Counted from the first letter of the stretch, positions 1 through 64,000 are shown. The stretch is DNA of 64,000 nt from an uncultured Pelagibacteraceae bacterium (GCA_902605995.1 CACLEQ010000001.1:5751-69750), one strand, 5' to 3'. The notes: generated from the letters alone by a model not told the origin. Program-made: numbers and translations.

Positions 1-2
1 AA

Positions 3-326
3 ATCTGTAAAACCGAAATTGACTTATATAAAAAAGAAAAGATTCAAGGAATTGACTGGATTGATATTACTAATAATATTTCAGCAGAGAAAGAAACTAA
101 CAAAAATAATAAAGAACTCTTAAGAAGACTTCACATTAAAGATAAGGAAAAAATTATTGCGGGAGCTGAAGCGTTTTTATTTTTATGGAAAAAAATACCA
201 AAATATAGATTCCTTTACAAATTTTTTAGTCTTCCAATAATATTTAATATATTTTCTTATGGATATGAATTTATTGCTTTCTTTTTATATTTAAAAAATA
301 AAAAACTAATTAAAAAAAAATATTAA
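3..326 (+). CDS. Partial (5'-truncated) DCC1/DUF393-like thiol-disulfide oxidoreductase family protein
   Basis: Not in the ORF track. Manual translation of frame +3 gives ICKTEIDLYKKE...IDWIDI...LLRRLHI...IIAGAEAFLFLWKKIPKY..., stop TAA at 324-326. This resembles DUF393 (second Cys of CxxC, 'G.eAf..lw'). Confidence 0.7.
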   Translation: MCKTEIDLYKKEKIQGIDWIDITNNISAEKETNKNNKELLRRLHIKDKEKIIAGAEAFLFLWKKIPKYRFLYKFFSLPIIFNIFSYGYEFIAFFLYLKNKKLIKKKY

Positions 327-599
327 AAACTGACTTAATAAAGACATTGAGGCAATAAACATAACAAGCACTATGGAATACATTAATAAGACAATTTTAT
401 TTTTTTTTCTTCTTAATCTCACAAAATCTTTATCATCTAAATCTGATATGTCCCTGTCTCCTACTACTGGATAATCATAACTGAATCTCCAAGTACTATC
501 TCCTAGTCTTGAGTCCAAATTATTAAAGTAATTTATCCAAGCAATTACATATTTTAAGATTAAATATAAAATTATAAGAAAGATCGTACCAAAAATCAT
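306..599 (-). CDS. Small hypothetical membrane protein (2 predicted TM helices)
   Basis: 97-aa ORF with hydrophobic N- and C-terminal segments; last gene of a minus-strand run. Confidence 0.7.
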   Translation of the reverse strand: MIFGTIFLIILYLILKYVIAWINYFNNLDSRLGDSTWRFSYDYPVVGDRDISDLDDKDFVRLRRKKNKIVLLMYSIVLVMFIASMSLLSQFLIFFFN

Positions 600-629
600 A
601 TTATATAAAAACTGAACATATAATAAAAT

Positions 630-1814
630 TTAATTTTCACTTTTAGCTCTTTTTCTAGCGATAAGTTGCGTTAACGAGTCAACCATCGTGTCTGAAGCTT
701 TAAAAATATCTATATTTTTAAATTCATGAGATACATTTTTTTCAGGATTAGTTTTATCTTCTATTATAATTCCTTCATCTGGAGAATTATCTTTTATATA
801 TATTAAAAGTAACCAATTATCATCCTCAGACTCATCCCACTTAATAAATATTTCTCCATTTTCAAATCTTCTATCAATGCATCTTAAAATAGACATATGC
901 CTTGTGATATATCTCTTGTTGAGTTGAAAAACTAAGCTGCTCGCACTTCTGTAAAAACTTTCCAAAGCAAACTCGATCTTCTGTCTTGCTAAAGTGTATT
1001 CTTTTTCTTTAATTAAAAGAGTTTCTCTATCTTCATCACCTTGAATTTTTACACCTAAGGCTTCGACTCTTTCCTTAATTTTTTGATCTCTAATTATTCT
1101 GTATTTGTCTTTTAATTGTTCTATCCTTTGTTGTAATCCAGCATAGTCTTCTCGTTTCTCTTTTAATGAAATTTTTTCAAGTCTTTCTAATTCTTTTACT
1201 TCTCGAATTCTAAATTTCTCTATTTGTTTATCTAATCTTAATTGTTTTAAAAATTTTTTCTGTCTTTCTGCTTGTTCGATTCTTAAGATAGCCTGTTCTT
1301 TTCTTAGAAATAATTTTATATCTTTTGCTCTTTGTTTTTCTAATCTAGCTTCTTCTTTTAATGCTTGCTCTTTCTGTCTAAGTCTAAGTACCTCATCTTC
1401 TTTTTTTTTATTTGCTAAAGCTATTTTTTCTTTTCTCTCATTTTCTACTTTTTCTATTTTTCTTCTTCTTATTTCATCGGTTTTTAAAATTTTATAATTT
1501 GAAATCGTTTCAGAAACTTTATCAAAGAAACCTTGAATATTTTTCTCAATTTTAGAAAAAAAACTTAAATTAAGTTCTGGTTTTAAAGAAAGCTGAAATT
1601 TAATTAATTTTAAAATAACACTATTTTTTTCAGTATTTTTAACTTTAATTTTTTTTTTTATAATTTTTCTTTTTTGATTATTTTTTCTTAATTTAACAAT
1701 TTTTTTCTTTTTAATATTTTTATTTTTTTTGATAGGTCTCTTAATTTTTTTTTTTTGCTTTATAACAGGCCTTTTTTTGGTTTTTTTTTTCAATTTTTTT
1801 ATTTTTTTTTTCAT
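630..1814 (-). CDS. Hypothetical protein: Lys-rich N-terminal tail, long charged coiled coil, C-terminal globular domain
   Basis: 394-aa ORF; K/R-rich N-terminus, E/K/R-rich helical middle, mixed alpha/beta C-terminus. Confidence 0.8.
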   Translation of the reverse strand: MKKKIKKLKKKTKKRPVIKQKKKIKRPIKKNKNIKKKKIVKLRKNNQKRKIIKKKIKVKNTEKNSVILKLIKFQLSLKPELNLSFFSKIEKNIQGFFDKVSETISNYKILKTDEIRRRKIEKVENERKEKIALANKKKEDEVLRLRQKEQALKEEARLEKQRAKDIKLFLRKEQAILRIEQAERQKKFLKQLRLDKQIEKFRIREVKELERLEKISLKEKREDYAGLQQRIEQLKDKYRIIRDQKIKERVEALGVKIQGDEDRETLLIKEKEYTLARQKIEFALESFYRSASSLVFQLNKRYITRHMSILRCIDRRFENGEIFIKWDESEDDNWLLLIYIKDNSPDEGIIIEDKTNPEKNVSHEFKNIDIFKASDTMVDSLTQLIARKRAKSEN

Positions 1815-1843
1815 CTGTGAGAAAAAGATACCCTATCAATTTT

Positions 1844-3031
1844 TTATTGATAAATATAGTCTCTAGTCACTGGGGTTGATTTGTAATTTTTGGTAAGTTG
1901 AAATTGATATACAACTTGATCTCCCCACTTAAACGACATTTCACAACCAGCAAGATAAAATTCCCACATTCTAAAAAATTTTTCATCAAACATTTGAACG
2001 ATTTTATCTTTATTCCTTATACAATTTTCTTTCCAGTGTCTTAAAGTGTGAGAATAATGAAGTCTTAGAACCTCAATATCATTAACAATTAGCCCAGCTT
2101 TTTCAATAGGATTAGTAACTTCGCTCAAACTTGGAGTATACCCACCCGGAAAAATATATTTTGTAATCCAAGGATGAGGGTCTCTTGGAGGATTTACCGA
2201 ACCAATAGTGTGTATTAATGAAATGCCATTATCTTTTAGTAATTTTTCTATTTGACAAAAAAATTTTTTATAAAATTTTCTTCCAACATGCTCAAACATT
2301 CCAACACTTACTATCCTGTCAAATTTCTCATTCAATTCTCTATAATCCATTAATTTGAAACTGACTTGATTTTCCAGATTCATCTCTTTAATTTTTTTAT
2401 TAGCATAATTTAATTGTTTCTCTGACAGTGTAATACCTGTAACTTCACATTGGGCGCTTTTCGCAATATCAATTGCGAGCGATCCCCAGCCACTTCCTAT
2501 GTCCAAAACTTTTTGATTTGGTTTTATATTCAATTTTTTAATTATGTGATTTATCTTATTATTTTGAGCTGTTTCTAAACTATCATTTTCGTCCTTAAAA
2601 TAAGCACATGAATATTGTCTTTTAGGATCTAGAAATAAGTCATATAGATCTTCCTTAATATCATAATGATGAGAAACATTCATTTTTGATTTTTTGATAA
2701 AATTAAAATTTGTTAGATATCTATAAGAACCTCTAATTCTATTAATTAAATAACTAAAAAAATTTAATTCTTTCCGACCGAAATTCATCAAAGCTAAATC
2801 TAAGAAATCTGAGAGAGTTCCATTTTCTATAACAATTTCTCCATTTGTATATGCCTCCCCAAAATATAGATCTGGGTGTAATAAAAGTTTAAAATGTAAT
2901 TTTTTATTTAATATCTTTACTTTGATAGAGTTTTTTTCAGGTTTGCCTATTATGTAATTTTTAGAATTAGCATCTATTAATATAAAACCTCCTATCTTAA
3001 AAACTTTATTTAAAAATGTTGCTAATTGCAT
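1844..3031 (-). CDS. cfa: Cyclopropane-fatty-acyl-phospholipid synthase family SAM-dependent methyltransferase
   Basis: Motifs HYD, YSCAYF, VLDIGSGWG, SVGMFEHVG, YIFPGG, WEFYL. Confidence 0.88.
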   Translation of the reverse strand: MQLATFLNKVFKIGGFILIDANSKNYIIGKPEKNSIKVKILNKKLHFKLLLHPDLYFGEAYTNGEIVIENGTLSDFLDLALMNFGRKELNFFSYLINRIRGSYRYLTNFNFIKKSKMNVSHHYDIKEDLYDLFLDPKRQYSCAYFKDENDSLETAQNNKINHIIKKLNIKPNQKVLDIGSGWGSLAIDIAKSAQCEVTGITLSEKQLNYANKKIKEMNLENQVSFKLMDYRELNEKFDRIVSVGMFEHVGRKFYKKFFCQIEKLLKDNGISLIHTIGSVNPPRDPHPWITKYIFPGGYTPSLSEVTNPIEKAGLIVNDIEVLRLHYSHTLRHWKENCIRNKDKIVQMFDEKFFRMWEFYLAGCEMSFKWGDQVVYQFQLTKNYKSTPVTRDYIYQ

Positions 3032-3032
3032 A

Positions 3033-3917
3033 TTAAGCTGCCTCGAAAGATTTAAAATTGAAATTAATATCTTTTAACTCTTCCATTAATCTTTTTTCTT
3101 CAGAGTTACTTAACAATCTTAATGGAGGTAATAAATTTTGATAAATTTTATCTTCTTTTGAATAGAAACTGTGTAATCCAGAAATTAAATTAAAATTATC
3201 AAAAGCTTTTCTTACATCACATAATCTTTTATTATGCGTTTGTGTTTTGTTTGAAAAATAATCATCATAGACTTTTCTAGATAAATTAGCTGTGACATTG
3301 CAAGTTGCAGTTATAATACCAGAACAACCCTTCTCTAAGCCACTTAAAAGTTTTAATTCTGATCCTGGCAAAACTGAAAAGTTTGCTATTTGTATTTTTT
3401 CAAATAAATTGTATGTACTGTCTTTGATACCAACTACTTGGTCTGGAAATCTCCTTACAAGTTCCTCAACACAATGCTCACTAAATCTATAACCACATAA
3501 TTTTTCGAAGTTATAAAGTATGATCTCAATATCGCTCAATTTCTCAACAATTTTTGAGTAAAATGTTTCAACCTCGGAATCTTCATATTTATAATATGCA
3601 GGAGGCATTACTAAAAATTTTTTAAAACCTAAGGATAAAGAAATCTTCATTAAATTTATAGTTTCTCCTAAAGAATTTAAACCTGTTCCAATTAGGTAAT
3701 TATTTTTATATTTGCTTAATGATAATTTATTTAAGAGATCTATTTTCTCTACAATTGGAATTAATTGCGCTTGTCCTGTGCTTCCAAAAATTGCAACTCC
3801 ATGGCATCCTTGTTCAATAAGTTTTTCTGAGTGCAAAATTGTTTTTTCAACGTTTAAACTTAAATCAGCATTTAATATTGACATTCCAGCTGCATATATT
3901 CCTTTTATTTTTGCCAT
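3033..3917 (-). CDS. Dihydrodipicolinate synthase/N-acetylneuraminate lyase family aldolase (probably not DapA itself)
   Basis: GSTG motif, PPAYY, LYN, Schiff-base GIKDS. Confidence 0.85.
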   Translation of the reverse strand: MAKIKGIYAAGMSILNADLSLNVEKTILHSEKLIEQGCHGVAIFGSTGQAQLIPIVEKIDLLNKLSLSKYKNNYLIGTGLNSLGETINLMKISLSLGFKKFLVMPPAYYKYEDSEVETFYSKIVEKLSDIEIILYNFEKLCGYRFSEHCVEELVRRFPDQVVGIKDSTYNLFEKIQIANFSVLPGSELKLLSGLEKGCSGIITATCNVTANLSRKVYDDYFSNKTQTHNKRLCDVRKAFDNFNLISGLHSFYSKEDKIYQNLLPPLRLLSNSEEKRLMEELKDINFNFKSFEAA

Positions 3918-3958
3918 AAATTTTTTTTTATTTTTAGTATAATAGAAAAATTATTTAT

Positions 3959-4885
3959 ATGAAAACTGGAATTTTCTTAAGCTACAAAGGCCTTGGTGCA
4001 AATTTACTTCATCTTAGTTACTGCCATCAAATATCAAAAAAATTTGGCCCCACAACACTCATTACATTAAACCCAAAGTTAAAAGAGGTTTTGGATAAAG
4101 ATCCAAATTTTACAGATATTATATATCTGAATAAATTTTATAAAAAGATTTCAGATATCATAAGTCTATCAAATTTCTTTAAAAAATTAAACTTAGATAA
4201 CATTTATATATTTTATCCGAGTTTAAGATTTTTTTGCGCAGCTAAACTAGCAGGTATAAAAAATGTTTATAATTATCCCTTTTTTAAAAAAAAAAATTTA
4301 CACTTAGTTGAAGCAGCGAAAAGATTTACTGAAAAAAATTTAGGAATTATTGAATGTCCCACTGAAAGTAGAATTAATGTTGATATCGATAAAGTAAATG
4401 ATTTAAAGAAAAATGATCTAAAAAAGATTATTATTGGTATCGGCTCATCAGGACCCACAACAAAATGGGGGAAAAAGAATTATTCATCCTTGATAAAGAA
4501 AATTAAAGAAAATAAAAATTTTTATTTTTATTTGTTATGTGGACCTGATGAAAGTAATGACGCAGAAGAAATTATTGAAGATGTTGGAAAAGAATGTTGT
4601 GAGTCCCTAAGTAACAAAAGTATTAGCGATATTAAAAATTATATATATATAAGTGATATTTATATAGGTAATGATTCTTTTGGACATCACATATCGTCGC
4701 AAATGGGTAAGCCAAGTTTTGTAATCTTATTAGACACTCCAAGAGCTTATACGGACTATAGTATCAATCAAATAAAAATTATTCCACAAAATATTGACTT
4801 GAATAAAATTTCTCATGACTCTAAGTTAAATCCAAATTCTATTTCAGTAGAGATGGTAATGAATGAAATCAAAAAATTCATTTAA
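3959..4885 (+). CDS. Glycosyltransferase family 9 (heptosyltransferase-like), divergent
   Basis: GLG.. N-terminal motif, 'GSSGPTTKWG', 'YIGNDS..HHIS'. Confidence 0.8.
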   Translation: MKTGIFLSYKGLGANLLHLSYCHQISKKFGPTTLITLNPKLKEVLDKDPNFTDIIYLNKFYKKISDIISLSNFFKKLNLDNIYIFYPSLRFFCAAKLAGIKNVYNYPFFKKKNLHLVEAAKRFTEKNLGIIECPTESRINVDIDKVNDLKKNDLKKIIIGIGSSGPTTKWGKKNYSSLIKKIKENKNFYFYLLCGPDESNDAEEIIEDVGKECCESLSNKSISDIKNYIYISDIYIGNDSFGHHISSQMGKPSFVILLDTPRAYTDYSINQIKIIPQNIDLNKISHDSKLNPNSISVEMVMNEIKKFI

Positions 4886-5381
4886 CTTCATTCATTAATA
4901 CATCTCTTGCTTCATTTACAATAGATGACAGTCGTGCAGTTTCTGGTGAAACATCTGGATGTATTTTTTTTTGAATCTTTAAATATGCTTTGTTAATATC
5001 CTCTTTAGTTAATTTTTTTTTTTCATCTAAATTTAATATTTTATATGATTCTGAAACTGAGAGATCTGAAAAGCTCTTTCTATGCGCTTGATTAAATGAA
5101 AATCTACCACTTCTCCTCAAAGTTTGAATTAACCTAAAAAGAGATATCAATTGAAATATGGATAGACCTTTTAATTTTAATAATGCAAGGCTTGCGAGTG
5201 TTAAGGGTAATGTTAATAGAAATTTTCCTCCAATAGCAAATAATACTGCTAAAAATATAAAGCCAATGATCATTAAAAATCTTAGACCTTTAGATATTTT
5301 TTTGGATGAAATATTGCTAATAAATTTCAAGAGAAAATAAAAAATTAACAATATTACTACTGTATAAATTATTATATTCAT
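4878..5381 (-). CDS. Membrane-anchored J-domain co-chaperone (C-terminal short J domain)
   Basis: Hydrophobic N-terminal half; ESYKILNL...KIHPD...VNEARDVL. Confidence 0.85.
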   Translation of the reverse strand: MNIIIYTVVILLIFYFLLKFISNISSKKISKGLRFLMIIGFIFLAVLFAIGGKFLLTLPLTLASLALLKLKGLSIFQLISLFRLIQTLRRSGRFSFNQAHRKSFSDLSVSESYKILNLDEKKKLTKEDINKAYLKIQKKIHPDVSPETARLSSIVNEARDVLMNEVK

Positions 5382-5396
5382 ATAATCCTTCTATCT

Positions 5397-7472
5397 ATGA
5401 AAGTACCACAACTTAGAAAAAAACTGGAAATAAAATCTTGTCACAATATTACGTGGGAAGATAATTATAGCTGGATCCATCAAACTAATATTTTAGAGGT
5501 GCTTAAAGATAAAGATAAGCTTAATCCAGAGGTAAAAGATTATTTAATACAGGAAAATAGTCATACAGAATATCATTTGAAGGATACAAAAAATTTACAA
5601 AAAGAACTTTTTGATGAAATCAAGGGAAGAATAAAACTTGATGATGAGTCTCTTCCATACAAAGACCATACTTATGAATATTGGACCAAGACTACTATTG
5701 AGGGTAATTATTCTATCAAACTCCGAAAAAGAATAAATTCAAATAAGGTAGAGGAAATTTGGAATGGTGATAAAGAAAAAAAAAAATTAGAAGTTGAATA
5801 CTTTGGGGTTGGAGATCTTGAAGTTAGCCATAATGATAAATTCCTTGCATACTCATTGGATATTAAAGGATCAGAATATTACACTATATTTGTAAGAGAA
5901 ATCGAAACTAATAAAATAATTACAAAAGAAATCTATGATACATCAGGAAGTATTACATTTAGTTTAGATGATAAATATATATTTTATTCTAAGTTAGATA
6001 ATAATCATCGAGCAAGAAAAATTTATAGACATAGATTGGGTAATTTAGATAAGAGTGATGATTTAATATTTGAGGAAAAAAGTGAAGCTTTTACAGTAGG
6101 TATAAATTTAAGCTCAGACGAAAAGTATTATTTTATCTCATCTTCAGATCATAATACTTCAGAACAGTACTATTTTGATGTAGATGAGAAAATACCAAAT
6201 CCTAAATTAATTAAAAAAAGACGTAAAGGTATACTTTATTCAATTAATTCGTGGGATAGTAAATTTTATAACCACACTAATGAAGATGCCGAAGATTTTA
6301 AAATTGATATCTCTGATAGTCTTGAAAAACAGAATTGGAGGACTTTTGTAGCGGCTAAAAATGAAGTTTTAATTGGCAGTTGTATGTTCTTAAAAAATTG
6401 GATACTTCGATCAGAGACATCTAATGCATTAGATAAGCTATTTGTAAAAAATATTAATTCGGGCATAGAGGAAGAAATAATCTTTTCAGACGAACCAGTC
6501 TGTGTACCAAACATTTCTTTTAGACAAAAAGATAGAAATACAAATGAAGTGTATATTGGATATTCTTCTCCAAAAACCCCATCAAGGGTTTATTTGTATA
6601 ATTTTTCAACTAAACAAAAAAAATTAGTTAAAGAACAATTAATTCCCTCTGGGCATAATCCTGATGATTACATTGTAGAAAGAGTAGAATTCAAATCTCA
6701 TGATGGAAGATTAGTCCCTTTAACTATAACTAGACATAAAAAAACTAAAATAGATGGATCAGCTGATTTATTGCTTTATGGTTATGGTTCATATGGAAAT
6801 TCAATGAGTCCAAGTTTTTCATCAACAAGATTAAGTTTAATTAATCGAAATATAATTTGGGCAACAGCACATATTAGAGGTGGCATGGAAAAAGGCATGA
6901 AATGGTGGAAAGAGGGAAAATTAATAAACAAAAAGAATACTTTCGAAGATTATATATATGCTGCTAAATATTTGATAGAAAAAAAATATACATCTAAGGG
7001 GAAAATTATAGGTATGGGTGGATCAGCAGGAGGGCTGTTGATGGGAGCCGTCGTTAACAAAGCGCCAGATTTATTCTTAGGTATTATAATGGCAGTTCCA
7101 TTTGTAGACTCACTAACCACAAATCTTGATCATTCTTTGCCTCTGACTGTTGGAGAGTTTGATGAATTTGGAAATGCTAAAGAAAATAAAGATCATTTTG
7201 AATATATATTTTCTTACGCTCCATATAATAATATAAAGAAAATGGACTATCCTCACATGCTAATAACAACGAGTTTAAGTGATAACAGAGTTTTGTTTGA
7301 TGAACCTGCAAAATTTACAGCTAAACTAAGAGACTACAAAACTGATAATAATTTATTACTCTTAAAAACTGAAATGAATGCTGGTCATGGTGGAAAATCT
7401 GGAAGAGATGGTGCGATAGAGGAGATATCGTTAGATTATGCTTTTGCATTAAAGATTGCAAAAAAACTTTAG
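5397..7472 (+). CDS. ptrB: Oligopeptidase B (S9A peptidase)
   Basis: DNYSW, YGYGSYG, HIRGG, catalytic GGSAGG, DNRV, AGHGG. Confidence 0.95.
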   Translation: MKVPQLRKKLEIKSCHNITWEDNYSWIHQTNILEVLKDKDKLNPEVKDYLIQENSHTEYHLKDTKNLQKELFDEIKGRIKLDDESLPYKDHTYEYWTKTTIEGNYSIKLRKRINSNKVEEIWNGDKEKKKLEVEYFGVGDLEVSHNDKFLAYSLDIKGSEYYTIFVREIETNKIITKEIYDTSGSITFSLDDKYIFYSKLDNNHRARKIYRHRLGNLDKSDDLIFEEKSEAFTVGINLSSDEKYYFISSSDHNTSEQYYFDVDEKIPNPKLIKKRRKGILYSINSWDSKFYNHTNEDAEDFKIDISDSLEKQNWRTFVAAKNEVLIGSCMFLKNWILRSETSNALDKLFVKNINSGIEEEIIFSDEPVCVPNISFRQKDRNTNEVYIGYSSPKTPSRVYLYNFSTKQKKLVKEQLIPSGHNPDDYIVERVEFKSHDGRLVPLTITRHKKTKIDGSADLLLYGYGSYGNSMSPSFSSTRLSLINRNIIWATAHIRGGMEKGMKWWKEGKLINKKNTFEDYIYAAKYLIEKKYTSKGKIIGMGGSAGGLLMGAVVNKAPDLFLGIIMAVPFVDSLTTNLDHSLPLTVGEFDEFGNAKENKDHFEYIFSYAPYNNIKKMDYPHMLITTSLSDNRVLFDEPAKFTAKLRDYKTDNNLLLLKTEMNAGHGGKSGRDGAIEEISLDYAFALKIAKKL

Positions 7473-7480
7473 ATTTAAAT

Positions 7481-7508
7481 CTTGAAAATATTTTAAAGAT
7501 TACCATAT
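7481..7508 (+). promoter_or_regulatory. RpoH (sigma-32)-type promoter of the small heat-shock gene
   Basis: CTTGAA (7481-7486), 16-nt spacer, CCATAT (7503-7508), directly upstream of hsp20. Confidence 0.75.
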
Positions 7509-7518
7509 ATAATTAGTC

Positions 7519-7572
7519 AGTCGCCTAATGGGACTTTCAAAATAAAACTTGCTTAACAAAGGAGGAAAGATG
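7519..7572 (+). promoter_or_regulatory. ROSE-like RNA thermometer in the hsp20 5'UTR
   Basis: CUU-G-CUU (7548-7554, contains the ROSE U(U/C)GCU motif) pairs with AAGGAG (7559-7564, the SD) with a bulged G; upstream hairpin AGUC(G)CC-uaau-GGGACU (7519-7535). Confidence 0.65.
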
Positions 7573-8016
7573 ACAAGTAAGGATCTATCTATATTTAACT
7601 CCCTAAGACCGTTTTCAATCGGATTTGACGATATGTTTGATCAATTTGAAAATATGCTAGGGAATGGCACAATGACTATGCAGTCGAACTATCCGCCATA
7701 CAACATTCGAAAAACAGGTAAAGACAATTATGCGATAGAAGTTGCGCTAGCTGGCTTTAATAAAAAGGATGTTGAAGTTGAATTTGAGGATAATTTATTA
7801 ACTGTTAGAACAAAACAAATAAATAAGACTCAAGATCAAAATAAAAATGGTGAAATTATTCATAAGGGTATTTCACAAAGACAATTTGCTAGATCATTTA
7901 CTATTGCAGACGATGTAAAAGTAAATGATGCAGAGCTGAAGGATGGTCTTTTAACAATATCTTGTGAAAGAATAGTGCCAGATCATAAAAAGAAAAAACT
8001 TATAGAAATTAAATAA
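7570..8016 (+). CDS. ibpA: Small heat-shock protein Hsp20/IbpA family
   Basis: IGFD, NYPPYNI, ALAGF, HKGIS.R.F.R.F, L.DGLL. Start moved from 7549 to ATG 7570 because GGAGG lies at 7561-7565. Confidence 0.95.
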   Translation: MTSKDLSIFNSLRPFSIGFDDMFDQFENMLGNGTMTMQSNYPPYNIRKTGKDNYAIEVALAGFNKKDVEVEFEDNLLTVRTKQINKTQDQNKNGEIIHKGISQRQFARSFTIADDVKVNDAELKDGLLTISCERIVPDHKKKKLIEIK

Positions 8017-8026
8017 GTAAACCTTG

Positions 8027-8050
8027 CTTGCGGAGCTTAGTCTCCGCAGG
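8027..8050. terminator. GC-rich hairpin between convergent hsp20 and lipoprotein genes (putative terminator or 3' stabiliser)
   Basis: cttgcggag-cttagt-ctccgcagg; no good U-tract on the + strand. Confidence 0.5.
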
Positions 8051-8054
8051 TAAA

Positions 8055-8360
8055 CTAAAAACAACCATTTGAAACAAATCCTATTACAATAAAATTAGAG
8101 TTAATTTCAAATTTTCTTTCGCAAGGAATTCCATACTTTTTTGTTTTATAAACAAATTCAGTATTCTCTTTTTCATTTTTATAACTTTCATCTGGGTTTC
8201 CTAATGCAACCTTTAGTTCATTGGAAGACTGCCCAATGAATTTTGATAATTTTTTATTTTCTTTTTCAACAATTGCATCGGTTTTTTCTTTGACAGTTTG
8301 ACAGCTCAATAATGTAAAACAAAAAATAATTAGAAGAATTATTAATTTCAAATTTTTCAC
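8055..8360 (-). CDS. Putative lipoprotein
   Basis: Signal peptide with lipobox LLSC; 'LGNPD' resembles SmpA/OmlA-type domains. Confidence 0.75.
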   Translation of the reverse strand: MKNLKLIILLIIFCFTLLSCQTVKEKTDAIVEKENKKLSKFIGQSSNELKVALGNPDESYKNEKENTEFVYKTKKYGIPCERKFEINSNFIVIGFVSNGCF

Positions 8361-8487
8361 TATTTAACATTATCAATTAATTTATGTCATAAATATAAAC
8401 TTCTAAGTTGAATTATGTGAATAAAATCAGTTTTTGTAAGGTAATTTAGTGGAGAATCAAATATCTAAAACATCTACAGGAGGAATA

Positions 8488-9798
8488 ATGTTAGATAAAT
8501 ATTTTGAATATAAAAAACACAAAACAAATTTTAAAACAGAAGTTATAGCCGGCGTTACAACTTTTTTAACAATGGCATACATAATGTTCTTGAATCCGTT
8601 CATATTATCAGGTGAATTTGCAGGACCTGAAAAAGGCTTTTTTGATTTCGGAGCAGTTTTTACTGCAACAATAGTTGCAACAGCTCTTGCATGTTTCATA
8701 ATGGCTTTTTACGGTAAAACTTGGCCAATTGGACTTGCCCCTGGAATGGGTATAAATGCATTTGTAGCATTTGGGGTTGTGGCTGGTATGGGTTATACGC
8801 CTCAAGCAGCTTTAGGAGCAGTCCTAGTAGCAGGAGTATTATTTTTAATTATTTCTTTAACACCTATAAGAGCATGGTTAATTAATTCAATTCCAAAAAG
8901 TCTAAAACTTGGTATTGGGGCAGGAATAGGTTTGTTTTTAGCAATCATTGGCCTAGAAATTATGGGTGTGGTTGCTGATCATCCAGTAACATTAGTTACA
9001 CTAGGTGATATTAAAAACCCTTTAATAATTTTGGGATGTTTAGCATTTGTATCCATGATTGTGATGGAAAAACTTAATGTAAAAGGAAATATTATTATTG
9101 GAATAATTGCCTTTAGTATAATTGCTTGGATATCTGGTTTAGCTAAATTTAATGGCGTTGTTGGGAGTATACCACCAATGACCTATTTAATGGATTTTGA
9201 TTTAACTGCTGCTTTTACAGCAGGCATGTCTACAGTTATATTTACTCTTTTATTTATTGATTTCTTTGATACTGCAGGAACATTAACCTCTGTTGCTAAT
9301 GTCGCTGGCAAAGTTGATAAAAATGGAAAAGTAAAAGATATAGAGAAAGCGATGATGTCTGATAGTGTTGGGACTGTTGCTGGAGCTCTGATGGGTACTA
9401 CTACTGTTACAAGTTATGTGGAGTCAGGAGCGGGTGTAAAAGCTGGTGGTAGAACTGGAATGACATCATTAGTTATTGGTATATTATTTTTAGCTTGCTT
9501 GTTTCTCTCTCCGCTTGCAACAAGTCTTCCTAAGGAAATCGATGGAGCAGCACTTCTTTATGTCGCTGTTTTATTTGTAAGAAATATAACTGATATTGAA
9601 TGGGATGATATTTCTGAATCTGCACCCGCTGTATTAGCTATGATAGCAATGCCTTTAACTTACAGTATTAGTAATGGTATCGCACTAGCATTTATCTCCT
9701 ATGCTTTGATCAAAATTTGTACTGGAAAGTTTTCAACAACTTCTCCTGCTATTTGGGTTATTGCAATTTTAAGTTTCTTAAGTTTTGTAGTTGCTTGA
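8488..9798 (+). CDS. NCS2/AzgA-family purine (adenine/guanine/hypoxanthine) permease
   Basis: TEVIAGVTTFLTMAYI, APGMG.NAF, DFFDTAGT, SYVESGAGV..GGRTG. Start at ATG 8488 after AGGAGG. Confidence 0.93.
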   Translation: MLDKYFEYKKHKTNFKTEVIAGVTTFLTMAYIMFLNPFILSGEFAGPEKGFFDFGAVFTATIVATALACFIMAFYGKTWPIGLAPGMGINAFVAFGVVAGMGYTPQAALGAVLVAGVLFLIISLTPIRAWLINSIPKSLKLGIGAGIGLFLAIIGLEIMGVVADHPVTLVTLGDIKNPLIILGCLAFVSMIVMEKLNVKGNIIIGIIAFSIIAWISGLAKFNGVVGSIPPMTYLMDFDLTAAFTAGMSTVIFTLLFIDFFDTAGTLTSVANVAGKVDKNGKVKDIEKAMMSDSVGTVAGALMGTTTVTSYVESGAGVKAGGRTGMTSLVIGILFLACLFLSPLATSLPKEIDGAALLYVAVLFVRNITDIEWDDISESAPAVLAMIAMPLTYSISNGIALAFISYALIKICTGKFSTTSPAIWVIAILSFLSFVVA

Positions 9799-9805
9799 TC
9801 CAAAA

Positions 9806-9839
9806 AATAAACAGGGCTAATCAATTAGCCCTGTTTATT
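9806..9839. terminator. Bidirectional intrinsic terminator (16-bp perfect inverted repeat)
   Basis: aataaacagggctaat-ca-attagccctgtttatt between convergent permease and PRTase; T-rich on both strands. Confidence 0.75.
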
Positions 9840-10352
9840 AATTTCGATAATTTTTTCAATTGATAATTCCTCATAATGCTCAGTTGGTTGCACAATCCAA
9901 GGATCTGAATTTAATTTAATGGGGCAAAAATCTGGCTCGAATGATGATGATTTCTTTTTCCACAAACAAGCTGTCTTAACCTCTTTAATATAATCCTTAG
10001 TTGGACCGTAATTTTTTAACCATTCAATGCTTTTATTTAAGGTTAAACCTGTGTCTGATAAATCATCTATTAGAAGTACTCTATTAAAATCCTCGTTATT
10101 TGCTAAAGAACTTATTTCCCGAGCAAACATGAGTTCTCCTTGTTTGTCCTCAATACCCTTGCCCGAGTAACTTTGAATAACTATGTATGCTATTGGTAAC
10201 TTTAATATTCTTGATAAAATATCTATTATAGGTGCTGCGCCTCTCATGATGCCAACAAGAACTGTCGGTTTGTAATTCTTATGAATTAGTAATGCTAATT
10301 TCTCTACAATTTTATTATATTCGTTAAAGCTAATAATTAATTTGTCTGCCAT
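9825..10352 (-). CDS. Type I purine phosphoribosyltransferase (Gpt/Hpt-like)
   Basis: GIMRG, SY loop, PRPP loop VLLIDDLSDTGLT, W.VQP; adjacent to a purine permease. Confidence 0.85.
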   Translation of the reverse strand: MADKLIISFNEYNKIVEKLALLIHKNYKPTVLVGIMRGAAPIIDILSRILKLPIAYIVIQSYSGKGIEDKQGELMFAREISSLANNEDFNRVLLIDDLSDTGLTLNKSIEWLKNYGPTKDYIKEVKTACLWKKKSSSFEPDFCPIKLNSDPWIVQPTEHYEELSIEKIIEINKQG

Positions 10353-10414
10353 GGAAGTTTTTATAATATAAATAAATAAAAGTAAAAAAAAATTAAATAG
10401 TGAGTAGAGTGAAT

Positions 10415-10702
10415 ATGAAGGGTTATATTGTATGTGTTTATGAGGTTGTTAAAGACAAAGATGCTTTGAAAAATTATGCTCTAAAAGCCAAAGAAGCAGT
10501 AGAAAAACATAGTGGAAAATTTCTAATTAGAGGAGGCAAAAAAATAACCACAGAAGGGAATAAATTTGTAAGAACAGCAGTCATTGAATTTTCCTCATTT
10601 GATCAAGCAAAAAAATTTTTTTATTCTAGTGAATACAAAACAGCACATGATTTATTAAAAAATACAGTTGTAAGACACCACCAGATTATAGAAGGCAATT
10701 AG
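10415..10702 (+). CDS. DUF1330 family protein
   Basis: GY.V, GKFLIRGG, EG....R..VIEF.S...A..F..S.EY; ATG 10415 preferred over GTG 10400. Confidence 0.85.
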   Translation: MKGYIVCVYEVVKDKDALKNYALKAKEAVEKHSGKFLIRGGKKITTEGNKFVRTAVIEFSSFDQAKKFFYSSEYKTAHDLLKNTVVRHHQIIEGN

Positions 10703-11334
10703 TATTGTATTGGCTTAGGATCAATACTTCTCCATAAATACCATGTAGCAACAGAACAGTATGGTGAAAATCTTTTATTAAGCAGATTTACAAATTTGTC
10801 TGGAGGTAAATATTTTTTCTTATAATTTTTTGAGATTGCTCTTAAAAGTCCAATATCCTGAATAGGCCAAATGTTAGACCTATTATATGTAAACAGAAGA
10901 ATCATTTCTGCAGACCATCTTCCAATTTGTTTCAATTTTGATAAATAATTTATAGCATCCTCATCTGACATTTTATTTAATAATCTAGGATTAAATGATT
11001 TATCGAGTATTTGATTAGCAAGGTTTTTTATACCTAAAACTTTCTGGCGACTTAAACCACATTTTTTTATCTGAGAAAAAGTTAATTTTGAAACAGTTTT
11101 GGCATTAATCTTATTTTTACATTTTACTTTAAATTTTAAAAAAACAGAATCAGCTGCTGCAACACTAATTTGTTGTCCAATAATACTTTTGCAAAGAGAG
11201 AAAAAAATATCTCTTCGAGACGTTAAAATAGTCTCTGACGGACTTTGATAATTCTTAATCAATTTAGACATTATCTTATCTTTCTTTGACAAATATTTTT
11301 TTGCTTTACTCCAATATTTTGGAACTTTAGTCAT
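10699..11334 (-). CDS. alkA: DNA-3-methyladenine glycosylase II (HhH-GPD)
   Basis: IIGQQIS..AA, GLSRQK, HhH L..LKQIGRWSAEM, P..D, PY.S.A..YLW. Confidence 0.88.
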   Translation of the reverse strand: MTKVPKYWSKAKKYLSKKDKIMSKLIKNYQSPSETILTSRRDIFFSLCKSIIGQQISVAAADSVFLKFKVKCKNKINAKTVSKLTFSQIKKCGLSRQKVLGIKNLANQILDKSFNPRLLNKMSDEDAINYLSKLKQIGRWSAEMILLFTYNRSNIWPIQDIGLLRAISKNYKKKYLPPDKFVNLLNKRFSPYCSVATWYLWRSIDPKPIQY

Positions 11335-12211
11335 TAATTATTTCAGAAGTAGTAATTTTCTTTTTATAAATTTCTCTTCTAAAAATAATCATAGTAGAAA
11401 TTATAACTAAAGCGGCACCAAATAACGTCTTGATTGTTGGTACTTCATTCCAAATGAAATAACCAAAAAAAATTGCAAAAACTAGACCCAAATATTTAAG
11501 CGGTGTAACTAAAGATACTTCTGACAATTTAAATGATTGGCTTAACCATAAATTTGCAACTCCACCAAATATACCAACCATAGATAATAATAAGAAATCT
11601 TTAAAATCTGGCATTACCCATCCCTGTGGAATACTAAAGAAACTTAAAATAGTTATGGCTAAAGAAAAATAAAAAGAGATAAGCCAAACTGGTTCTGAAG
11701 TTGAAAGTTGTCTAATGGCTATTGCAACATATGAGAGTCCTAAACAAAAAATTATTGGAAAAATATAATAAATATTCAAAGAGGAGATACCAGGTTCAGT
11801 AATGACTAAAATTCCTATAAATCCAACTATCACTGCTAACCATCTGTATACACCGACCCTTTCATTTAACAAAAAAATTGAAAAAATAGTTGTAAAAATT
11901 GGAGCAGCAAAGGAAATACTTACAACAGTTGCTAACGGTAAGCTTCTTAATGCAATAAAAATAGCTACTAAAGCAATTAATCCAGACAAACATCTTAAGA
12001 AATGAAGTCCTGCTCTCTTAGTGAGGTAGAAATTATGTAATCTTTCTCTAGGAATTATGAAAAAATAAAAAATTATTCCAAAAAATCCTCTAAAAAATAA
12101 AACTTGTCCAATTGGATAAGCAGTTGACCATTTTACTATTACATCCATAATCGAGAAAGCACAAACGGACATAAACATGTACAAAAAGCCTAATTGATTT
12201 TTACTTAACAT
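11327..12211 (-). CDS. DMT/EamA family transporter
   Basis: About 10 TM helices; duplicated EamA pattern (FFRG, LNERVG, WNEVP). Confidence 0.9.
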   Translation of the reverse strand: MLSKNQLGFLYMFMSVCAFSIMDVIVKWSTAYPIGQVLFFRGFFGIIFYFFIIPRERLHNFYLTKRAGLHFLRCLSGLIALVAIFIALRSLPLATVVSISFAAPIFTTIFSIFLLNERVGVYRWLAVIVGFIGILVITEPGISSLNIYYIFPIIFCLGLSYVAIAIRQLSTSEPVWLISFYFSLAITILSFFSIPQGWVMPDFKDFLLLSMVGIFGGVANLWLSQSFKLSEVSLVTPLKYLGLVFAIFFGYFIWNEVPTIKTLFGAALVIISTMIIFRREIYKKKITTSEIIND

Positions 12212-12246
12212 AAGAATAATTTGTAAATTAATTTAATTTATAATCA

Positions 12247-12690
12247 ATGGAAATAGCAGTTTTAGCTCTTGGGTGTTTTTGGGGACCAGAAATTAAATTT
12301 AGTAAAATTGAAGGTATTATAAAAACAGAAGTAGGATACTGTGGTGGTAATAGTTCTGTGACAACCTATAAGGAAGTTTGTTCAGGGGAAACAAATCATG
12401 CTGAAGTTGTTAAGCTTGATTTTGACGAAAAAATTATAACTTACGAAAAAATTCTAAAAATTTTTTTTCAAATTCACGATCCTACTACTCTCAATTCTCA
12501 AGGGCCAGATTTTGGGACTCAGTATAGAAGTGAAATTTTTTACCTAAATGATAAACAAAAAATGATAGCTGAAAGGATATTGCAAGACGTAAATGAAAGA
12601 TTATCAGGAAAAGTTGTAACTAAAATTTCTTTTTTAAAAAACTATTGTCCTGCAGAAGAGTACCACCAAAAATATTTAGAAAAAAAATAA
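12247..12690 (+). CDS. msrA: Peptide-methionine (S)-S-oxide reductase
   Basis: GCFWG, HAEVV, HDPT, QG.D.GTQYRS, AEEYHQKY. Confidence 0.95.
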   Translation: MEIAVLALGCFWGPEIKFSKIEGIIKTEVGYCGGNSSVTTYKEVCSGETNHAEVVKLDFDEKIITYEKILKIFFQIHDPTTLNSQGPDFGTQYRSEIFYLNDKQKMIAERILQDVNERLSGKVVTKISFLKNYCPAEEYHQKYLEKK

Positions 12691-13506
12691 ATGTCTTTAG
12701 TAGAGTCAGATTGGTTAGATAAAAATATTAATAAAGTAAAAATAATTGATTGTTCCTGGCACATGCCTCAAACTAATCGAGTCGGTCTCGATGAATATAA
12801 AAATCAACATATTCCAAATGCAATATTTTTTGATTTAGATAATAATTCTAAAAAAAATACCGATCTACCTCATATGTTAGTAGAAATAAAAGAATGGGAA
12901 AAAATCGTGTCTCAAATGGGAATTAAAGAAGAAGATGAAATTATCATTTACGATAATTCAGACGTAATCAGTTCATGTAGATGTTGGTTTAACTTCATAT
13001 ATTTTGGACATGATCCTAAACTAGTTCATGTTTTAAATGGGGGATTAAAAAAGTGGATTTCTGAGGAGAGAAGAGTTACTAAAGAAATAACAAATGTTCA
13101 GACATCTAGATATAAAGCTTTAGAAAGAAAAGAATTAGTTAAGAATAAAGAATTAATTAATCTCAACATAAGTATTCAAAAATTTAAAGTAATCGATGCT
13201 CGAAGTAAAGAGAGATTTGAGGGAAAAGTTCCAGAACCAAGAAAAGGTTTAAGAAGTGGAAATATAAAAAACTCTTTTTGTATACCCTTCAATCAATGTT
13301 TAAATCTTGATAAAACTTTCAAAAATAAAGAAGACCTTAAAATAGTTTTTAAATCTTTCTTAAAAAATACTAGTGAACAAAATATAGTTTTTTCATGTGG
13401 TTCAGGAGTTACTGCGTGTGTTTTGGCACTAGCTTATTCGCTAATAAATGATAAATATCATCCTTGTATTTATGATGGCTCTTGGGCTGAATACGGCATA
13501 ATTTAG
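12691..13506 (+). CDS. sseA: Sulfurtransferase (3-mercaptopyruvate sulfurtransferase/rhodanese)
   Basis: HIPNA.FFD, IDARS..RF.G..PEPR, active site CGSGVTA, YDGSW.E. Confidence 0.9.
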   Translation: MSLVESDWLDKNINKVKIIDCSWHMPQTNRVGLDEYKNQHIPNAIFFDLDNNSKKNTDLPHMLVEIKEWEKIVSQMGIKEEDEIIIYDNSDVISSCRCWFNFIYFGHDPKLVHVLNGGLKKWISEERRVTKEITNVQTSRYKALERKELVKNKELINLNISIQKFKVIDARSKERFEGKVPEPRKGLRSGNIKNSFCIPFNQCLNLDKTFKNKEDLKIVFKSFLKNTSEQNIVFSCGSGVTACVLALAYSLINDKYHPCIYDGSWAEYGII

Positions 13507-13512
13507 ATTAAA

Positions 13513-14382
13513 ATGAAAAGATCAAAAAAAATTATTTCTATACTATTAGTATTTTTTTTAGTCATAGCGATTGTGATTATTGGAAGAGTAATGATAGGCA
13601 ATCATTTTAAAAAAAAGTTTAGCAAAAGACCCCCTCCAGGAGTAATGGTTACAAAAGTTATTAAGAAGGAATTTTCAGAAAAAATTGAAACTTTTGGCAC
13701 TGCTGTTTCAAAAAAATCTAAAACATTTAAAATTAAAAAAGATGATCTTTTTGAGGATTTAGAATTAAGAAATTTTGTAAAAAAAGGAGATATCTTAATA
13801 AAATTAAAAAGTGGGAATATCTTGGCCCCATTTAATGGTGTTTTGGGCTACACTGGTCTAACGGAGGATATTCTTGTATCAAATAATATAATTATTATAA
13901 CACTCGATGATAACTCAACGATATATTCTGATATAAAAATTCCTGAGAATTACTCAACTTCAATAAAAAAAGGTTTGCCTGTAAATGTTAAAATATCTAG
14001 TTACAAGGATAAAATTTTTCAAGGTGAAATTGATTTTGTTTCAAGTAGAATTAATGCAGACACAAGAAGTTTACTATCTAGAATAAAAGTAGAAAATAAG
14101 AACTTAGATTTGATTTCAGGATCTTTATTAGAGGTGAGCGTTAAATTTAATTTAAGAAATTCATTAAGTGTTCCTGATACAAGTGTGATGGTAGAAGGGG
14201 ATAAATCATATGTCTACAAAATTACAGATGAAAATGTTGCTAATAAAACTGAGGTAATAACTGGCCTTAGATCTAATAAAAATATCGAAATTCTCTCTGG
14301 ATTAGATGAAGGTAATATTATTGTAGCAGAGGGTTTAAAAAAAGTAAGACCTCGAGGAAAAATAAAACCTATAAGTAAATAA
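13513..14382 (+). CDS. RND efflux periplasmic adaptor (MFP) lacking the alpha-helical hairpin
   Basis: N-terminal TM; VKKGD.L and ILAPFNG lipoyl half-motifs; beta-barrel and membrane-proximal motifs (SVP..SV, GL..G..IV.EG); abuts the RND gene. Confidence 0.9.
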   Translation: MKRSKKIISILLVFFLVIAIVIIGRVMIGNHFKKKFSKRPPPGVMVTKVIKKEFSEKIETFGTAVSKKSKTFKIKKDDLFEDLELRNFVKKGDILIKLKSGNILAPFNGVLGYTGLTEDILVSNNIIIITLDDNSTIYSDIKIPENYSTSIKKGLPVNVKISSYKDKIFQGEIDFVSSRINADTRSLLSRIKVENKNLDLISGSLLEVSVKFNLRNSLSVPDTSVMVEGDKSYVYKITDENVANKTEVITGLRSNKNIEILSGLDEGNIIVAEGLKKVRPRGKIKPISK

Positions 14383-17300
14383 ATGTTTATCACAGAACTA
14401 AGCATTAGAAGACCAACTGTATCTTGGGTGATGTCTCTAATTTTAATTATATTTGGTTTATTTGTCTTTTGGAAACTACCTGTAAGAGAACTACCTGATG
14501 GGATCCAACCACCCGTTGTTCAAATACAGGTAGATTATAAATCTGCAGCTGCCTCAATTATAGATCAAGAGGTGACTCAAGTTTTAGAAGATGTCATAGG
14601 AGGTGCAGAGGGTATCAAAAATATAGACTCTAAATCAGAGAATGGCAGAAGCACTATTAATGTAGAGTTTGATACTAGTATGGATTTAGATAATGCAGCA
14701 AATGATATAAGAGAAAGAGTTGCAAGGGTTGTAGATAATTTACCATCAGAATCTGAACCTCCTCAAATATTAAAAAGAGCTGCAGGATTTACCACTACCA
14801 TGTGGTTATCTTTGTCATCATCTACATGGAGTGATCTTGAATTAGGAGATTATGCTGAGCGTTTTTTAATAGATCAATTTTCAAGTGTTAAAAATGTAGG
14901 AAGAATAAGGGTAGGTGGATTAAGAGAATTGAGTATTAGGGTTTGGGTTGATCCAATTAAACTAGCAGCAAACGATTTAACAATACAAGAATTAGAGCTA
15001 GCTTTAAGAGGTGAAAATATTAGTCTGCCAGCGGGTACTCTTGAAGCAGATAATATTGATCTCACTCTAAATTTAGATAAATCCTATAATGATATAAATT
15101 CTATTAAACAACTCCCAATAAAAAAGACGAATAACAAAGTTATTTTGTTATCAGATGTTGCTAATATTGAGTTTGGTCCAGTTTCAGAGAAAACTCTATT
15201 TAAAGCTCAAACTAAAGATCAAGTAAATTTAAAAACCGTTGGTATTGGTATATACGCAAGAAGCGGAGCATCTACAGTTGAACTTTCAGATGATATAAAA
15301 AAAAGAATTATTGAAGTTAAAAAATCTCTACCTGAAGAATTAGATTTAAGGGTATCTTTTAATAGGGCAAACTATGTAGAGGCAGCAATTGAGGAAGTGT
15401 ACAAAACCCTAATTATTGCATTCATTTTAGTTGTATTAATAATATATTTATTCCTAGGTAATCTTAAAGCTGTAATAGTACCAGCCATAGCTCTTCCAGT
15501 AAGCTTAATAGCTTCGTTCTTGGGTCTTTATATTTTTGGACTTTCAATAAATATTTTTGTTCTTTTAAGTTTTATATTGGCTATTGGAATAATTACTGAT
15601 GATTCAGTAATTATGACTGACGCAATATATAGAAGGATAGAAAATGGTGAAACACCATTAATTGCAGCATACAAAGGTTCCAAACAAATTTCATTTGCAA
15701 TAATAGCTACTACTTTAATTTTAGTAGCTGTCTTTCTTCCTCTAATTTTTATAGAGGGAATATCAGGAACATTATTTAAAGAAACAGCAATAACTTTATC
15801 TTTTTCTATAATAGTATCCTCTTTTGTAGCTCTAACTTTGTCTCCTATGCTTGCAAGTAAATTTTTATATAAAAGAAAGTCAAAAAAATTAGTTATTCAG
15901 AAATTTGAGAAAATTTTCTTAAGCTTTGCTAATTTTTACAAAGAAACTCTAGATATAATCGTTAACAAAACAAGGATTGTTGGTTTTTTTATTATTTTTA
16001 TAATTTTTTCATCAATTTTATTATTCACATTCTCAAAGAAAGAACTCTTACCTATGGAAGATCGTGGAGCTTATTTAATAATTGGCGCAACAGATGAAGG
16101 AAGTTCTTTTGAATATACTCAGGAACAAGCCCAAAAAGTTGAAGCTCGTTTGCTCCCACTTTTACAAACTCAAGATAGCCCCTATTCTAGATTTATAATG
16201 AGAGTGCCTGGTTTTGGGAGTTCAGCTAATTCTTATAATAGTTTCATTATCATAGCACTACTTGACGATTGGAAAAATCGAAAAAAAAGTCAGCAAGTTG
16301 TTTTAAGAGAAGCGATAGGAAAAATTGTTACTCTCCCCCAAGCATTGGCTTTTCCGATTTCACCACAATCCATAAGAATATCTAATTATAATAAACCTGT
16401 ACAAATGGTAATTTACGGAAATACTTATCTTGAATTAGAGGAGATTCAAAAGAAGGTAATAAGAAAACTTCGATCAAATAAAAATCTCTCAAGAATTGAG
16501 TCTGATTACAATCGAAACAAACCAGAGGTGAAATTAATAATTAATAAGAATAAATCAAAGGATTTGGGGGTTTCAACAAAAACAATTGGAGAAACTTTAG
16601 AAACACTTTACGGAGGCAAAAGAATAACTACTTTTAATAAACGTGGAAAAGAATACCCAATAATTGTTCAGCAATATTTATCGGATAGAAGAAATAAGGA
16701 TGGAATTTCGAAAATATTTTTACGCTCAGAAACCAATGGAAAACTTATTTCATTAGCAAATCTAGTCAGTTTTAAAGATGAAGGAGCTGCAAAACAATTA
16801 GCTAGATATAATAGACAACGGGCTGTGACTGTTTCCGCCAATATTAATGAAAACTACACTTTAGTAGAGGCTATAAAATTCTTTGAAAATGTTATGGTTG
16901 ATATATCTCCAAAAAATCAAATCACATGGAAAGGAAAATCTGAAGAATTAAAAGAGACAAGTAATGAATTATTTATAATCTTCGCTTTAGCCTTGTTAAC
17001 TGCATATTTAGTAATGGCAGCAACTTTTAATTCTTTTATTCATCCGTTTATAATAATTTTGACTGTCCCACTTGCTATTTTTGGAGGATTGGTATTTATT
17101 TTATTTCTAAACAGCTCAATAAATATTTTCTCTCAAATTGCCCTAATTATACTGATAGGTATTTCAACAAAAAATAGCATTTTAATTGTAGATTACGCTA
17201 ATCAAATTAGAACTACCGGAAAGAGTATCGAAACAGCTGTGAGGGAGGCTTGTTCTGTAAGATTTAGACCAATTATTATGACATCACTAAGCACAATGAT

Positions 17301-17511
17301 TGCAATGATGCCACTAGTCATAGGAAATATTGGTCCAGGCGCAGGTGAAGGATCAAGATTAGCTGTGGGATCGACTATTTTGGGTGGAATGATTATTTCT
17401 ACTTTTTTTACTCTGTATATAACTCCCTCAATGTACTTAGCTCTAGCACAAAACACTAAAAGAATTGATGCTGTAGATATTGAATTGAAAAAAGAATTAT
17501 CTAAAAAATAA
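14383..17511 (+). CDS. RND efflux permease (AcrB/AcrD/AcrF, HAE1 family)
   Basis: 1042 aa; IRRP, AIGI.TDD (proton-relay DD), LTLSP.LA, KNSILIVD, RFRPIIMT. Confidence 0.95.
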   Translation: MFITELSIRRPTVSWVMSLILIIFGLFVFWKLPVRELPDGIQPPVVQIQVDYKSAAASIIDQEVTQVLEDVIGGAEGIKNIDSKSENGRSTINVEFDTSMDLDNAANDIRERVARVVDNLPSESEPPQILKRAAGFTTTMWLSLSSSTWSDLELGDYAERFLIDQFSSVKNVGRIRVGGLRELSIRVWVDPIKLAANDLTIQELELALRGENISLPAGTLEADNIDLTLNLDKSYNDINSIKQLPIKKTNNKVILLSDVANIEFGPVSEKTLFKAQTKDQVNLKTVGIGIYARSGASTVELSDDIKKRIIEVKKSLPEELDLRVSFNRANYVEAAIEEVYKTLIIAFILVVLIIYLFLGNLKAVIVPAIALPVSLIASFLGLYIFGLSINIFVLLSFILAIGIITDDSVIMTDAIYRRIENGETPLIAAYKGSKQISFAIIATTLILVAVFLPLIFIEGISGTLFKETAITLSFSIIVSSFVALTLSPMLASKFLYKRKSKKLVIQKFEKIFLSFANFYKETLDIIVNKTRIVGFFIIFIIFSSILLFTFSKKELLPMEDRGAYLIIGATDEGSSFEYTQEQAQKVEARLLPLLQTQDSPYSRFIMRVPGFGSSANSYNSFIIIALLDDWKNRKKSQQVVLREAIGKIVTLPQALAFPISPQSIRISNYNKPVQMVIYGNTYLELEEIQKKVIRKLRSNKNLSRIESDYNRNKPEVKLIINKNKSKDLGVSTKTIGETLETLYGGKRITTFNKRGKEYPIIVQQYLSDRRNKDGISKIFLRSETNGKLISLANLVSFKDEGAAKQLARYNRQRAVTVSANINENYTLVEAIKFFENVMVDISPKNQITWKGKSEELKETSNELFIIFALALLTAYLVMAATFNSFIHPFIIILTVPLAIFGGLVFILFLNSSINIFSQIALIILIGISTKNSILIVDYANQIRTTGKSIETAVREACSVRFRPIIMTSLSTMIAMMPLVIGNIGPGAGEGSRLAVGSTILGGMIISTFFTLYITPSMYLALAQNTKRIDAVDIELKKELSKK

Positions 17512-18103
17512 GATATTTATTTTTATTTAAAGAATCCTTGCAGCTTGATAATTGTTTTTTATAAATATTAGATTGTTTTTCAACTCTTTTTGCTAATCTA
17601 ATAACTTTTTCATTTTTTTTATAATATTTATAATTGCCCCATCCTTCATGGTATGCAAGATACTGTTTAAAAGCATCTTTTTTAGAAATTTTTAGAATAG
17701 TTTCAGTTTTATTTGTATACCAACCAATAAAATCAACACTATCTTTAAATCTTGCTCGAGTGGCAACTTTATTACCCGTTTCCCTTTTGTATTGTTCCCA
17801 TGTACCTTTTACCGCTTGAGAATAGCCAAATGAACTTGATGGTCTTTTAAAAGGAATAATTTTAAATATTTTTTGTCTTGGTGGCTTTGCTAACCAATCA
17901 AAATCAGACTCCATTCTTATTATTGCTAATTGCAAATATATTGGAGTACCCCATTTTTGCTCGACCTTTTTTGCGTGTTTATACCAAAAATATCTTTCAT
18001 CAAATATATCACAACTATTAGATACATTTTTTGGTATTGAGGAACATGCTGAAAAAATAAGAAAAAATAGAATTAAAAATTTATTGAAACTTTTTCTTTT
18101 CAT
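17501..18103 (-). CDS. Lipoprotein with a transglycosylase SLT-like domain
   Basis: Lipobox FSAC; AIIRMES (catalytic Glu), SSSFGYSQA, YLAYHEG. Confidence 0.85.
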   Translation of the reverse strand: MKRKSFNKFLILFFLIFSACSSIPKNVSNSCDIFDERYFWYKHAKKVEQKWGTPIYLQLAIIRMESDFDWLAKPPRQKIFKIIPFKRPSSSFGYSQAVKGTWEQYKRETGNKVATRARFKDSVDFIGWYTNKTETILKISKKDAFKQYLAYHEGWGNYKYYKKNEKVIRLAKRVEKQSNIYKKQLSSCKDSLNKNKYLIF

Positions 18104-18495
18104 TTTTTATAATTTTTAAAAGAATTATATATTTTCCAATAAGAATATATAATTAATACACCCACAACATTTCCAAATAAATCAGAAAATTCAAAACCCC
18201 GATTTGGGATAATAATATGCATGAGCTCTAGGCTTATGGAAATAAAAAACAAATATACAAATAACAAATTTAATTTTTTTCTTTCATATGATATGTAGCC
18301 TAATAATGATAAAGTTATAAAAGCGTAAACGTGATTGGATGATACAATAAAATCTGAGGTAATCTGTGGTTGAAGACCAGCATCCTTATATAATATCCAC
18401 CCTAATATACTTCCTGGAAACAAATAAAGTATGATAAGTACCGCATTAGCTAAGTAGAAAATTTTTTTTAAATATGAAAAAAATTTGTTAAACAT
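18100..18495 (-). CDS. VanZ-like family membrane protein
   Basis: H..AF, E..H.IIP.R.FE..D...N..G. Confidence 0.8.
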   Translation of the reverse strand: MFNKFFSYLKKIFYLANAVLIILYLFPGSILGWILYKDAGLQPQITSDFIVSSNHVYAFITLSLLGYISYERKKLNLLFVYLFFISISLELMHIIIPNRGFEFSDLFGNVVGVLIIYSYWKIYNSFKNYKK

Positions 18496-18535
18496 CTATA
18501 GTATTTTAATTATATTAAAAAATTTACTATAAGTA

Positions 18536-19246
18536 ATGAACTATTTAATATTGATAAGACACGGTCAAAGTAAATGGAATCTAGAAAAAAGATTCACTGG
18601 ATGGGTTGATATAGATTTGACAGAAAATGGCATATTAGAAGCAAAAAAGGCAGGAGCATTAATTAAAAAAAAGAATTTATCAATAGATTTTTATTACTCA
18701 TCGTTTCAATTAAGAGCAAAAAATACATTAAAAATAATTCAAAATATTTTAAATGATAATAAAAATTTTACACAAGCATGGCAATTAAATGAGAGACATT
18801 ATGGCGCTCTAACTGGTCTTAATAAAATAGAAATGATGCAAAAAATTGGTGAGAAAAAAGTTCATGAATTTAGAAGGTCATGGGATGTTAAGCCTGATCC
18901 TTTAAGTAAGAGTAGTCCATTTCATCCAGCCAACATTGAAACTTATAAAAATTTACCAATAAATGTAATTCCCAACACTGAGTCTTTAAAAGATACTTAT
19001 GAAAGAGTTATAAAATATTACAATGAGAAAATTTGTAATCATTTGAAAAATAAAAATGTACTAATATCTGCTCATGGCAATTCAATAAGAGCATTATGCA
19101 AATATTTATTTAAATTAGACAATCATAATATTTCTAATTTAGAAATACCTACTGGAAATCCTTTAGTCTTAGAATTCAATGATAATCAAGTAATGAATTC
19201 TGAATATCTCGACAAAGAAAGAGCTAAAGATCTTTTAGTTTTTTAA
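18536..19246 (+). CDS. gpmA: 2,3-bisphosphoglycerate-dependent phosphoglycerate mutase
   Basis: LIRHGQSKWN, FTGWVD, LNERHYG.L.G, RRSWD, AHGNS.RAL, IPTG.P. Confidence 0.95.
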   Translation: MNYLILIRHGQSKWNLEKRFTGWVDIDLTENGILEAKKAGALIKKKNLSIDFYYSSFQLRAKNTLKIIQNILNDNKNFTQAWQLNERHYGALTGLNKIEMMQKIGEKKVHEFRRSWDVKPDPLSKSSPFHPANIETYKNLPINVIPNTESLKDTYERVIKYYNEKICNHLKNKNVLISAHGNSIRALCKYLFKLDNHNISNLEIPTGNPLVLEFNDNQVMNSEYLDKERAKDLLVF

Positions 19247-19913
19247 AAATTTCTAAATCTGTTAAATGATAAAATTTATTTTTACTCTCAAAACCATTTA
19301 ATTCATCTTTACTCAATAAATTATTCCATATCTCAGAAATTGAAAAATTTTTTACCTTGTACTTTTTAAATATTTTTCTATTTAAAATCTGGCATCCTAT
19401 GTATATAAAATCTTTATTATCACCTTTTTTTAATAGATTATCTTTTAACTCAAAATCACCTTGAAAACTTTTATCAAAACTCAAATTTTTATTTGTAGTT
19501 AGAAGGATATTATTTAAATTTTTAGAAACGTAATGACTTTGCATTTTTTTAATGTCACCAATATAATTTTCGCCCCAAATCGTATCTGGGTTAAAAATAA
19601 TATAATCATTATCTGGAAGCTGATTAATCATATTTAAAATTCCACCACCAGTATTTAGTATTTCTTTTCCCTCATCAAATATTTTAATTTCTATTGGAAA
19701 ATTTTTTTTTTTTACGTACTCTGAAATTTGACTTCCTAAATAAAAGGTATTAATCGAAATTTTTTTTATTCCAAGTTTTAATATAGTTTCAATACAAATC
19801 TCTAAAGATGTTTTGTTATTTAACTCTAATAGAGGTTTTGGTACTTTTAGTGTAAGTGGATTTAATCTTTTTCCAAACCCAGCGCATAATATCAGTGCTG
19901 TATTAATACTCAT
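19224..19913 (-). CDS. murU: Nucleotidyltransferase, MurNAc-alpha-1-phosphate uridylyltransferase-like
   Basis: LCAGFGKRL.PLT...PKPL, TGGG; follows the amgK-like kinase. Confidence 0.75.
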   Translation of the reverse strand: MSINTALILCAGFGKRLNPLTLKVPKPLLELNNKTSLEICIETILKLGIKKISINTFYLGSQISEYVKKKNFPIEIKIFDEGKEILNTGGGILNMINQLPDNDYIIFNPDTIWGENYIGDIKKMQSHYVSKNLNNILLTTNKNLSFDKSFQGDFELKDNLLKKGDNKDFIYIGCQILNRKIFKKYKVKNFSISEIWNNLLSKDELNGFESKNKFYHLTDLEIFKKLKDL

Positions 19914-20857
19914 TTTATTTTACCATGAAAATTTTTTGATAAAAGAATTTTTAAATCTGTAAAAATTTTATTTTCATTAATTCTATCATTTATTAGTTTC
20001 CAACAATAAGGGATTAACTTTAAATAACTTTTTTTTCCGTCTCTATAAGCTAAACGGGTAAAAATACCAATTATTTTTAGATTTCTCAAAATTGACAAAA
20101 TTTCAAAATCATTCTTTAGTTTTGTGTGGCTCAAATTTTTTGAGCTATTCAGATAATTTTTGTAAATCCTTTGTTTTAGTAATTTTGGTGTTTTAAATCT
20201 TACGTCATCAATTAGTGATGCTAAATCATAAGCTCTGTTTCCAATTAAGGTATCCTGGCTATCTACAATACCTATTTCATTTTTTACCAACATTAAATTT
20301 GATATGTGAAAATCTCTATGAACAAATACTTCATCTTTAAGTTTTAAATTAACTACAATTTTTTTTATTATCTTTTTAAACTTTACAATAAAGTTTTTTT
20401 TATCATTCAGTAAAGTTTTTTTTGCATACCAATCACAAAATAAGTTAGCTTCTTGTATTAAGATCTTATTACTATATTTTGGAATTTTGTATCTTTCACT
20501 CATAAAGTTTTTTATATTTTTATCTTTGATTGATTGAATTTTATTTAATAACTTTATAATTTTTTTGAAATATAAAAATTTATTGATCTTTTTTTTTTTA
20601 AAAGCTTTAAGAATAGTTAAATTACCAAAATCTTCAATTTCAATATAATTTTTTACATAATTTTCTTTATATAGTTTTGGGGCTAAAATTTTATTTTTAA
20701 TTAAAATTTTATTTATCGCATCATACACAAGCAAATTTGTATATTTTTCTTTTTTTGAGTAAACTAAAATGGATGAAAAAATTTTATTTTTTTTTCTATA
20801 AAATTTGCGAAAAGATGCATCACCTTTAAGTTTTTTCAAATTTTTATAATTGATCAT
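19910..20857 (-). CDS. amgK: Anomeric MurNAc/GlcNAc kinase-like phosphotransferase (APH family)
   Basis: GDASFR.FYR, EDFG, HRDFH..NLM, D.QD, YDLASL, LKIIGIF.RL..RDGK..Y; tsaE-amgK-murU synteny. Confidence 0.8.
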   Translation of the reverse strand: MINYKNLKKLKGDASFRKFYRKKNKIFSSILVYSKKEKYTNLLVYDAINKILIKNKILAPKLYKENYVKNYIEIEDFGNLTILKAFKKKKINKFLYFKKIIKLLNKIQSIKDKNIKNFMSERYKIPKYSNKILIQEANLFCDWYAKKTLLNDKKNFIVKFKKIIKKIVVNLKLKDEVFVHRDFHISNLMLVKNEIGIVDSQDTLIGNRAYDLASLIDDVRFKTPKLLKQRIYKNYLNSSKNLSHTKLKNDFEILSILRNLKIIGIFTRLAYRDGKKSYLKLIPYCWKLINDRINENKIFTDLKILLSKNFHGKIK

Positions 20858-20865
20858 TTGAAAAA

Positions 20866-21321
20866 TTATAAACTTAATCCTTTTATTTCTACAGATCTTT
20901 TTTGGTAGTCGTTTTGATAATTGAATTTTAATTCAATTAGGTTTTTTGGTTTTTTTTTAATTTTTTGTGGCCATTCAATTAAAGTGATAGAACTTGATCT
21001 ATTAGTAAATAAATCTAAATTTTCTATCTCCTTAGATGATTTAATTCTAAATAAGTCAAAATGATTAATCTTAAATTGTTTAATCTGATATTCATTTAAG
21101 AGTGCAAAGGTAGGGCTGATCACCTCTGTTACAGTTAAATTATTTTTTTTTTGTAAACTATTTATTAGATATTTAACAAAAGTTGTTTTTCCTACACCTA
21201 TCTCACCATATAAATAAATAATATCACCTATTTTAATTTTTTTGGAAATAGTGTTTGCTAATTTTTTTGTGTCATTTTCGAAGAGTAAATCTATTTTTCC
21301 ACTCTTAGTAGCGATATGCAT
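20866..21321 (-). CDS. tsaE: tRNA threonylcarbamoyladenosine biosynthesis ATPase
   Basis: [23 protein letters not shown]. Confidence 0.95.
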
Positions 21322-22591
21322 CTGGCTTATAAGGACCTTCTACTTTTACACTAATATAGTCTGCTTGATCTTTAGATAGCTTAGTTAATTTAGCACCTAC
21401 TTTCTTAAGGTGTAATATTGCAACTTTTTCGTCTAAATGTTTCGGAAGCACATAAACTTTTTTTTCATAATTTTTATGATTATTCCACAATTCTATCTGA
21501 GCAATAACCTGGTTAGTAAATGACGCACTCATTACAAAACTTGGATGACCTGTTGCACAACCTAGATTAACTAACCTTCCTTCGGCTAATAATATTATTC
21601 TTTTTTTACTTGGTAACGTAATTTCATGAACTTGGGGTTTAATTTCATCCCACTTATAATTTTTAAGCGCCTCTACTTGGATTTCATTATCGAAATGCCC
21701 AATGTTACATAAAATGGCCCTATCTTTCATTTCTCGCATGTGGTCAGCTGTTACAATATCCTTATTTCCAGTAGCAGTGACAACAATGTCTGCTTGGCTA
21801 ATCATGTCGTCCATAGTTACCACCTCATAACCTTCCATTGCCGCCTGTAATGCACAAATTGGATCTGTTTCAGTTATCATTACTCTTGCGCCGGATTGTC
21901 TTAGAGAAGCTGCACTGCCTTTACCCACATCTCCAAAGCCAGCTACTATAGCTACTTTTCCAGACATCATTACATCTGTTGCTCTTTTTATTCCATCAAC
22001 TAAGCTTTCTCTACAGCCATATAGATTATCAAATTTAGATTTTGTTACCGAGTCATTTACATTTATTGCAGGGACTAAAAGAGTTTTCTCTTTTTCCATT
22101 TTTTTTAATGCTAAAACACCTGTTGTTGTTTCTTCAGACAAACCTTTGATATCTTTCATTAAATCTTTATAGTCTTTGTGCATTAAAGCTGTAAGGTCAC
22201 CTCCGTCGTCTAAAATCATGTTGGGCTTCCAATCTTTTTTACCTTCCACTGTTTGTTTTACGCACCACCAATATTCATCTTCTGTTTCACCCTTCCATGC
22301 GAATACTGGTATTCCAGCTTTTGCTATTGCTGCTGCAGCATGATCTTGAGTTGAAAAAATATTGCAAGAGGACCATCTTACCTCGGCACCTAGGTGAACT
22401 AACGTTTCAATTAGCACAGCTGTTTGTATTGTCATATGAAGACAACCTACAATCCTAGCCCCTTTTAAAGGTTGTTTTCCAGAATATTCTTCTCTTAAGG
22501 CTATTAAACCTGGCATTTCACTTTCGGCTATTGAAATTTCTTTTCTACCAAAATCTGCTTGGGATAAATCTTTTACTTTAAAATCTTCCAT
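21305..22591 (-). CDS. ahcY: Adenosylhomocysteinase
   Basis: [48 protein letters not shown] end. Confidence 0.98.
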
Positions 22592-22598
22592 GGGAGGC

Positions 22599-22627
22599 TT
22601 TCTAACAAATAAGGATTAATTAATCAA
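22599..22627 (-). promoter_or_regulatory. Putative sigma-70 promoter giving a leaderless ahcY mRNA
   Basis: Minus strand: TTGATT-17 nt (ending TGT)-TAGAAA-7 nt-ATG; no SD. Confidence 0.5.
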
Positions 22628-22636
22628 TAGATCACT

Positions 22637-24178
22637 TTAAACTTTAGGAAATACTATTTCCATCATCGCTCCATCTTTATCGGTTCTATTCGATGCTTTT
22701 ATTGTAGCATTATGCAAATCAACCAAATTTTTAACTATGTTTAATCCAAGACCTGAATGTTCTCCAAATTTATCAGGTCTATTGCTATAGAATCTTTTAA
22801 ATATCTTATCTGTATCTTTTTCTTTAAAACCCAAACCTTCATCTAAGATATTAATTACAACTTTATCATCATTTAATTTAGAAATTTTGACTATAACATC
22901 TCTATTTTTTTCACTAAATGAAATTGCATTATCCAATAAGTTAGCAATTATTTGTTCAATTCTATTTTCAATACCGTTTACAAAATAATTATTTTTTCCA
23001 TCATTCTCATAGTGTATCTGAATACCTCTTTTTAATTTATAGATATTGTTATAGTCATCAACAACTGATTTTATAATCGGTTCAATATCTAATCTTTTAA
23101 TTTTTTCTTTACTCAATGCTACCTCATCCTTCAACATTTGAGAATAATCTGTAATTAATCTTTCTATTCTTTGTACATCGTGACTCATGATATCTGTTAA
23201 CTTAGATCTTTGTTCAAAATCATTTGTATCATGTAATATTTCTGATGCACTTTTTAAAGAAGCCAATGGGTTTCTTATCTCATGAACAAGATCTGTTGAG
23301 AAATTTTCAGCATTTGAAATTCTTTTTTGTAACTCTAATGTCATATCATCCAATGAATTTGATAGTAGGCCCAGCTCATCGTTTCTCAATTTAAGTCCCT
23401 CAATATTTGTAATTTTATTGTCTTTATCTTTAATAGTTTTTGTATAACTTACTAAATTTTTAATTGGTTTAAGAAAATACCTATTTAAAACAAATGAAAA
23501 AATTAAAATTACTATTCCAACAGCTATTGCTGTTCTTAATATGAAAGTTTTTCTCTCGTCTATAGCAGCTTTAATATCATTTGCATTCTCAGAGATTGCC
23601 AAATATCCAATATTCTTTCCTTCAAGCATGACATTCTTGATTGTTGTTAATTTGAATTTATTAAATTCTTCTTGAGTAAAGGTAAAAGGAATGCCAAAAT
23701 TTTTTGATTTAGCATATTCAGATAAAATATCCTTTAAAGAAAATGTATTATTTTCGCCAATATCTATATTTTTTTTTTCTGTAATCTCTTTTGTTTTTTT
23801 TTCACTTAATATTTCAAATTCTATAATATCCAATCTTGTTGTGAATGATCTTGGATCTAAGTCCAATGTATCAGTATCCCCAACTAAATTTAAATTATTA
23901 TCGAAAAATATTACCCTATCTAAATTTTGAAAGAGAAATCTTGTTGAAAAAAGGAAACTTCTAATATCTTCCTCTATAAATTTAACTTTTAGTCTTGTGA
24001 GATTGTCGATCGTATTATTTATAACTTCAATATGATTTGATGATTTTTTTTTTATCAAATTTGGTTGTACATTTTTTAAATATAAAAATGTAAATAAACC
24101 AATTATTGTAAAAAAAATAAAATTTATAAATAAAAATTTTTTTAAAATTGACAAACTTTTAAGAAGATCACTAAACAT
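22637..24178 (-). CDS. chvG: Sensor histidine kinase ChvG/ExoS
   Basis: 2 TM + HAMP (RNDELG.LS), H-box DLVHEIRNPLAS, NLLDNA, FYS.RP, HSGLGL; paired with chvI and upstream of ahcY. Confidence 0.85.
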   Translation of the reverse strand: MFSDLLKSLSILKKFLFINFIFFTIIGLFTFLYLKNVQPNLIKKKSSNHIEVINNTIDNLTRLKVKFIEEDIRSFLFSTRFLFQNLDRVIFFDNNLNLVGDTDTLDLDPRSFTTRLDIIEFEILSEKKTKEITEKKNIDIGENNTFSLKDILSEYAKSKNFGIPFTFTQEEFNKFKLTTIKNVMLEGKNIGYLAISENANDIKAAIDERKTFILRTAIAVGIVILIFSFVLNRYFLKPIKNLVSYTKTIKDKDNKITNIEGLKLRNDELGLLSNSLDDMTLELQKRISNAENFSTDLVHEIRNPLASLKSASEILHDTNDFEQRSKLTDIMSHDVQRIERLITDYSQMLKDEVALSKEKIKRLDIEPIIKSVVDDYNNIYKLKRGIQIHYENDGKNNYFVNGIENRIEQIIANLLDNAISFSEKNRDVIVKISKLNDDKVVINILDEGLGFKEKDTDKIFKRFYSNRPDKFGEHSGLGLNIVKNLVDLHNATIKASNRTDKDGAMMEIVFPKV

Positions 24179-24885
24179 TAACTAACATTCCATCTATACC
24201 CACTACCATATCTGGTCTCTATAGCTGAAAATTCTGGATCAACTTTTTTGAATTTTTTCCTAATTCTTTTAACATGACTATCAATAGTTCTGTCCTCTAT
24301 GTCAGTATCCTCTCTATAAGCAATATCCATTAACTGCGCTCTTTCCTTAATTATACCTGGTCTTTTAGCTAATTCTTTTACTAATAAAAATTCTGTAGTT
24401 GTTAATTTCTCAGGTAATTGTTTCCCATCCCACTCACATTCTAGTTGGGAGGGATCTAATTTCAACTTTCCATGGGTAATTATACTTTTATTCTCCTCAT
24501 ATATTTCTTTTGAATCTTTTTTTCTAAGTTGAACCCTTATCCTTTCAATTAAAACTTTAATGGAAAAACCGCCAGACTTTTTTACAAAATCGTCTGCGCC
24601 GAGTTTAAGACCAAGTAATTCATCAATTTCATCATCTTTTGAGGTTAAAAATATCACAGGTAGTGATGTTTTTTTTCTAAGTTTTTTTAACAATTCTTCA
24701 CCATCCATTTTTGGCATTTTTATATCAATTATTGCTAAATCTGGTGGAGTTCTAGTTAAACCTATTAAAGCACTCTCACCATCAATATAAGTTTGAACTT
24801 TAAAACCTTCTTTCTCTAAAGCAATACTTAAACTAGTAAGAATGTTTCTATCATCATCTATTAATGCAATTGTTTGTTTGTGCAT
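24178..24885 (-). CDS. chvI: OmpR-family response regulator ChvI
   Basis: IAL.DDDRNILTS, DIKMP.MDG, LTSKDDEIDE, DRTIDSH.KR.RKKF. Confidence 0.93.
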   Translation of the reverse strand: MHKQTIALIDDDRNILTSLSIALEKEGFKVQTYIDGESALIGLTRTPPDLAIIDIKMPKMDGEELLKKLRKKTSLPVIFLTSKDDEIDELLGLKLGADDFVKKSGGFSIKVLIERIRVQLRKKDSKEIYEENKSIITHGKLKLDPSQLECEWDGKQLPEKLTTTEFLLVKELAKRPGIIKERAQLMDIAYREDTDIEDRTIDSHVKRIRKKFKKVDPEFSAIETRYGSGYRWNVS

Positions 24886-24935
24886 AGTTTATAGTAAAAA
24901 TACTAAATTGTTCGAAATTGGGCAATCAATTTAAA

Positions 24936-27707
24936 TTACTTAAGATCTCCCCAGTTAACGCCAATATTTATATCTACTGTTAAAGGTATTGAAAATGAGT
25001 GCTGATCACTATTTCTTACACTTGCCATTTCTGTAGAAATTATTTTACTGATTCTCTTAGCATCATCTTTTGGAGTTTCAAAAATTAATTCGTCATGAAT
25101 TTGGAGTAACATTTTTGTTTCATTATTTTTTTTTAAATCTAAATTCTGCTTTAGTCTTACCATCGCTAATCTCATAATTTCGGAAGCAGATCCTTGAATT
25201 GGAGCGTTTATTGCTGCTCGTTCTTGAAAATTTCTCACATTATAATTTTTGTCATTTATATTTAAAAAATGTGATCTTCTTCCAAAAATATTATTTACGA
25301 AACCACTTTTTCTACAAAATTTAATTGTCTTGTTCATATAAACTTTTATTTCTGGGAATTTATAGAAGTAAGAGTTTAAAAACTCTTCAGCCTCATGATT
25401 TGAGACATTGATTTGTTTTGCCAATCCATACTGAGAAATACCATAAATTATACCAAAATTTATAGCTTTGGCTTTTCTTCTCTGATCTTGATTGATTTTT
25501 TTAATGTCAGTATTAAATATTTGGCTTGCAGTTAAAGAATGGATATCTATATCATTTTTAAAAGCTTTTTTTAACTCTTTGACATCCGCTAAATCTGCTA
25601 AAATTCTCATTTCTATCTGATTATAATCTGCAGAAATTAAAACATGATCTTTTTTGGCAATAAAAGCTTTTCTAATATCTTTTCCATCCTCAGACTTAAT
25701 AGGAATATTTTGTAAATTTGGATCACTCGATGCCAATCTACCTGTAGTGGTAGCTGCCAACAGGAAAGATGTGTGAACTCTTTTAGTTTTAGGATTGATG
25801 TGTTCAGGTAAAGAATCTGAATATGTATTCTTCAATTTTGATACTTGTCGCCAATCTAGAACAAGCTGTGGGAATTTATTACCTTTAAATGCTAAGTCTT
25901 CTAAGACGGAGGCGCTTGTAGCAAAACTCCCTTTTTTTGTCTTTTTTAGTCCAGCAATTTTTAGATCATTATATATAATCTCACCTAATTGTTTTGGAGA
26001 TGCAATATTGAATTTTTTTTTTGACAACTTAAATACTTCATTTTGAATTCGCTCAATCTTTTTATGAAATTTGTTTGATAAAATTTTCAAAAAGTTATTA
26101 TCAATTTTTATTCCCTCAATTTCCATGAAGGCTAATATTTTTATCATTGGTTTTTCAAAAACTTCATAGATATTAATCATTTTTTCTTCTTTTAAACTTT
26201 GATAAAATTTTTTGTACAGCCTAAATGTTATGTCAGCATCCTCTGCAGCATAATCTTTTGCTTTCTCAACATCAACTTCACTAAAATTAATCTGTTTTTT
26301 TCCAGTTCCAACCATGTCTTTGAAAGAAATCGTTTTATGTCCTAAATGGATCTCTGATAATGTATCCATGTTATGTCTATTTTTTCCAGCATCTAAAACA
26401 TATGACATTAACATTGTATCTTCCATAGATTGAATGGAGATGCCATGTTTGTATAAAACAATAAAATCAAACTTTATATTCTGTCCTATCTTTTTAATAC
26501 TTGGATCCTCTAAGAGTGTTTTTAATTTTTTTAAAACTATATTCTTATCAATATTTTTTTTTGATTTATGAGCTATTGGGATATAACAAGCTTTTCCAAT
26601 TTTTGAGCATAAAGATATTCCAACTAAATCTGCTTGATGGGGATCGAGGGAGCTTGTCTCAGTATCAACTGCAACTTCACCTATATTCTCTGCATCTTTA
26701 ATCCAATCATCAATTTCTTTTGGATCACTTATCAGATAATATTGATTTTTGTTTATTGGTTCAATTTTTTTTGTTGGAGTGATGACTTTAGTACTATCGA
26801 GATTTGGTTCTCCATACACAGAAATAGCTGAGCTTAATAGTCTGTTAAACTCCATTTCCCTTAGAAATTTATAAAGTTTATCTTTATCAATATCTTTTAA
26901 TCTAAAATCTTTAAGTTCTTTATCCACAGGGGCATCAAGTTTTAGGGATACAAGTTTTTTACTAATTATAGCTTTATCTTTATTTTCAATAAGTGTTTCT
27001 CTTCTTTTGTTCTGCTTAATCTCATGCGCAGACTCTAAAAGCTTTTCTAAAGTGCCATATTTATTTATTAACTCTGCAGCTGTTTTTACACCAATACCAG
27101 GTACTCCAGGCACATTATCACTACTATCTCCAGCTAAAGATTGAACATCAATTACCTTATTTGAGTCAACACCAAATTTATTTTTAATGTCCTCATCATT
27201 GATAAATTTATTTTTCATTGGATCAAAAATTCGAACATTTTTTTTAAATAATTGCATCAAATCCTTATCTGAGGAAACTATCGTTACTTTTGCACCGGCA
27301 CTAAGTATTTGATCTACATATGTTGCTATCAAATCATCAGCTTCATAATTGATCAATTCTACACTTGGAAGACTAAAAGCCAGAACAGATTTTCTTATAT
27401 ATTCAAATTGAGGTGCTAAATCATCAGGAGCTTCTGATCTATTTGCTTTATAATCTTTATAGATATCATTTCTGAATGTTTTTCTAGCTGAGTCAAAAAT
27501 TACAGCAAAATGTGTAGGTTTCTGTAAATTTTGGTCAGATTTTGAGTCTTCAAGAAGTTTAAAAAGCATATTACAAAAACCATTGACTGCACCTGTCGGT
27601 AATCCATCGCTTTTTCTTGTTAGAGGTGGCAAAGCATAATAAGCTCTAAAAATGTAACCAGAGCCATCAATAAGATAAAAGTGATCTGTTTTTTGAATTT
27701 TTGTCAT
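24936..27707 (-). CDS. polA: DNA polymerase I
   Basis: 5'-3' exonuclease (LIDGS..IFRAY), 3'-5' exonuclease (DTET, YAAEDAD), polymerase motifs (DYNQIE.R, KAINFG, QIHDEL). Confidence 0.98.
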   Translation of the reverse strand: MTKIQKTDHFYLIDGSGYIFRAYYALPPLTRKSDGLPTGAVNGFCNMLFKLLEDSKSDQNLQKPTHFAVIFDSARKTFRNDIYKDYKANRSEAPDDLAPQFEYIRKSVLAFSLPSVELINYEADDLIATYVDQILSAGAKVTIVSSDKDLMQLFKKNVRIFDPMKNKFINDEDIKNKFGVDSNKVIDVQSLAGDSSDNVPGVPGIGVKTAAELINKYGTLEKLLESAHEIKQNKRRETLIENKDKAIISKKLVSLKLDAPVDKELKDFRLKDIDKDKLYKFLREMEFNRLLSSAISVYGEPNLDSTKVITPTKKIEPINKNQYYLISDPKEIDDWIKDAENIGEVAVDTETSSLDPHQADLVGISLCSKIGKACYIPIAHKSKKNIDKNIVLKKLKTLLEDPSIKKIGQNIKFDFIVLYKHGISIQSMEDTMLMSYVLDAGKNRHNMDTLSEIHLGHKTISFKDMVGTGKKQINFSEVDVEKAKDYAAEDADITFRLYKKFYQSLKEEKMINIYEVFEKPMIKILAFMEIEGIKIDNNFLKILSNKFHKKIERIQNEVFKLSKKKFNIASPKQLGEIIYNDLKIAGLKKTKKGSFATSASVLEDLAFKGNKFPQLVLDWRQVSKLKNTYSDSLPEHINPKTKRVHTSFLLAATTTGRLASSDPNLQNIPIKSEDGKDIRKAFIAKKDHVLISADYNQIEMRILADLADVKELKKAFKNDIDIHSLTASQIFNTDIKKINQDQRRKAKAINFGIIYGISQYGLAKQINVSNHEAEEFLNSYFYKFPEIKVYMNKTIKFCRKSGFVNNIFGRRSHFLNINDKNYNVRNFQERAAINAPIQGSASEIMRLAMVRLKQNLDLKKNNETKMLLQIHDELIFETPKDDAKRISKIISTEMASVRNSDQHSFSIPLTVDINIGVNWGDLK

Positions 27708-27753
27708 TTTAATTTAATATAGATTATCAATCAAAATAAGAGTATTATTTTTT

Positions 27754-28305
27754 ATGGAAGTTATAAAGCAAAATACACAATCTAAAATCATAAAATATAT
27801 ATTAATTATTTTTTTGAGCTCAATTGCCTTAACAATTTCTGCTAAAATAAAGATACCTTTTTATCCTGTGCCAATGACGATGCAAACTTTTATGGTCTTA
27901 TTTTTGGGGATATTTTTAGGTTATAAAATTGGGTCGCTTGCTGTATGCCTATATTTGTTTGAAGGAATAATTGGATTGCCTGTTTTCTCGAATTCACCTG
28001 AAAGAGGTGTTGGACTAGTTTATTTTACAGGTCCAACCATGGGATACTTGATAGGATTTGTTTCTGCTTGCATCCTAGCTTCTTTTGTTAAAGTTAAGGA
28101 TAACTATTTAATAATTTTTCTAAAATTAATTTTTTCTGTTTCAACAATATATATTCTTGGTATTCTATGGCTAGGAACAATTTTAGGTTGGGATAAACCA
28201 ATATTTGAATTAGGTGTTGCACCCTTTTTACTTGCTGAGATTTTTAAGATTTCGATACTAACTCTTTTAGCTAAAAAAATATTGAATATTAGAAAGTTTA
28301 TTTAG
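27754..28305 (+). CDS. bioY: Biotin transporter BioY
   Basis: PVP.T.QT, YL..G..GLPVF, GPT.GYL.GF. Confidence 0.92.
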   Translation: MEVIKQNTQSKIIKYILIIFLSSIALTISAKIKIPFYPVPMTMQTFMVLFLGIFLGYKIGSLAVCLYLFEGIIGLPVFSNSPERGVGLVYFTGPTMGYLIGFVSACILASFVKVKDNYLIIFLKLIFSVSTIYILGILWLGTILGWDKPIFELGVAPFLLAEIFKISILTLLAKKILNIRKFI

Positions 28306-28861
28306 GAGATCTTTTAGATAAAATTCTTTGAAGTGTTCTTCTATGCATCTTCAGCCTTCTAGCTGTCTCTGATACATTTCTATTACAAAGTTCAAATACT
28401 CTGTGAATATGTTCCCATTTTACTCGGTCTGCAGACATAGGATTTTCTGGTGGAGCAGCTTTTTTTGAGGGATCAGCTAAAAGAGCCTTTTCAACATCTT
28501 CAGCATCAGCTGGCTTCGCAAGATAATCAATAGCCCCCTCTTTTATAGCCGCAACTGCTGTTGGAATATTTCCATAACCTGTAAGCATAATTATTCTGCT
28601 TGAGGAATTGGAGTTTTGAATTTCTTTTACCACCTCTAAGCCATTTCCATCACCTAGTCTTAGATCAACTACTGCAAAACCAGGTTTTTTAGCTTTTACT
28701 GAATCGATACCTTTTTTTACACCCTCAGCTTGAATAACTTCAAACCCTTTCTTTTCCATAGCTCTTGCTAATCTTTCCCTAAAAGGGTTATCGTCATCGA
28801 CAATTAACAGCGATTTATTGTCGAAATCTGCCAAATTTTGAAGTGTTCCCTCGTTTTTCAT
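28298..28861 (-). CDS. regA: RegA/PrrA/ActR redox response regulator
   Basis: LLIVDDD..F..RLARAME, LTGYGNI.TAV.A, PMSADRV.WEHI.RV.E.C.RNVSETARRL.MHRRTLQRIL; ATG at 28861 preferred. Confidence 0.95.
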   Translation of the reverse strand: MKNEGTLQNLADFDNKSLLIVDDDNPFRERLARAMEKKGFEVIQAEGVKKGIDSVKAKKPGFAVVDLRLGDGNGLEVVKEIQNSNSSSRIIMLTGYGNIPTAVAAIKEGAIDYLAKPADAEDVEKALLADPSKKAAPPENPMSADRVKWEHIHRVFELCNRNVSETARRLKMHRRTLQRILSKRSPK

Positions 28862-29005
28862 ATGCTTAATATGGATATTTTTTTCCACAATTCAATAGGC
28901 GATTATTTGCTTTACATTGAATAACTATTGAATTATCGGTGCAAATACTAAAGTTTTTTTATAAAAGACTTTTTTTGTTAAATTTTTTTTTTGGGAGCAT
29001 TTATA

Positions 29006-30190
29006 ATGCAAAAATTTAAGTCAGTTGAAGAATTAGTAAATCAACTGAAACCTACAAGGCCAGTATATTGTATTAGAAAGAAGTCAATTCTTTCTGCATC
29101 AAAATTTTTTCAAGATAAATTTCCAGGAAAAACTTTATTTGCAGTCAAAACAAATCCACATCCAGATATTATAAAGACGCTTATTAAAAGCGGCATTGAT
29201 CAATTTGACGTTGCATCTATAGAGGAAATAAAAATTGTTAGAAAATATAGCTCAATAGCAAAGTGTTCATTTATGCATACAGTAAAAAGCAAAGAAAGTA
29301 TAAGAGAAGCTTATTTTGACTATGGAATTAAAACGTTCGCTTTAGATACAAAAGACGAATTAATTAAAATAATAGAAAGTACTAATAGTGCAAAGGATCT
29401 AGAATTATTTGTAAGAGTAGCTGTCTCTAATGAACATGCTGAAATAGATTTATCAAAAAAATTTGGCGCTTTATCATCTGAGGCAATTGGATTATTAAGA
29501 CTTGCAAAACAGCATTCAAAAAAAATTGGTATTAGTTTTCATGTTGGCTCACAGTGTATGCATCCTATTTCTTATACTAAAGGAATTAATGAAATTGGAA
29601 ATATAATAAAAAAAACTAAAATTATTCCTGATTACATAAATGTAGGTGGGGGATTTCCAACAATTTATCCAGATCTGATACCCCAACCACTTGAAAACTA
29701 TTTTAATGAAATTGTTACAGGTTTAGAAAATTTAAATTTAAAAAAAATGCCTAAAATTATATGTGAGCCAGGTAGAGCTTTAGTTGCTGAAAGTGGATCT
29801 ACAATAGTTAGAGTTGATTTGAGAAAAAAACATAAACTTTATATCAACGATGGAACTTACGGTACATTATTTGATGGGGGCACACCAAATATAGTTTTTC
29901 CAACAAAACTCATAAAGAATAATACAAATAAAATTATATCAAAAAAACTAACTGCGTTTGATTTTTATGGCCCAACTTGTGATAGTATGGATTACATGAA
30001 AGGTCCTTTTCTTCTACCAAACAATATAAAAGAAAATGATTATATTGAGCTTGGACAACTAGGGGCTTATGGTTTAACATTCAGAACGCAGTTTAACGGT
30101 TTTTATTCAAATGAAATTTATGAAGTTGAAGATACCCCAATTATGACGCTTTATGACAAAAATATTAATAAAGCTAATTTGGTTGCTTGA
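29006..30190 (+). CDS. Group IV (alanine-racemase fold) PLP-dependent ornithine/lysine/arginine decarboxylase
   Basis: FAVK.NP (PLP Lys), FDVAS, KFG, FHVGSQ, GGGFP, EPGR, GPTCD, GAY; ATG 29006 after GGGAG. Confidence 0.92.
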   Translation: MQKFKSVEELVNQLKPTRPVYCIRKKSILSASKFFQDKFPGKTLFAVKTNPHPDIIKTLIKSGIDQFDVASIEEIKIVRKYSSIAKCSFMHTVKSKESIREAYFDYGIKTFALDTKDELIKIIESTNSAKDLELFVRVAVSNEHAEIDLSKKFGALSSEAIGLLRLAKQHSKKIGISFHVGSQCMHPISYTKGINEIGNIIKKTKIIPDYINVGGGFPTIYPDLIPQPLENYFNEIVTGLENLNLKKMPKIICEPGRALVAESGSTIVRVDLRKKHKLYINDGTYGTLFDGGTPNIVFPTKLIKNNTNKIISKKLTAFDFYGPTCDSMDYMKGPFLLPNNIKENDYIELGQLGAYGLTFRTQFNGFYSNEIYEVEDTPIMTLYDKNINKANLVA

Positions 30191-31230
30191 TGTCAGATAA
30201 AAAAACCTTGGGTCATAATAGTAAAAAAGATTTTCTAAAAGATCCTGTCGAACATATAGACATCACTTCCTTTGACTCAAGAAAAATTATCTCATCAATG
30301 AAAAAAATGTCTTTTGTTTCAAGAGAAATTGCTAATGCATCTAAAATATATAATGAAATGCTCATGGATAAAAATTGCACAATATTTTTGACACTTGCTG
30401 GATCTACTTCTGCTGCGGGGTGTATGCATATTTATCGGGATATGGTTAAATATAACATGGTGGATGCAATTGTTGCAACGGGAGCATCTATTATTGATAT
30501 GGATTTTTTTGAGGCACTTGGATTTAAACACTACCAAGGATCACAATTTCAAAATGACAGCGAATTAAGAGAAAATTACATAGATAGAATTTATGATACT
30601 TACATAGATGAAGAAGAGCTTCAAATATGTGATAAAACTATTGGTGAAATAGCTGATAACTTGAAACCAAAAAATTATACTTCAAGAGAGTTTATTGAAG
30701 AAATCGGTAAATACTTAAAATCAAATGCAAAAAAAAAAGGTTCTTTAATCGAAACAGCATATGACAACAATGTTCCAATATTTTGTCCTGCATTTACCGA
30801 TTCAAGTGCAGGTTTTGGATTGGTAATGCATCAAGAAAGAAATCCTAATAAACATATAACATTAGACTCTATCAGGGAATTTAGAGAATTAACTGAAATA
30901 AAAATTAAGTCTAAAGAATCAGGATTATTTATGATTGGTGGCGGTGTTCCTAAAAACTTTGTTCAGGATACTGTAATTTGTGCAGAGCTTCTGGGTAAAG
31001 ATGCGGGTATGCATAAATATGCTATACAAATAACAGTCGCTGATACAAGAGATGGGGCATGTAGTAGCTCAACACTTAAAGAAGCAAGTTCATGGGGTAA
31101 AGTTGATACAACCAAAGAACAGATGGTTTTTGCAGAGGCGACAAGCGTTTTACCATTAATAGCAAGTGACGCTTACCATACAGGAGAATGGAAAAATAGA
31201 GCTAAGAAAAACTTTTCTAAAATATTTTGA
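30190..31230 (+). CDS. Deoxyhypusine synthase-like protein (polyamine/homospermidine biosynthesis)
   Basis: IDRIYD, P.F.PAF.DSS.G, IGGGVPKNF, DG..S...KEA.SWGK with catalytic Lys; TGATG coupling with the upstream gene. Confidence 0.92.
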   Translation: MSDKKTLGHNSKKDFLKDPVEHIDITSFDSRKIISSMKKMSFVSREIANASKIYNEMLMDKNCTIFLTLAGSTSAAGCMHIYRDMVKYNMVDAIVATGASIIDMDFFEALGFKHYQGSQFQNDSELRENYIDRIYDTYIDEEELQICDKTIGEIADNLKPKNYTSREFIEEIGKYLKSNAKKKGSLIETAYDNNVPIFCPAFTDSSAGFGLVMHQERNPNKHITLDSIREFRELTEIKIKSKESGLFMIGGGVPKNFVQDTVICAELLGKDAGMHKYAIQITVADTRDGACSSSTLKEASSWGKVDTTKEQMVFAEATSVLPLIASDAYHTGEWKNRAKKNFSKIF

Positions 31231-31233
31231 TTA

Positions 31234-32115
31234 ATGATCAAAAAAGTCAAAATTGGAATTATACAAAGTAAGATTTCAGTAAATTTACAAAAAAATATTC
31301 AATCAATTATTAGAAATATTAGAAAAGCAGCGTCAAAAAAAGCTAAAATTATTTGTGTGCCAGAGCTATTTTTATCAAATTATTTTTGCCAAACAGAAAA
31401 TCACTCAAATTTTAAATTAGCTGAAAAAATACCAGGAAAAACTTCAAAAATATTTTGCGACTTAGCAAAAGAATTAAAAATAGTATTGATGATTTCTTTG
31501 TTTGAAAAAAAAACACAAGGCTTTTACCACAACACAAGTTTGGTAATTAGCGAAAAAGGTAAAATTCTATCCAAATATAGAAAAATGCATATTCCAGATG
31601 ATCCAGGTTATTATGAAAAATTTTATTTTACTCCTGGAGATTTAGGTTTTAAATCAGTCAAAACAAAATTTGGAAATATTGGACCTCTAATATGTTGGGA
31701 TCAATGGTTTCCTGAAGCGGCAAGATTAACCGCACTTAAAGGAGCGCAAATAATTTTTTACCCAACTGCTATTGGTTGGCATCCTAAAGAAAAAAAAAGT
31801 TTTGGGAAATCTCAATTAGAATCTTGGATTACAATGCAAAAGTCTCATGCTATTGCAAATGGAATTTATGTTGTAGCAGTTAATAGAGTAGGAACTGAGA
31901 AAAAAGGAGGTAGGAAAATACAATTTTGGGGAAACTCTATGATTATTAACCCTAGTGGACAGATAATTGGAAAACTAAGTAATAACAAGGAAGAAATATT
32001 AATTAGAGAAATCGATTACAAAAAAATTGATAAAACGAGAGAACATTGGCCTTTTTTACGTGACAGAAGAATTGATTTTTATAAAGGCATATTAAAAAAT
32101 CCCTCAGATGAGTAA
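31234..32115 (+). CDS. aguB: N-carbamoylputrescine amidohydrolase (nitrilase family)
   Basis: PELF..YFCQ, YRKMHIPDDPGYYEKFYF.PGD.GF, ICWDQWFPE.AR, YPTAIG, RDRR. Confidence 0.92.
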   Translation: MIKKVKIGIIQSKISVNLQKNIQSIIRNIRKAASKKAKIICVPELFLSNYFCQTENHSNFKLAEKIPGKTSKIFCDLAKELKIVLMISLFEKKTQGFYHNTSLVISEKGKILSKYRKMHIPDDPGYYEKFYFTPGDLGFKSVKTKFGNIGPLICWDQWFPEAARLTALKGAQIIFYPTAIGWHPKEKKSFGKSQLESWITMQKSHAIANGIYVVAVNRVGTEKKGGRKIQFWGNSMIINPSGQIIGKLSNNKEEILIREIDYKKIDKTREHWPFLRDRRIDFYKGILKNPSDE

Positions 32116-33160
32116 AAAACTTAATGAGTATAGAATGCCCGCAGAATGGGAAGCCCAAGATTCAACTTGGATTGTTTGGCCGTATAATAAAAACGATTGG
32201 CCTGGCTTATATCAATATATTCCTGATGTGATTTTAGAAATTATATCCAAAATCTCAAAAAACCAGAGAGTTAATTTGATAATAAATGATAGTGCTAAAA
32301 GTATAAAAAAGTTAATCAAAAACAAAAAAATCAGAAATATTAAATTTCATAAAATTAAGACTGATAGGATATGGTTAAGAGACTCTGGGCCAATATTTTT
32401 GATTAATAAAAAAAATAAAAAAAAAATAATATTAAATTTTGGTTTCAGTGGATGGGCTAAATATAATAATTATAAGAATGATAATAAAATTAATGACAAT
32501 ATTAGTAAAATTACCAAATTAAAAAAAATTAATCCAATTATGAAAAAGAATAACAATATTAGAAAAATTATAATGGAAGGTGGGGCTTTCGATATAAATG
32601 GTCATGGGTCAATTTTGCTTACAGAAGAATGTTTGCTAAGTAAGACCCAAGAAAGAAATAAAAACTTCAACAAAAAAGATTACGAGGAATTGTTTTTTAA
32701 ATATCTTAATATTAATAACTTTATATGGCTAAAAAAAGGAATTTTAGGTGACGATACTCATGGACATATTGATGACATTTCAAGATTTGTCTCAAAAAAT
32801 ACAATTATGACTGCTGTTGAAAAAAATAAAAAAGATAAAAACTATAAAAATCTTAACGAAAATTTAAAAATTTTAAAAAAATCTAAAAATTATAAAGGTA
32901 AAAAATTTAAAATTATAAAGGTACCGATGCCTTCGCCAATTTTAATCAAAAATACAAGGGTTCCAGCAAGTTATATGAACTTTTACATTTGTAATAAAAT
33001 GATTTTATTACCAATTTTTAAAGTAAAAGAAGACAAAAAAGCAATCAAAATTTTCAAAAATTATTTTAGATCAAAAAAGATTGAAACAATTGACTGTAGT
33101 AAGTTAATATGGGGCTTCGGTGCGATACATTGTATGACACAGCAAGAACCTAAGATTTAG
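32108..33160 (+). CDS. aguA: Agmatine deiminase (peptidylarginine deiminase-like family)
   Basis: MPAEWE, W.RD.GP, EGG, DDTHGHIDD, ASY.NF, G.GAIHC.TQQ.P. Confidence 0.92.
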   Translation: MSKKLNEYRMPAEWEAQDSTWIVWPYNKNDWPGLYQYIPDVILEIISKISKNQRVNLIINDSAKSIKKLIKNKKIRNIKFHKIKTDRIWLRDSGPIFLINKKNKKKIILNFGFSGWAKYNNYKNDNKINDNISKITKLKKINPIMKKNNNIRKIIMEGGAFDINGHGSILLTEECLLSKTQERNKNFNKKDYEELFFKYLNINNFIWLKKGILGDDTHGHIDDISRFVSKNTIMTAVEKNKKDKNYKNLNENLKILKKSKNYKGKKFKIIKVPMPSPILIKNTRVPASYMNFYICNKMILLPIFKVKEDKKAIKIFKNYFRSKKIETIDCSKLIWGFGAIHCMTQQEPKI

Positions 33161-33708
33161 TAGGCTGGTTTTAATCTAGCTAATAATAGTCTAAAAGGTA
33201 TTAACATTAATAGAGCAACAAAGATTTTAACTGCTAAATCTCCAAGGGATAATGTTACCCAAGGTATTCCAGTTCCATAAAAAGATATAGAGAAGAATAA
33301 GAAAGTATCGATGGTTGAGCCAATTAGAGAAGATGTCAAAGGAGCTATATACCATTTTTTTTGTCGTAATTGATCAAATATTTGAACATCTAAAAGCTGT
33401 GCAATAATAAATGCCGTTCCAGATCCAATTGCTATTCTAATTGAAATTAAATCTGTGAAATTTGTAGAAAATATTAGTGTAAATAAAATTCCTATTGTAA
33501 AGCCTATATAAACAATCTGTCTTGCAATAATCTTTCCGTAAGATCTATTAGCTAAATCAGTAATTAAAAAAGCAATCGGATAACTAAAAGCTCCATAAGT
33601 TAATATTTCCTCTAAACCATAATAATTTATAGGAAATTGGACTAGATAATTAGATGCTAAGACAACAACCCCCATGATGAAAGAGAGTAATAAAAATAAT
33701 TTACTCAT
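33157..33708 (-). CDS. Queuosine precursor transporter (YhhQ/VUT family)
   Basis: SNYLVQ, YP..FL.TD...R.YG, RIA..S..AF...Q..D, SS..GS..DT..FF. Confidence 0.88.
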   Translation of the reverse strand: MSKLFLLLSFIMGVVVLASNYLVQFPINYYGLEEILTYGAFSYPIAFLITDLANRSYGKIIARQIVYIGFTIGILFTLIFSTNFTDLISIRIAIGSGTAFIIAQLLDVQIFDQLRQKKWYIAPLTSSLIGSTIDTFLFFSISFYGTGIPWVTLSLGDLAVKIFVALLMLIPFRLLLARLKPAY

Positions 33709-34022
33709 TAAGCACTTTTAGATTGAACTATTTTTTTTTGAAAAGGTGATTTTATTAATAAATTTTTTCTCAATTTTTTTAATCTTGGTGATAAATTTTT
33801 ATTCTTAACTGTCTTTAAAAACTCATCAAAACTTCCCTTTTTATCTACTGTTCTTACCCCAGAATTACTAACTGTTAATTTTAAACTTCTCTTTAAAATT
33901 TCACTAGTAAATCTAACTTTTTTTAAATTTGGGAGGAATCTTCTTTTTGTCTTATTATTAGCATGACTAACGTTATGACCTTTCATTGGGATTTTTCCGG
34001 TAAGTTCACATTTTTTCGACAT
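33708..34022 (-). CDS. rpmB: 50S ribosomal protein L28
   Basis: [29 protein letters not shown]. Confidence 0.97.
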
Positions 34023-34034
34023 AATAGTAACGAC

Positions 34035-34063
34035 TATATAAAGTGAGTTATAGATCTCGTCAA
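34035..34063 (-). promoter_or_regulatory. Sigma-70 promoter of rpmB
   Basis: Minus strand TTGACG-17 nt-TATATA, 12 nt before the ATG. Confidence 0.65.
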
Positions 34064-34079
34064 GTTTATAAGATTTTTG

Positions 34080-35126
34080 TTAGTGATTTTTTCCGATAAT
34101 TTCAGTAAAATTTTTAACTCCATCTTTTTTTAATAGTTCTTTAAGCTCTTTTTTTATCATATTGACTATATTTGGTCCCTTGAAGACCAATCCTGTGTAA
34201 AGTTGAACATAATTAGCACCAGCTAAAAATTTTTCATACGCACTTTTTCCTGAGTCTACTCCCCCTACACCAATAATTTTTACCCTTCCATTGAGAAGTT
34301 TATAAAATCTATTTATCAATTTGGTGGATTTTTCTTTTATTGGCTTACCTGACAAGCCTCCTTTTTGATGCTTTTGAATATTATTCAAAGAGTCTCTAGT
34401 GGAATCTGATGTATTTGAAACAATTATTACTTCAATCTGATTAGATAATAAAACCTCAGATATCCTGCTTATATCATCATTACTAATATCTGGAGATACC
34501 TTGACTGCTATTGGAATTTTTGAACTTAGTTTCTTTTTTTCTTTATCAATAATCTCAAGAAGTTCATTTAATTTTGTTTGATCGTGAAAACTTCTAAGGT
34601 CTTCTGTATTAGGTGATGAAATATTTACAGTAATATAATCGGCATCTTGGTGAAATATTCTCAGGCATTCTATATAGTCTCCAAGTCTATTTTTGGTGTC
34701 TTTATTTGGTCCAATATTTATTCCTAACAAACCAGTTTGTTTATTAGATCTAATTCTCTCTACAACATTTTGAGCACCTAGGTTGTTAAAACCAAGCCTA
34801 TTTATCAATGCTTCGTCCTCTACTAACCTAAATACTCTTGGTTTAGGATTTCCAAATTGTTTCAATGGTGTAATAGTGCCAACTTCAACAAATCCAAATC
34901 CTAGCCTAAATAGTGTATTATATACTTCAGCATTTTTATCAAAACCTGCCGCCATACCAATTGGGTTTTCTAAATCTTTACTAAATAACTTTGTTTTGAA
35001 TAAAGGGTTATCTTTATCGTCGTCTAAAATATTTGGAACAAAATTAAATTTTAAAGATTTAATTGCTAAATTATGTGCTGTTTCAGGATCTAACTTGAAA
35101 ATTAAAGATCTTATATTTGCAAACAT
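34080..35126 (-). CDS. pyrD: Quinone-dependent dihydroorotate dehydrogenase (class 2)
   Basis: DPE.AH, AAGFDKN, GNPKPR.FRL, NRLGFNN, NISSPNT, GGLSG, VQLYT. Confidence 0.97.
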   Translation of the reverse strand: MFANIRSLIFKLDPETAHNLAIKSLKFNFVPNILDDDKDNPLFKTKLFSKDLENPIGMAAGFDKNAEVYNTLFRLGFGFVEVGTITPLKQFGNPKPRVFRLVEDEALINRLGFNNLGAQNVVERIRSNKQTGLLGINIGPNKDTKNRLGDYIECLRIFHQDADYITVNISSPNTEDLRSFHDQTKLNELLEIIDKEKKKLSSKIPIAVKVSPDISNDDISRISEVLLSNQIEVIIVSNTSDSTRDSLNNIQKHQKGGLSGKPIKEKSTKLINRFYKLLNGRVKIIGVGGVDSGKSAYEKFLAGANYVQLYTGLVFKGPNIVNMIKKELKELLKKDGVKNFTEIIGKNH

Positions 35127-36688
35127 TATTTAATTTTATTTAATATAAGATCTTTTGTTTCTTTAACACCAAAAAAACTTATAAAAAATCCCATCCGAGG
35201 TCCATTTTCTTCACCAAATACAACTTCATAAATCAATTTAAACCAATCTCTTAGATTTTCAGAATAACCATTTTCTTTTCCAGTTGAATATACTAGAGTT
35301 TGAATATCCTCTGGTGACATTTCATCATTACACTTGTCAAGAGTATCAATTAAAGCTTTAAGTACAATTTTTTCTTTATCACTTGGAGTTTTGTATTTTT
35401 TTTGTTTTTTAATTACATCATTAAAATATTGGATTGCATTACTAACTAGGCCATCAAAAATTGGAAAATCTTTTTCTAAAATATCTTTTTTATATTTTTT
35501 TACAAATTTCCAAAGAAGTTCCTTGTTGTTAGCATTACTTGTTTCGACGAGATTTAACAGCATTGAAAAAGACATTATCATTTGCTCTTCTGGAATATCA
35601 CTATCATGAACATGCCAGACAGGATTCATCAAAAGTTGTAGCTCATCTTGATTTTTTGCTTTACTTAATAATTCTAAATACTCATCCACAGTTCTTGAAA
35701 CAATTTCTTTATATAATTTTTTTGCTCTTTTAGGATTTTGATACATATATAAAGATAAACTTTCCGGCGATGCATATTTTAGCCACTGATCAATTGTGAT
35801 TCCGTTGCCTTTTGATTTAGAAATTTTCTCACCTTTTTCATCTAAAAACAATTCATAAGCAAATCCAGATGGATTTGTTTTTCCAATTTGTTTTATTATT
35901 TTTGAAGATAAAATTGCACTTTCGATAAGATCTTTACCATACATTTCAAAATCTACATCTAAAGCGTACCATCTCATTGCCCAATCAACTTTCCATTGAA
36001 GCTTGCAATTTCCATCTAGAATACTTTTCTCCAAATCTTTGCCACTGTTGTCAAAAATTATTTTCAATTTATCTTTATTGATTTCTTTAACAGGAATTTC
36101 TAAAACATGGCCAGTATCCGGACAAATTGGTAAAAACGGACAATAAGTTTTTTGGCGCTCCTTTCCTAATGTAGGGAGGATAATATTCATAATTGCGTCG
36201 TAGTTTTCTAAAATTACTTTAAGAGTTGAATTGAAAAATCCTGATTTATAAAGCTCACTTGAACTTTTAAAATTATATTTAAAATTGAAACTATCTAAAA
36301 AATTTTTAAGCATTTGATTATTATGTTCTCCAAAACTATTAAACTTATCGAATGGATCTGGAACTTCAGTTAGAGGCTTATGTAAATTTCTTTCAAGCAA
36401 TTCCTTGTTAGGCACATTATCGGGAACTTTTCTAAGTCCATCCATATCGTCTGAAAACGTTATAATTTCACAAGGAAGATCTGTTAAATGTTTTAAGGCA
36501 TTTACTATCATAGAAGTTCTTGCTACTTCGCCAAATGTACCAATGTGGGGAAGACCACTAGGACCATATCCTGTTTGAAGAGTGATTTTACCTTTTTTAT
36601 CTATAAAAGATTTTCTTTCTCGAAGCATTTTTTTGGCCTCTACAAAAGGCCACGCGTTAGTTTTTTCTAAATTCTCTTTTTTAATCAT
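35126..36688 (-). CDS. lysS: Class I lysyl-tRNA synthetase
   Basis: WPF.EA, TGYGPSGLPHIGTFGE, KLQWK.DW, GKD, KISKSKGN, GPR.G. Confidence 0.96.
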   Translation of the reverse strand: MIKKENLEKTNAWPFVEAKKMLRERKSFIDKKGKITLQTGYGPSGLPHIGTFGEVARTSMIVNALKHLTDLPCEIITFSDDMDGLRKVPDNVPNKELLERNLHKPLTEVPDPFDKFNSFGEHNNQMLKNFLDSFNFKYNFKSSSELYKSGFFNSTLKVILENYDAIMNIILPTLGKERQKTYCPFLPICPDTGHVLEIPVKEINKDKLKIIFDNSGKDLEKSILDGNCKLQWKVDWAMRWYALDVDFEMYGKDLIESAILSSKIIKQIGKTNPSGFAYELFLDEKGEKISKSKGNGITIDQWLKYASPESLSLYMYQNPKRAKKLYKEIVSRTVDEYLELLSKAKNQDELQLLMNPVWHVHDSDIPEEQMIMSFSMLLNLVETSNANNKELLWKFVKKYKKDILEKDFPIFDGLVSNAIQYFNDVIKKQKKYKTPSDKEKIVLKALIDTLDKCNDEMSPEDIQTLVYSTGKENGYSENLRDWFKLIYEVVFGEENGPRMGFFISFFGVKETKDLILNKIK

Positions 36689-36775
36689 GAATATTCTAAT
36701 AAAGTCATTAATTTACGATTTTACTAATTCATATAGAGTTGAAATTTATTTACCATAAAATAATGTTCTTTCAAA

Positions 36776-38215
36776 ATGACTAATTATAAAACGGTTTTTT
36801 TTACTCTTGGTATTCTTCAAATTATTCTTGGAATATTTATGTTGATACCTATCATCGCACAATTCTTTTATAATGAAATCGACTCATCTTTTCTAAGTGC
36901 TTCGATTGTTACAATTATTTTTGGAACGTTATTTTTTCTATCAAATTTAGACCATGACAAAAAATTGAATCTACAGCAGGCTTTTTTAGTAACAGCATTA
37001 TCATGGCTTAGTATTGCAATTTTTAGTTCTCTTCCTTTTATATTTTCTCACACTAATTTTTCAATCACAAATGCTTTTTTTGAGAGTATGTCCGGAATCA
37101 CTACAACAGGTTCAACAATTATTTCAAATCTTGAAAGTATGCCAAAAGGAATTTTACTCTGGAGAGCTATATTACAGTGGTTAGGAGGAATTGGAATTAT
37201 TGTCATGGCAATTACTTTAATGCCAATTATGAATGTTGGAGGTATGCAGCTATTTAAAATATCAAATAATGACTCGTCTGAAAAAATACTGCCAAAATCA
37301 AAAGAAATTGCTTTAAGATTAATTTTTATCTATTTGATATTAACATTATTTTGCGCCATATCTTACAAAATACTTGGCATGAACATTTTTGATAGTTTGA
37401 CTCACGCCATGACCACAATAGCAACAGGAGGCTTCTCGAATTACAATGACTCCATTGGTTTTTTTAATAGTATCTCAATAGAAATTTCGGCAATGGTATT
37501 TATTATCTTGGGAAGTTTACCATTTATAGTTTACATAAAATTTCTTAATGGTAACAAAAAAATATTTTTGAATGATATACAAATAAGAACTTTTATAAAA
37601 ATTATATTAATAAGTATTATTTTACTTGCATTATATCTGGCTCTCAGTCAATCAAGCTCATTTAATTTAAGATCTATTTTTTTTAATGTTATCTCTATAT
37701 TGACAGGAACAGGATATGTAAATGCGCAGTTTGATAATTGGGGAGGTTTTCCAATCGTTTTATTTTTATTACTTATGTTTATTGGAGGATGTGCGGGCTC
37801 AACAACCTGTGGAATTAAGATATTTAGAATTCAGATACTTTACTCTTTTATTTCGAATCAATTAAAAAAGATTATCTATCCCAAAGGGGTGTTTATTTTA
37901 AAATATGATCAAAATCCTGTTGACAACAAATTTATATCTTCGGTTATATCTTTCATTTATTTGTATTTTATGATTTTTTTTGCAATTACTGCTTTACTCT
38001 CTTTAACTGGACTTGATTTCATTACTTCTATATCAGGAGCGGCAACATCCATATCAAATGTCGGGCCAGGACTTGGATCTATAATAGGGCCAAACGGGAA
38101 TTTTTCTTCACTACCTGACATTTCAAAATGGATATTAACGCTAGGTATGATTTTAGGTAGACTTGAATTATTTGCAATACTAGTGTTGTTCTTGCCATCT
38201 TTTTGGAGAAACTAA
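36776..38215 (+). CDS. trkH: Trk potassium uptake membrane subunit
   Basis: FES.SG.TTTG, QWLGG.GI, TGGFS, GGC.GST..G.K, SNVGPG, LGRLE. Confidence 0.95.
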   Translation: MTNYKTVFFTLGILQIILGIFMLIPIIAQFFYNEIDSSFLSASIVTIIFGTLFFLSNLDHDKKLNLQQAFLVTALSWLSIAIFSSLPFIFSHTNFSITNAFFESMSGITTTGSTIISNLESMPKGILLWRAILQWLGGIGIIVMAITLMPIMNVGGMQLFKISNNDSSEKILPKSKEIALRLIFIYLILTLFCAISYKILGMNIFDSLTHAMTTIATGGFSNYNDSIGFFNSISIEISAMVFIILGSLPFIVYIKFLNGNKKIFLNDIQIRTFIKIILISIILLALYLALSQSSSFNLRSIFFNVISILTGTGYVNAQFDNWGGFPIVLFLLLMFIGGCAGSTTCGIKIFRIQILYSFISNQLKKIIYPKGVFILKYDQNPVDNKFISSVISFIYLYFMIFFAITALLSLTGLDFITSISGAATSISNVGPGLGSIIGPNGNFSSLPDISKWILTLGMILGRLELFAILVLFLPSFWRN

Positions 38216-38216
38216 G

Positions 38217-39593
38217 ATGATAGAGCCTAAACAAAAATCATTTAATAAAATGTTCAAAATTTATTTCGATCACAGAATGTTAAAAATTTTGTTATTAGGC
38301 GCAATTTCAGGATTTCCGTGGGTATTGATTGGCAGCAGTCTTAGTTTATGGCTTAAAGAAGACGGATTAAGTAGATCAACTATAGGATGGGCTGGTTTAA
38401 TCTTTGGAGTTTATGCATTTAATTACTTATGGGCACCTTTAATTGATAGGGTACAAATTCCTTTTTTAACTAAAAAGATTGGTCATAGAAGAAGTTGGAT
38501 TGTACTTATGCAAGTATTAATTTTAATTTCACTAATCCTATGGAGTTTTGTTAATCCAACTCAAAATCTAGCTTTGGTAATTACAATTGGTCTAATAATT
38601 GCAATAGCCTCTGCAACACAGGATATTACTGTCGACGCTTTAAGAATTGAACAGATTGGAGAGAATGAGGGTAAATCTATGGCCGCTGGGGCTGCAATGG
38701 CTGTTGTAGGTTGGTGGACTGGATATAAACTTGGAGGTGTTATATCATTATTCTCAGCGGAAATTATACAAAATTTCGGTTTTGAAAATTACTGGCAACT
38801 TACATTTCTTATTTTGAGCGTTTTAGTAATTTTAATGAACATAGGGTTGATGTTTGTCAATGAAACAATTGACTCTGATAGGATAAATAGGCAAAGAGAG
38901 AATGATAAATTTATTTCAAAAAGATTTACAAAGGAAAATATAATCACAAAATTACTAACGTGGATTGGTGGAACAATTAGTGGGCCAATTATAAGTTTTT
39001 TCAAGAAGAATGGTTTTTCTATTGCTTTAGGAATTTTGGGATTTGTTTTCTTGTTTAAAGTCGGTGAAGCATTTTTAGGCAGAATGTCAGTAATTTTTTA
39101 TAAAGAAATAGGATTTAGTAAATCAGATATCGCAATTTATTCTAAAACGTTGGGATGGATCACTACAGTTATCTTTACACTTTTAGGTGGTTTATTTGTA
39201 ATTAGATCTGGTGTTTTAAAAGCAATGTTTTTAGCAGGAGTTATTATGGCAGGCACTAATCTATTATTTAGTGTGCTAGCGTGGACAGGTAAATCGGAAT
39301 TATTATTTGCTGTAGCTGTAATTTTTGATGATATAGCAGCAGCTTTTGCCACTGTAGCATTTGTAGCATTCATTTCTTTATTGGTTGATAGAGCCTATAC
39401 AGCTACACAGTATGCTCTATTAGCATCTATCGGTACTGCTGGAAGAACAACCTTGGCATCTTCCTCTGGAGCACTGGTGGATTGGTTAAATGGCGATTGG
39501 GGGACCTTTTTTATTCTTACCGCTCTAATGGTAATTCCCTCTTTAATTATATTATGGATTATGAGAAATAAGCTTCAATTAAGTGAAAAATAA
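38217..39593 (+). CDS. ampG: AmpG muropeptide MFS permease
   Basis: LG..SG.P, WAPLIDR, RRSW, SATQDI.VDA.RIE, YTATQYALL.S. Confidence 0.9.
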   Translation: MIEPKQKSFNKMFKIYFDHRMLKILLLGAISGFPWVLIGSSLSLWLKEDGLSRSTIGWAGLIFGVYAFNYLWAPLIDRVQIPFLTKKIGHRRSWIVLMQVLILISLILWSFVNPTQNLALVITIGLIIAIASATQDITVDALRIEQIGENEGKSMAAGAAMAVVGWWTGYKLGGVISLFSAEIIQNFGFENYWQLTFLILSVLVILMNIGLMFVNETIDSDRINRQRENDKFISKRFTKENIITKLLTWIGGTISGPIISFFKKNGFSIALGILGFVFLFKVGEAFLGRMSVIFYKEIGFSKSDIAIYSKTLGWITTVIFTLLGGLFVIRSGVLKAMFLAGVIMAGTNLLFSVLAWTGKSELLFAVAVIFDDIAAAFATVAFVAFISLLVDRAYTATQYALLASIGTAGRTTLASSSGALVDWLNGDWGTFFILTALMVIPSLIILWIMRNKLQLSEK

Positions 39594-40335
39594 ATTTTTT
39601 AATAACACTGTATCAAATATCTATTCAAAACCTTCATTAAATTCAGAGGTTGTTTCTCAAATCCTGTATGGAGAAAAATTTAGAATTTTATCAAAAAAAG
39701 ATAAATGGATAAAAATTAAGACTTATTATGATAAATATATTGGTTACATTAAAAATAAAAAATTTATTGAACACTTCAAACCTTCACATAAAATTTTTGT
39801 TTTAAAATCAACTATATTTATCAAAAGAAAAAATAAGTTTTATAAAACAAATAACTTTCTTTATTTTGCTTCAGGAATTTCAATCAAAAGAGCTTTTAAA
39901 AATTATTTAGAATTTGAGAGTAATAAATGGATAAGAAAAAAAGATACAAAAAAAATTAAACATGAAGAAAATAATTTTGTAAAAATCCTTAAATTATTTG
40001 TTAATAGCAAATATTTATGGGGAGGTAAAACAGTAAGAGGAATAGATTGCTCTGCTTTAATCCAAATTTATTTCTATTATAATAGAATTTTTTTTCCAAG
40101 AGATACAAAAGATCAAATTATATATTGTAAAAAAAAAAAGAATAAAAAATTTTCTAAGGGAGATATTATCTTCTGGAGAGGACATGTGGGTATATGTATA
40201 AATAAAACTAAATTTATTCATGCCTACGGGCCAAAAAGAAAAGTGACAATAATGCCAATAAAATATGCTATTCAATTAATTTTGAAAACCGCGTCCCTGA
40301 AAATAAAAAAAATTAGTAATTTAAAAAATTTTTAA
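39583..40335 (+). CDS. SH3 + NlpC/P60 (C40) peptidase without a signal peptide (YkfC-like)
   Basis: SQILYGE (SH3), YLWGG, GIDCSAL, PRD, GHVGI, IHA. Confidence 0.88.
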   Translation: MKNKFFNNTVSNIYSKPSLNSEVVSQILYGEKFRILSKKDKWIKIKTYYDKYIGYIKNKKFIEHFKPSHKIFVLKSTIFIKRKNKFYKTNNFLYFASGISIKRAFKNYLEFESNKWIRKKDTKKIKHEENNFVKILKLFVNSKYLWGGKTVRGIDCSALIQIYFYYNRIFFPRDTKDQIIYCKKKKNKKFSKGDIIFWRGHVGICINKTKFIHAYGPKRKVTIMPIKYAIQLILKTASLKIKKISNLKNF

Positions 40336-41228
40336 TTTCTTCCAAAATCTGGTCTATTTATATCCTGTTTAAGTTTAAGTATTTTAGATCTTACTTTTTT
40401 TGTTCGAGTCAACTTTTTCAGAATGGAATTGTTATTTTTACGGTGTATGTCTTTTTTAAAGTCATTTAAGTTTTTTATAAATAAATCAATTGCTTTTGAA
40501 ACGTTGACTCTATTGTCAAAAAAAATATCACGCCACATTACTTCATTTGAAGCAGCGATTCTTGAAAAATCTCTTAGACCACCTGCACTAAATTTTATCA
40601 GGTTATATTTTTGTCTTTTTTCGAAATCTTGGGCTGATTTAACTAAATTGTAAGCTATTAGGTGAGGTAAATGACTTGTCATAGAAAAAATTTTATCGTG
40701 TTTTTTTGCATTCATAAGAACAGTTTTTGCACCTATTTTTTTCCAGAAAAATTCTAGAAATTTAATATGTTTAACGTTGGATTTTTTTTCTTTGATTAAA
40801 ATACACCATTTGCTATTAAATAAATCTTTTGTTCCATGCTCAGGTCCACTTACTTCTGAGCCTGCTATAGGGTGACTAGAAGTCCAAAAAATATTTTTCT
40901 TTAAATTCTTTTTGATTATTTTTAATGAACTCATTTTTGAAGATCCAATATCAGTAATTATATGGCCAGGAGTTAAGAATTTATTTATTTTAAGAATTAA
41001 ATTTTTGTACTGACTCATGGGAGTGCAAAAAATAATTAATTTTGATTTATGAACAGCATCCTCAGGTTTTTTAATTATCTCACAAGGTAACTTTAAACTT
41101 TTTATTTTTTTTAGGTTTCTTTTTGATTTTTCAAATACAAAAACTTTTTTTGCTAATTTCTTATGTTTGATTTTTCTTAATAAAGAAGAACCTAAAAGCC
41201 CACAACCTAATATTAATATACTTTTCAT
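40332..41228 (-). CDS. tyrC: Prephenate/arogenate (cyclohexadienyl) dehydrogenase
   Basis: G.GL.GSS, TDIGS.K, HPIAGSE.SG, HD...S.TSHLPH, GG.RDF.RIA.S. Confidence 0.9.
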   Translation of the reverse strand: MKSILILGCGLLGSSLLRKIKHKKLAKKVFVFEKSKRNLKKIKSLKLPCEIIKKPEDAVHKSKLIIFCTPMSQYKNLILKINKFLTPGHIITDIGSSKMSSLKIIKKNLKKNIFWTSSHPIAGSEVSGPEHGTKDLFNSKWCILIKEKKSNVKHIKFLEFFWKKIGAKTVLMNAKKHDKIFSMTSHLPHLIAYNLVKSAQDFEKRQKYNLIKFSAGGLRDFSRIAASNEVMWRDIFFDNRVNVSKAIDLFIKNLNDFKKDIHRKNNNSILKKLTRTKKVRSKILKLKQDINRPDFGRN

Positions 41229-42310
41229 TTACTAAATATATTCTTCACTGATTTCATAAAATTTATATTCTCAATTTTTGAACCAATAGTTAATCGCAAC
41301 ATATTTTTAATTTTATACCCTTCCTCGGTAGACCTTAGAATGATTCCTTTTTCTTTTAGTTTTTTATAAAAATACTTAGCTTTAAATTTACATTTTGAAA
41401 AGTCTAATAATAAAAAATTTGCACTTACTTCATTTGAATAAATTTGGTAATTTTTTAAAAAATTTTTAATTTTAGTTGCAAATATAAGATTATGCTTAAT
41501 TGATTGTGATAAAAACTTTTTATCTTTTAAAGACTCTATCGCAGCTAATTGAGCGACCTCATTTACATTAAATGGGGGTTTGATAATATTTAATGCATCA
41601 ATAATTTTTTTTGAACCATAACCCCAACCAACTCTTAAAGAAGCTAGACCATATATTTTCGAAAAAGTCCTTAAAATAAAAACATTCTCTTTACTTTTAA
41701 AAAGATCTAATCCCGACTTATAATCAGAATTTTTCATATACTCAAAATAAGCATCATCGATAACTAATAATATATTTTTTTTTAATCTTTTTCTTAATTC
41801 AAGAAGCTCGGTTTTGGTAAGGTAAGTTCCTGTTGGATTATTGGGATTTGCCAAAAAAACAATTTTTGTTTTATTTGTCACATTTTTCAAAATTTCATTT
41901 ATAGAAACTTTAAAATTTTTTTCTTTTGAAAAAACTACTTTTGCACCAACAATTTTTGAGTAAATCCTATACATTAAAAAACTGTATTGCGGAACAATTA
42001 CCTCATCCTTTGGTTGTAAAAAAAGTTGACATAACATTTGAATAATTTCATCAGAACCAGCACCACAGATAATTCTTTTAAAATCACATTTAAATTTTTT
42101 TGATATCTGTTCTCTTAATTTTTTTGATTTTCCGTCAGGATATCTAAAAAAATTCAAATTTTTATTAAATATAATTTTTCTAGCTTTCGTGCTTACTCCC
42201 AATGCTGACTCGTTAGCAGAAAGCTTAATAATTTTTTTCAATTTTTTGACTTGAGACTTGCCTGGCTCATAGACTTCTACATCAATTTTTCTAAATTTTA
42301 AGTTTGTCAT
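41225..42310 (-). CDS. hisC: Histidinol-phosphate aminotransferase
   Basis: KLSANE, YPD, GSDE, ANPNNPTG, DDAY.EY, RTFSK.YGLA.LR.G. Confidence 0.94.
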   Translation of the reverse strand: MTNLKFRKIDVEVYEPGKSQVKKLKKIIKLSANESALGVSTKARKIIFNKNLNFFRYPDGKSKKLREQISKKFKCDFKRIICGAGSDEIIQMLCQLFLQPKDEVIVPQYSFLMYRIYSKIVGAKVVFSKEKNFKVSINEILKNVTNKTKIVFLANPNNPTGTYLTKTELLELRKRLKKNILLVIDDAYFEYMKNSDYKSGLDLFKSKENVFILRTFSKIYGLASLRVGWGYGSKKIIDALNIIKPPFNVNEVAQLAAIESLKDKKFLSQSIKHNLIFATKIKNFLKNYQIYSNEVSANFLLLDFSKCKFKAKYFYKKLKEKGIILRSTEEGYKIKNMLRLTIGSKIENINFMKSVKNIFSK

Positions 42311-42379
42311 CTTTTAAATTTAAGGCATTTATAAATAAAATAACAATTTTTTATATAGTTAAGTAAAATTTTTTAAAAA

Positions 42380-42408
42380 TTGACATAATTAATAACTTCT
42401 TGTAAATA
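42380..42408 (+). promoter_or_regulatory. Putative sigma-70 promoter of the SAM-II/metX leader
   Basis: TTGACA (42380-42385), 17 nt, TAAATA (42403-42408), just upstream of the riboswitch. Confidence 0.55.
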
Positions 42409-42414
42409 ATGCTT

Positions 42415-42463
42415 GCGCTGATTTAACTGAATTGCGAGCGCTTTAAAAAAACCGCTAAAAAAG
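42415..42463 (+). ncRNA. SAM-II (SAM-alpha) riboswitch aptamer
   Basis: GCGCU-GAUUUAAC..-UUGCG-AGCGC...CGCUAAAAAAG. P1 42415-19/42437-41; pseudoknot UUGCG/CGCUAA. Matches the SAM-II consensus and lies upstream of metX. Confidence 0.92.
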
Positions 42464-42496
42464 TTTTTTTCTCACAATTCACTTCACCGCACACTT

Positions 42497-43633
42497 ATGA
42501 ATAATGAGCAAAATTTAAAAAAAATTATTATAAAAAAACCACTCAAACTGGATTGTGGTAAAACTATAAATAATTTTCCATTAGCTTATGAAACCTACGG
42601 ATCTCTTAATGAAAGTAAGGATAATGCTATACTAGTATTTCATGCTCTCACTGGAGATCAATATGTTACTGGTATAAATCCTGTTACAAAAAAAGAAGGT
42701 TGGTGGATACATGCAGTTGGTCCAGATAAATCTATTGATACGAAAAAATATTTCGTAATATGTGCGAATGTAATTGGTGGATGCATGGGTTCATTCGGTC
42801 CAAGTCATAAAAATGAAGAAACAAACAAAATTTATGGAACTGATTTTCCGGTCATAACAATAAATGATATGGTTAATGCTCAGGTCAATTTACTAGACCA
42901 TTTTGAAATTAAAAAACTTTTTTCTGTTATAGGTGGATCAATGGGTGGGATGCAGGTTTTACAATTTGTAAGTAATTTTCCAGATAAAACTAAAACAGCC
43001 GTCCCAATAGCCTGCACATATAGCCATTCAGCGCAAAATATCGCTTTGAATGAACTTGGAAGACAAGCTATTACAGCGGACCATAATTGGTTAGCAGGAG
43101 AGTATTCCTCTAAAAACAAAGTCCCAGACAAAGGCTTGGCAGTAGCAAGAATGGCAGCACACATTACATATTTATCTAAAAAGGGTCTTCAAGAAAAATT
43201 TGGTAGAAAACTTCAAGAGAGAGATGATTTTAAATTTGGTTTTGATGCTGATTTCCAAATTGAAAGTTATTTGAGACATCAAGGTTCAGTATTTGTAGAT
43301 AGATTTGACGCAAATAGCTATCTCTACATCACAAGAGCTATGGATTATTTTGATTTAGCTAAACAGTTTAATGGAAATTTATCTAATGCTTTTAAAAAAA
43401 CTAACTCAAAGTTTTTTATTATATCTTTTACATCAGATTGGCTTTATCCAACTCAAGAAAATAAAGAAATAGTGATTGCTTTAAATGCAATAGGTGCAAA
43501 TGTGGGTTTTGTTGAGATAGAGTCAGATAAAGGACACGACTCTTTTTTATTAAATGTTCCAGATTTTTTAAATACAGTTAAAAATTTTTTAAACCAATCT
43601 TACGATGAATTGAAAAATGAAACCAGAATATGA
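42497..43633 (+). CDS. metX: Homoserine O-acetyltransferase
   Basis: AYETYG.LN, HALTGD, GGSMGG, GLAVARM.AHITY, RFDAN.Y, D.L, GHDSFL. Confidence 0.95.
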   Translation: MNNEQNLKKIIIKKPLKLDCGKTINNFPLAYETYGSLNESKDNAILVFHALTGDQYVTGINPVTKKEGWWIHAVGPDKSIDTKKYFVICANVIGGCMGSFGPSHKNEETNKIYGTDFPVITINDMVNAQVNLLDHFEIKKLFSVIGGSMGGMQVLQFVSNFPDKTKTAVPIACTYSHSAQNIALNELGRQAITADHNWLAGEYSSKNKVPDKGLAVARMAAHITYLSKKGLQEKFGRKLQERDDFKFGFDADFQIESYLRHQGSVFVDRFDANSYLYITRAMDYFDLAKQFNGNLSNAFKKTNSKFFIISFTSDWLYPTQENKEIVIALNAIGANVGFVEIESDKGHDSFLLNVPDFLNTVKNFLNQSYDELKNETRI

Positions 43634-44213
43634 AATAATATTAGAGTTACTAGAGCAAAATTCTAGAATATTAGATGTAGGTTGTGATGATGGAACCTTA
43701 ATGGAGTTTTTAAAAAAAGAAAAAAATTTAGATATTAGAGGAATTGAAATCTCAAAACAGAAAGTACAAACATGTGTTGCTAAAGGTCTTACAGTTTTAG
43801 AGGGTAACGCTGAATTTGATTTAAAACAATTTCCTGATAAATCTTTTGATTACGTTATTTTAGGGCAAACTTTGCAAGCTTTTATGAACCCTGAAACTGT
43901 TATAAATGAACTCTTAAGAATAGGAAAAAAAGCAATTATAACTATTCCTAATTTTGGTCATTGGAAAGTAAGACTCAATTTGTTAGTTAAAGGTACAATG
44001 CCCCTTACAAAAACGCTACCAAATAACTGGTATAACACCCCAAATATACATATGTGTACTATTAAAGATTTTGTTGAGTTCTCGAATGTAATAAATTTTA
44101 GAATATTTAAATCCTTAGCCCTAACAAATAAAAGTATATCAAAGATAAATACCTCAAACTTATTTTTTAAAAATTTATTTGCAGAACTTGGTATATTTTT
44201 AATAGAAAAATAA
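43617..44213 (+). CDS. metW: Methionine biosynthesis protein MetW
   Basis: LDVGC.DG.L, FDYVIL.QTLQ, PNFGHW, WYNTPNIH.CT; follows metX. Confidence 0.93.
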   Translation: MKPEYEIILELLEQNSRILDVGCDDGTLMEFLKKEKNLDIRGIEISKQKVQTCVAKGLTVLEGNAEFDLKQFPDKSFDYVILGQTLQAFMNPETVINELLRIGKKAIITIPNFGHWKVRLNLLVKGTMPLTKTLPNNWYNTPNIHMCTIKDFVEFSNVINFRIFKSLALTNKSISKINTSNLFFKNLFAELGIFLIEK

Positions 44214-44214
44214 T

Positions 44215-44934
44215 ATGGATGTAAAAATTATCAAATGTTTACAAGATAACTATAGTTATTTATTAATTGACAATAGTACTAAGAAAGCTTGTGTTATCGA
44301 TCCAGGTGAAGCAGAACCAATTGTAAATTATATTGAAGAAAATGAGATTAATTTAAAATATATTTTAAATACTCATCATCACATTGATCACATTGGGGGA
44401 AATTTAATTTTGAAAGAAAAATACAATTCTAAAATTATTGGTTTTGACGGTGATAAAAAACGAATTCCTAAAATTGATATTTTAGTTAAAAATGATGAGA
44501 TTTGGAAAAATGACACATTTGAAGCTAGAATATTTCATGTACCCGGTCATACATTGGGGCATATTGCTTTTCATTTTTATAAAGAGAGAAAAATTTTTAC
44601 AGGAGACACCTTATTTTCATTGGGTTGTGGTAGAATTTTTGAGGGAACATATGCTCAGATGTTTAATTCCCTCAATAAAATTAAAAATCTTCCTTTAGAT
44701 ACAGATATTTATTGTGGACATGAATATACTCTTCAGAACTCTAAGTTTTGTCTTGAATTCGATACAAAAAATCCAAATCTTCAAAAAAAGATAACTCAAA
44801 TTGAAAATAAACTTAAAAAAGGTCTTCCAACCTTACCAACAAGTTTGAGAGAAGAAATACAATGTAATATATTTCTCAAAGCCAAAGATTTAGCAAGTTT
44901 TTCAAAACTTAGAGATTTGAAGGATAATTTCTAA
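44215..44934 (+). CDS. gloB: Hydroxyacylglutathione hydrolase (glyoxalase II)
   Basis: DNY.Y, THHH.DH.GG, PGHT.GH, FTGDTLF..GCGR.FEG, CGHEYT. Confidence 0.95.
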   Translation: MDVKIIKCLQDNYSYLLIDNSTKKACVIDPGEAEPIVNYIEENEINLKYILNTHHHIDHIGGNLILKEKYNSKIIGFDGDKKRIPKIDILVKNDEIWKNDTFEARIFHVPGHTLGHIAFHFYKERKIFTGDTLFSLGCGRIFEGTYAQMFNSLNKIKNLPLDTDIYCGHEYTLQNSKFCLEFDTKNPNLQKKITQIENKLKKGLPTLPTSLREEIQCNIFLKAKDLASFSKLRDLKDNF

Positions 44935-44987
44935 CTTATAAAGCTTGACTAAAATATCGCTAAGACTATATTGCCTAAAAAAAATTT

Positions 44988-45386
44988 ATGTCTTACGCAG
45001 TAATCAAAACAGGTGGTAAACAATACAAGGTTAAATCTGGAGAAATTTTAAAAATAGAAAAACTCCCAGAAACTAAAATAGATACCAAAATAGAGTTTAG
45101 TGAAGTGCTAGCTTATGGGGATAATAAATTAATAGAGATTGGTAATCCTATTATTAAGGGTGCAAAAGTAGAGGCAAATTTAATTAAAAATAGTAAAAAT
45201 AGAACAATCTTAATTTTTAAAAAAAGAAGAAGACAAAATTCAAGAAGAAAAAATGGTCATAGACAAGAATATTCTTTAATAAGAGTGGAAAAAATTTTCT
45301 CAAAAGATGGTAAAGTTCTTTCTGAAGCTGAGAAAATATCCAAACCTATTAAAAAGGAAATTTCAAAAAAAGAAGTTATTAAATAA
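44988..45386 (+). CDS. rplU: 50S ribosomal protein L21
   Basis: YAVIKTGGKQYKV, FKKRRR.N.RRKNGHRQ. Confidence 0.97.
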   Translation: MSYAVIKTGGKQYKVKSGEILKIEKLPETKIDTKIEFSEVLAYGDNKLIEIGNPIIKGAKVEANLIKNSKNRTILIFKKRRRQNSRRKNGHRQEYSLIRVEKIFSKDGKVLSEAEKISKPIKKEISKKEVIK

Positions 45387-45399
45387 CTAGGTATACATT

Positions 45400-45654
45400 A
45401 TGGCAACAAAAAAAGCAGGTGGATCTTCAAGAAATGGACGAGATAGTGCTGGTAGGAGGCTTGGTGTAAAGAAGTATGGTGGTGAGCTAGTTGTTCCAGG
45501 AAATATAATTGTAAGACAAAGAGGTACCAAGATATTCCCAGGACAAAACGTTGGAATGGGAAAGGATCACTCTATTTTTTCAGTAATTAAAGGCAAAGTA
45601 GTTTTTAAAAAAACTAAATCAGATAGAACTTTTGTTTCAGTAAAACCCAATTAA
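45400..45654 (+). CDS. rpmA: 50S ribosomal protein L27
   Basis: [33 protein letters not shown]. Confidence 0.98.
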
Positions 45655-45682
45655 TAGTACAACTTAGATTAGGTGTTGTATT

Positions 45683-46666
45683 ATGAAATTTTTAGATCAA
45701 GTTAAAATTTATGTAAAAGCTGGAAACGGTGGAGATGGATCTCCAAGTTTTAGAAGAGAAAAATTTATAGAGTTTGGTGGACCAGATGGAGGTGATGGCG
45801 GAAAAGGTGGTTCAGTAATATTAAGAGCTGAGAGAAATCTTAACACTTTAGTTGACTATAGATATCAGCAGCACCATAAGGCTAAAAGAGGCGAGAATGG
45901 ATCTGGTCAAAATCGAACAGGAAAAAATGGGGAAGATTTAGTACTTAAAGTTCCTCTCGGTACCCAAGTTTTTGAGGAAGATAACAAGACATTGATCTTT
46001 GATTTTATGAATACAGAAGAAATGTTTATTGTAGCTTCTGGTGGCAAAGGCGGTCTTGGAAACACAAGATTCAAAAGCTCCACAAATAGAGCACCCAGAA
46101 AATTTACAAAAGGTTTTATCGGTGAAGAGTTTGTTATCTGGCTTCAATTAAAAACTATTGCAGATATAGGAATCATCGGTTTGCCAAACGCTGGTAAATC
46201 CAGTCTACTGGCAGCATTAACTAATGCTAATCCTAAAATTGCAAACTACAAATTTACAACTTTAAATCCCAACCTTGGTGTAACAAAGTATGATAATAAG
46301 GAAATTACTATAGCGGATATTCCTGGTTTGGTAGAAGGTGCTCACAAAGGAACTGGCTTGGGTATAAAATTTCTCAAACATATTGAAAGATGTAAATCAC
46401 TTTTACACTTAATTGATATAACTAACGATGATCTTAGTGGGAGCTATAAACAAATAAAAAATGAATTAAAAAGTTATAGCTCTAAACTTTCTAAAAAAAA
46501 AGAATTAGTAATCTTAAATAAAGTTGATTTGATGGATAATAAAGACCTAAAGAAAATAATAAAAGAATTTTCAAAAAATACAAACTCTGAAGTTATGACA
46601 TTAACTACATTTGAAAAAAAATCCATATCTAAAATTAAATCAAAATTAATAAATTATGCATCTTAA
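45683..46666 (+). CDS. obgE: GTPase Obg/CgtA
   Basis: FRREKF...GGPDGGDGG.GG, GLPNAGKS, FTTL.P, DIPG, NKVD. Confidence 0.97.
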   Translation: MKFLDQVKIYVKAGNGGDGSPSFRREKFIEFGGPDGGDGGKGGSVILRAERNLNTLVDYRYQQHHKAKRGENGSGQNRTGKNGEDLVLKVPLGTQVFEEDNKTLIFDFMNTEEMFIVASGGKGGLGNTRFKSSTNRAPRKFTKGFIGEEFVIWLQLKTIADIGIIGLPNAGKSSLLAALTNANPKIANYKFTTLNPNLGVTKYDNKEITIADIPGLVEGAHKGTGLGIKFLKHIERCKSLLHLIDITNDDLSGSYKQIKNELKSYSSKLSKKKELVILNKVDLMDNKDLKKIIKEFSKNTNSEVMTLTTFEKKSISKIKSKLINYAS

Positions 46667-47762
46667 AAATTCTAAAATAATCGTTATCAAAATTGGTTCA
46701 TCCTTAATAGTAAACGAAAAGAAAAAGATTAGAAAAAAATGGTTACTTAGCTTTGCAGAAGATATTAAAAAATTAAAAAATAACAATAAAAAGGTGGTAA
46801 TAGTGAGTTCTGGAGCTATAGCACTTGGATGTAAAAAAATGAATTATAGTAAAACAAAACTAAAACTAGATAAAAGTCAGGCCATTGCTTCCATAGGTCA
46901 AATAGAGTTAATGAATTTATTTTCTCAAACATTTTCAAAATTAAAATTAAATATTTCTCAAATACTTCTGACCTTAGAAGATACTGAAGAAAGAAGGAGA
47001 TCAATTAATGCCAAAAGAACTTTTGAAAATTTATTTAAATTAAATTACATACCAATTGTAAACGAGAACGATACCATTGCTACCTCTGAAATTAAATATG
47101 GGGACAATGATAGATTAGCTTCAAGGGTATCTCAAATAATATCAGCAGATACTTTAGTTTTGCTTTCAGATGTTGATGGGCTATATACAAAAAATCCTAA
47201 AACATTCAAAGATGCTAAATTAATTAGAGAGATCAATAACTTAAATAAAGATATTCAAAATATAAATATTAAAGGTATTACAGAATTTGGAAGTGGTGGA
47301 ATGAATACTAAAATTGAAGCAGCAAAAATTTGCAACTTGGCAGGTTGTAACATGGTGATTGCAAATGGTTTATATTTAAACCCTATTAATTTAATAGAAA
47401 AAAAAAGTAATTGTACTTGGTTTTACTCAAAAGTATCAAAATTACATGCAAGAAAAAGATGGATCTTAAGTTCGATTTCACCAAAAGGAGAGATTATAAT
47501 AGATGATGGTGCTAAAAAAGCACTTACAAATGGAAAAAGTCTGTTGGCAGCAGGTATAAAAAAAGTTTCAGGAAAGTTCAAAAAAGGAGATCATATAAAA
47601 ATTATAGATATAAAAAGGAAGGAGTTCGCAAGAGGTTTGAGCTCCTTTTCATCAGATGAAATAAAAAAGATAATGGGATATCACTCGAATGAAATAAAAA
47701 AAATACTTGGTTATATTTCAAAATCTGAGGTTGTACATAAAGATGATATGGTAGAAATTTAA
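46656..47762 (+). CDS. proB: Glutamate 5-kinase
   Basis: KIGSS, VSSGA, NEND, GDND.LA, GGM.TK, C-terminal PUA domain. Confidence 0.96.
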   Translation: MHLKNSKIIVIKIGSSLIVNEKKKIRKKWLLSFAEDIKKLKNNNKKVVIVSSGAIALGCKKMNYSKTKLKLDKSQAIASIGQIELMNLFSQTFSKLKLNISQILLTLEDTEERRRSINAKRTFENLFKLNYIPIVNENDTIATSEIKYGDNDRLASRVSQIISADTLVLLSDVDGLYTKNPKTFKDAKLIREINNLNKDIQNINIKGITEFGSGGMNTKIEAAKICNLAGCNMVIANGLYLNPINLIEKKSNCTWFYSKVSKLHARKRWILSSISPKGEIIIDDGAKKALTNGKSLLAAGIKKVSGKFKKGDHIKIIDIKRKEFARGLSSFSSDEIKKIMGYHSNEIKKILGYISKSEVVHKDDMVEI

Positions 47763-49012
47763 TGAAAGAAAAATTGTTAAATATAGGTAGAAAATCAAAA
47801 AAAGCTTTTTTGCACAAAATTGATTCTAAAAAGAAAGATAAAGTTTTAAAAAATTATTATCAACTAATTTTTAAAAATAAAAAATTAATTCTTAATGCAA
47901 ATAAGAAAGATATTAGTCTTGCATATAAGAAAAATTTGAATGAAAATCTTATAAAAAGATTGGTTCTAAGTGAAAAAAAAATTTTAGATATGATAAATTC
48001 AATAAAAAAAATAATTCAATTAAGAGATCCTACAAATATTGTATTGGAAAGATGGAAAAGGCCCAACGGTCTTAATATTTCAAAAATATCTATACCAATA
48101 GGGGTAATAGGCATTATTTATGAAAGTCGACCTAATGTTACATCAGATGCTGCTTCTTTATGTTTTAAATCTGGAAATCCAGTTATTCTTAAAGGAGGCT
48201 CTGAGTCATTTTATTCTAATTTAATACTTTCAAACTTATTCAGAAGATCACTAAAAATAAATAAGGTGGATGAAAATTTTGTTCAATTTATAAATATAAA
48301 AAAAAGGAATGTAGTTGATTTTATGTTGAGTAAAATGAAACAATATATCGACGTTATTGTTCCAAGAGGAGGTAAAAGTTTAGTTAAAAAAGTTCAAGAT
48401 CTATCATCAATTCCTATTATTGGACATCTTGAGGGTATTTGTCATTCATATGTTGATAAAGATGCAAATCCTAAAATTGCGAAACAGGTCATTCTCAATG
48501 CGAAATTGAGAAATACAGCAATCTGTGGTGCTACAGAGACTGTTATTTTACATGAAAAAATAATTAAAAAGTTTGGCCTCTCAATTTTGGAAAATTTAGA
48601 AAAACATGGTTGCAAAATTATTGCAGATAACAAAATAAGAAAGATTTATAATGGAAAAATTAAAAAAGCAACGAGACAAGATTGGTCTAAAGAGTATTTA
48701 GGCCCAACCGTATCAGTTAAATCTGTAAAAAATTTAGATGAAGCTATACTGCATATAAATAAATATGGGACTATGCACACTGATTGTATAATTACTCAAA
48801 ATAAAAAGAATGCAAACAAATTTTTAAAATATGTTAAAAGTTCTATAGCAATGCACAATACTTCAACACAGTTTGCTGACGGTGGTGAATTTGGATTTGG
48901 AGGCGAGGTTGGAATTTCTACAAACAATTTACCACCCAGAGGTCCCGTTGGATTAAATCAATTAGTTTCTTATAAATATAAAATTACTAGTAAAGGAAGT
49001 ATAAGGAAATAA
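47762..49012 (+). CDS. proA: Gamma-glutamyl phosphate reductase
   Basis: P.GVIGIIYESRPNVT, LKGGSE, PRGG, C.A.ET, FADG.EFG.G.E.GIST, RGPVGL. Confidence 0.96.
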   Translation: MKEKLLNIGRKSKKAFLHKIDSKKKDKVLKNYYQLIFKNKKLILNANKKDISLAYKKNLNENLIKRLVLSEKKILDMINSIKKIIQLRDPTNIVLERWKRPNGLNISKISIPIGVIGIIYESRPNVTSDAASLCFKSGNPVILKGGSESFYSNLILSNLFRRSLKINKVDENFVQFINIKKRNVVDFMLSKMKQYIDVIVPRGGKSLVKKVQDLSSIPIIGHLEGICHSYVDKDANPKIAKQVILNAKLRNTAICGATETVILHEKIIKKFGLSILENLEKHGCKIIADNKIRKIYNGKIKKATRQDWSKEYLGPTVSVKSVKNLDEAILHINKYGTMHTDCIITQNKKNANKFLKYVKSSIAMHNTSTQFADGGEFGFGGEVGISTNNLPPRGPVGLNQLVSYKYKITSKGSIRK

Positions 49013-49013
49013 A

Positions 49014-49535
49014 TTGAGACTAAAAAGAGATAAGATTGGAATTCTTGGAGGTTCATTTGATCCAGCCCATAAAGGACATTTAGCAATTTCTAATGAAGCA
49101 TATAAGAGATTTAAATTAAAAAAAATAATTTGGGCGATAACAAAAAAAAATCCATTAAAAGATGATAGTAATAGAAATCTTTTAAATAGAATTAAAGGTT
49201 GTAGGAAAATAATTAGAAACAAACAATTTATTCAAGTTAAGTTTTATGAAAATTTAATTAAATCTAATAAGACAATAAATTTAATTAATCACTTAAGCAA
49301 AAACAAAAAAAATGAAATTTTTTTTTTGATGGGTGCAGACAATCTAATATCATTTCATAAATGGTATAAATGGAAACTTATATCTAGAAAATGTAATTTA
49401 ATTGTATTTGACCGTCATGGGTATAAAAAAAAATCATTAAATTCAATAACATATAAAAGGTTAAATAAGAAAAATTTAAAATTTATAGAATTTAATAAAG
49501 TCAATATTTCATCTTCTCAATTGAGAAAAATTTGA
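49014..49535 (+). CDS. nadD: Nicotinate-nucleotide adenylyltransferase
   Basis: GGSFDPAH.GH, MGADN, W..W, ISSS.LR; TTG start. Confidence 0.92.
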   Translation: MRLKRDKIGILGGSFDPAHKGHLAISNEAYKRFKLKKIIWAITKKNPLKDDSNRNLLNRIKGCRKIIRNKQFIQVKFYENLIKSNKTINLINHLSKNKKNEIFFLMGADNLISFHKWYKWKLISRKCNLIVFDRHGYKKKSLNSITYKRLNKKNLKFIEFNKVNISSSQLRKI

Positions 49536-49552
49536 TAGTCTTAATTTAATTA

Positions 49553-49903
49553 ATGGATAAAATTTTAGAGCTCAAACAGAGTGTAATAAATACACTAGAT
49601 AGAAATAAAGCCCAAAATATAATTAGCATAGATCTAAAAGACAAAAGTTCAATGGCTGAATATATGATAATTGCTAGCGGAACTTCTTCAAGACACTTAC
49701 AGTCATTATCCGAACAGGTATTAGAAAAGTTTAAAAATTATGGTATCCAAGAGTCTAAAATTGAGGGCAAAGAAAGTAGTGAATGGAAGCTCGTTGACGG
49801 AATAGATCTAATAGTACACATCTTCCACCCGGAAAAAAGAAAATTTTATGAACTTGAAAAGATGTGGTCTGAACTTATTCCAAAAGAAAAATTAATAATA
49901 TGA
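49553..49903 (+). CDS. rsfS: Ribosome silencing factor (Iojap)
   Basis: KA..I, IASG.S.RH, W.LVD..D.IVH.F..E.R.FY.LE..W. Confidence 0.95.
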   Translation: MDKILELKQSVINTLDRNKAQNIISIDLKDKSSMAEYMIIASGTSSRHLQSLSEQVLEKFKNYGIQESKIEGKESSEWKLVDGIDLIVHIFHPEKRKFYELEKMWSELIPKEKLII

Positions 49904-51036
49904 TTGGTAAGATTTTAAAGACGTCATTTTTTTTGTATTTAATTCTAACAAATTTAGTTAATTCTACTGAAGATAATATTTACAAGAAAATTGATTTGTT
50001 TGGTGAGGTTCTTGAAAAAATAAATAAAGAATATGTGGATGAAATAAATCAATCTGAAAGTATGGACTCTGCAATAAATGGTCTTCTTCAATCTTTGGAC
50101 CCATATTCTGCCTACATGTCTCCTGAAATTTTCAATGAAATGCAGACTGAAACTAGCGGGGAATTTGGAGGACTTGGTATCGAGGTAAGTATGGAGTCTG
50201 GAGTTGTAAAAGTCATCTCTCCAATTGATGACACGCCAGCTTCTAAAGCAGGTATAAAAGCAGGTGATTACATTGTAAAAATTAATGACATACAAGTACA
50301 AGGAAAGTCGCTTAGTGAGGCTGTAGAATTAATGAGAGGACCTGTTGGAACAGGTATCGAATTAACCATTAGAAGAAGAGGTGAAAAAAAAGCTTTGACC
50401 TTTAACGTAACAAGAGAAATTATCCAAATAAAATCAGTTAAGGCTGATATTCTAGACAAAGACATTGGATATTTAAGATTAACTTCGTTTAATGAAAATA
50501 GTGGTGATCAAATTGAAAAAGAAATTAAAAAATTTGAAAAAAATAAATCTATTAAAGCGTACATTCTAGATTTAAGAAACAATCCCGGAGGTCTACTTTC
50601 TCAAGCAATTAAGATTTCTGACTTTTTTTTAGATAATGGAGAAATAGTCTCAACAAAAAGTAGGAAAGCAATAGAAAACAGAAAATGGTTTGCTAAACAA
50701 GGTGATCTAACAAATGGCAAAACGCTGTTAGTTTTAATTAATTATGGTTCAGCATCAGCCTCTGAAATTGTTGCAGGTGCTTTAAAAGACCACAAAAGGG
50801 CGATTTTACTAGGTGAGAACAGTTACGGAAAAGGTTCTGTACAATCAATTATACCTCTTAAAAATGACGGCGCTATTAGATTGACAGTAGCCAAATACTA
50901 TTTGCCATCAGGGAAATCAATTTCTGAAGTTGGTGTGTCTCCTGATATTGAAATAAGTGAAGAGTCTGATGATTTCGTAATCAAAACCGAGACAGACAAC
51001 CAACTTGATTACGCTCTCAAACTACTAAAGGGCTAA
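49900..51036 (+). CDS. ctpA: Carboxyl-terminal processing protease (S41)
   Basis: LDPYS.Y, PDZ (FGGLGI), DLRNNPGG.L, SASASEI, GKGSVQ. Confidence 0.93.
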   Translation: MIGKILKTSFFLYLILTNLVNSTEDNIYKKIDLFGEVLEKINKEYVDEINQSESMDSAINGLLQSLDPYSAYMSPEIFNEMQTETSGEFGGLGIEVSMESGVVKVISPIDDTPASKAGIKAGDYIVKINDIQVQGKSLSEAVELMRGPVGTGIELTIRRRGEKKALTFNVTREIIQIKSVKADILDKDIGYLRLTSFNENSGDQIEKEIKKFEKNKSIKAYILDLRNNPGGLLSQAIKISDFFLDNGEIVSTKSRKAIENRKWFAKQGDLTNGKTLLVLINYGSASASEIVAGALKDHKRAILLGENSYGKGSVQSIIPLKNDGAIRLTVAKYYLPSGKSISEVGVSPDIEISEESDDFVIKTETDNQLDYALKLLKG

Positions 51037-51037
51037 A

Positions 51038-51514
51038 ATGGAGGAAAAATTTAAAAAACTTCCTTTAAGGAGTGGTGTAGGTATCGTTGTCTTAAATAAG
51101 AAAAATCAAGTTTTTGTAGGTAAAAGGATAGACAATCCAAAAAATTTTTGGCAAATGCCCCAAGGTGGTGTTGACGAAGGAGAAGATTTTTTGACTGCTG
51201 CCTACAGAGAACTAGAAGAGGAAACAAGTATAAAAAATGTTGAACTGATCAAAGAAATAGAAGGTACATTAACCTATGAACTACCAGAAAACTTATTGGG
51301 AATTATATGGAAAGGTAAATATAAAGGTCAAAAACAAAAATGGTATTTGATGAGATATCTAGGTGAAGACAATGAAATTGACGTAAAAACCGACAAACCA
51401 GAATTTTTAGATTGGAAATGGTTAGATTTAGACATGCTGACTGAGGTAGTTGTAGACTTTAAGTTCAATGTTTATAAAGAACTTAAAGAAAAAATAAAAA
51501 AAATAATTAATTAA
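51038..51514 (+). CDS. rppH: RNA pyrophosphohydrolase (Nudix)
   Basis: WQMPQGG.D.GE....AA.REL.EET, GQ.QKW, EF..W.W, FK..VY. Confidence 0.93.
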   Translation: MEEKFKKLPLRSGVGIVVLNKKNQVFVGKRIDNPKNFWQMPQGGVDEGEDFLTAAYRELEEETSIKNVELIKEIEGTLTYELPENLLGIIWKGKYKGQKQKWYLMRYLGEDNEIDVKTDKPEFLDWKWLDLDMLTEVVVDFKFNVYKELKEKIKKIIN

Positions 51515-51898
51515 GATTTTTTAAAACTTCAATTTTTTGATCAACTAAATACTTAGTTTGATCATTTATGTCTGTTTTATTTAAGTCTTCTTCAGCTAAC
51601 TTAAGTAAATCTTGTATTTTAGACTTATTTAAATCTGAAAGTTTAAATATTGAACTAGTTAAAATTGACAAATTATTATTTTTAAATTCAACAATTCCGT
51701 CCTCAACATAATAATTCTCTTCGCCTGATTTAGTTATTAATTTAATAATACCTGGTTTTAAAAAAGAGATAATAGAGATATGATCTTTTAGAATTCCCAT
51801 TTCTCCCTCAAAAGCTGGGACAACAGCTTCTAAAACGTCGTCTTTTGCTAAGAAAGATTTTTCAGGATTGACTATTTCAACTTTAAATTCTTCACTCA

Positions 51899-51899
<1 letters not shown>
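51507..51899 (-). CDS. atpC: ATP synthase F1 epsilon subunit
   Basis: EIV.PE, P..EGEMGIL..H; last gene of the atp operon. Confidence 0.93.
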
Positions 51900-54192
<2,293 letters not shown>

Positions 54193-54198
54193 ATAGTA

Positions 54199-55734
54199 TT
54201 AAGATTTAAAAGTTCCTTTCAATTGGGTAATTACTTCTACGAGCAGTCTCTCTTTATCATCGTCAAGTTTTCCAGAGCTTTGAATTGCCTCAATTATTTC
54301 TGGTTTTTCTGATTTACATCTTTCGATAATCTTACTCTCAAATTCAGCAACGTCTTTTAATTCAATATCATCAAGATAACCTTTAACGCCACAGAAGACT
54401 GATATTACTTGTTCTGCTACGGTCATTGGTGAATATTGTTTTTGTTTTAAAAGTTCAGTCAATTTAGAGCCTCTATTTAAAAGTTGTTGAGTAGATGCAT
54501 CTAAATCTGATCCAAATTGAGCAAATGCTGCCATCTCTCTATATTGAGCCAATTCCAATTTCATCGATCCAGAAACTTTTTTCATTGCTTTTGTTTGTGC
54601 AGATGAACCAACTCTAGATACTGACAATCCAACATTTATCGCTGGTCTAATTCCTTGGTTGAATAATTCTGTTTCTAAAAAAATTTGGCCGTCTGTAATT
54701 GAAATTACATTGGTGGGAATAAATGCAGATACATCGCCACCCTGAGTTTCAATAATTGGAAGTGCAGTTAGTGATCCACCGCCATGTTCATCACTTAATT
54801 TCGCAGCTCTTTCAAGTAATCTACTGTGTAAGTAAAATACATCTCCAGGATAAGCCTCACGTCCTGGAGGTCTTCTTAATAAAAGAGACATTTGTCTGTA
54901 AGCAACTGCTTGCTTAGACAAATCATCATATATAATCAATGCGTGCATCCCATTATCTCTAAAATATTCACCCATAGCGCAACCTGTATACGGCGCTAGA
55001 AATTGCAGAGGTGCAGAATCAGATGCTGTAGCAGCAACAATAGTTGTGTATTCCATTGCACCTGCTTCTTCTAATGTTTTTTGAATTTGTCTAACAGTTG
55101 ATCTTTTTTGCCCAATTGCAACATATATACAATATAATTTCTGTTTTTCATCACCGGAGTCATTTATTTTTTTTTGATTAATTATAGCATCTACAGCAAC
55201 AGCAGTTTTACCAGTCTGTCTATCACCAATGATCAATTCTCTTTGTCCTCTTCCAATAGGAACCAAACTATCAATTGATTTTAATCCAGTTTGCATTGGT
55301 TCACTTACTGATTGCCTAGGGATAATTCCCGGTGCTTTTACCTCTACTCTTGTTTTTTTTATACTTTTGCCTAAAGGTCCTTTACCATCAATAGGATTAC
55401 CTAAACCATCTACCACTCTTCCTAGTAATTCTTTTCCTACAGGAGTATCAACAATACTACCAGTTCTTTTTACTACATCACCCTCTTTTATATTTCTGTC
55501 ATCACCAAAAATTACAACACCAACATTTTCACTTTCTAAATTAAGGGCCATCCCTTTAGATCCATCAACAAACTCTACCATTTCACCAGCTTGAACATTA
55601 TCTAAACCATAAATTCTTGCAATACCATCTCCTACTGATAAAACTTGTCCCACTTCTGTAACTTCAGTTTTATTACCAAAATTTTTTATTTGTTCTTTTA
55701 ATATTTTTGTTACTTCTGAAGGATTAATTTCCAT
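54199..55734 (-). CDS. atpA: ATP synthase F1 alpha subunit
   Basis: [31 protein letters not shown]. Confidence 0.99.
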
Positions 55735-56292
55735 TTATGCCTTTATCATTGTATTTTCGATTTGTTGTAATTTATTTTTAATTGAGTTATCAATCATGGT
55801 GCTTCCAACTTGGATTACTAAGCCTCCTATTAAACTTTCATCATATCTGTAGTTTAATTTTATTTTTGAGCTAAAATTTTTAATTAACAATTCTGTAATT
55901 TTTGTTATTTCATCGTTCGATAAATTTTTTGCTGATTTTAACTCAGCTTTTAGTTCGCCTCTTTTTCTTGAACAAGTTTCAATAAAGCTTTTAAGAATAC
56001 GTTCAATAAAAAAAAAGCGTCTTTTTTGAATTAAAAAATTTAAAAAATTTTTAAATAACGTATTAAATTTATTATTTTCCACGATTGTATTTATTACTTT
56101 TAATAAATCTTTTTGATTAATAGTTGGATCTTTAACCAAATTACAAAAATCATCGCTATGATTTATTAGATTGAGAAAAGATAAAGCTTGATCCTCTATC
56201 TGAATTAATAAGTTATTCTCCTCAGCCAGTTCAAAGAGTGCAAGTGAGTACCTTTCAGCTGATGTAATTGAAAATTCCGTATTTTTGGTCAA
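55735..56292 (-). CDS. atpH: ATP synthase F1 delta subunit
   Basis: A.RYS.ALF, LIGG..I..GS..ID.S; TTG start with AGGAG SD upstream. Confidence 0.94.
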   Translation of the reverse strand: MTKNTEFSITSAERYSLALFELAEENNLLIQIEDQALSFLNLINHSDDFCNLVKDPTINQKDLLKVINTIVENNKFNTLFKNFLNFLIQKRRFFFIERILKSFIETCSRKRGELKAELKSAKNLSNDEITKITELLIKNFSSKIKLNYRYDESLIGGLVIQVGSTMIDNSIKNKLQQIENTMIKA

Positions 56293-56398
56293 CTTGACTC
56301 CTATGTATAATGAAAATTAACTAAATTATTGCATTAATTAACATATGACCATTATGTCTTCAAGTAGCACATTTCTTAAAAAAGCTCATTTTTGTGGT

Positions 56399-58354
56399 TT
56401 AATTGAAATTTATTGGATCAACATCAACTGTTAGTTTTATTCCTGGTTGAAATTTATAATTTAAAATTATCGATGCCAAAGAACTTTGTAACTTTGACGT
56501 TTTTGTACCTCTGATTAGAAGCCTAATTCTATACTTTTTTCTCAATCTAAAGATAGGAGCGCTTACTGGACCTAAAATTTTTCCAAAAATTTTACCTTCT
56601 ATTGAAGTTTTAAACTTTAAAGCCTCTTTTTCCAATTTAATCTCATTATCACCAGTCAATATTAAAGAAATAAATCTTTGAAATGGGGGGAGGTTATTTT
56701 GTCTTCTAATTTTTAACTCTTTATCCAAAAAAATGTCAGGATTACTATTTGTTAAATCTGAAATCATTTGGGTATTAGTATTATAAGTTTGAAAATATAC
56801 TGTAGCTGGTTTTCCAGTTCTTCCTGCTCTTCCAGATAATTGATGGTATAATTGTAAATTCTTTTCCGCTCCTCTTAAATCATGTCCTTGCAATGATAAA
56901 TCAATATCTACAACAACAATACAATTTAAACTTGGAAAATGAAAACCTTTCGAAATTAATTGTGTTCCAACTAAAATTTGGATCTCATTATTTATTATTT
57001 TTTCTAATTTAATACTAGAATCTTTTTTATTCATCGTATCACTAGAAAAAATTTCAATTCTCTTAAATGGAAAGTTTTTTTTTACCTCTTCGAATATTCT
57101 TTCAACTCCAGGACCACAAAAAATAAATTCACAATCTCCATCTTTTACACAGCTTTTTTTTAATGACGATTTAAAACCACAATAATGGCATAATAAATTG
57201 TTTTTATTTTTATGATAAACCAAATTAATTGAACAATTTGGACATGAATAAGTATTAAAACATTTATTACAAAGTACATGTGGAGAAAATCCCCTTCTAT
57301 TCAAAAAAAATAATACTTGGTCATTTTTATCAAGATGAAAACTTACTTTGTCTATTATTTTTTTTGAAAGCCATGATTGTTTTTCTAATTTTGTATTGTT
57401 AAGATTAATTATTTCATAATTAGGTAAAGATGCATTTTGATAACGTTTTTCTAATTTGGAAACACTATATTTGCCTTTTTTAATATTTTCGTAAGTTTCA
57501 ATTGAAGGAACAGCTGTTATTAAATTGATAGGAATGTTTTCAAATGATGCTCTTGAAATAGCCATATCCCTTGCATTGTAGGTAACTCCTTCGTCTTGTT
57601 TGTAAGATTGATCATGTTCCTCATCAACAATAATTAAACCTAGTTTTTTAAATGGTAAAAATAATGATGATCTCGCACCAATGACGACCTGAATTTCTCC
57701 ATTTGCAATTCCACTCCAAATAATTTCTTTCTTTTTTTTTGCAATACCTGAGTGCCATACTGCTGGTATAAAACCAAAAAATTCTGTAAATTTTTTTTCA
57801 AACTCACCTGTTAAGCCAATCTCTGGTAATAAAATTAATCCTTGAAAACCTTTGTTTAAAATTTCTCTAAGGGCTTCAAAATATACTATGGTTTTTCCTG
57901 AGCCTGTTGTTCCTTGAAGAACATGAACTCTAAATTTTTGATTAGAAATATTCATCTTTTTAAGAGATTTTTTTTGTTCTTCAGAGAGCTTTATCAAACA
58001 TTTCTTATTATTTGTTTCAAAAATTTTGTAAGTATCTTTTTGAAGTTTTTCTACAACATTGCTACTTAATAAAACCAATTTTAAAGCCATTCCTTTTGGA
58101 ATTATATTGTATTCAGAAAACCAATTAAGAAATTTAATAGTTGTTTTTTTTAGAGGAGTAACATTTAATTTTTTTAAAACACTTTTTATTTTAAAATTCC
58201 TACTATTCCTTTTTTCAAATTCATCCCAAACTACTCCTATAATTTTAGATTTGCCAAAAGGTACAACTACATAATCTCCGATTTTTAAGTTAAGTTTGCT
58301 TTCATAAGTAAAAGGATGGTTAAATATATTTGGTAAGAGAATTGGTACTTTCAT
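56399..58354 (-). CDS. priA: Primosomal protein N' (replication restart helicase)
   Basis: G.TGSGKT, LPEI.LT, DEEHD.SYKQ, LNRRG, Cys-rich Zn region, Q..GRAGR. Confidence 0.96.
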   Translation of the reverse strand: MKVPILLPNIFNHPFTYESKLNLKIGDYVVVPFGKSKIIGVVWDEFEKRNSRNFKIKSVLKKLNVTPLKKTTIKFLNWFSEYNIIPKGMALKLVLLSSNVVEKLQKDTYKIFETNNKKCLIKLSEEQKKSLKKMNISNQKFRVHVLQGTTGSGKTIVYFEALREILNKGFQGLILLPEIGLTGEFEKKFTEFFGFIPAVWHSGIAKKKKEIIWSGIANGEIQVVIGARSSLFLPFKKLGLIIVDEEHDQSYKQDEGVTYNARDMAISRASFENIPINLITAVPSIETYENIKKGKYSVSKLEKRYQNASLPNYEIINLNNTKLEKQSWLSKKIIDKVSFHLDKNDQVLFFLNRRGFSPHVLCNKCFNTYSCPNCSINLVYHKNKNNLLCHYCGFKSSLKKSCVKDGDCEFIFCGPGVERIFEEVKKNFPFKRIEIFSSDTMNKKDSSIKLEKIINNEIQILVGTQLISKGFHFPSLNCIVVVDIDLSLQGHDLRGAEKNLQLYHQLSGRAGRTGKPATVYFQTYNTNTQMISDLTNSNPDIFLDKELKIRRQNNLPPFQRFISLILTGDNEIKLEKEALKFKTSIEGKIFGKILGPVSAPIFRLRKKYRIRLLIRGTKTSKLQSSLASIILNYKFQPGIKLTVDVDPINFN

Positions 58355-58376
58355 ATTTAAATAATAAGAAAATATT

Positions 58377-59777
58377 TTAAGAGTGTATTGCTCTTTTATC
58401 TACTGATAATGCTGCTTCTTTAACAGCTTCAGAAAAAGTAGGATGAGCATGACAGGTTCTAGCAATATCCTCCGAACTAGCACCAAACTCCATAGCAACA
58501 CCTATTTCTCCGATCAATTCCCCAGCATGAGGACCTATAAGATGAGCTCCCAGCACTTTGTCAGTTTTTTCATCTGCTAAAATTTTTACAAAACCTTCCG
58601 TGTCATCAATAGCTTTTGCTCTGGAGTTAGCCATAAATGAAAATTTACCTATCTTATATTTTATATTTTTTTCTATTAATTGTTCTTCTGTTTTTCCAAT
58701 AGAAGCAACTTCTGGTGTCGTATAAATAACTCCAGGTATGGTATCATAATTAACATGGCCAGACTGACCCGCTATAATCTCTGCCACCGCGATTCCCTCA
58801 TCTTCTGCTTTATGCGCTAACATTGGGCCTGCAATCACATCACCTATAGCATAAATATTATTCACATTAGTTTGAAAATCCTTGTTAGTTTTTACTCTTT
58901 TCTTATTATCTAATTCAATTCCAACTTTTTCAAGGTTTAGACCACTAGTATTTGGTTTTCTACCTACTGAGACTAGTACCTTATCACACTCAAAATCTTT
59001 CTGTTTACCATCTTTATCTTTTGTTGAAATAATAGCACCCGTATTGTTTTTTTTAATTTTTTCAACTTTATGCTGCATATGAAAATTAATTCCCTGTTTC
59101 TTTAGAATTTTCATAAACTCATTTGAGATTTCTTTATCCATACCAGGAGTTATATGATCTAAAAATTCCACTACGTGAACATTTGTACCAAGTCTTGACC
59201 AAACTGATCCCATTTCTAATCCAATATAACCTCCACCCACAACAACCATTTTTTTTGGCACCTTCTCAAATGCCAAAGCGCCTGTGGAGGAAACAATAAT
59301 TTTTTCATCAAATTCGATGCCAGGTAATGATACAGGCACTGAACCTGTGGCAATAATTACTTTATCAGCATGTATTAAGGTCTCTTTATTATTTTCATCT
59401 TTGATAGAAATTTCATTTTTTGACTTGAAGCTTCCAGTTCCTTTAAAGTAAGTCACTTTATTTTTCTTTAATAAAAACTCTACTCCTTTAGTTAAAACAG
59501 TTACTGCTTTATCTTTGTTCTTCATCATCATTTGTAAATTAAGTTTTATCTCACCAATTTCGATTCCCTTATTGGACAAGTGTTTAACTTTATGAAATTC
59601 CTCTGATAGATTTAGTAAGCTTTTAGAAGGAATACACCCTATGTTTAGACAAGTTCCACCTAGTGAGCCTCTAGACTCAATACACGCTGTTTTAAAACCT
59701 AATTGTGCTAGTCTTATTGCACAAACGTAACCTCCGGGACCACCACCAATAACTACTGCTTGAAATTTATCTGACAT
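58377..59777 (-). CDS. lpdA: Dihydrolipoyl dehydrogenase (E3)
   Basis: GGGPGGY, GGTCLN.GCIPSK, LAHKA, HAHPT.SE. Confidence 0.98.
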   Translation of the reverse strand: MSDKFQAVVIGGGPGGYVCAIRLAQLGFKTACIESRGSLGGTCLNIGCIPSKSLLNLSEEFHKVKHLSNKGIEIGEIKLNLQMMMKNKDKAVTVLTKGVEFLLKKNKVTYFKGTGSFKSKNEISIKDENNKETLIHADKVIIATGSVPVSLPGIEFDEKIIVSSTGALAFEKVPKKMVVVGGGYIGLEMGSVWSRLGTNVHVVEFLDHITPGMDKEISNEFMKILKKQGINFHMQHKVEKIKKNNTGAIISTKDKDGKQKDFECDKVLVSVGRKPNTSGLNLEKVGIELDNKKRVKTNKDFQTNVNNIYAIGDVIAGPMLAHKAEDEGIAVAEIIAGQSGHVNYDTIPGVIYTTPEVASIGKTEEQLIEKNIKYKIGKFSFMANSRAKAIDDTEGFVKILADEKTDKVLGAHLIGPHAGELIGEIGVAMEFGASSEDIARTCHAHPTFSEAVKEAALSVDKRAIHS

Positions 59778-61079
59778 CTAAATATCTAAAAATAACCTTC
59801 TTGGATCCTCCAAATTTTCTTTTATCATTTTCAAAAATGAGACCGACTCTTTACCATCGATAATCCTGTGATCATATGACAATGCTAAATACATTATTGG
59901 CCTTATTTTAATTTCTCCATCAATAACAACTGGTCTATCTACAATATTATGCATACCTAAAACGCCTGATTGAGGTAAGTTTAATATAGGAGTCGAAAGC
60001 ATTGAGCCATAAACACCACCATTACTAATAGTAAAAGTGCCTCCTTGCAGATCTTCAATTGTAAGTTTTCCATCTTTTGCTTTTTCAGAAATTTGTTTAA
60101 TATTTTTCTCTATATCTGCAAAAGATAATTCATCTGCATTTTTAAGAACAGGAACTACAAGCCCTTTTTCAGTTCCAACAGCAAAACTTACATTATAATA
60201 ATTTTTATAAATAATTTCATCACCCTCTATTTCCGCGTTAACTGCAGGGAAATTTTTAAGAGCTACCACACAGGCCTTTACAAAAAAAGACATAAAACCT
60301 AGTTTTACGCCATATCGATTTTGGAAGTCTTCATGATTTTCTTTTCTCATCTCCATAATACTTGTCATGTCAACTTCGTTAAAAGTAGTTAATAAAGCTG
60401 CGTTCTCCTGAGCTTGTTTTAATCTTTTAGCAATGGTCTGTCTCAATCTGGTCATTTTAATTCTCTCCTCTTGACCAAACTTAATTTTTCTTTCTGATGG
60501 GGGTGGATTTACTCCCATTAAATTTATCAAATCTCCTTTAAGAACTCTACCGTCCTTACCTGATCCCTTTACTGACTTGATATCAATTTTTTTTTCTGCA
60601 ACAATTTTTCTTACTGCTGGAGATAAGCTCTCATTAATCTCTGATTTAAACTCATGTTTATCCTCTTTAACTTCGTTGGTAAGAACTAGAGGTGCTTCCT
60701 CTGGTTGCTCCTCTTCAACCATTTTTTCATCGAAAACGTCTGGCTCTTTTTTTTCTTTTTTTGGATCTAATTTAAGTAAGTTATCTTTTTTAGCGATTGG
60801 TTGAATTTTTTTTATTTCCTCATTTTTTTGCGAATCTGAACCACTTTCTGTTACAGAGCCCAAAATAGCTCCAACTTCAACAACTGAGCCATCTTTTGAG
60901 TTAATTTTTGTTAGTACACCCGATATAGGTGAAGGAACCTCTAAGTTAACTTTATCTGTTTCTAATTCAACAATAGGTTCGTCAGCATCAATTTTATCTC
61001 CCTCATTTTTAAGCCACTTAGAAACAGTTGCCTCTGTAATACTTTCACCAAGGGCTGGAACTAAAATTTTTTCACTCAT
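59778..61079 (-). CDS. sucB: 2-oxoglutarate dehydrogenase E2 (dihydrolipoyl succinyltransferase)
   Basis: Lipoyl [30 protein letters not shown]. Confidence 0.98.
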
Positions 61080-61085
61080 TTTTTT

Positions 61086-63959
61086 TTATTCAAAAACTTT
61101 TTTAACAATTTCTTGTTGCTGAGAAATATGTCTTTTTGCATACCCTGTTGCGGGTGATGCATCAGGACTTCTTCCTATATAAGAAACTTTATTATTACTA
61201 GCCTTTATACTATCCAATGTCCATTGGATATAATCCCTTACTGAAAACCATGCGCCCATGTTTTTAGGTTCTTCCTGACACCAGTAAAATTTAGCTTTTT
61301 TAGCATAAGGTTTAAGTTCTTTAACAAGACTTTTTGCGGGGAAAGGATAAAGTTGCTCAATTCTGTAAAATACCACATTGTCTTTTTTTAGTTTTTCCCT
61401 GGCTTCAAGTAAATCAAAATATATTTTACCAGAACATAGAATCACTTTTTTTATTTTATTTGGTTCTTTTAATTTAATAAAACCTTTACTTTTTGGGTCT
61501 ATAGCATGATCCCATAAAACTCTATGAAATGAACTTTTTCTCTTAAATTCTTCTAAGTTAGAAACACAATTCTTATGTCTTAATAAAGATTTTGGAGTCA
61601 TTATTATTAAAGGTTTTCTAAAATCTCTATGCATTTGTCTTCTTAAAGCATGAAAGTAATTAGCTGGAGTTGTACAATTCATTACTTGCATATTATCATT
61701 TGAACATAATTGCAAAAATCTTTCTAATCTTGCAGAAGAATGTTCCGGTCCTTGACCTTCATATCCATGGGGTAATAACATTGTCAAACCTGAAGCTCTT
61801 GACCATTTTCTTTCTCCTGATGCAATAAATTGGTCTATTACTACTTGAGCACCATTAGCAAAATCACCAAATTGAGCTTCCCATATAGTAAGAGTATTAG
61901 GTTCAACTAAACTATAACCATATTCAAATCCTAAGACTGCTAATTCAGACAAAAAACTATCAACTATTTCAAAATTTTTTTGATTTTTTGAAATATTATT
62001 GAGAGGTATATATCTTGAGTTATCTAATTGATCTCTTAATACAGAATGCCTTTGACTAAATGTTCCTCTGCCAGAATCTTGTCCAACAAGTCTCACTGGA
62101 TAACCCTCTTCAAGTAATGACCCGAAGGCTAATGCTTCTGCAGTTGACCAATCAAGTCCTTTTTCATTATTAACAGCTTTTTTTCTATTTTCTAATATTT
62201 TAGTAATAGTTTTATGAATATTAACCTCTTGAGGTATTGAATTTAGTTTATTTGAAATCTCTTTAAGTTTTTTAGTATCATAGCCTGTAACTCCCCTTTT
62301 ATCTTTTCCTTTTTCAGGTTTATACCTAGACCAAGTGCCCTCAAACCACTCAATTTTTGGTTTATAATCTTTTGCATTTTTAAATTGCTCATCTAATAAA
62401 TCTTTGAATTTCTTTATAGAACTATTTAAATAATCGTTTGAAATTGAGCCTTCATTTACTAAATTTTGACCATAAACTTTTATTGGGGATGGATGAGATC
62501 TTATTTTTTTATACATTAGTGGTTGAGTAAATGAGGGTTCGTCTCCTTCATTATGACCAAATCTTCTGTAGCAAATTAAATCTATCAATACGTCTCTATT
62601 AAATTTTAATCTAAAATCTGTTGCTATCCTCGCGGCGTATACGACTGCTTCGGGATCATCACCGTTTACATGAATAATTGGTGCTTCAACCATTTTCGCG
62701 ATATCAGATGGGTAAGGGGAAGATCTTGCAAACCTAGGGCTGGTTGTAAAACCTATTTGGTTATTAATTATAATGTGAATTGTTCCACCAGTGTTATGGC
62801 CAGGAAGACCTGACATTGCAAAACATTCTGCTACAACTCCTTGTCCTGCAAAAGCTGCATCACCATGAATTAATATTGGAATGACTTTATTTCGTTCTTT
62901 ATCTTTATGGAAAAATTGTTTAGCTCTTGTTTGTCCAAGGACAACTGGATTTACAGCCTCTAAATGAGAAGGGTTATCCGTTAAACCTACATGCACTAAA
63001 TTTCCATCAAAATCTCTATTTGAAGAGGCTCCTAAGTGATATTTTACATCTCCAGTATCATCCTTTGATTTAGAACTTATTTCACCAGCGAATTCATTAA
63101 ATATTCTTTTGTAAGATTTTTGTAAAACATTTGCTAATACATTTAGTCTTCCTCTATGTGACATTCCAATTTTAACTTCTTTCACTTTTGATTGACCACC
63201 TATTTTAATAATTTGTTCAAGAGCAGGGATTAAACTTTCAGCACCATCAAGACCAAATCTTTTAGTTCCTACATATTTGGTATGTAAAAATTTTTCAAAA
63301 CCTTCTGCCTGAATAAGTTTATTAAGAATTGCCTCTTTACCATTTTGAGTAAATTTAAAATCATCAGTTTTTTCAACTCTATCTCTAAACCATTTTCTCT
63401 CTGTTGGGTTAGATATATGCATATATTCGTAACCTAATGAGCCACAATATTTATCTCTTAAAAATTTTAGTATCTCTCTAATATTTGAATGTTTTTTATT
63501 AATTACTCCATCTAAAAATATTTTCTTTTCATAATCATCTTTCTTGAATCCATATGACTCTGGATGCAACTCTTCTAAATATTCTGATTTCATAAGTCCT
63601 AATGGATCTAACTTAGCTATTAAATGTCCTCTTTGACGATAGGACCTAATCAGAGCTACAGCTTTTATTGAATTTGCATTTGACTCAATAGCTTCTGACT
63701 CATTTGATTGTCCATTGTCAATATTTTGGTTTAAAGATCTATTAATTGAAACTTTTTCAGATGGACTCCATGATGGGCCATTAATTTCATTTATAATGTC
63801 ATCAAATTCATCTCCAATCTCACTAAAATATTTTTTCCAACTATCTGGTAAGGCAGGATCGTTATTAACAAATTTTACATACATCTCCTCAATAAAGGCA
63901 TTATTGGATTTACTCAAAAAAGCAGTTTTTTTGTAATCAAGATTTTTAGATGAAGACAT
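61086..63959 (-). CDS. sucA: 2-oxoglutarate dehydrogenase E1
   Basis: KRFGL.G, GMSHRGRLN, GDVKYHLG, HGDAAF.GQG, WEAQFGDF, GPEHSSAR. Confidence 0.98.
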   Translation of the reverse strand: MSSSKNLDYKKTAFLSKSNNAFIEEMYVKFVNNDPALPDSWKKYFSEIGDEFDDIINEINGPSWSPSEKVSINRSLNQNIDNGQSNESEAIESNANSIKAVALIRSYRQRGHLIAKLDPLGLMKSEYLEELHPESYGFKKDDYEKKIFLDGVINKKHSNIREILKFLRDKYCGSLGYEYMHISNPTERKWFRDRVEKTDDFKFTQNGKEAILNKLIQAEGFEKFLHTKYVGTKRFGLDGAESLIPALEQIIKIGGQSKVKEVKIGMSHRGRLNVLANVLQKSYKRIFNEFAGEISSKSKDDTGDVKYHLGASSNRDFDGNLVHVGLTDNPSHLEAVNPVVLGQTRAKQFFHKDKERNKVIPILIHGDAAFAGQGVVAECFAMSGLPGHNTGGTIHIIINNQIGFTTSPRFARSSPYPSDIAKMVEAPIIHVNGDDPEAVVYAARIATDFRLKFNRDVLIDLICYRRFGHNEGDEPSFTQPLMYKKIRSHPSPIKVYGQNLVNEGSISNDYLNSSIKKFKDLLDEQFKNAKDYKPKIEWFEGTWSRYKPEKGKDKRGVTGYDTKKLKEISNKLNSIPQEVNIHKTITKILENRKKAVNNEKGLDWSTAEALAFGSLLEEGYPVRLVGQDSGRGTFSQRHSVLRDQLDNSRYIPLNNISKNQKNFEIVDSFLSELAVLGFEYGYSLVEPNTLTIWEAQFGDFANGAQVVIDQFIASGERKWSRASGLTMLLPHGYEGQGPEHSSARLERFLQLCSNDNMQVMNCTTPANYFHALRRQMHRDFRKPLIIMTPKSLLRHKNCVSNLEEFKRKSSFHRVLWDHAIDPKSKGFIKLKEPNKIKKVILCSGKIYFDLLEAREKLKKDNVVFYRIEQLYPFPAKSLVKELKPYAKKAKFYWCQEEPKNMGAWFSVRDYIQWTLDSIKASNNKVSYIGRSPDASPATGYAKRHISQQQEIVKKVFE

Positions 63960-64000
63960 TATTTATTGTTAATATAAACCTACAAATAAATTTTTCAATC

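Follow-up and report, generated by a model that had tools for sequence, protein, structure and literature searches.

The operon at positions 29006 to 33160 of a 64,000-nucleotide stretch of DNA (the window) from an uncultured marine SAR11 genome raises the question of why an apparent "ornithine decarboxylase" (ODC) should be encoded beside homologs of AguA and AguB. An agmatine route would resolve this paradox, and we consider it very probable that the four genes specify the iminohydrolase variant of SAR11's agmatine-dependent (SpeY) route to homospermidine. The logic of this pathway has already been published for close relatives (2023-2026); the main idea of an earlier sequence-only reading of the window was right but not new, and the window supplies a further example rather than the concept. 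New here are the near-universality of SpeY, an either/or slot behind its gene, at least four to five switches of the cassette in that slot, and a covarying leader hairpin with a U-run.

Four overlapping or closely spaced genes

All four ORFs lie on the + strand. They encode an ODC-like decarboxylase (29006-30190; AR-fold, PLP, 394 aa; PF02784 and PF00278), the DHS-like SpeY (30190-31230; NF002699, PF01916), an AguB-like CN-hydrolase (31234-32115; 293 aa; PF00795) and an AguA-like guanidino-group deiminase (32108-33160; 350 aa; PF04371). The first is a predicted L-arginine decarboxylase, while the last two are predicted to act on N1,N9-bis(carbamoyl)homospermidine (C44C), as an amidohydrolase, and on diagmatine (G44G), as an iminohydrolase, respectively. 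At a TGATG junction, the decarboxylase TGA (30188-30190) and the speY ATG (30190) have one A in common; a 3-nt gap separates speY from the aguB ATG at 31234; and the AguB-like gene is translationally coupled to aguA through an overlap of 8 nt. These junctions, and the key residues that we found in all four proteins, agree with the earlier description of co-directional, coupled ORFs with intact catalytic motifs. The overlapping stops and starts imply that the four genes are translated from a single message, and their co-transcription is the likely reading of the overlaps together with a gene arrangement conserved at 21 of the 81 close loci and in 99 of the 251 family genomes.

A predicted arginine decarboxylase of ODC descent

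The decarboxylase has the PLP-binding lysine (K48 in AVKTN), the Gly-rich loop (GGGFP, 214-218), EPGR (254-257) and the group IV catalytic Cys-Asp pair (C325-D326 in PTCDS). It is not a classical SpeA: TIGR01273, with a cut-off of 624 bits, gives it 28.8 bits, and it has 394 aa where SpeA has about 630 aa. In the PDB it most resembles lysine/ornithine and ornithine decarboxylases, and the Asp of the NDG(T/V)YG motif is kept (NDGTYG). The PBCV-1 ADC reportedly has Glu at the ODC Asp332-type position. Because Asp is retained and this residue does not discriminate here, we dropped it as a guide to specificity and relied instead on an assayed orthologue.

That orthologue, an ORF of Ca. Pelagibacter SCGC AAA797-I19 (L077:4817-6001), occupies the same locus with the same flanks and aligns to the window protein at 81% identity and 94% positives with no gaps over 394 aa; we equated it with the assayed WP_075506504 by strain and 394-aa length, not by accession. 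The 394-aa "ODC" of this strain decarboxylates arginine only (PNAS 2023, Table 2; PMC9992855), and decarboxylation of ornithine and lysine was undetectable both for it and for the Fonsibacter orthologue (PMC9992855). Orthology to an Arg-only enzyme thus suggests that the window gene encodes an ODC-derived arginine decarboxylase.

SpeY and its expected product

SpeY scores 574.8 bits against the NF002699 equivalog, above the cut-off of 500, with residues 13-346 covering positions 1-337 of the 338 in the model; the genome-level search returned the same protein at 575 bits. Its fold is that of DHS (PF01916, E = 9.5e-99), and K304 in SWGK(V) aligns to the SWGKI of P. horikoshii DHS, the position of the catalytic Lys (human Lys329) that forms the enzyme-imine intermediate. 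Where archaeal DHS has the Asp of TDGSIGD, and human DHS also has Asp, SpeY has F209 in TDSSAGF. A second residue, C291, lies 13 residues before K304, in the register of human Asp316, and is likewise non-acidic; both F209 and C291 were related to human numbering by motif register rather than by direct alignment. Thermus CdmS has the non-acidic Phe204 and Leu286 where spermidine-using DHS has Asp243 and Asp316 (PMC10981699). Thermus CdmS makes G44G from two agmatines, as do the SpeY proteins of Ca. Fonsibacter and of five further species (PMC10981699; PMC13625781), and putrescine is not used by the Fonsibacter or Thermus enzyme (PMC13625781; PMC10981699). By analogy, the window SpeY probably forms G44G from agmatine, not from putrescine.

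AguA-like and AguB-like proteins below canonical cut-offs

The AguA-like protein has the fold of PF04371 (352 bits) with the catalytic Cys, His and Asp; H218 and H220 lie in THGHIDD and C342 in IHCMTQQ, and Cys342 and HGHIDD align with A. thaliana AIH. It does not classify as an AIH, scoring 240 bits against TIGR03380 (cut-off 381.8) and 256 bits against NF010070 (cut-off 483). The AguB-like protein is a CN-hydrolase (PF00795, 211 bits) with the E44/K117/C154 motifs, and its 301.5 bits against TIGR03381 fall below the 410.25 that would place it with NCPAH. Among PDB entries it comes closest to 6mg6, an unnamed CN-hydrolase (279 bits), with the Medicago NCPAH scoring lower (225 bits). That both proteins score under the canonical equivalog cut-offs fits substrates other than agmatine and N-carbamoylputrescine.

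The genetic tie to SpeY that marks a diagmatine iminohydrolase (DIH) is present in the window as a shared operon, and in more than 20 family genomes with coordinates for both genes aguA lies about 0.9 kb past speY. These cluster-linked family homologs are 54-80% identical to the window AguA, and SpeY-associated homologs from other Alphaproteobacteria 25-49%. In a sample of 401 alphaproteobacterial genomes, the three nearest homologs (47-49% identical) sit in SpeY-positive genomes, and other SpeY-linked homologs are 25-30% identical, one of them directly adjoining speY. A "DIH clade" defined by sequence was dropped as a test of membership, since the SpeY-linked AguA homologs form no single clade. 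The SpeY-associated Rhizorhabdus homolog is specific for G44G and does not act on agmatine (PMC13625781), and the AIH of the Fonsibacter cluster gives C44C from G44G in vivo (PMC13625781). By analogy we predict that the window AguA is a diagmatine iminohydrolase, active on G44G. A C44C amidohydrolase (NCHAH) is an activity proposed by Li et al. 2026 (PMC13625781), and the AguB-like protein is predicted to hydrolyse C44C to homospermidine.

The rest of the genome

The source assembly spans 780 kb and is 68.7% complete. Across all of it, PF02784 matches only the window decarboxylase and lysA, and no other type of arginine or ornithine decarboxylase, no HSS/CANSDH and no second AguA was found in this 68.7%-complete genome. 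It also yielded no AdoMetDC (PF02675) and, for PF01564, a marginal match only. The window holds neither SpeB nor SpeA, as had been noted from its sequence, yet one arginase-family gene exists elsewhere in the assembly: a single PF00491 match on another contig, which shares 29% identity with the SpeB that other SAR11 carry in the cluster. This core agmatinase-family paralog might act on agmatine or on G44G, in which case AguA and AguB would be partly redundant or a putrescine branch would exist. A further point against the main reading is that, in published co-expression work, any AIH or SpeB homolog was able to process G44G to some extent (PMC13625781).

A proposed pathway and its alternatives

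We assign the pathway because orthologues carry out its first three steps, and the window is tied to them by the 81% decarboxylase identity, the NF002699 score and the Fonsibacter-like architecture. The ODC-like decarboxylase would convert L-arginine to agmatine, as its 81%-identical orthologue does. SpeY, with NAD+ and Lys304, would then move the 4-guanidinobutyl group of one agmatine onto the amine of a second, and the product should be N1,N9-bis(guanidino)homospermidine (G44G). The AguA-like enzyme would deiminate both guanidino groups (G44G to C44C plus 2 NH3), for which the Fonsibacter and Rhizorhabdus homologs are precedents. Finally, the AguB-like enzyme is expected to cleave both carbamoyls, giving homospermidine, 2 CO2 and 2 NH3. 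This corresponds to the first of two alternatives in the sequence-only reading, in which an arginine decarboxylase feeds SpeY and AguA/AguB deguanidinate the coupled product, and it is supported by orthologue biochemistry (PMC9992855; PMC13625781). The remark that such a route is free of urea, with its NH3 reusable, is chemically correct.

The other alternative, two sources of putrescine, is contradicted by SpeY and CdmS, which do not use putrescine, and by an orthologous decarboxylase that lacks ornithine activity. In that scheme a true ODC, together with AguA/AguB acting on imported agmatine, would supply putrescine for polyamines. The PDB matches and the retained Asp speak for a true ODC, and SAR11 does import agmatine (PMC8437039), but with the 81%-identical and Fonsibacter orthologues showing no detectable ornithine or lysine activity (PMC9992855), and no other ADC found in the 68.7%-complete genome to feed SpeY, we give it almost no credence. 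The classical route, in which AguA and AguB turn agmatine from an ADC, through N-carbamoylputrescine, into putrescine, which the DHS-like enzyme then condenses to homospermidine, is what these families do in Pseudomonas and how SAR11 clusters were drawn in 2023 (PMC9992855). It is nevertheless highly improbable: Fonsibacter SpeY gave G44G and no homospermidine in an E. coli that makes putrescine and lacks agmatinase, Thermus CdmS consumed neither putrescine nor spermidine, the SpeY-associated Rhizorhabdus AguA homolog is inactive on agmatine, and the window AguA and AguB fall under the canonical cut-offs.

AguA and AguB could also be broader terminal-guanidino enzymes that process, besides G44G, N1-aminopropylagmatine (in a spermidine route through the SAR11 AdoMetDC-aminopropyltransferase fusion) and/or imported agmatine, with the NH3 serving nitrogen scavenging. 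AIH homologs of N1-aminopropylagmatine pathways convert G44G too (PMC13625781). Cultured Pelagibacter strains encode a functional fusion, agmatine is an aminopropyl acceptor for most spermidine synthases (PMC11107197), and SAR11 metabolises exogenous polyamines (PMC8437039). Against such breadth stand the missing AdoMetDC and merely marginal PF01564 match in the 68.7%-complete genome, the fixed position of the genes beside speY, where they are exchanged only with the SpeB-like gene, and the inactivity on agmatine of the sole assayed SpeY-associated homolog; we regard it as unlikely.

Alternating cassettes behind speY

SpeY is near-universal, being present in 241 of the 251 Pelagibacteraceae genomes sampled, and the slot after its gene holds aguB and aguA in roughly 30-40% of species and otherwise a SpeB-like ureohydrolase, never both. 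When the window was set beside 80 syntenic Pelagibacteraceae loci, 79 could be typed: 21 have aguB and aguA, and 58 a SpeB-like gene of 291 aa. The exclusion extends genome-wide, with a cluster-type SpeB in 0 of 20 AguBA-type and 30 of 30 SpeB-type genomes. Mapped on the speY tree, the cassette type changed at least five times, at least four of these changes being forced by well-supported branches. Such repeated switches imply that the two modules behave as interchangeable solutions to a single task.

For each homospermidine, the SpeB-like ureohydrolase would lose 4 N as urea, and AguA plus AguB would give back all 4 N as NH3. Natural populations alternate at this locus between a module that releases urea and one that releases ammonia, a clean natural experiment in the nitrogen economy of a streamlined oligotroph. 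Urease co-occurrence proved a weak test of that economy: ureC is present in 7 of 30 SpeB-type and 0 of 20 AguBA-type genomes (50 genomes), and all 7 belong to one speY clade and are phylogenetically non-independent. SAR11 are among the most abundant bacteria of the ocean, and since 241 of the 251 sampled Pelagibacteraceae have SpeY, the agmatine-only route probably supplies a large share of seawater homospermidine.

A conserved leader hairpin

Upstream of the operon, in the divergent intergenic region, a -35-like CTTTACA (28910..28916, + strand) is at least 90% conserved across 74 SAR11 loci and is a candidate promoter element. It is followed on the same strand by a computed hairpin (AAAGUUUUUU/AAAAGACUUU) that runs into a U7 tract (28950..28976), a terminator-like candidate attenuator, and by a Shine-Dalgarno sequence, GGGAG (28993..28997), 8 nt upstream of the first ATG; GGAG or GGGG is kept at this position across the aligned leaders. 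Across 36 distinct leaders the hairpin is paired in 92.7% of cells, compared with 64.8% after shuffling. Covariation scored 0.727 as opposed to 0.291 in shuffles; none of the 500 shuffles reached 0.727, and slid controls scored at most 0.435. Little or no variation is seen in the U-run and in the (G/A)TTAAA-T8 that comes after it.

Consensus scans of 28200-33800 gave 28 promoter-like sites (32 expected) and 4 terminator-like sites (1.8 expected), counts that are uninformative in DNA so AT-rich (29% G+C). Searching the full window at Rfam gathering thresholds matched no family, and hence no known riboswitch ahead of the operon. The conserved hairpin and U-tract suggest that the operon is regulated, and the hairpin with its U-run may attenuate transcription of the message. 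Our most far-reaching proposal, which is tentative and on balance doubtful, is that two interchangeable deguanidination cassettes are repeatedly swapped through recombination, with nitrogen economy as the selective force, that an undescribed leader attenuator (hairpin plus U8) senses a polyamine- or arginine-related signal, and that the AguB-like protein is the first dedicated C44C amidohydrolase.

Comparison with known systems

The closest known system is the ODC/ADC-SpeY-NCPAH-AIH cluster of Ca. Fonsibacter ubiquis (Pelagibacterales), which we liken to the window by architecture: the same four families are present, with the ODC-like ADC directly upstream of speY, and the two organisms share a taxonomic order. 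There, the ADC is Arg-only, SpeY makes G44G, and SpeY plus AIH yield C44C (PNAS 2023 Fig. 2, PMC9992855; Li et al. JBC, Sept 2026 Fig. 2A, PMC13625781). The window differs in coming from a marine Pelagibacter-type genome, and the published marine example, SCGC AAA797-I19, has a SpeB-like gene in place of the window's aguB and aguA. The Thermus thermophilus pair of CdmS (SpeY) and SpeB (Kobayashi et al., Sci Rep 2024) shares with the window an NCBIfam equivalog family and a Phe at the CdmS Phe204 position, but Thermus relies on classical SpeA together with a urea-releasing ureohydrolase where the window would have an ODC-derived ADC and two hydrolytic steps releasing NH3 and CO2.

AguA and AguB of Pseudomonas aeruginosa have the same folds, catalytic residues and two-step guanidino chemistry; the window proteins score under the AguA/AguB cut-offs, and they are predicted to process the symmetric compounds G44G and C44C, acting twice on each, whereas P. 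aeruginosa AguA prefers agmatine, with 3-fold higher efficiency than on G44G. The DIH of Rhizorhabdus wittichii, likened here by association and function, is a SpeY-associated AguA homolog like that of the window, although the R. wittichii AIH and NCPAH genes lie elsewhere in its genome and those of the window inside the operon. In the chlorovirus PBCV-1, too, an ODC homolog was neofunctionalised to an ADC and works with AIH and NCPAH towards homospermidine, as proposed for the window; its HSS, however, is putrescine-dependent and non-homologous, agmatine is accordingly the starting substrate for the viral AIH and NCPAH, and its ADC is of independent origin.

A four-gene operon with conserved flanks

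The window (G+C 24-35%) carries four co-directional open reading frames at 29006-30190, 30190-31230, 31234-32115 and 32108-33160, the first with a Shine-Dalgarno sequence, GGGAG, 8 nt ahead of its ATG. Pfam assigns them, in this order, to an AR-fold PLP decarboxylase, a deoxyhypusine synthase homolog (SpeY), a CN-hydrolase (AguB-like) and a Porphyromonas-type deiminase (AguA-like). The sequence-only reading had described a TGATG junction, a 3-nt gap, an 8-nt overlap and intact catalytic motifs; all three junctions are exactly so in the sequence, and the motifs are present in all four proteins. The four-gene operon is real and was read correctly. It lies among housekeeping genes, with a divergent RegA/ActR-type response regulator gene upstream and, converging on it from downstream, a queuosine-precursor transporter gene, the L28 gene, pyrD and lysS. 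These flanks are conserved across our comparison set, which consists of the window and the 80 closest genomic loci, all from marine Pelagibacteraceae.

Evidence for arginine decarboxylation and agmatine coupling

The mechanism of such operons is settled because of three papers: Kobayashi et al., Li et al. 2023 (PMC9992855) and Li et al. 2026 (PMC13625781). AR-fold 'ODC' enzymes purified from Ca. Pelagibacter SCGC AAA797-I19 (394 aa) and Ca. Fonsibacter ubiquis were active on arginine only, and the Pelagibacter gene cluster is drawn as ODC/ADC-SpeY-agmatinase homolog, that of Fonsibacter as ODC/ADC-SpeY-NCPAH-AIH, AIH and NCPAH being AguA/AguB-type enzymes (PMC9992855). When SpeY from Fonsibacter or five other bacteria was expressed in E. 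coli without speB, N1,N9-bis(guanidino)homospermidine (G44G) accumulated, and homospermidine was formed only with a ureohydrolase present; SpeY combined with AIH, from Fonsibacter or Rhizorhabdus, gave N1,N9-bis(carbamoyl)homospermidine (C44C), and the Rhizorhabdus AIH homolog, a 'diagmatine iminohydrolase', had no activity on agmatine (PMC13625781).

Our comparison set includes the locus of SCGC AAA797-I19 (L077), whose 394-aa decarboxylase aligns without gaps to that of the window at 81% identity (94% similar). SpeA and LysA were rejected as identities for the window's enzyme by family-profile scores. SpeY has Phe209 at the position of Asp in archaeal deoxyhypusine synthase and of Phe204 in CdmS, the Thermus SpeY; by motif register this is the position of Asp243 in the human enzyme. 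NCBI names Ca. Pelagibacter MAGs as the source of SpeY homologs at 92% identity. In the window's own assembly (780 kb in 48 contigs, 68.7% complete) we found neither another arginine decarboxylase candidate of the AR-fold, pyruvoyl or AAT-fold types, nor an HSS/CANSDH-type enzyme, nor a further AguA. The sequence-only reading had proposed, as its first alternative, that the decarboxylase acts on arginine, that SpeY couples two agmatines, and that AguA and AguB deguanidinate the product. Because the assayed orthologue, Phe209 and the genome inventory all back it, this is the best-supported reading of the operon.

AguA and AguB might also serve a route through N1-aminopropylagmatine. AdoMetDC (PF02675) had no match in all 48 contigs of this incomplete genome, and its gene may either lie in the missing ~31% or be truly absent; PF01564 gave a single marginal match, at 24 bits. 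In cultured Pelagibacter strains, AdoMetDC is encoded as a functional fusion with an aminopropyltransferase.

For the reading through agmatine coupling, the AguB-like step is a predicted one. The AguB-like protein scores 301.5 against a curated canonical equivalog cut-off of 410.25, and the AguA-like protein falls below both of its cut-offs, at 240 against 381.8 and 256 against 483. The nearest solved structure to the AguA-like protein (32108-33160) is 1xkn, an uncharacterised 'putative peptidyl-arginine deiminase', at 289 bits; since characterised agmatine deiminases are far behind, at 173 bits or less, this orphan structure may represent a G44G-type subfamily.

Two interchangeable modules after speY

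We compared the slot after speY in the window (31234-33160) with that in L077 (7047-7922) and 79 other loci (L005-L084 in all). It holds aguB and aguA in 21 loci, the window counted, and a gene for a 291-aa SpeB-like ureohydrolase in 58, while two loci stop short of it; in none of the 80 loci and the window do both modules occur together. A co-occurrence survey, which the sequence-only reading had suggested, gave the same picture genome-wide: aguB plus aguA and cluster-type SpeB are mutually exclusive in 50 SAR11 genomes, the latter being present in 30 of 30 SpeB-type and 0 of 20 AguBA-type genomes. A tree of speY DNA requires at least five switches of cassette type, at least four of these forced by well-supported branches; when the labels are shuffled, the mean is 18.9. 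The speY sequences of two AguBA loci, L043 and L050, sit within groups of the SpeB type, and L043 is nearly identical to its neighbours. The module has thus been swapped recurrently, and because the two modules exclude each other and switch repeatedly, they behave as exchangeable ways of doing the same job. This interchange independently supports the view that AguA and AguB act on the SpeY product.

We also sampled the Pelagibacteraceae evenly, taking 251 species genomes, 164 of them high-quality; the tallies include two unpublished genomes, G497 and G598, on which none of our conclusions depends. SpeY is above cut-off in 241 (159 of the high-quality set), and a cluster-linked AguA homolog, at 54-80% identity, occurs in 99 (49 high-quality). 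The latter depends strongly on genus, with 31/127 in the window's genus and 38/68, 13/13 and 0/11 in others. Among 401 Alphaproteobacteria, few genomes carry SpeY (20) and many carry an AguA homolog (115); the two are found together in only 8 of 19 SpeY-positive genomes.

Urease and a second arginase-family gene

The earlier remark that the AguA/AguB route is urea-free and releases reusable NH3 is chemically sound. A full-length urease alpha subunit (~960 bits) is found in 7 of 30 SpeB-type genomes (those of L030, L033, L035, L036, L037, L042 and L045) versus none of the 20 AguBA-type genomes, a difference confounded by phylogeny because all seven fall in one speY clade. The window's genome lacks it as well.

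On a contig other than the operon's, the window's genome has a core arginase-family gene (C3, L004:1477-2451, - strand) that scores above two agmatinase cut-offs (NF002564, TIGR01230), is only ~29% identical to cluster-type SpeB and adjoins an aldehyde dehydrogenase gene (L004:22-1455, - strand). It is seen in 14 of 20 AguBA-type and most SpeB-type genomes. Agmatine, G44G and a guanidino acid are candidate substrates, and the enzyme may compete with the operon for agmatine or act on G44G as well. In published co-expression work, a Fonsibacter SpeB hydrolysed G44G.

A conserved leader element

The 117 nt between the operon and its divergent neighbour contain, on the + strand, a hairpin (28950-28972) in an element that extends to the Shine-Dalgarno sequence (28950-28997). 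Folding and an alignment of 36 distinct SAR11 leaders show, after the hairpin, an invariant U7-8, (G/A)UUAAA and a second U8, then the Shine-Dalgarno sequence, with the decarboxylase gene just downstream. The hairpin sequence varies with pairing kept (an AU-rich type, GCAUA/UAUGC, GCACA/UGUGC and UUCAAU/AUUGAA): pairing holds in 92.7% of its cells (64.8% for shuffles), and covariation scores 0.727, compared with 0.291 for shuffles. None of 500 shuffles reached that score, and slid controls stayed at or below 0.435. It occurs with both cassette types. A gathering-threshold Rfam search of the whole window (1-64000, 42415-42496 included) returned no family, and none for the leader. No gene is placed to be transcribed on the + strand into this region, and we therefore read the hairpin and U-run as a candidate terminator-type transcription attenuator.

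Relation to characterized systems

The first alternative is already published: the mechanism was established earlier in close relatives, and the main finding is not novel. To these systems the present analysis adds a modest amount, namely the polymorphism of the cassette after speY, the leader element and a putative AguB-like last enzyme.
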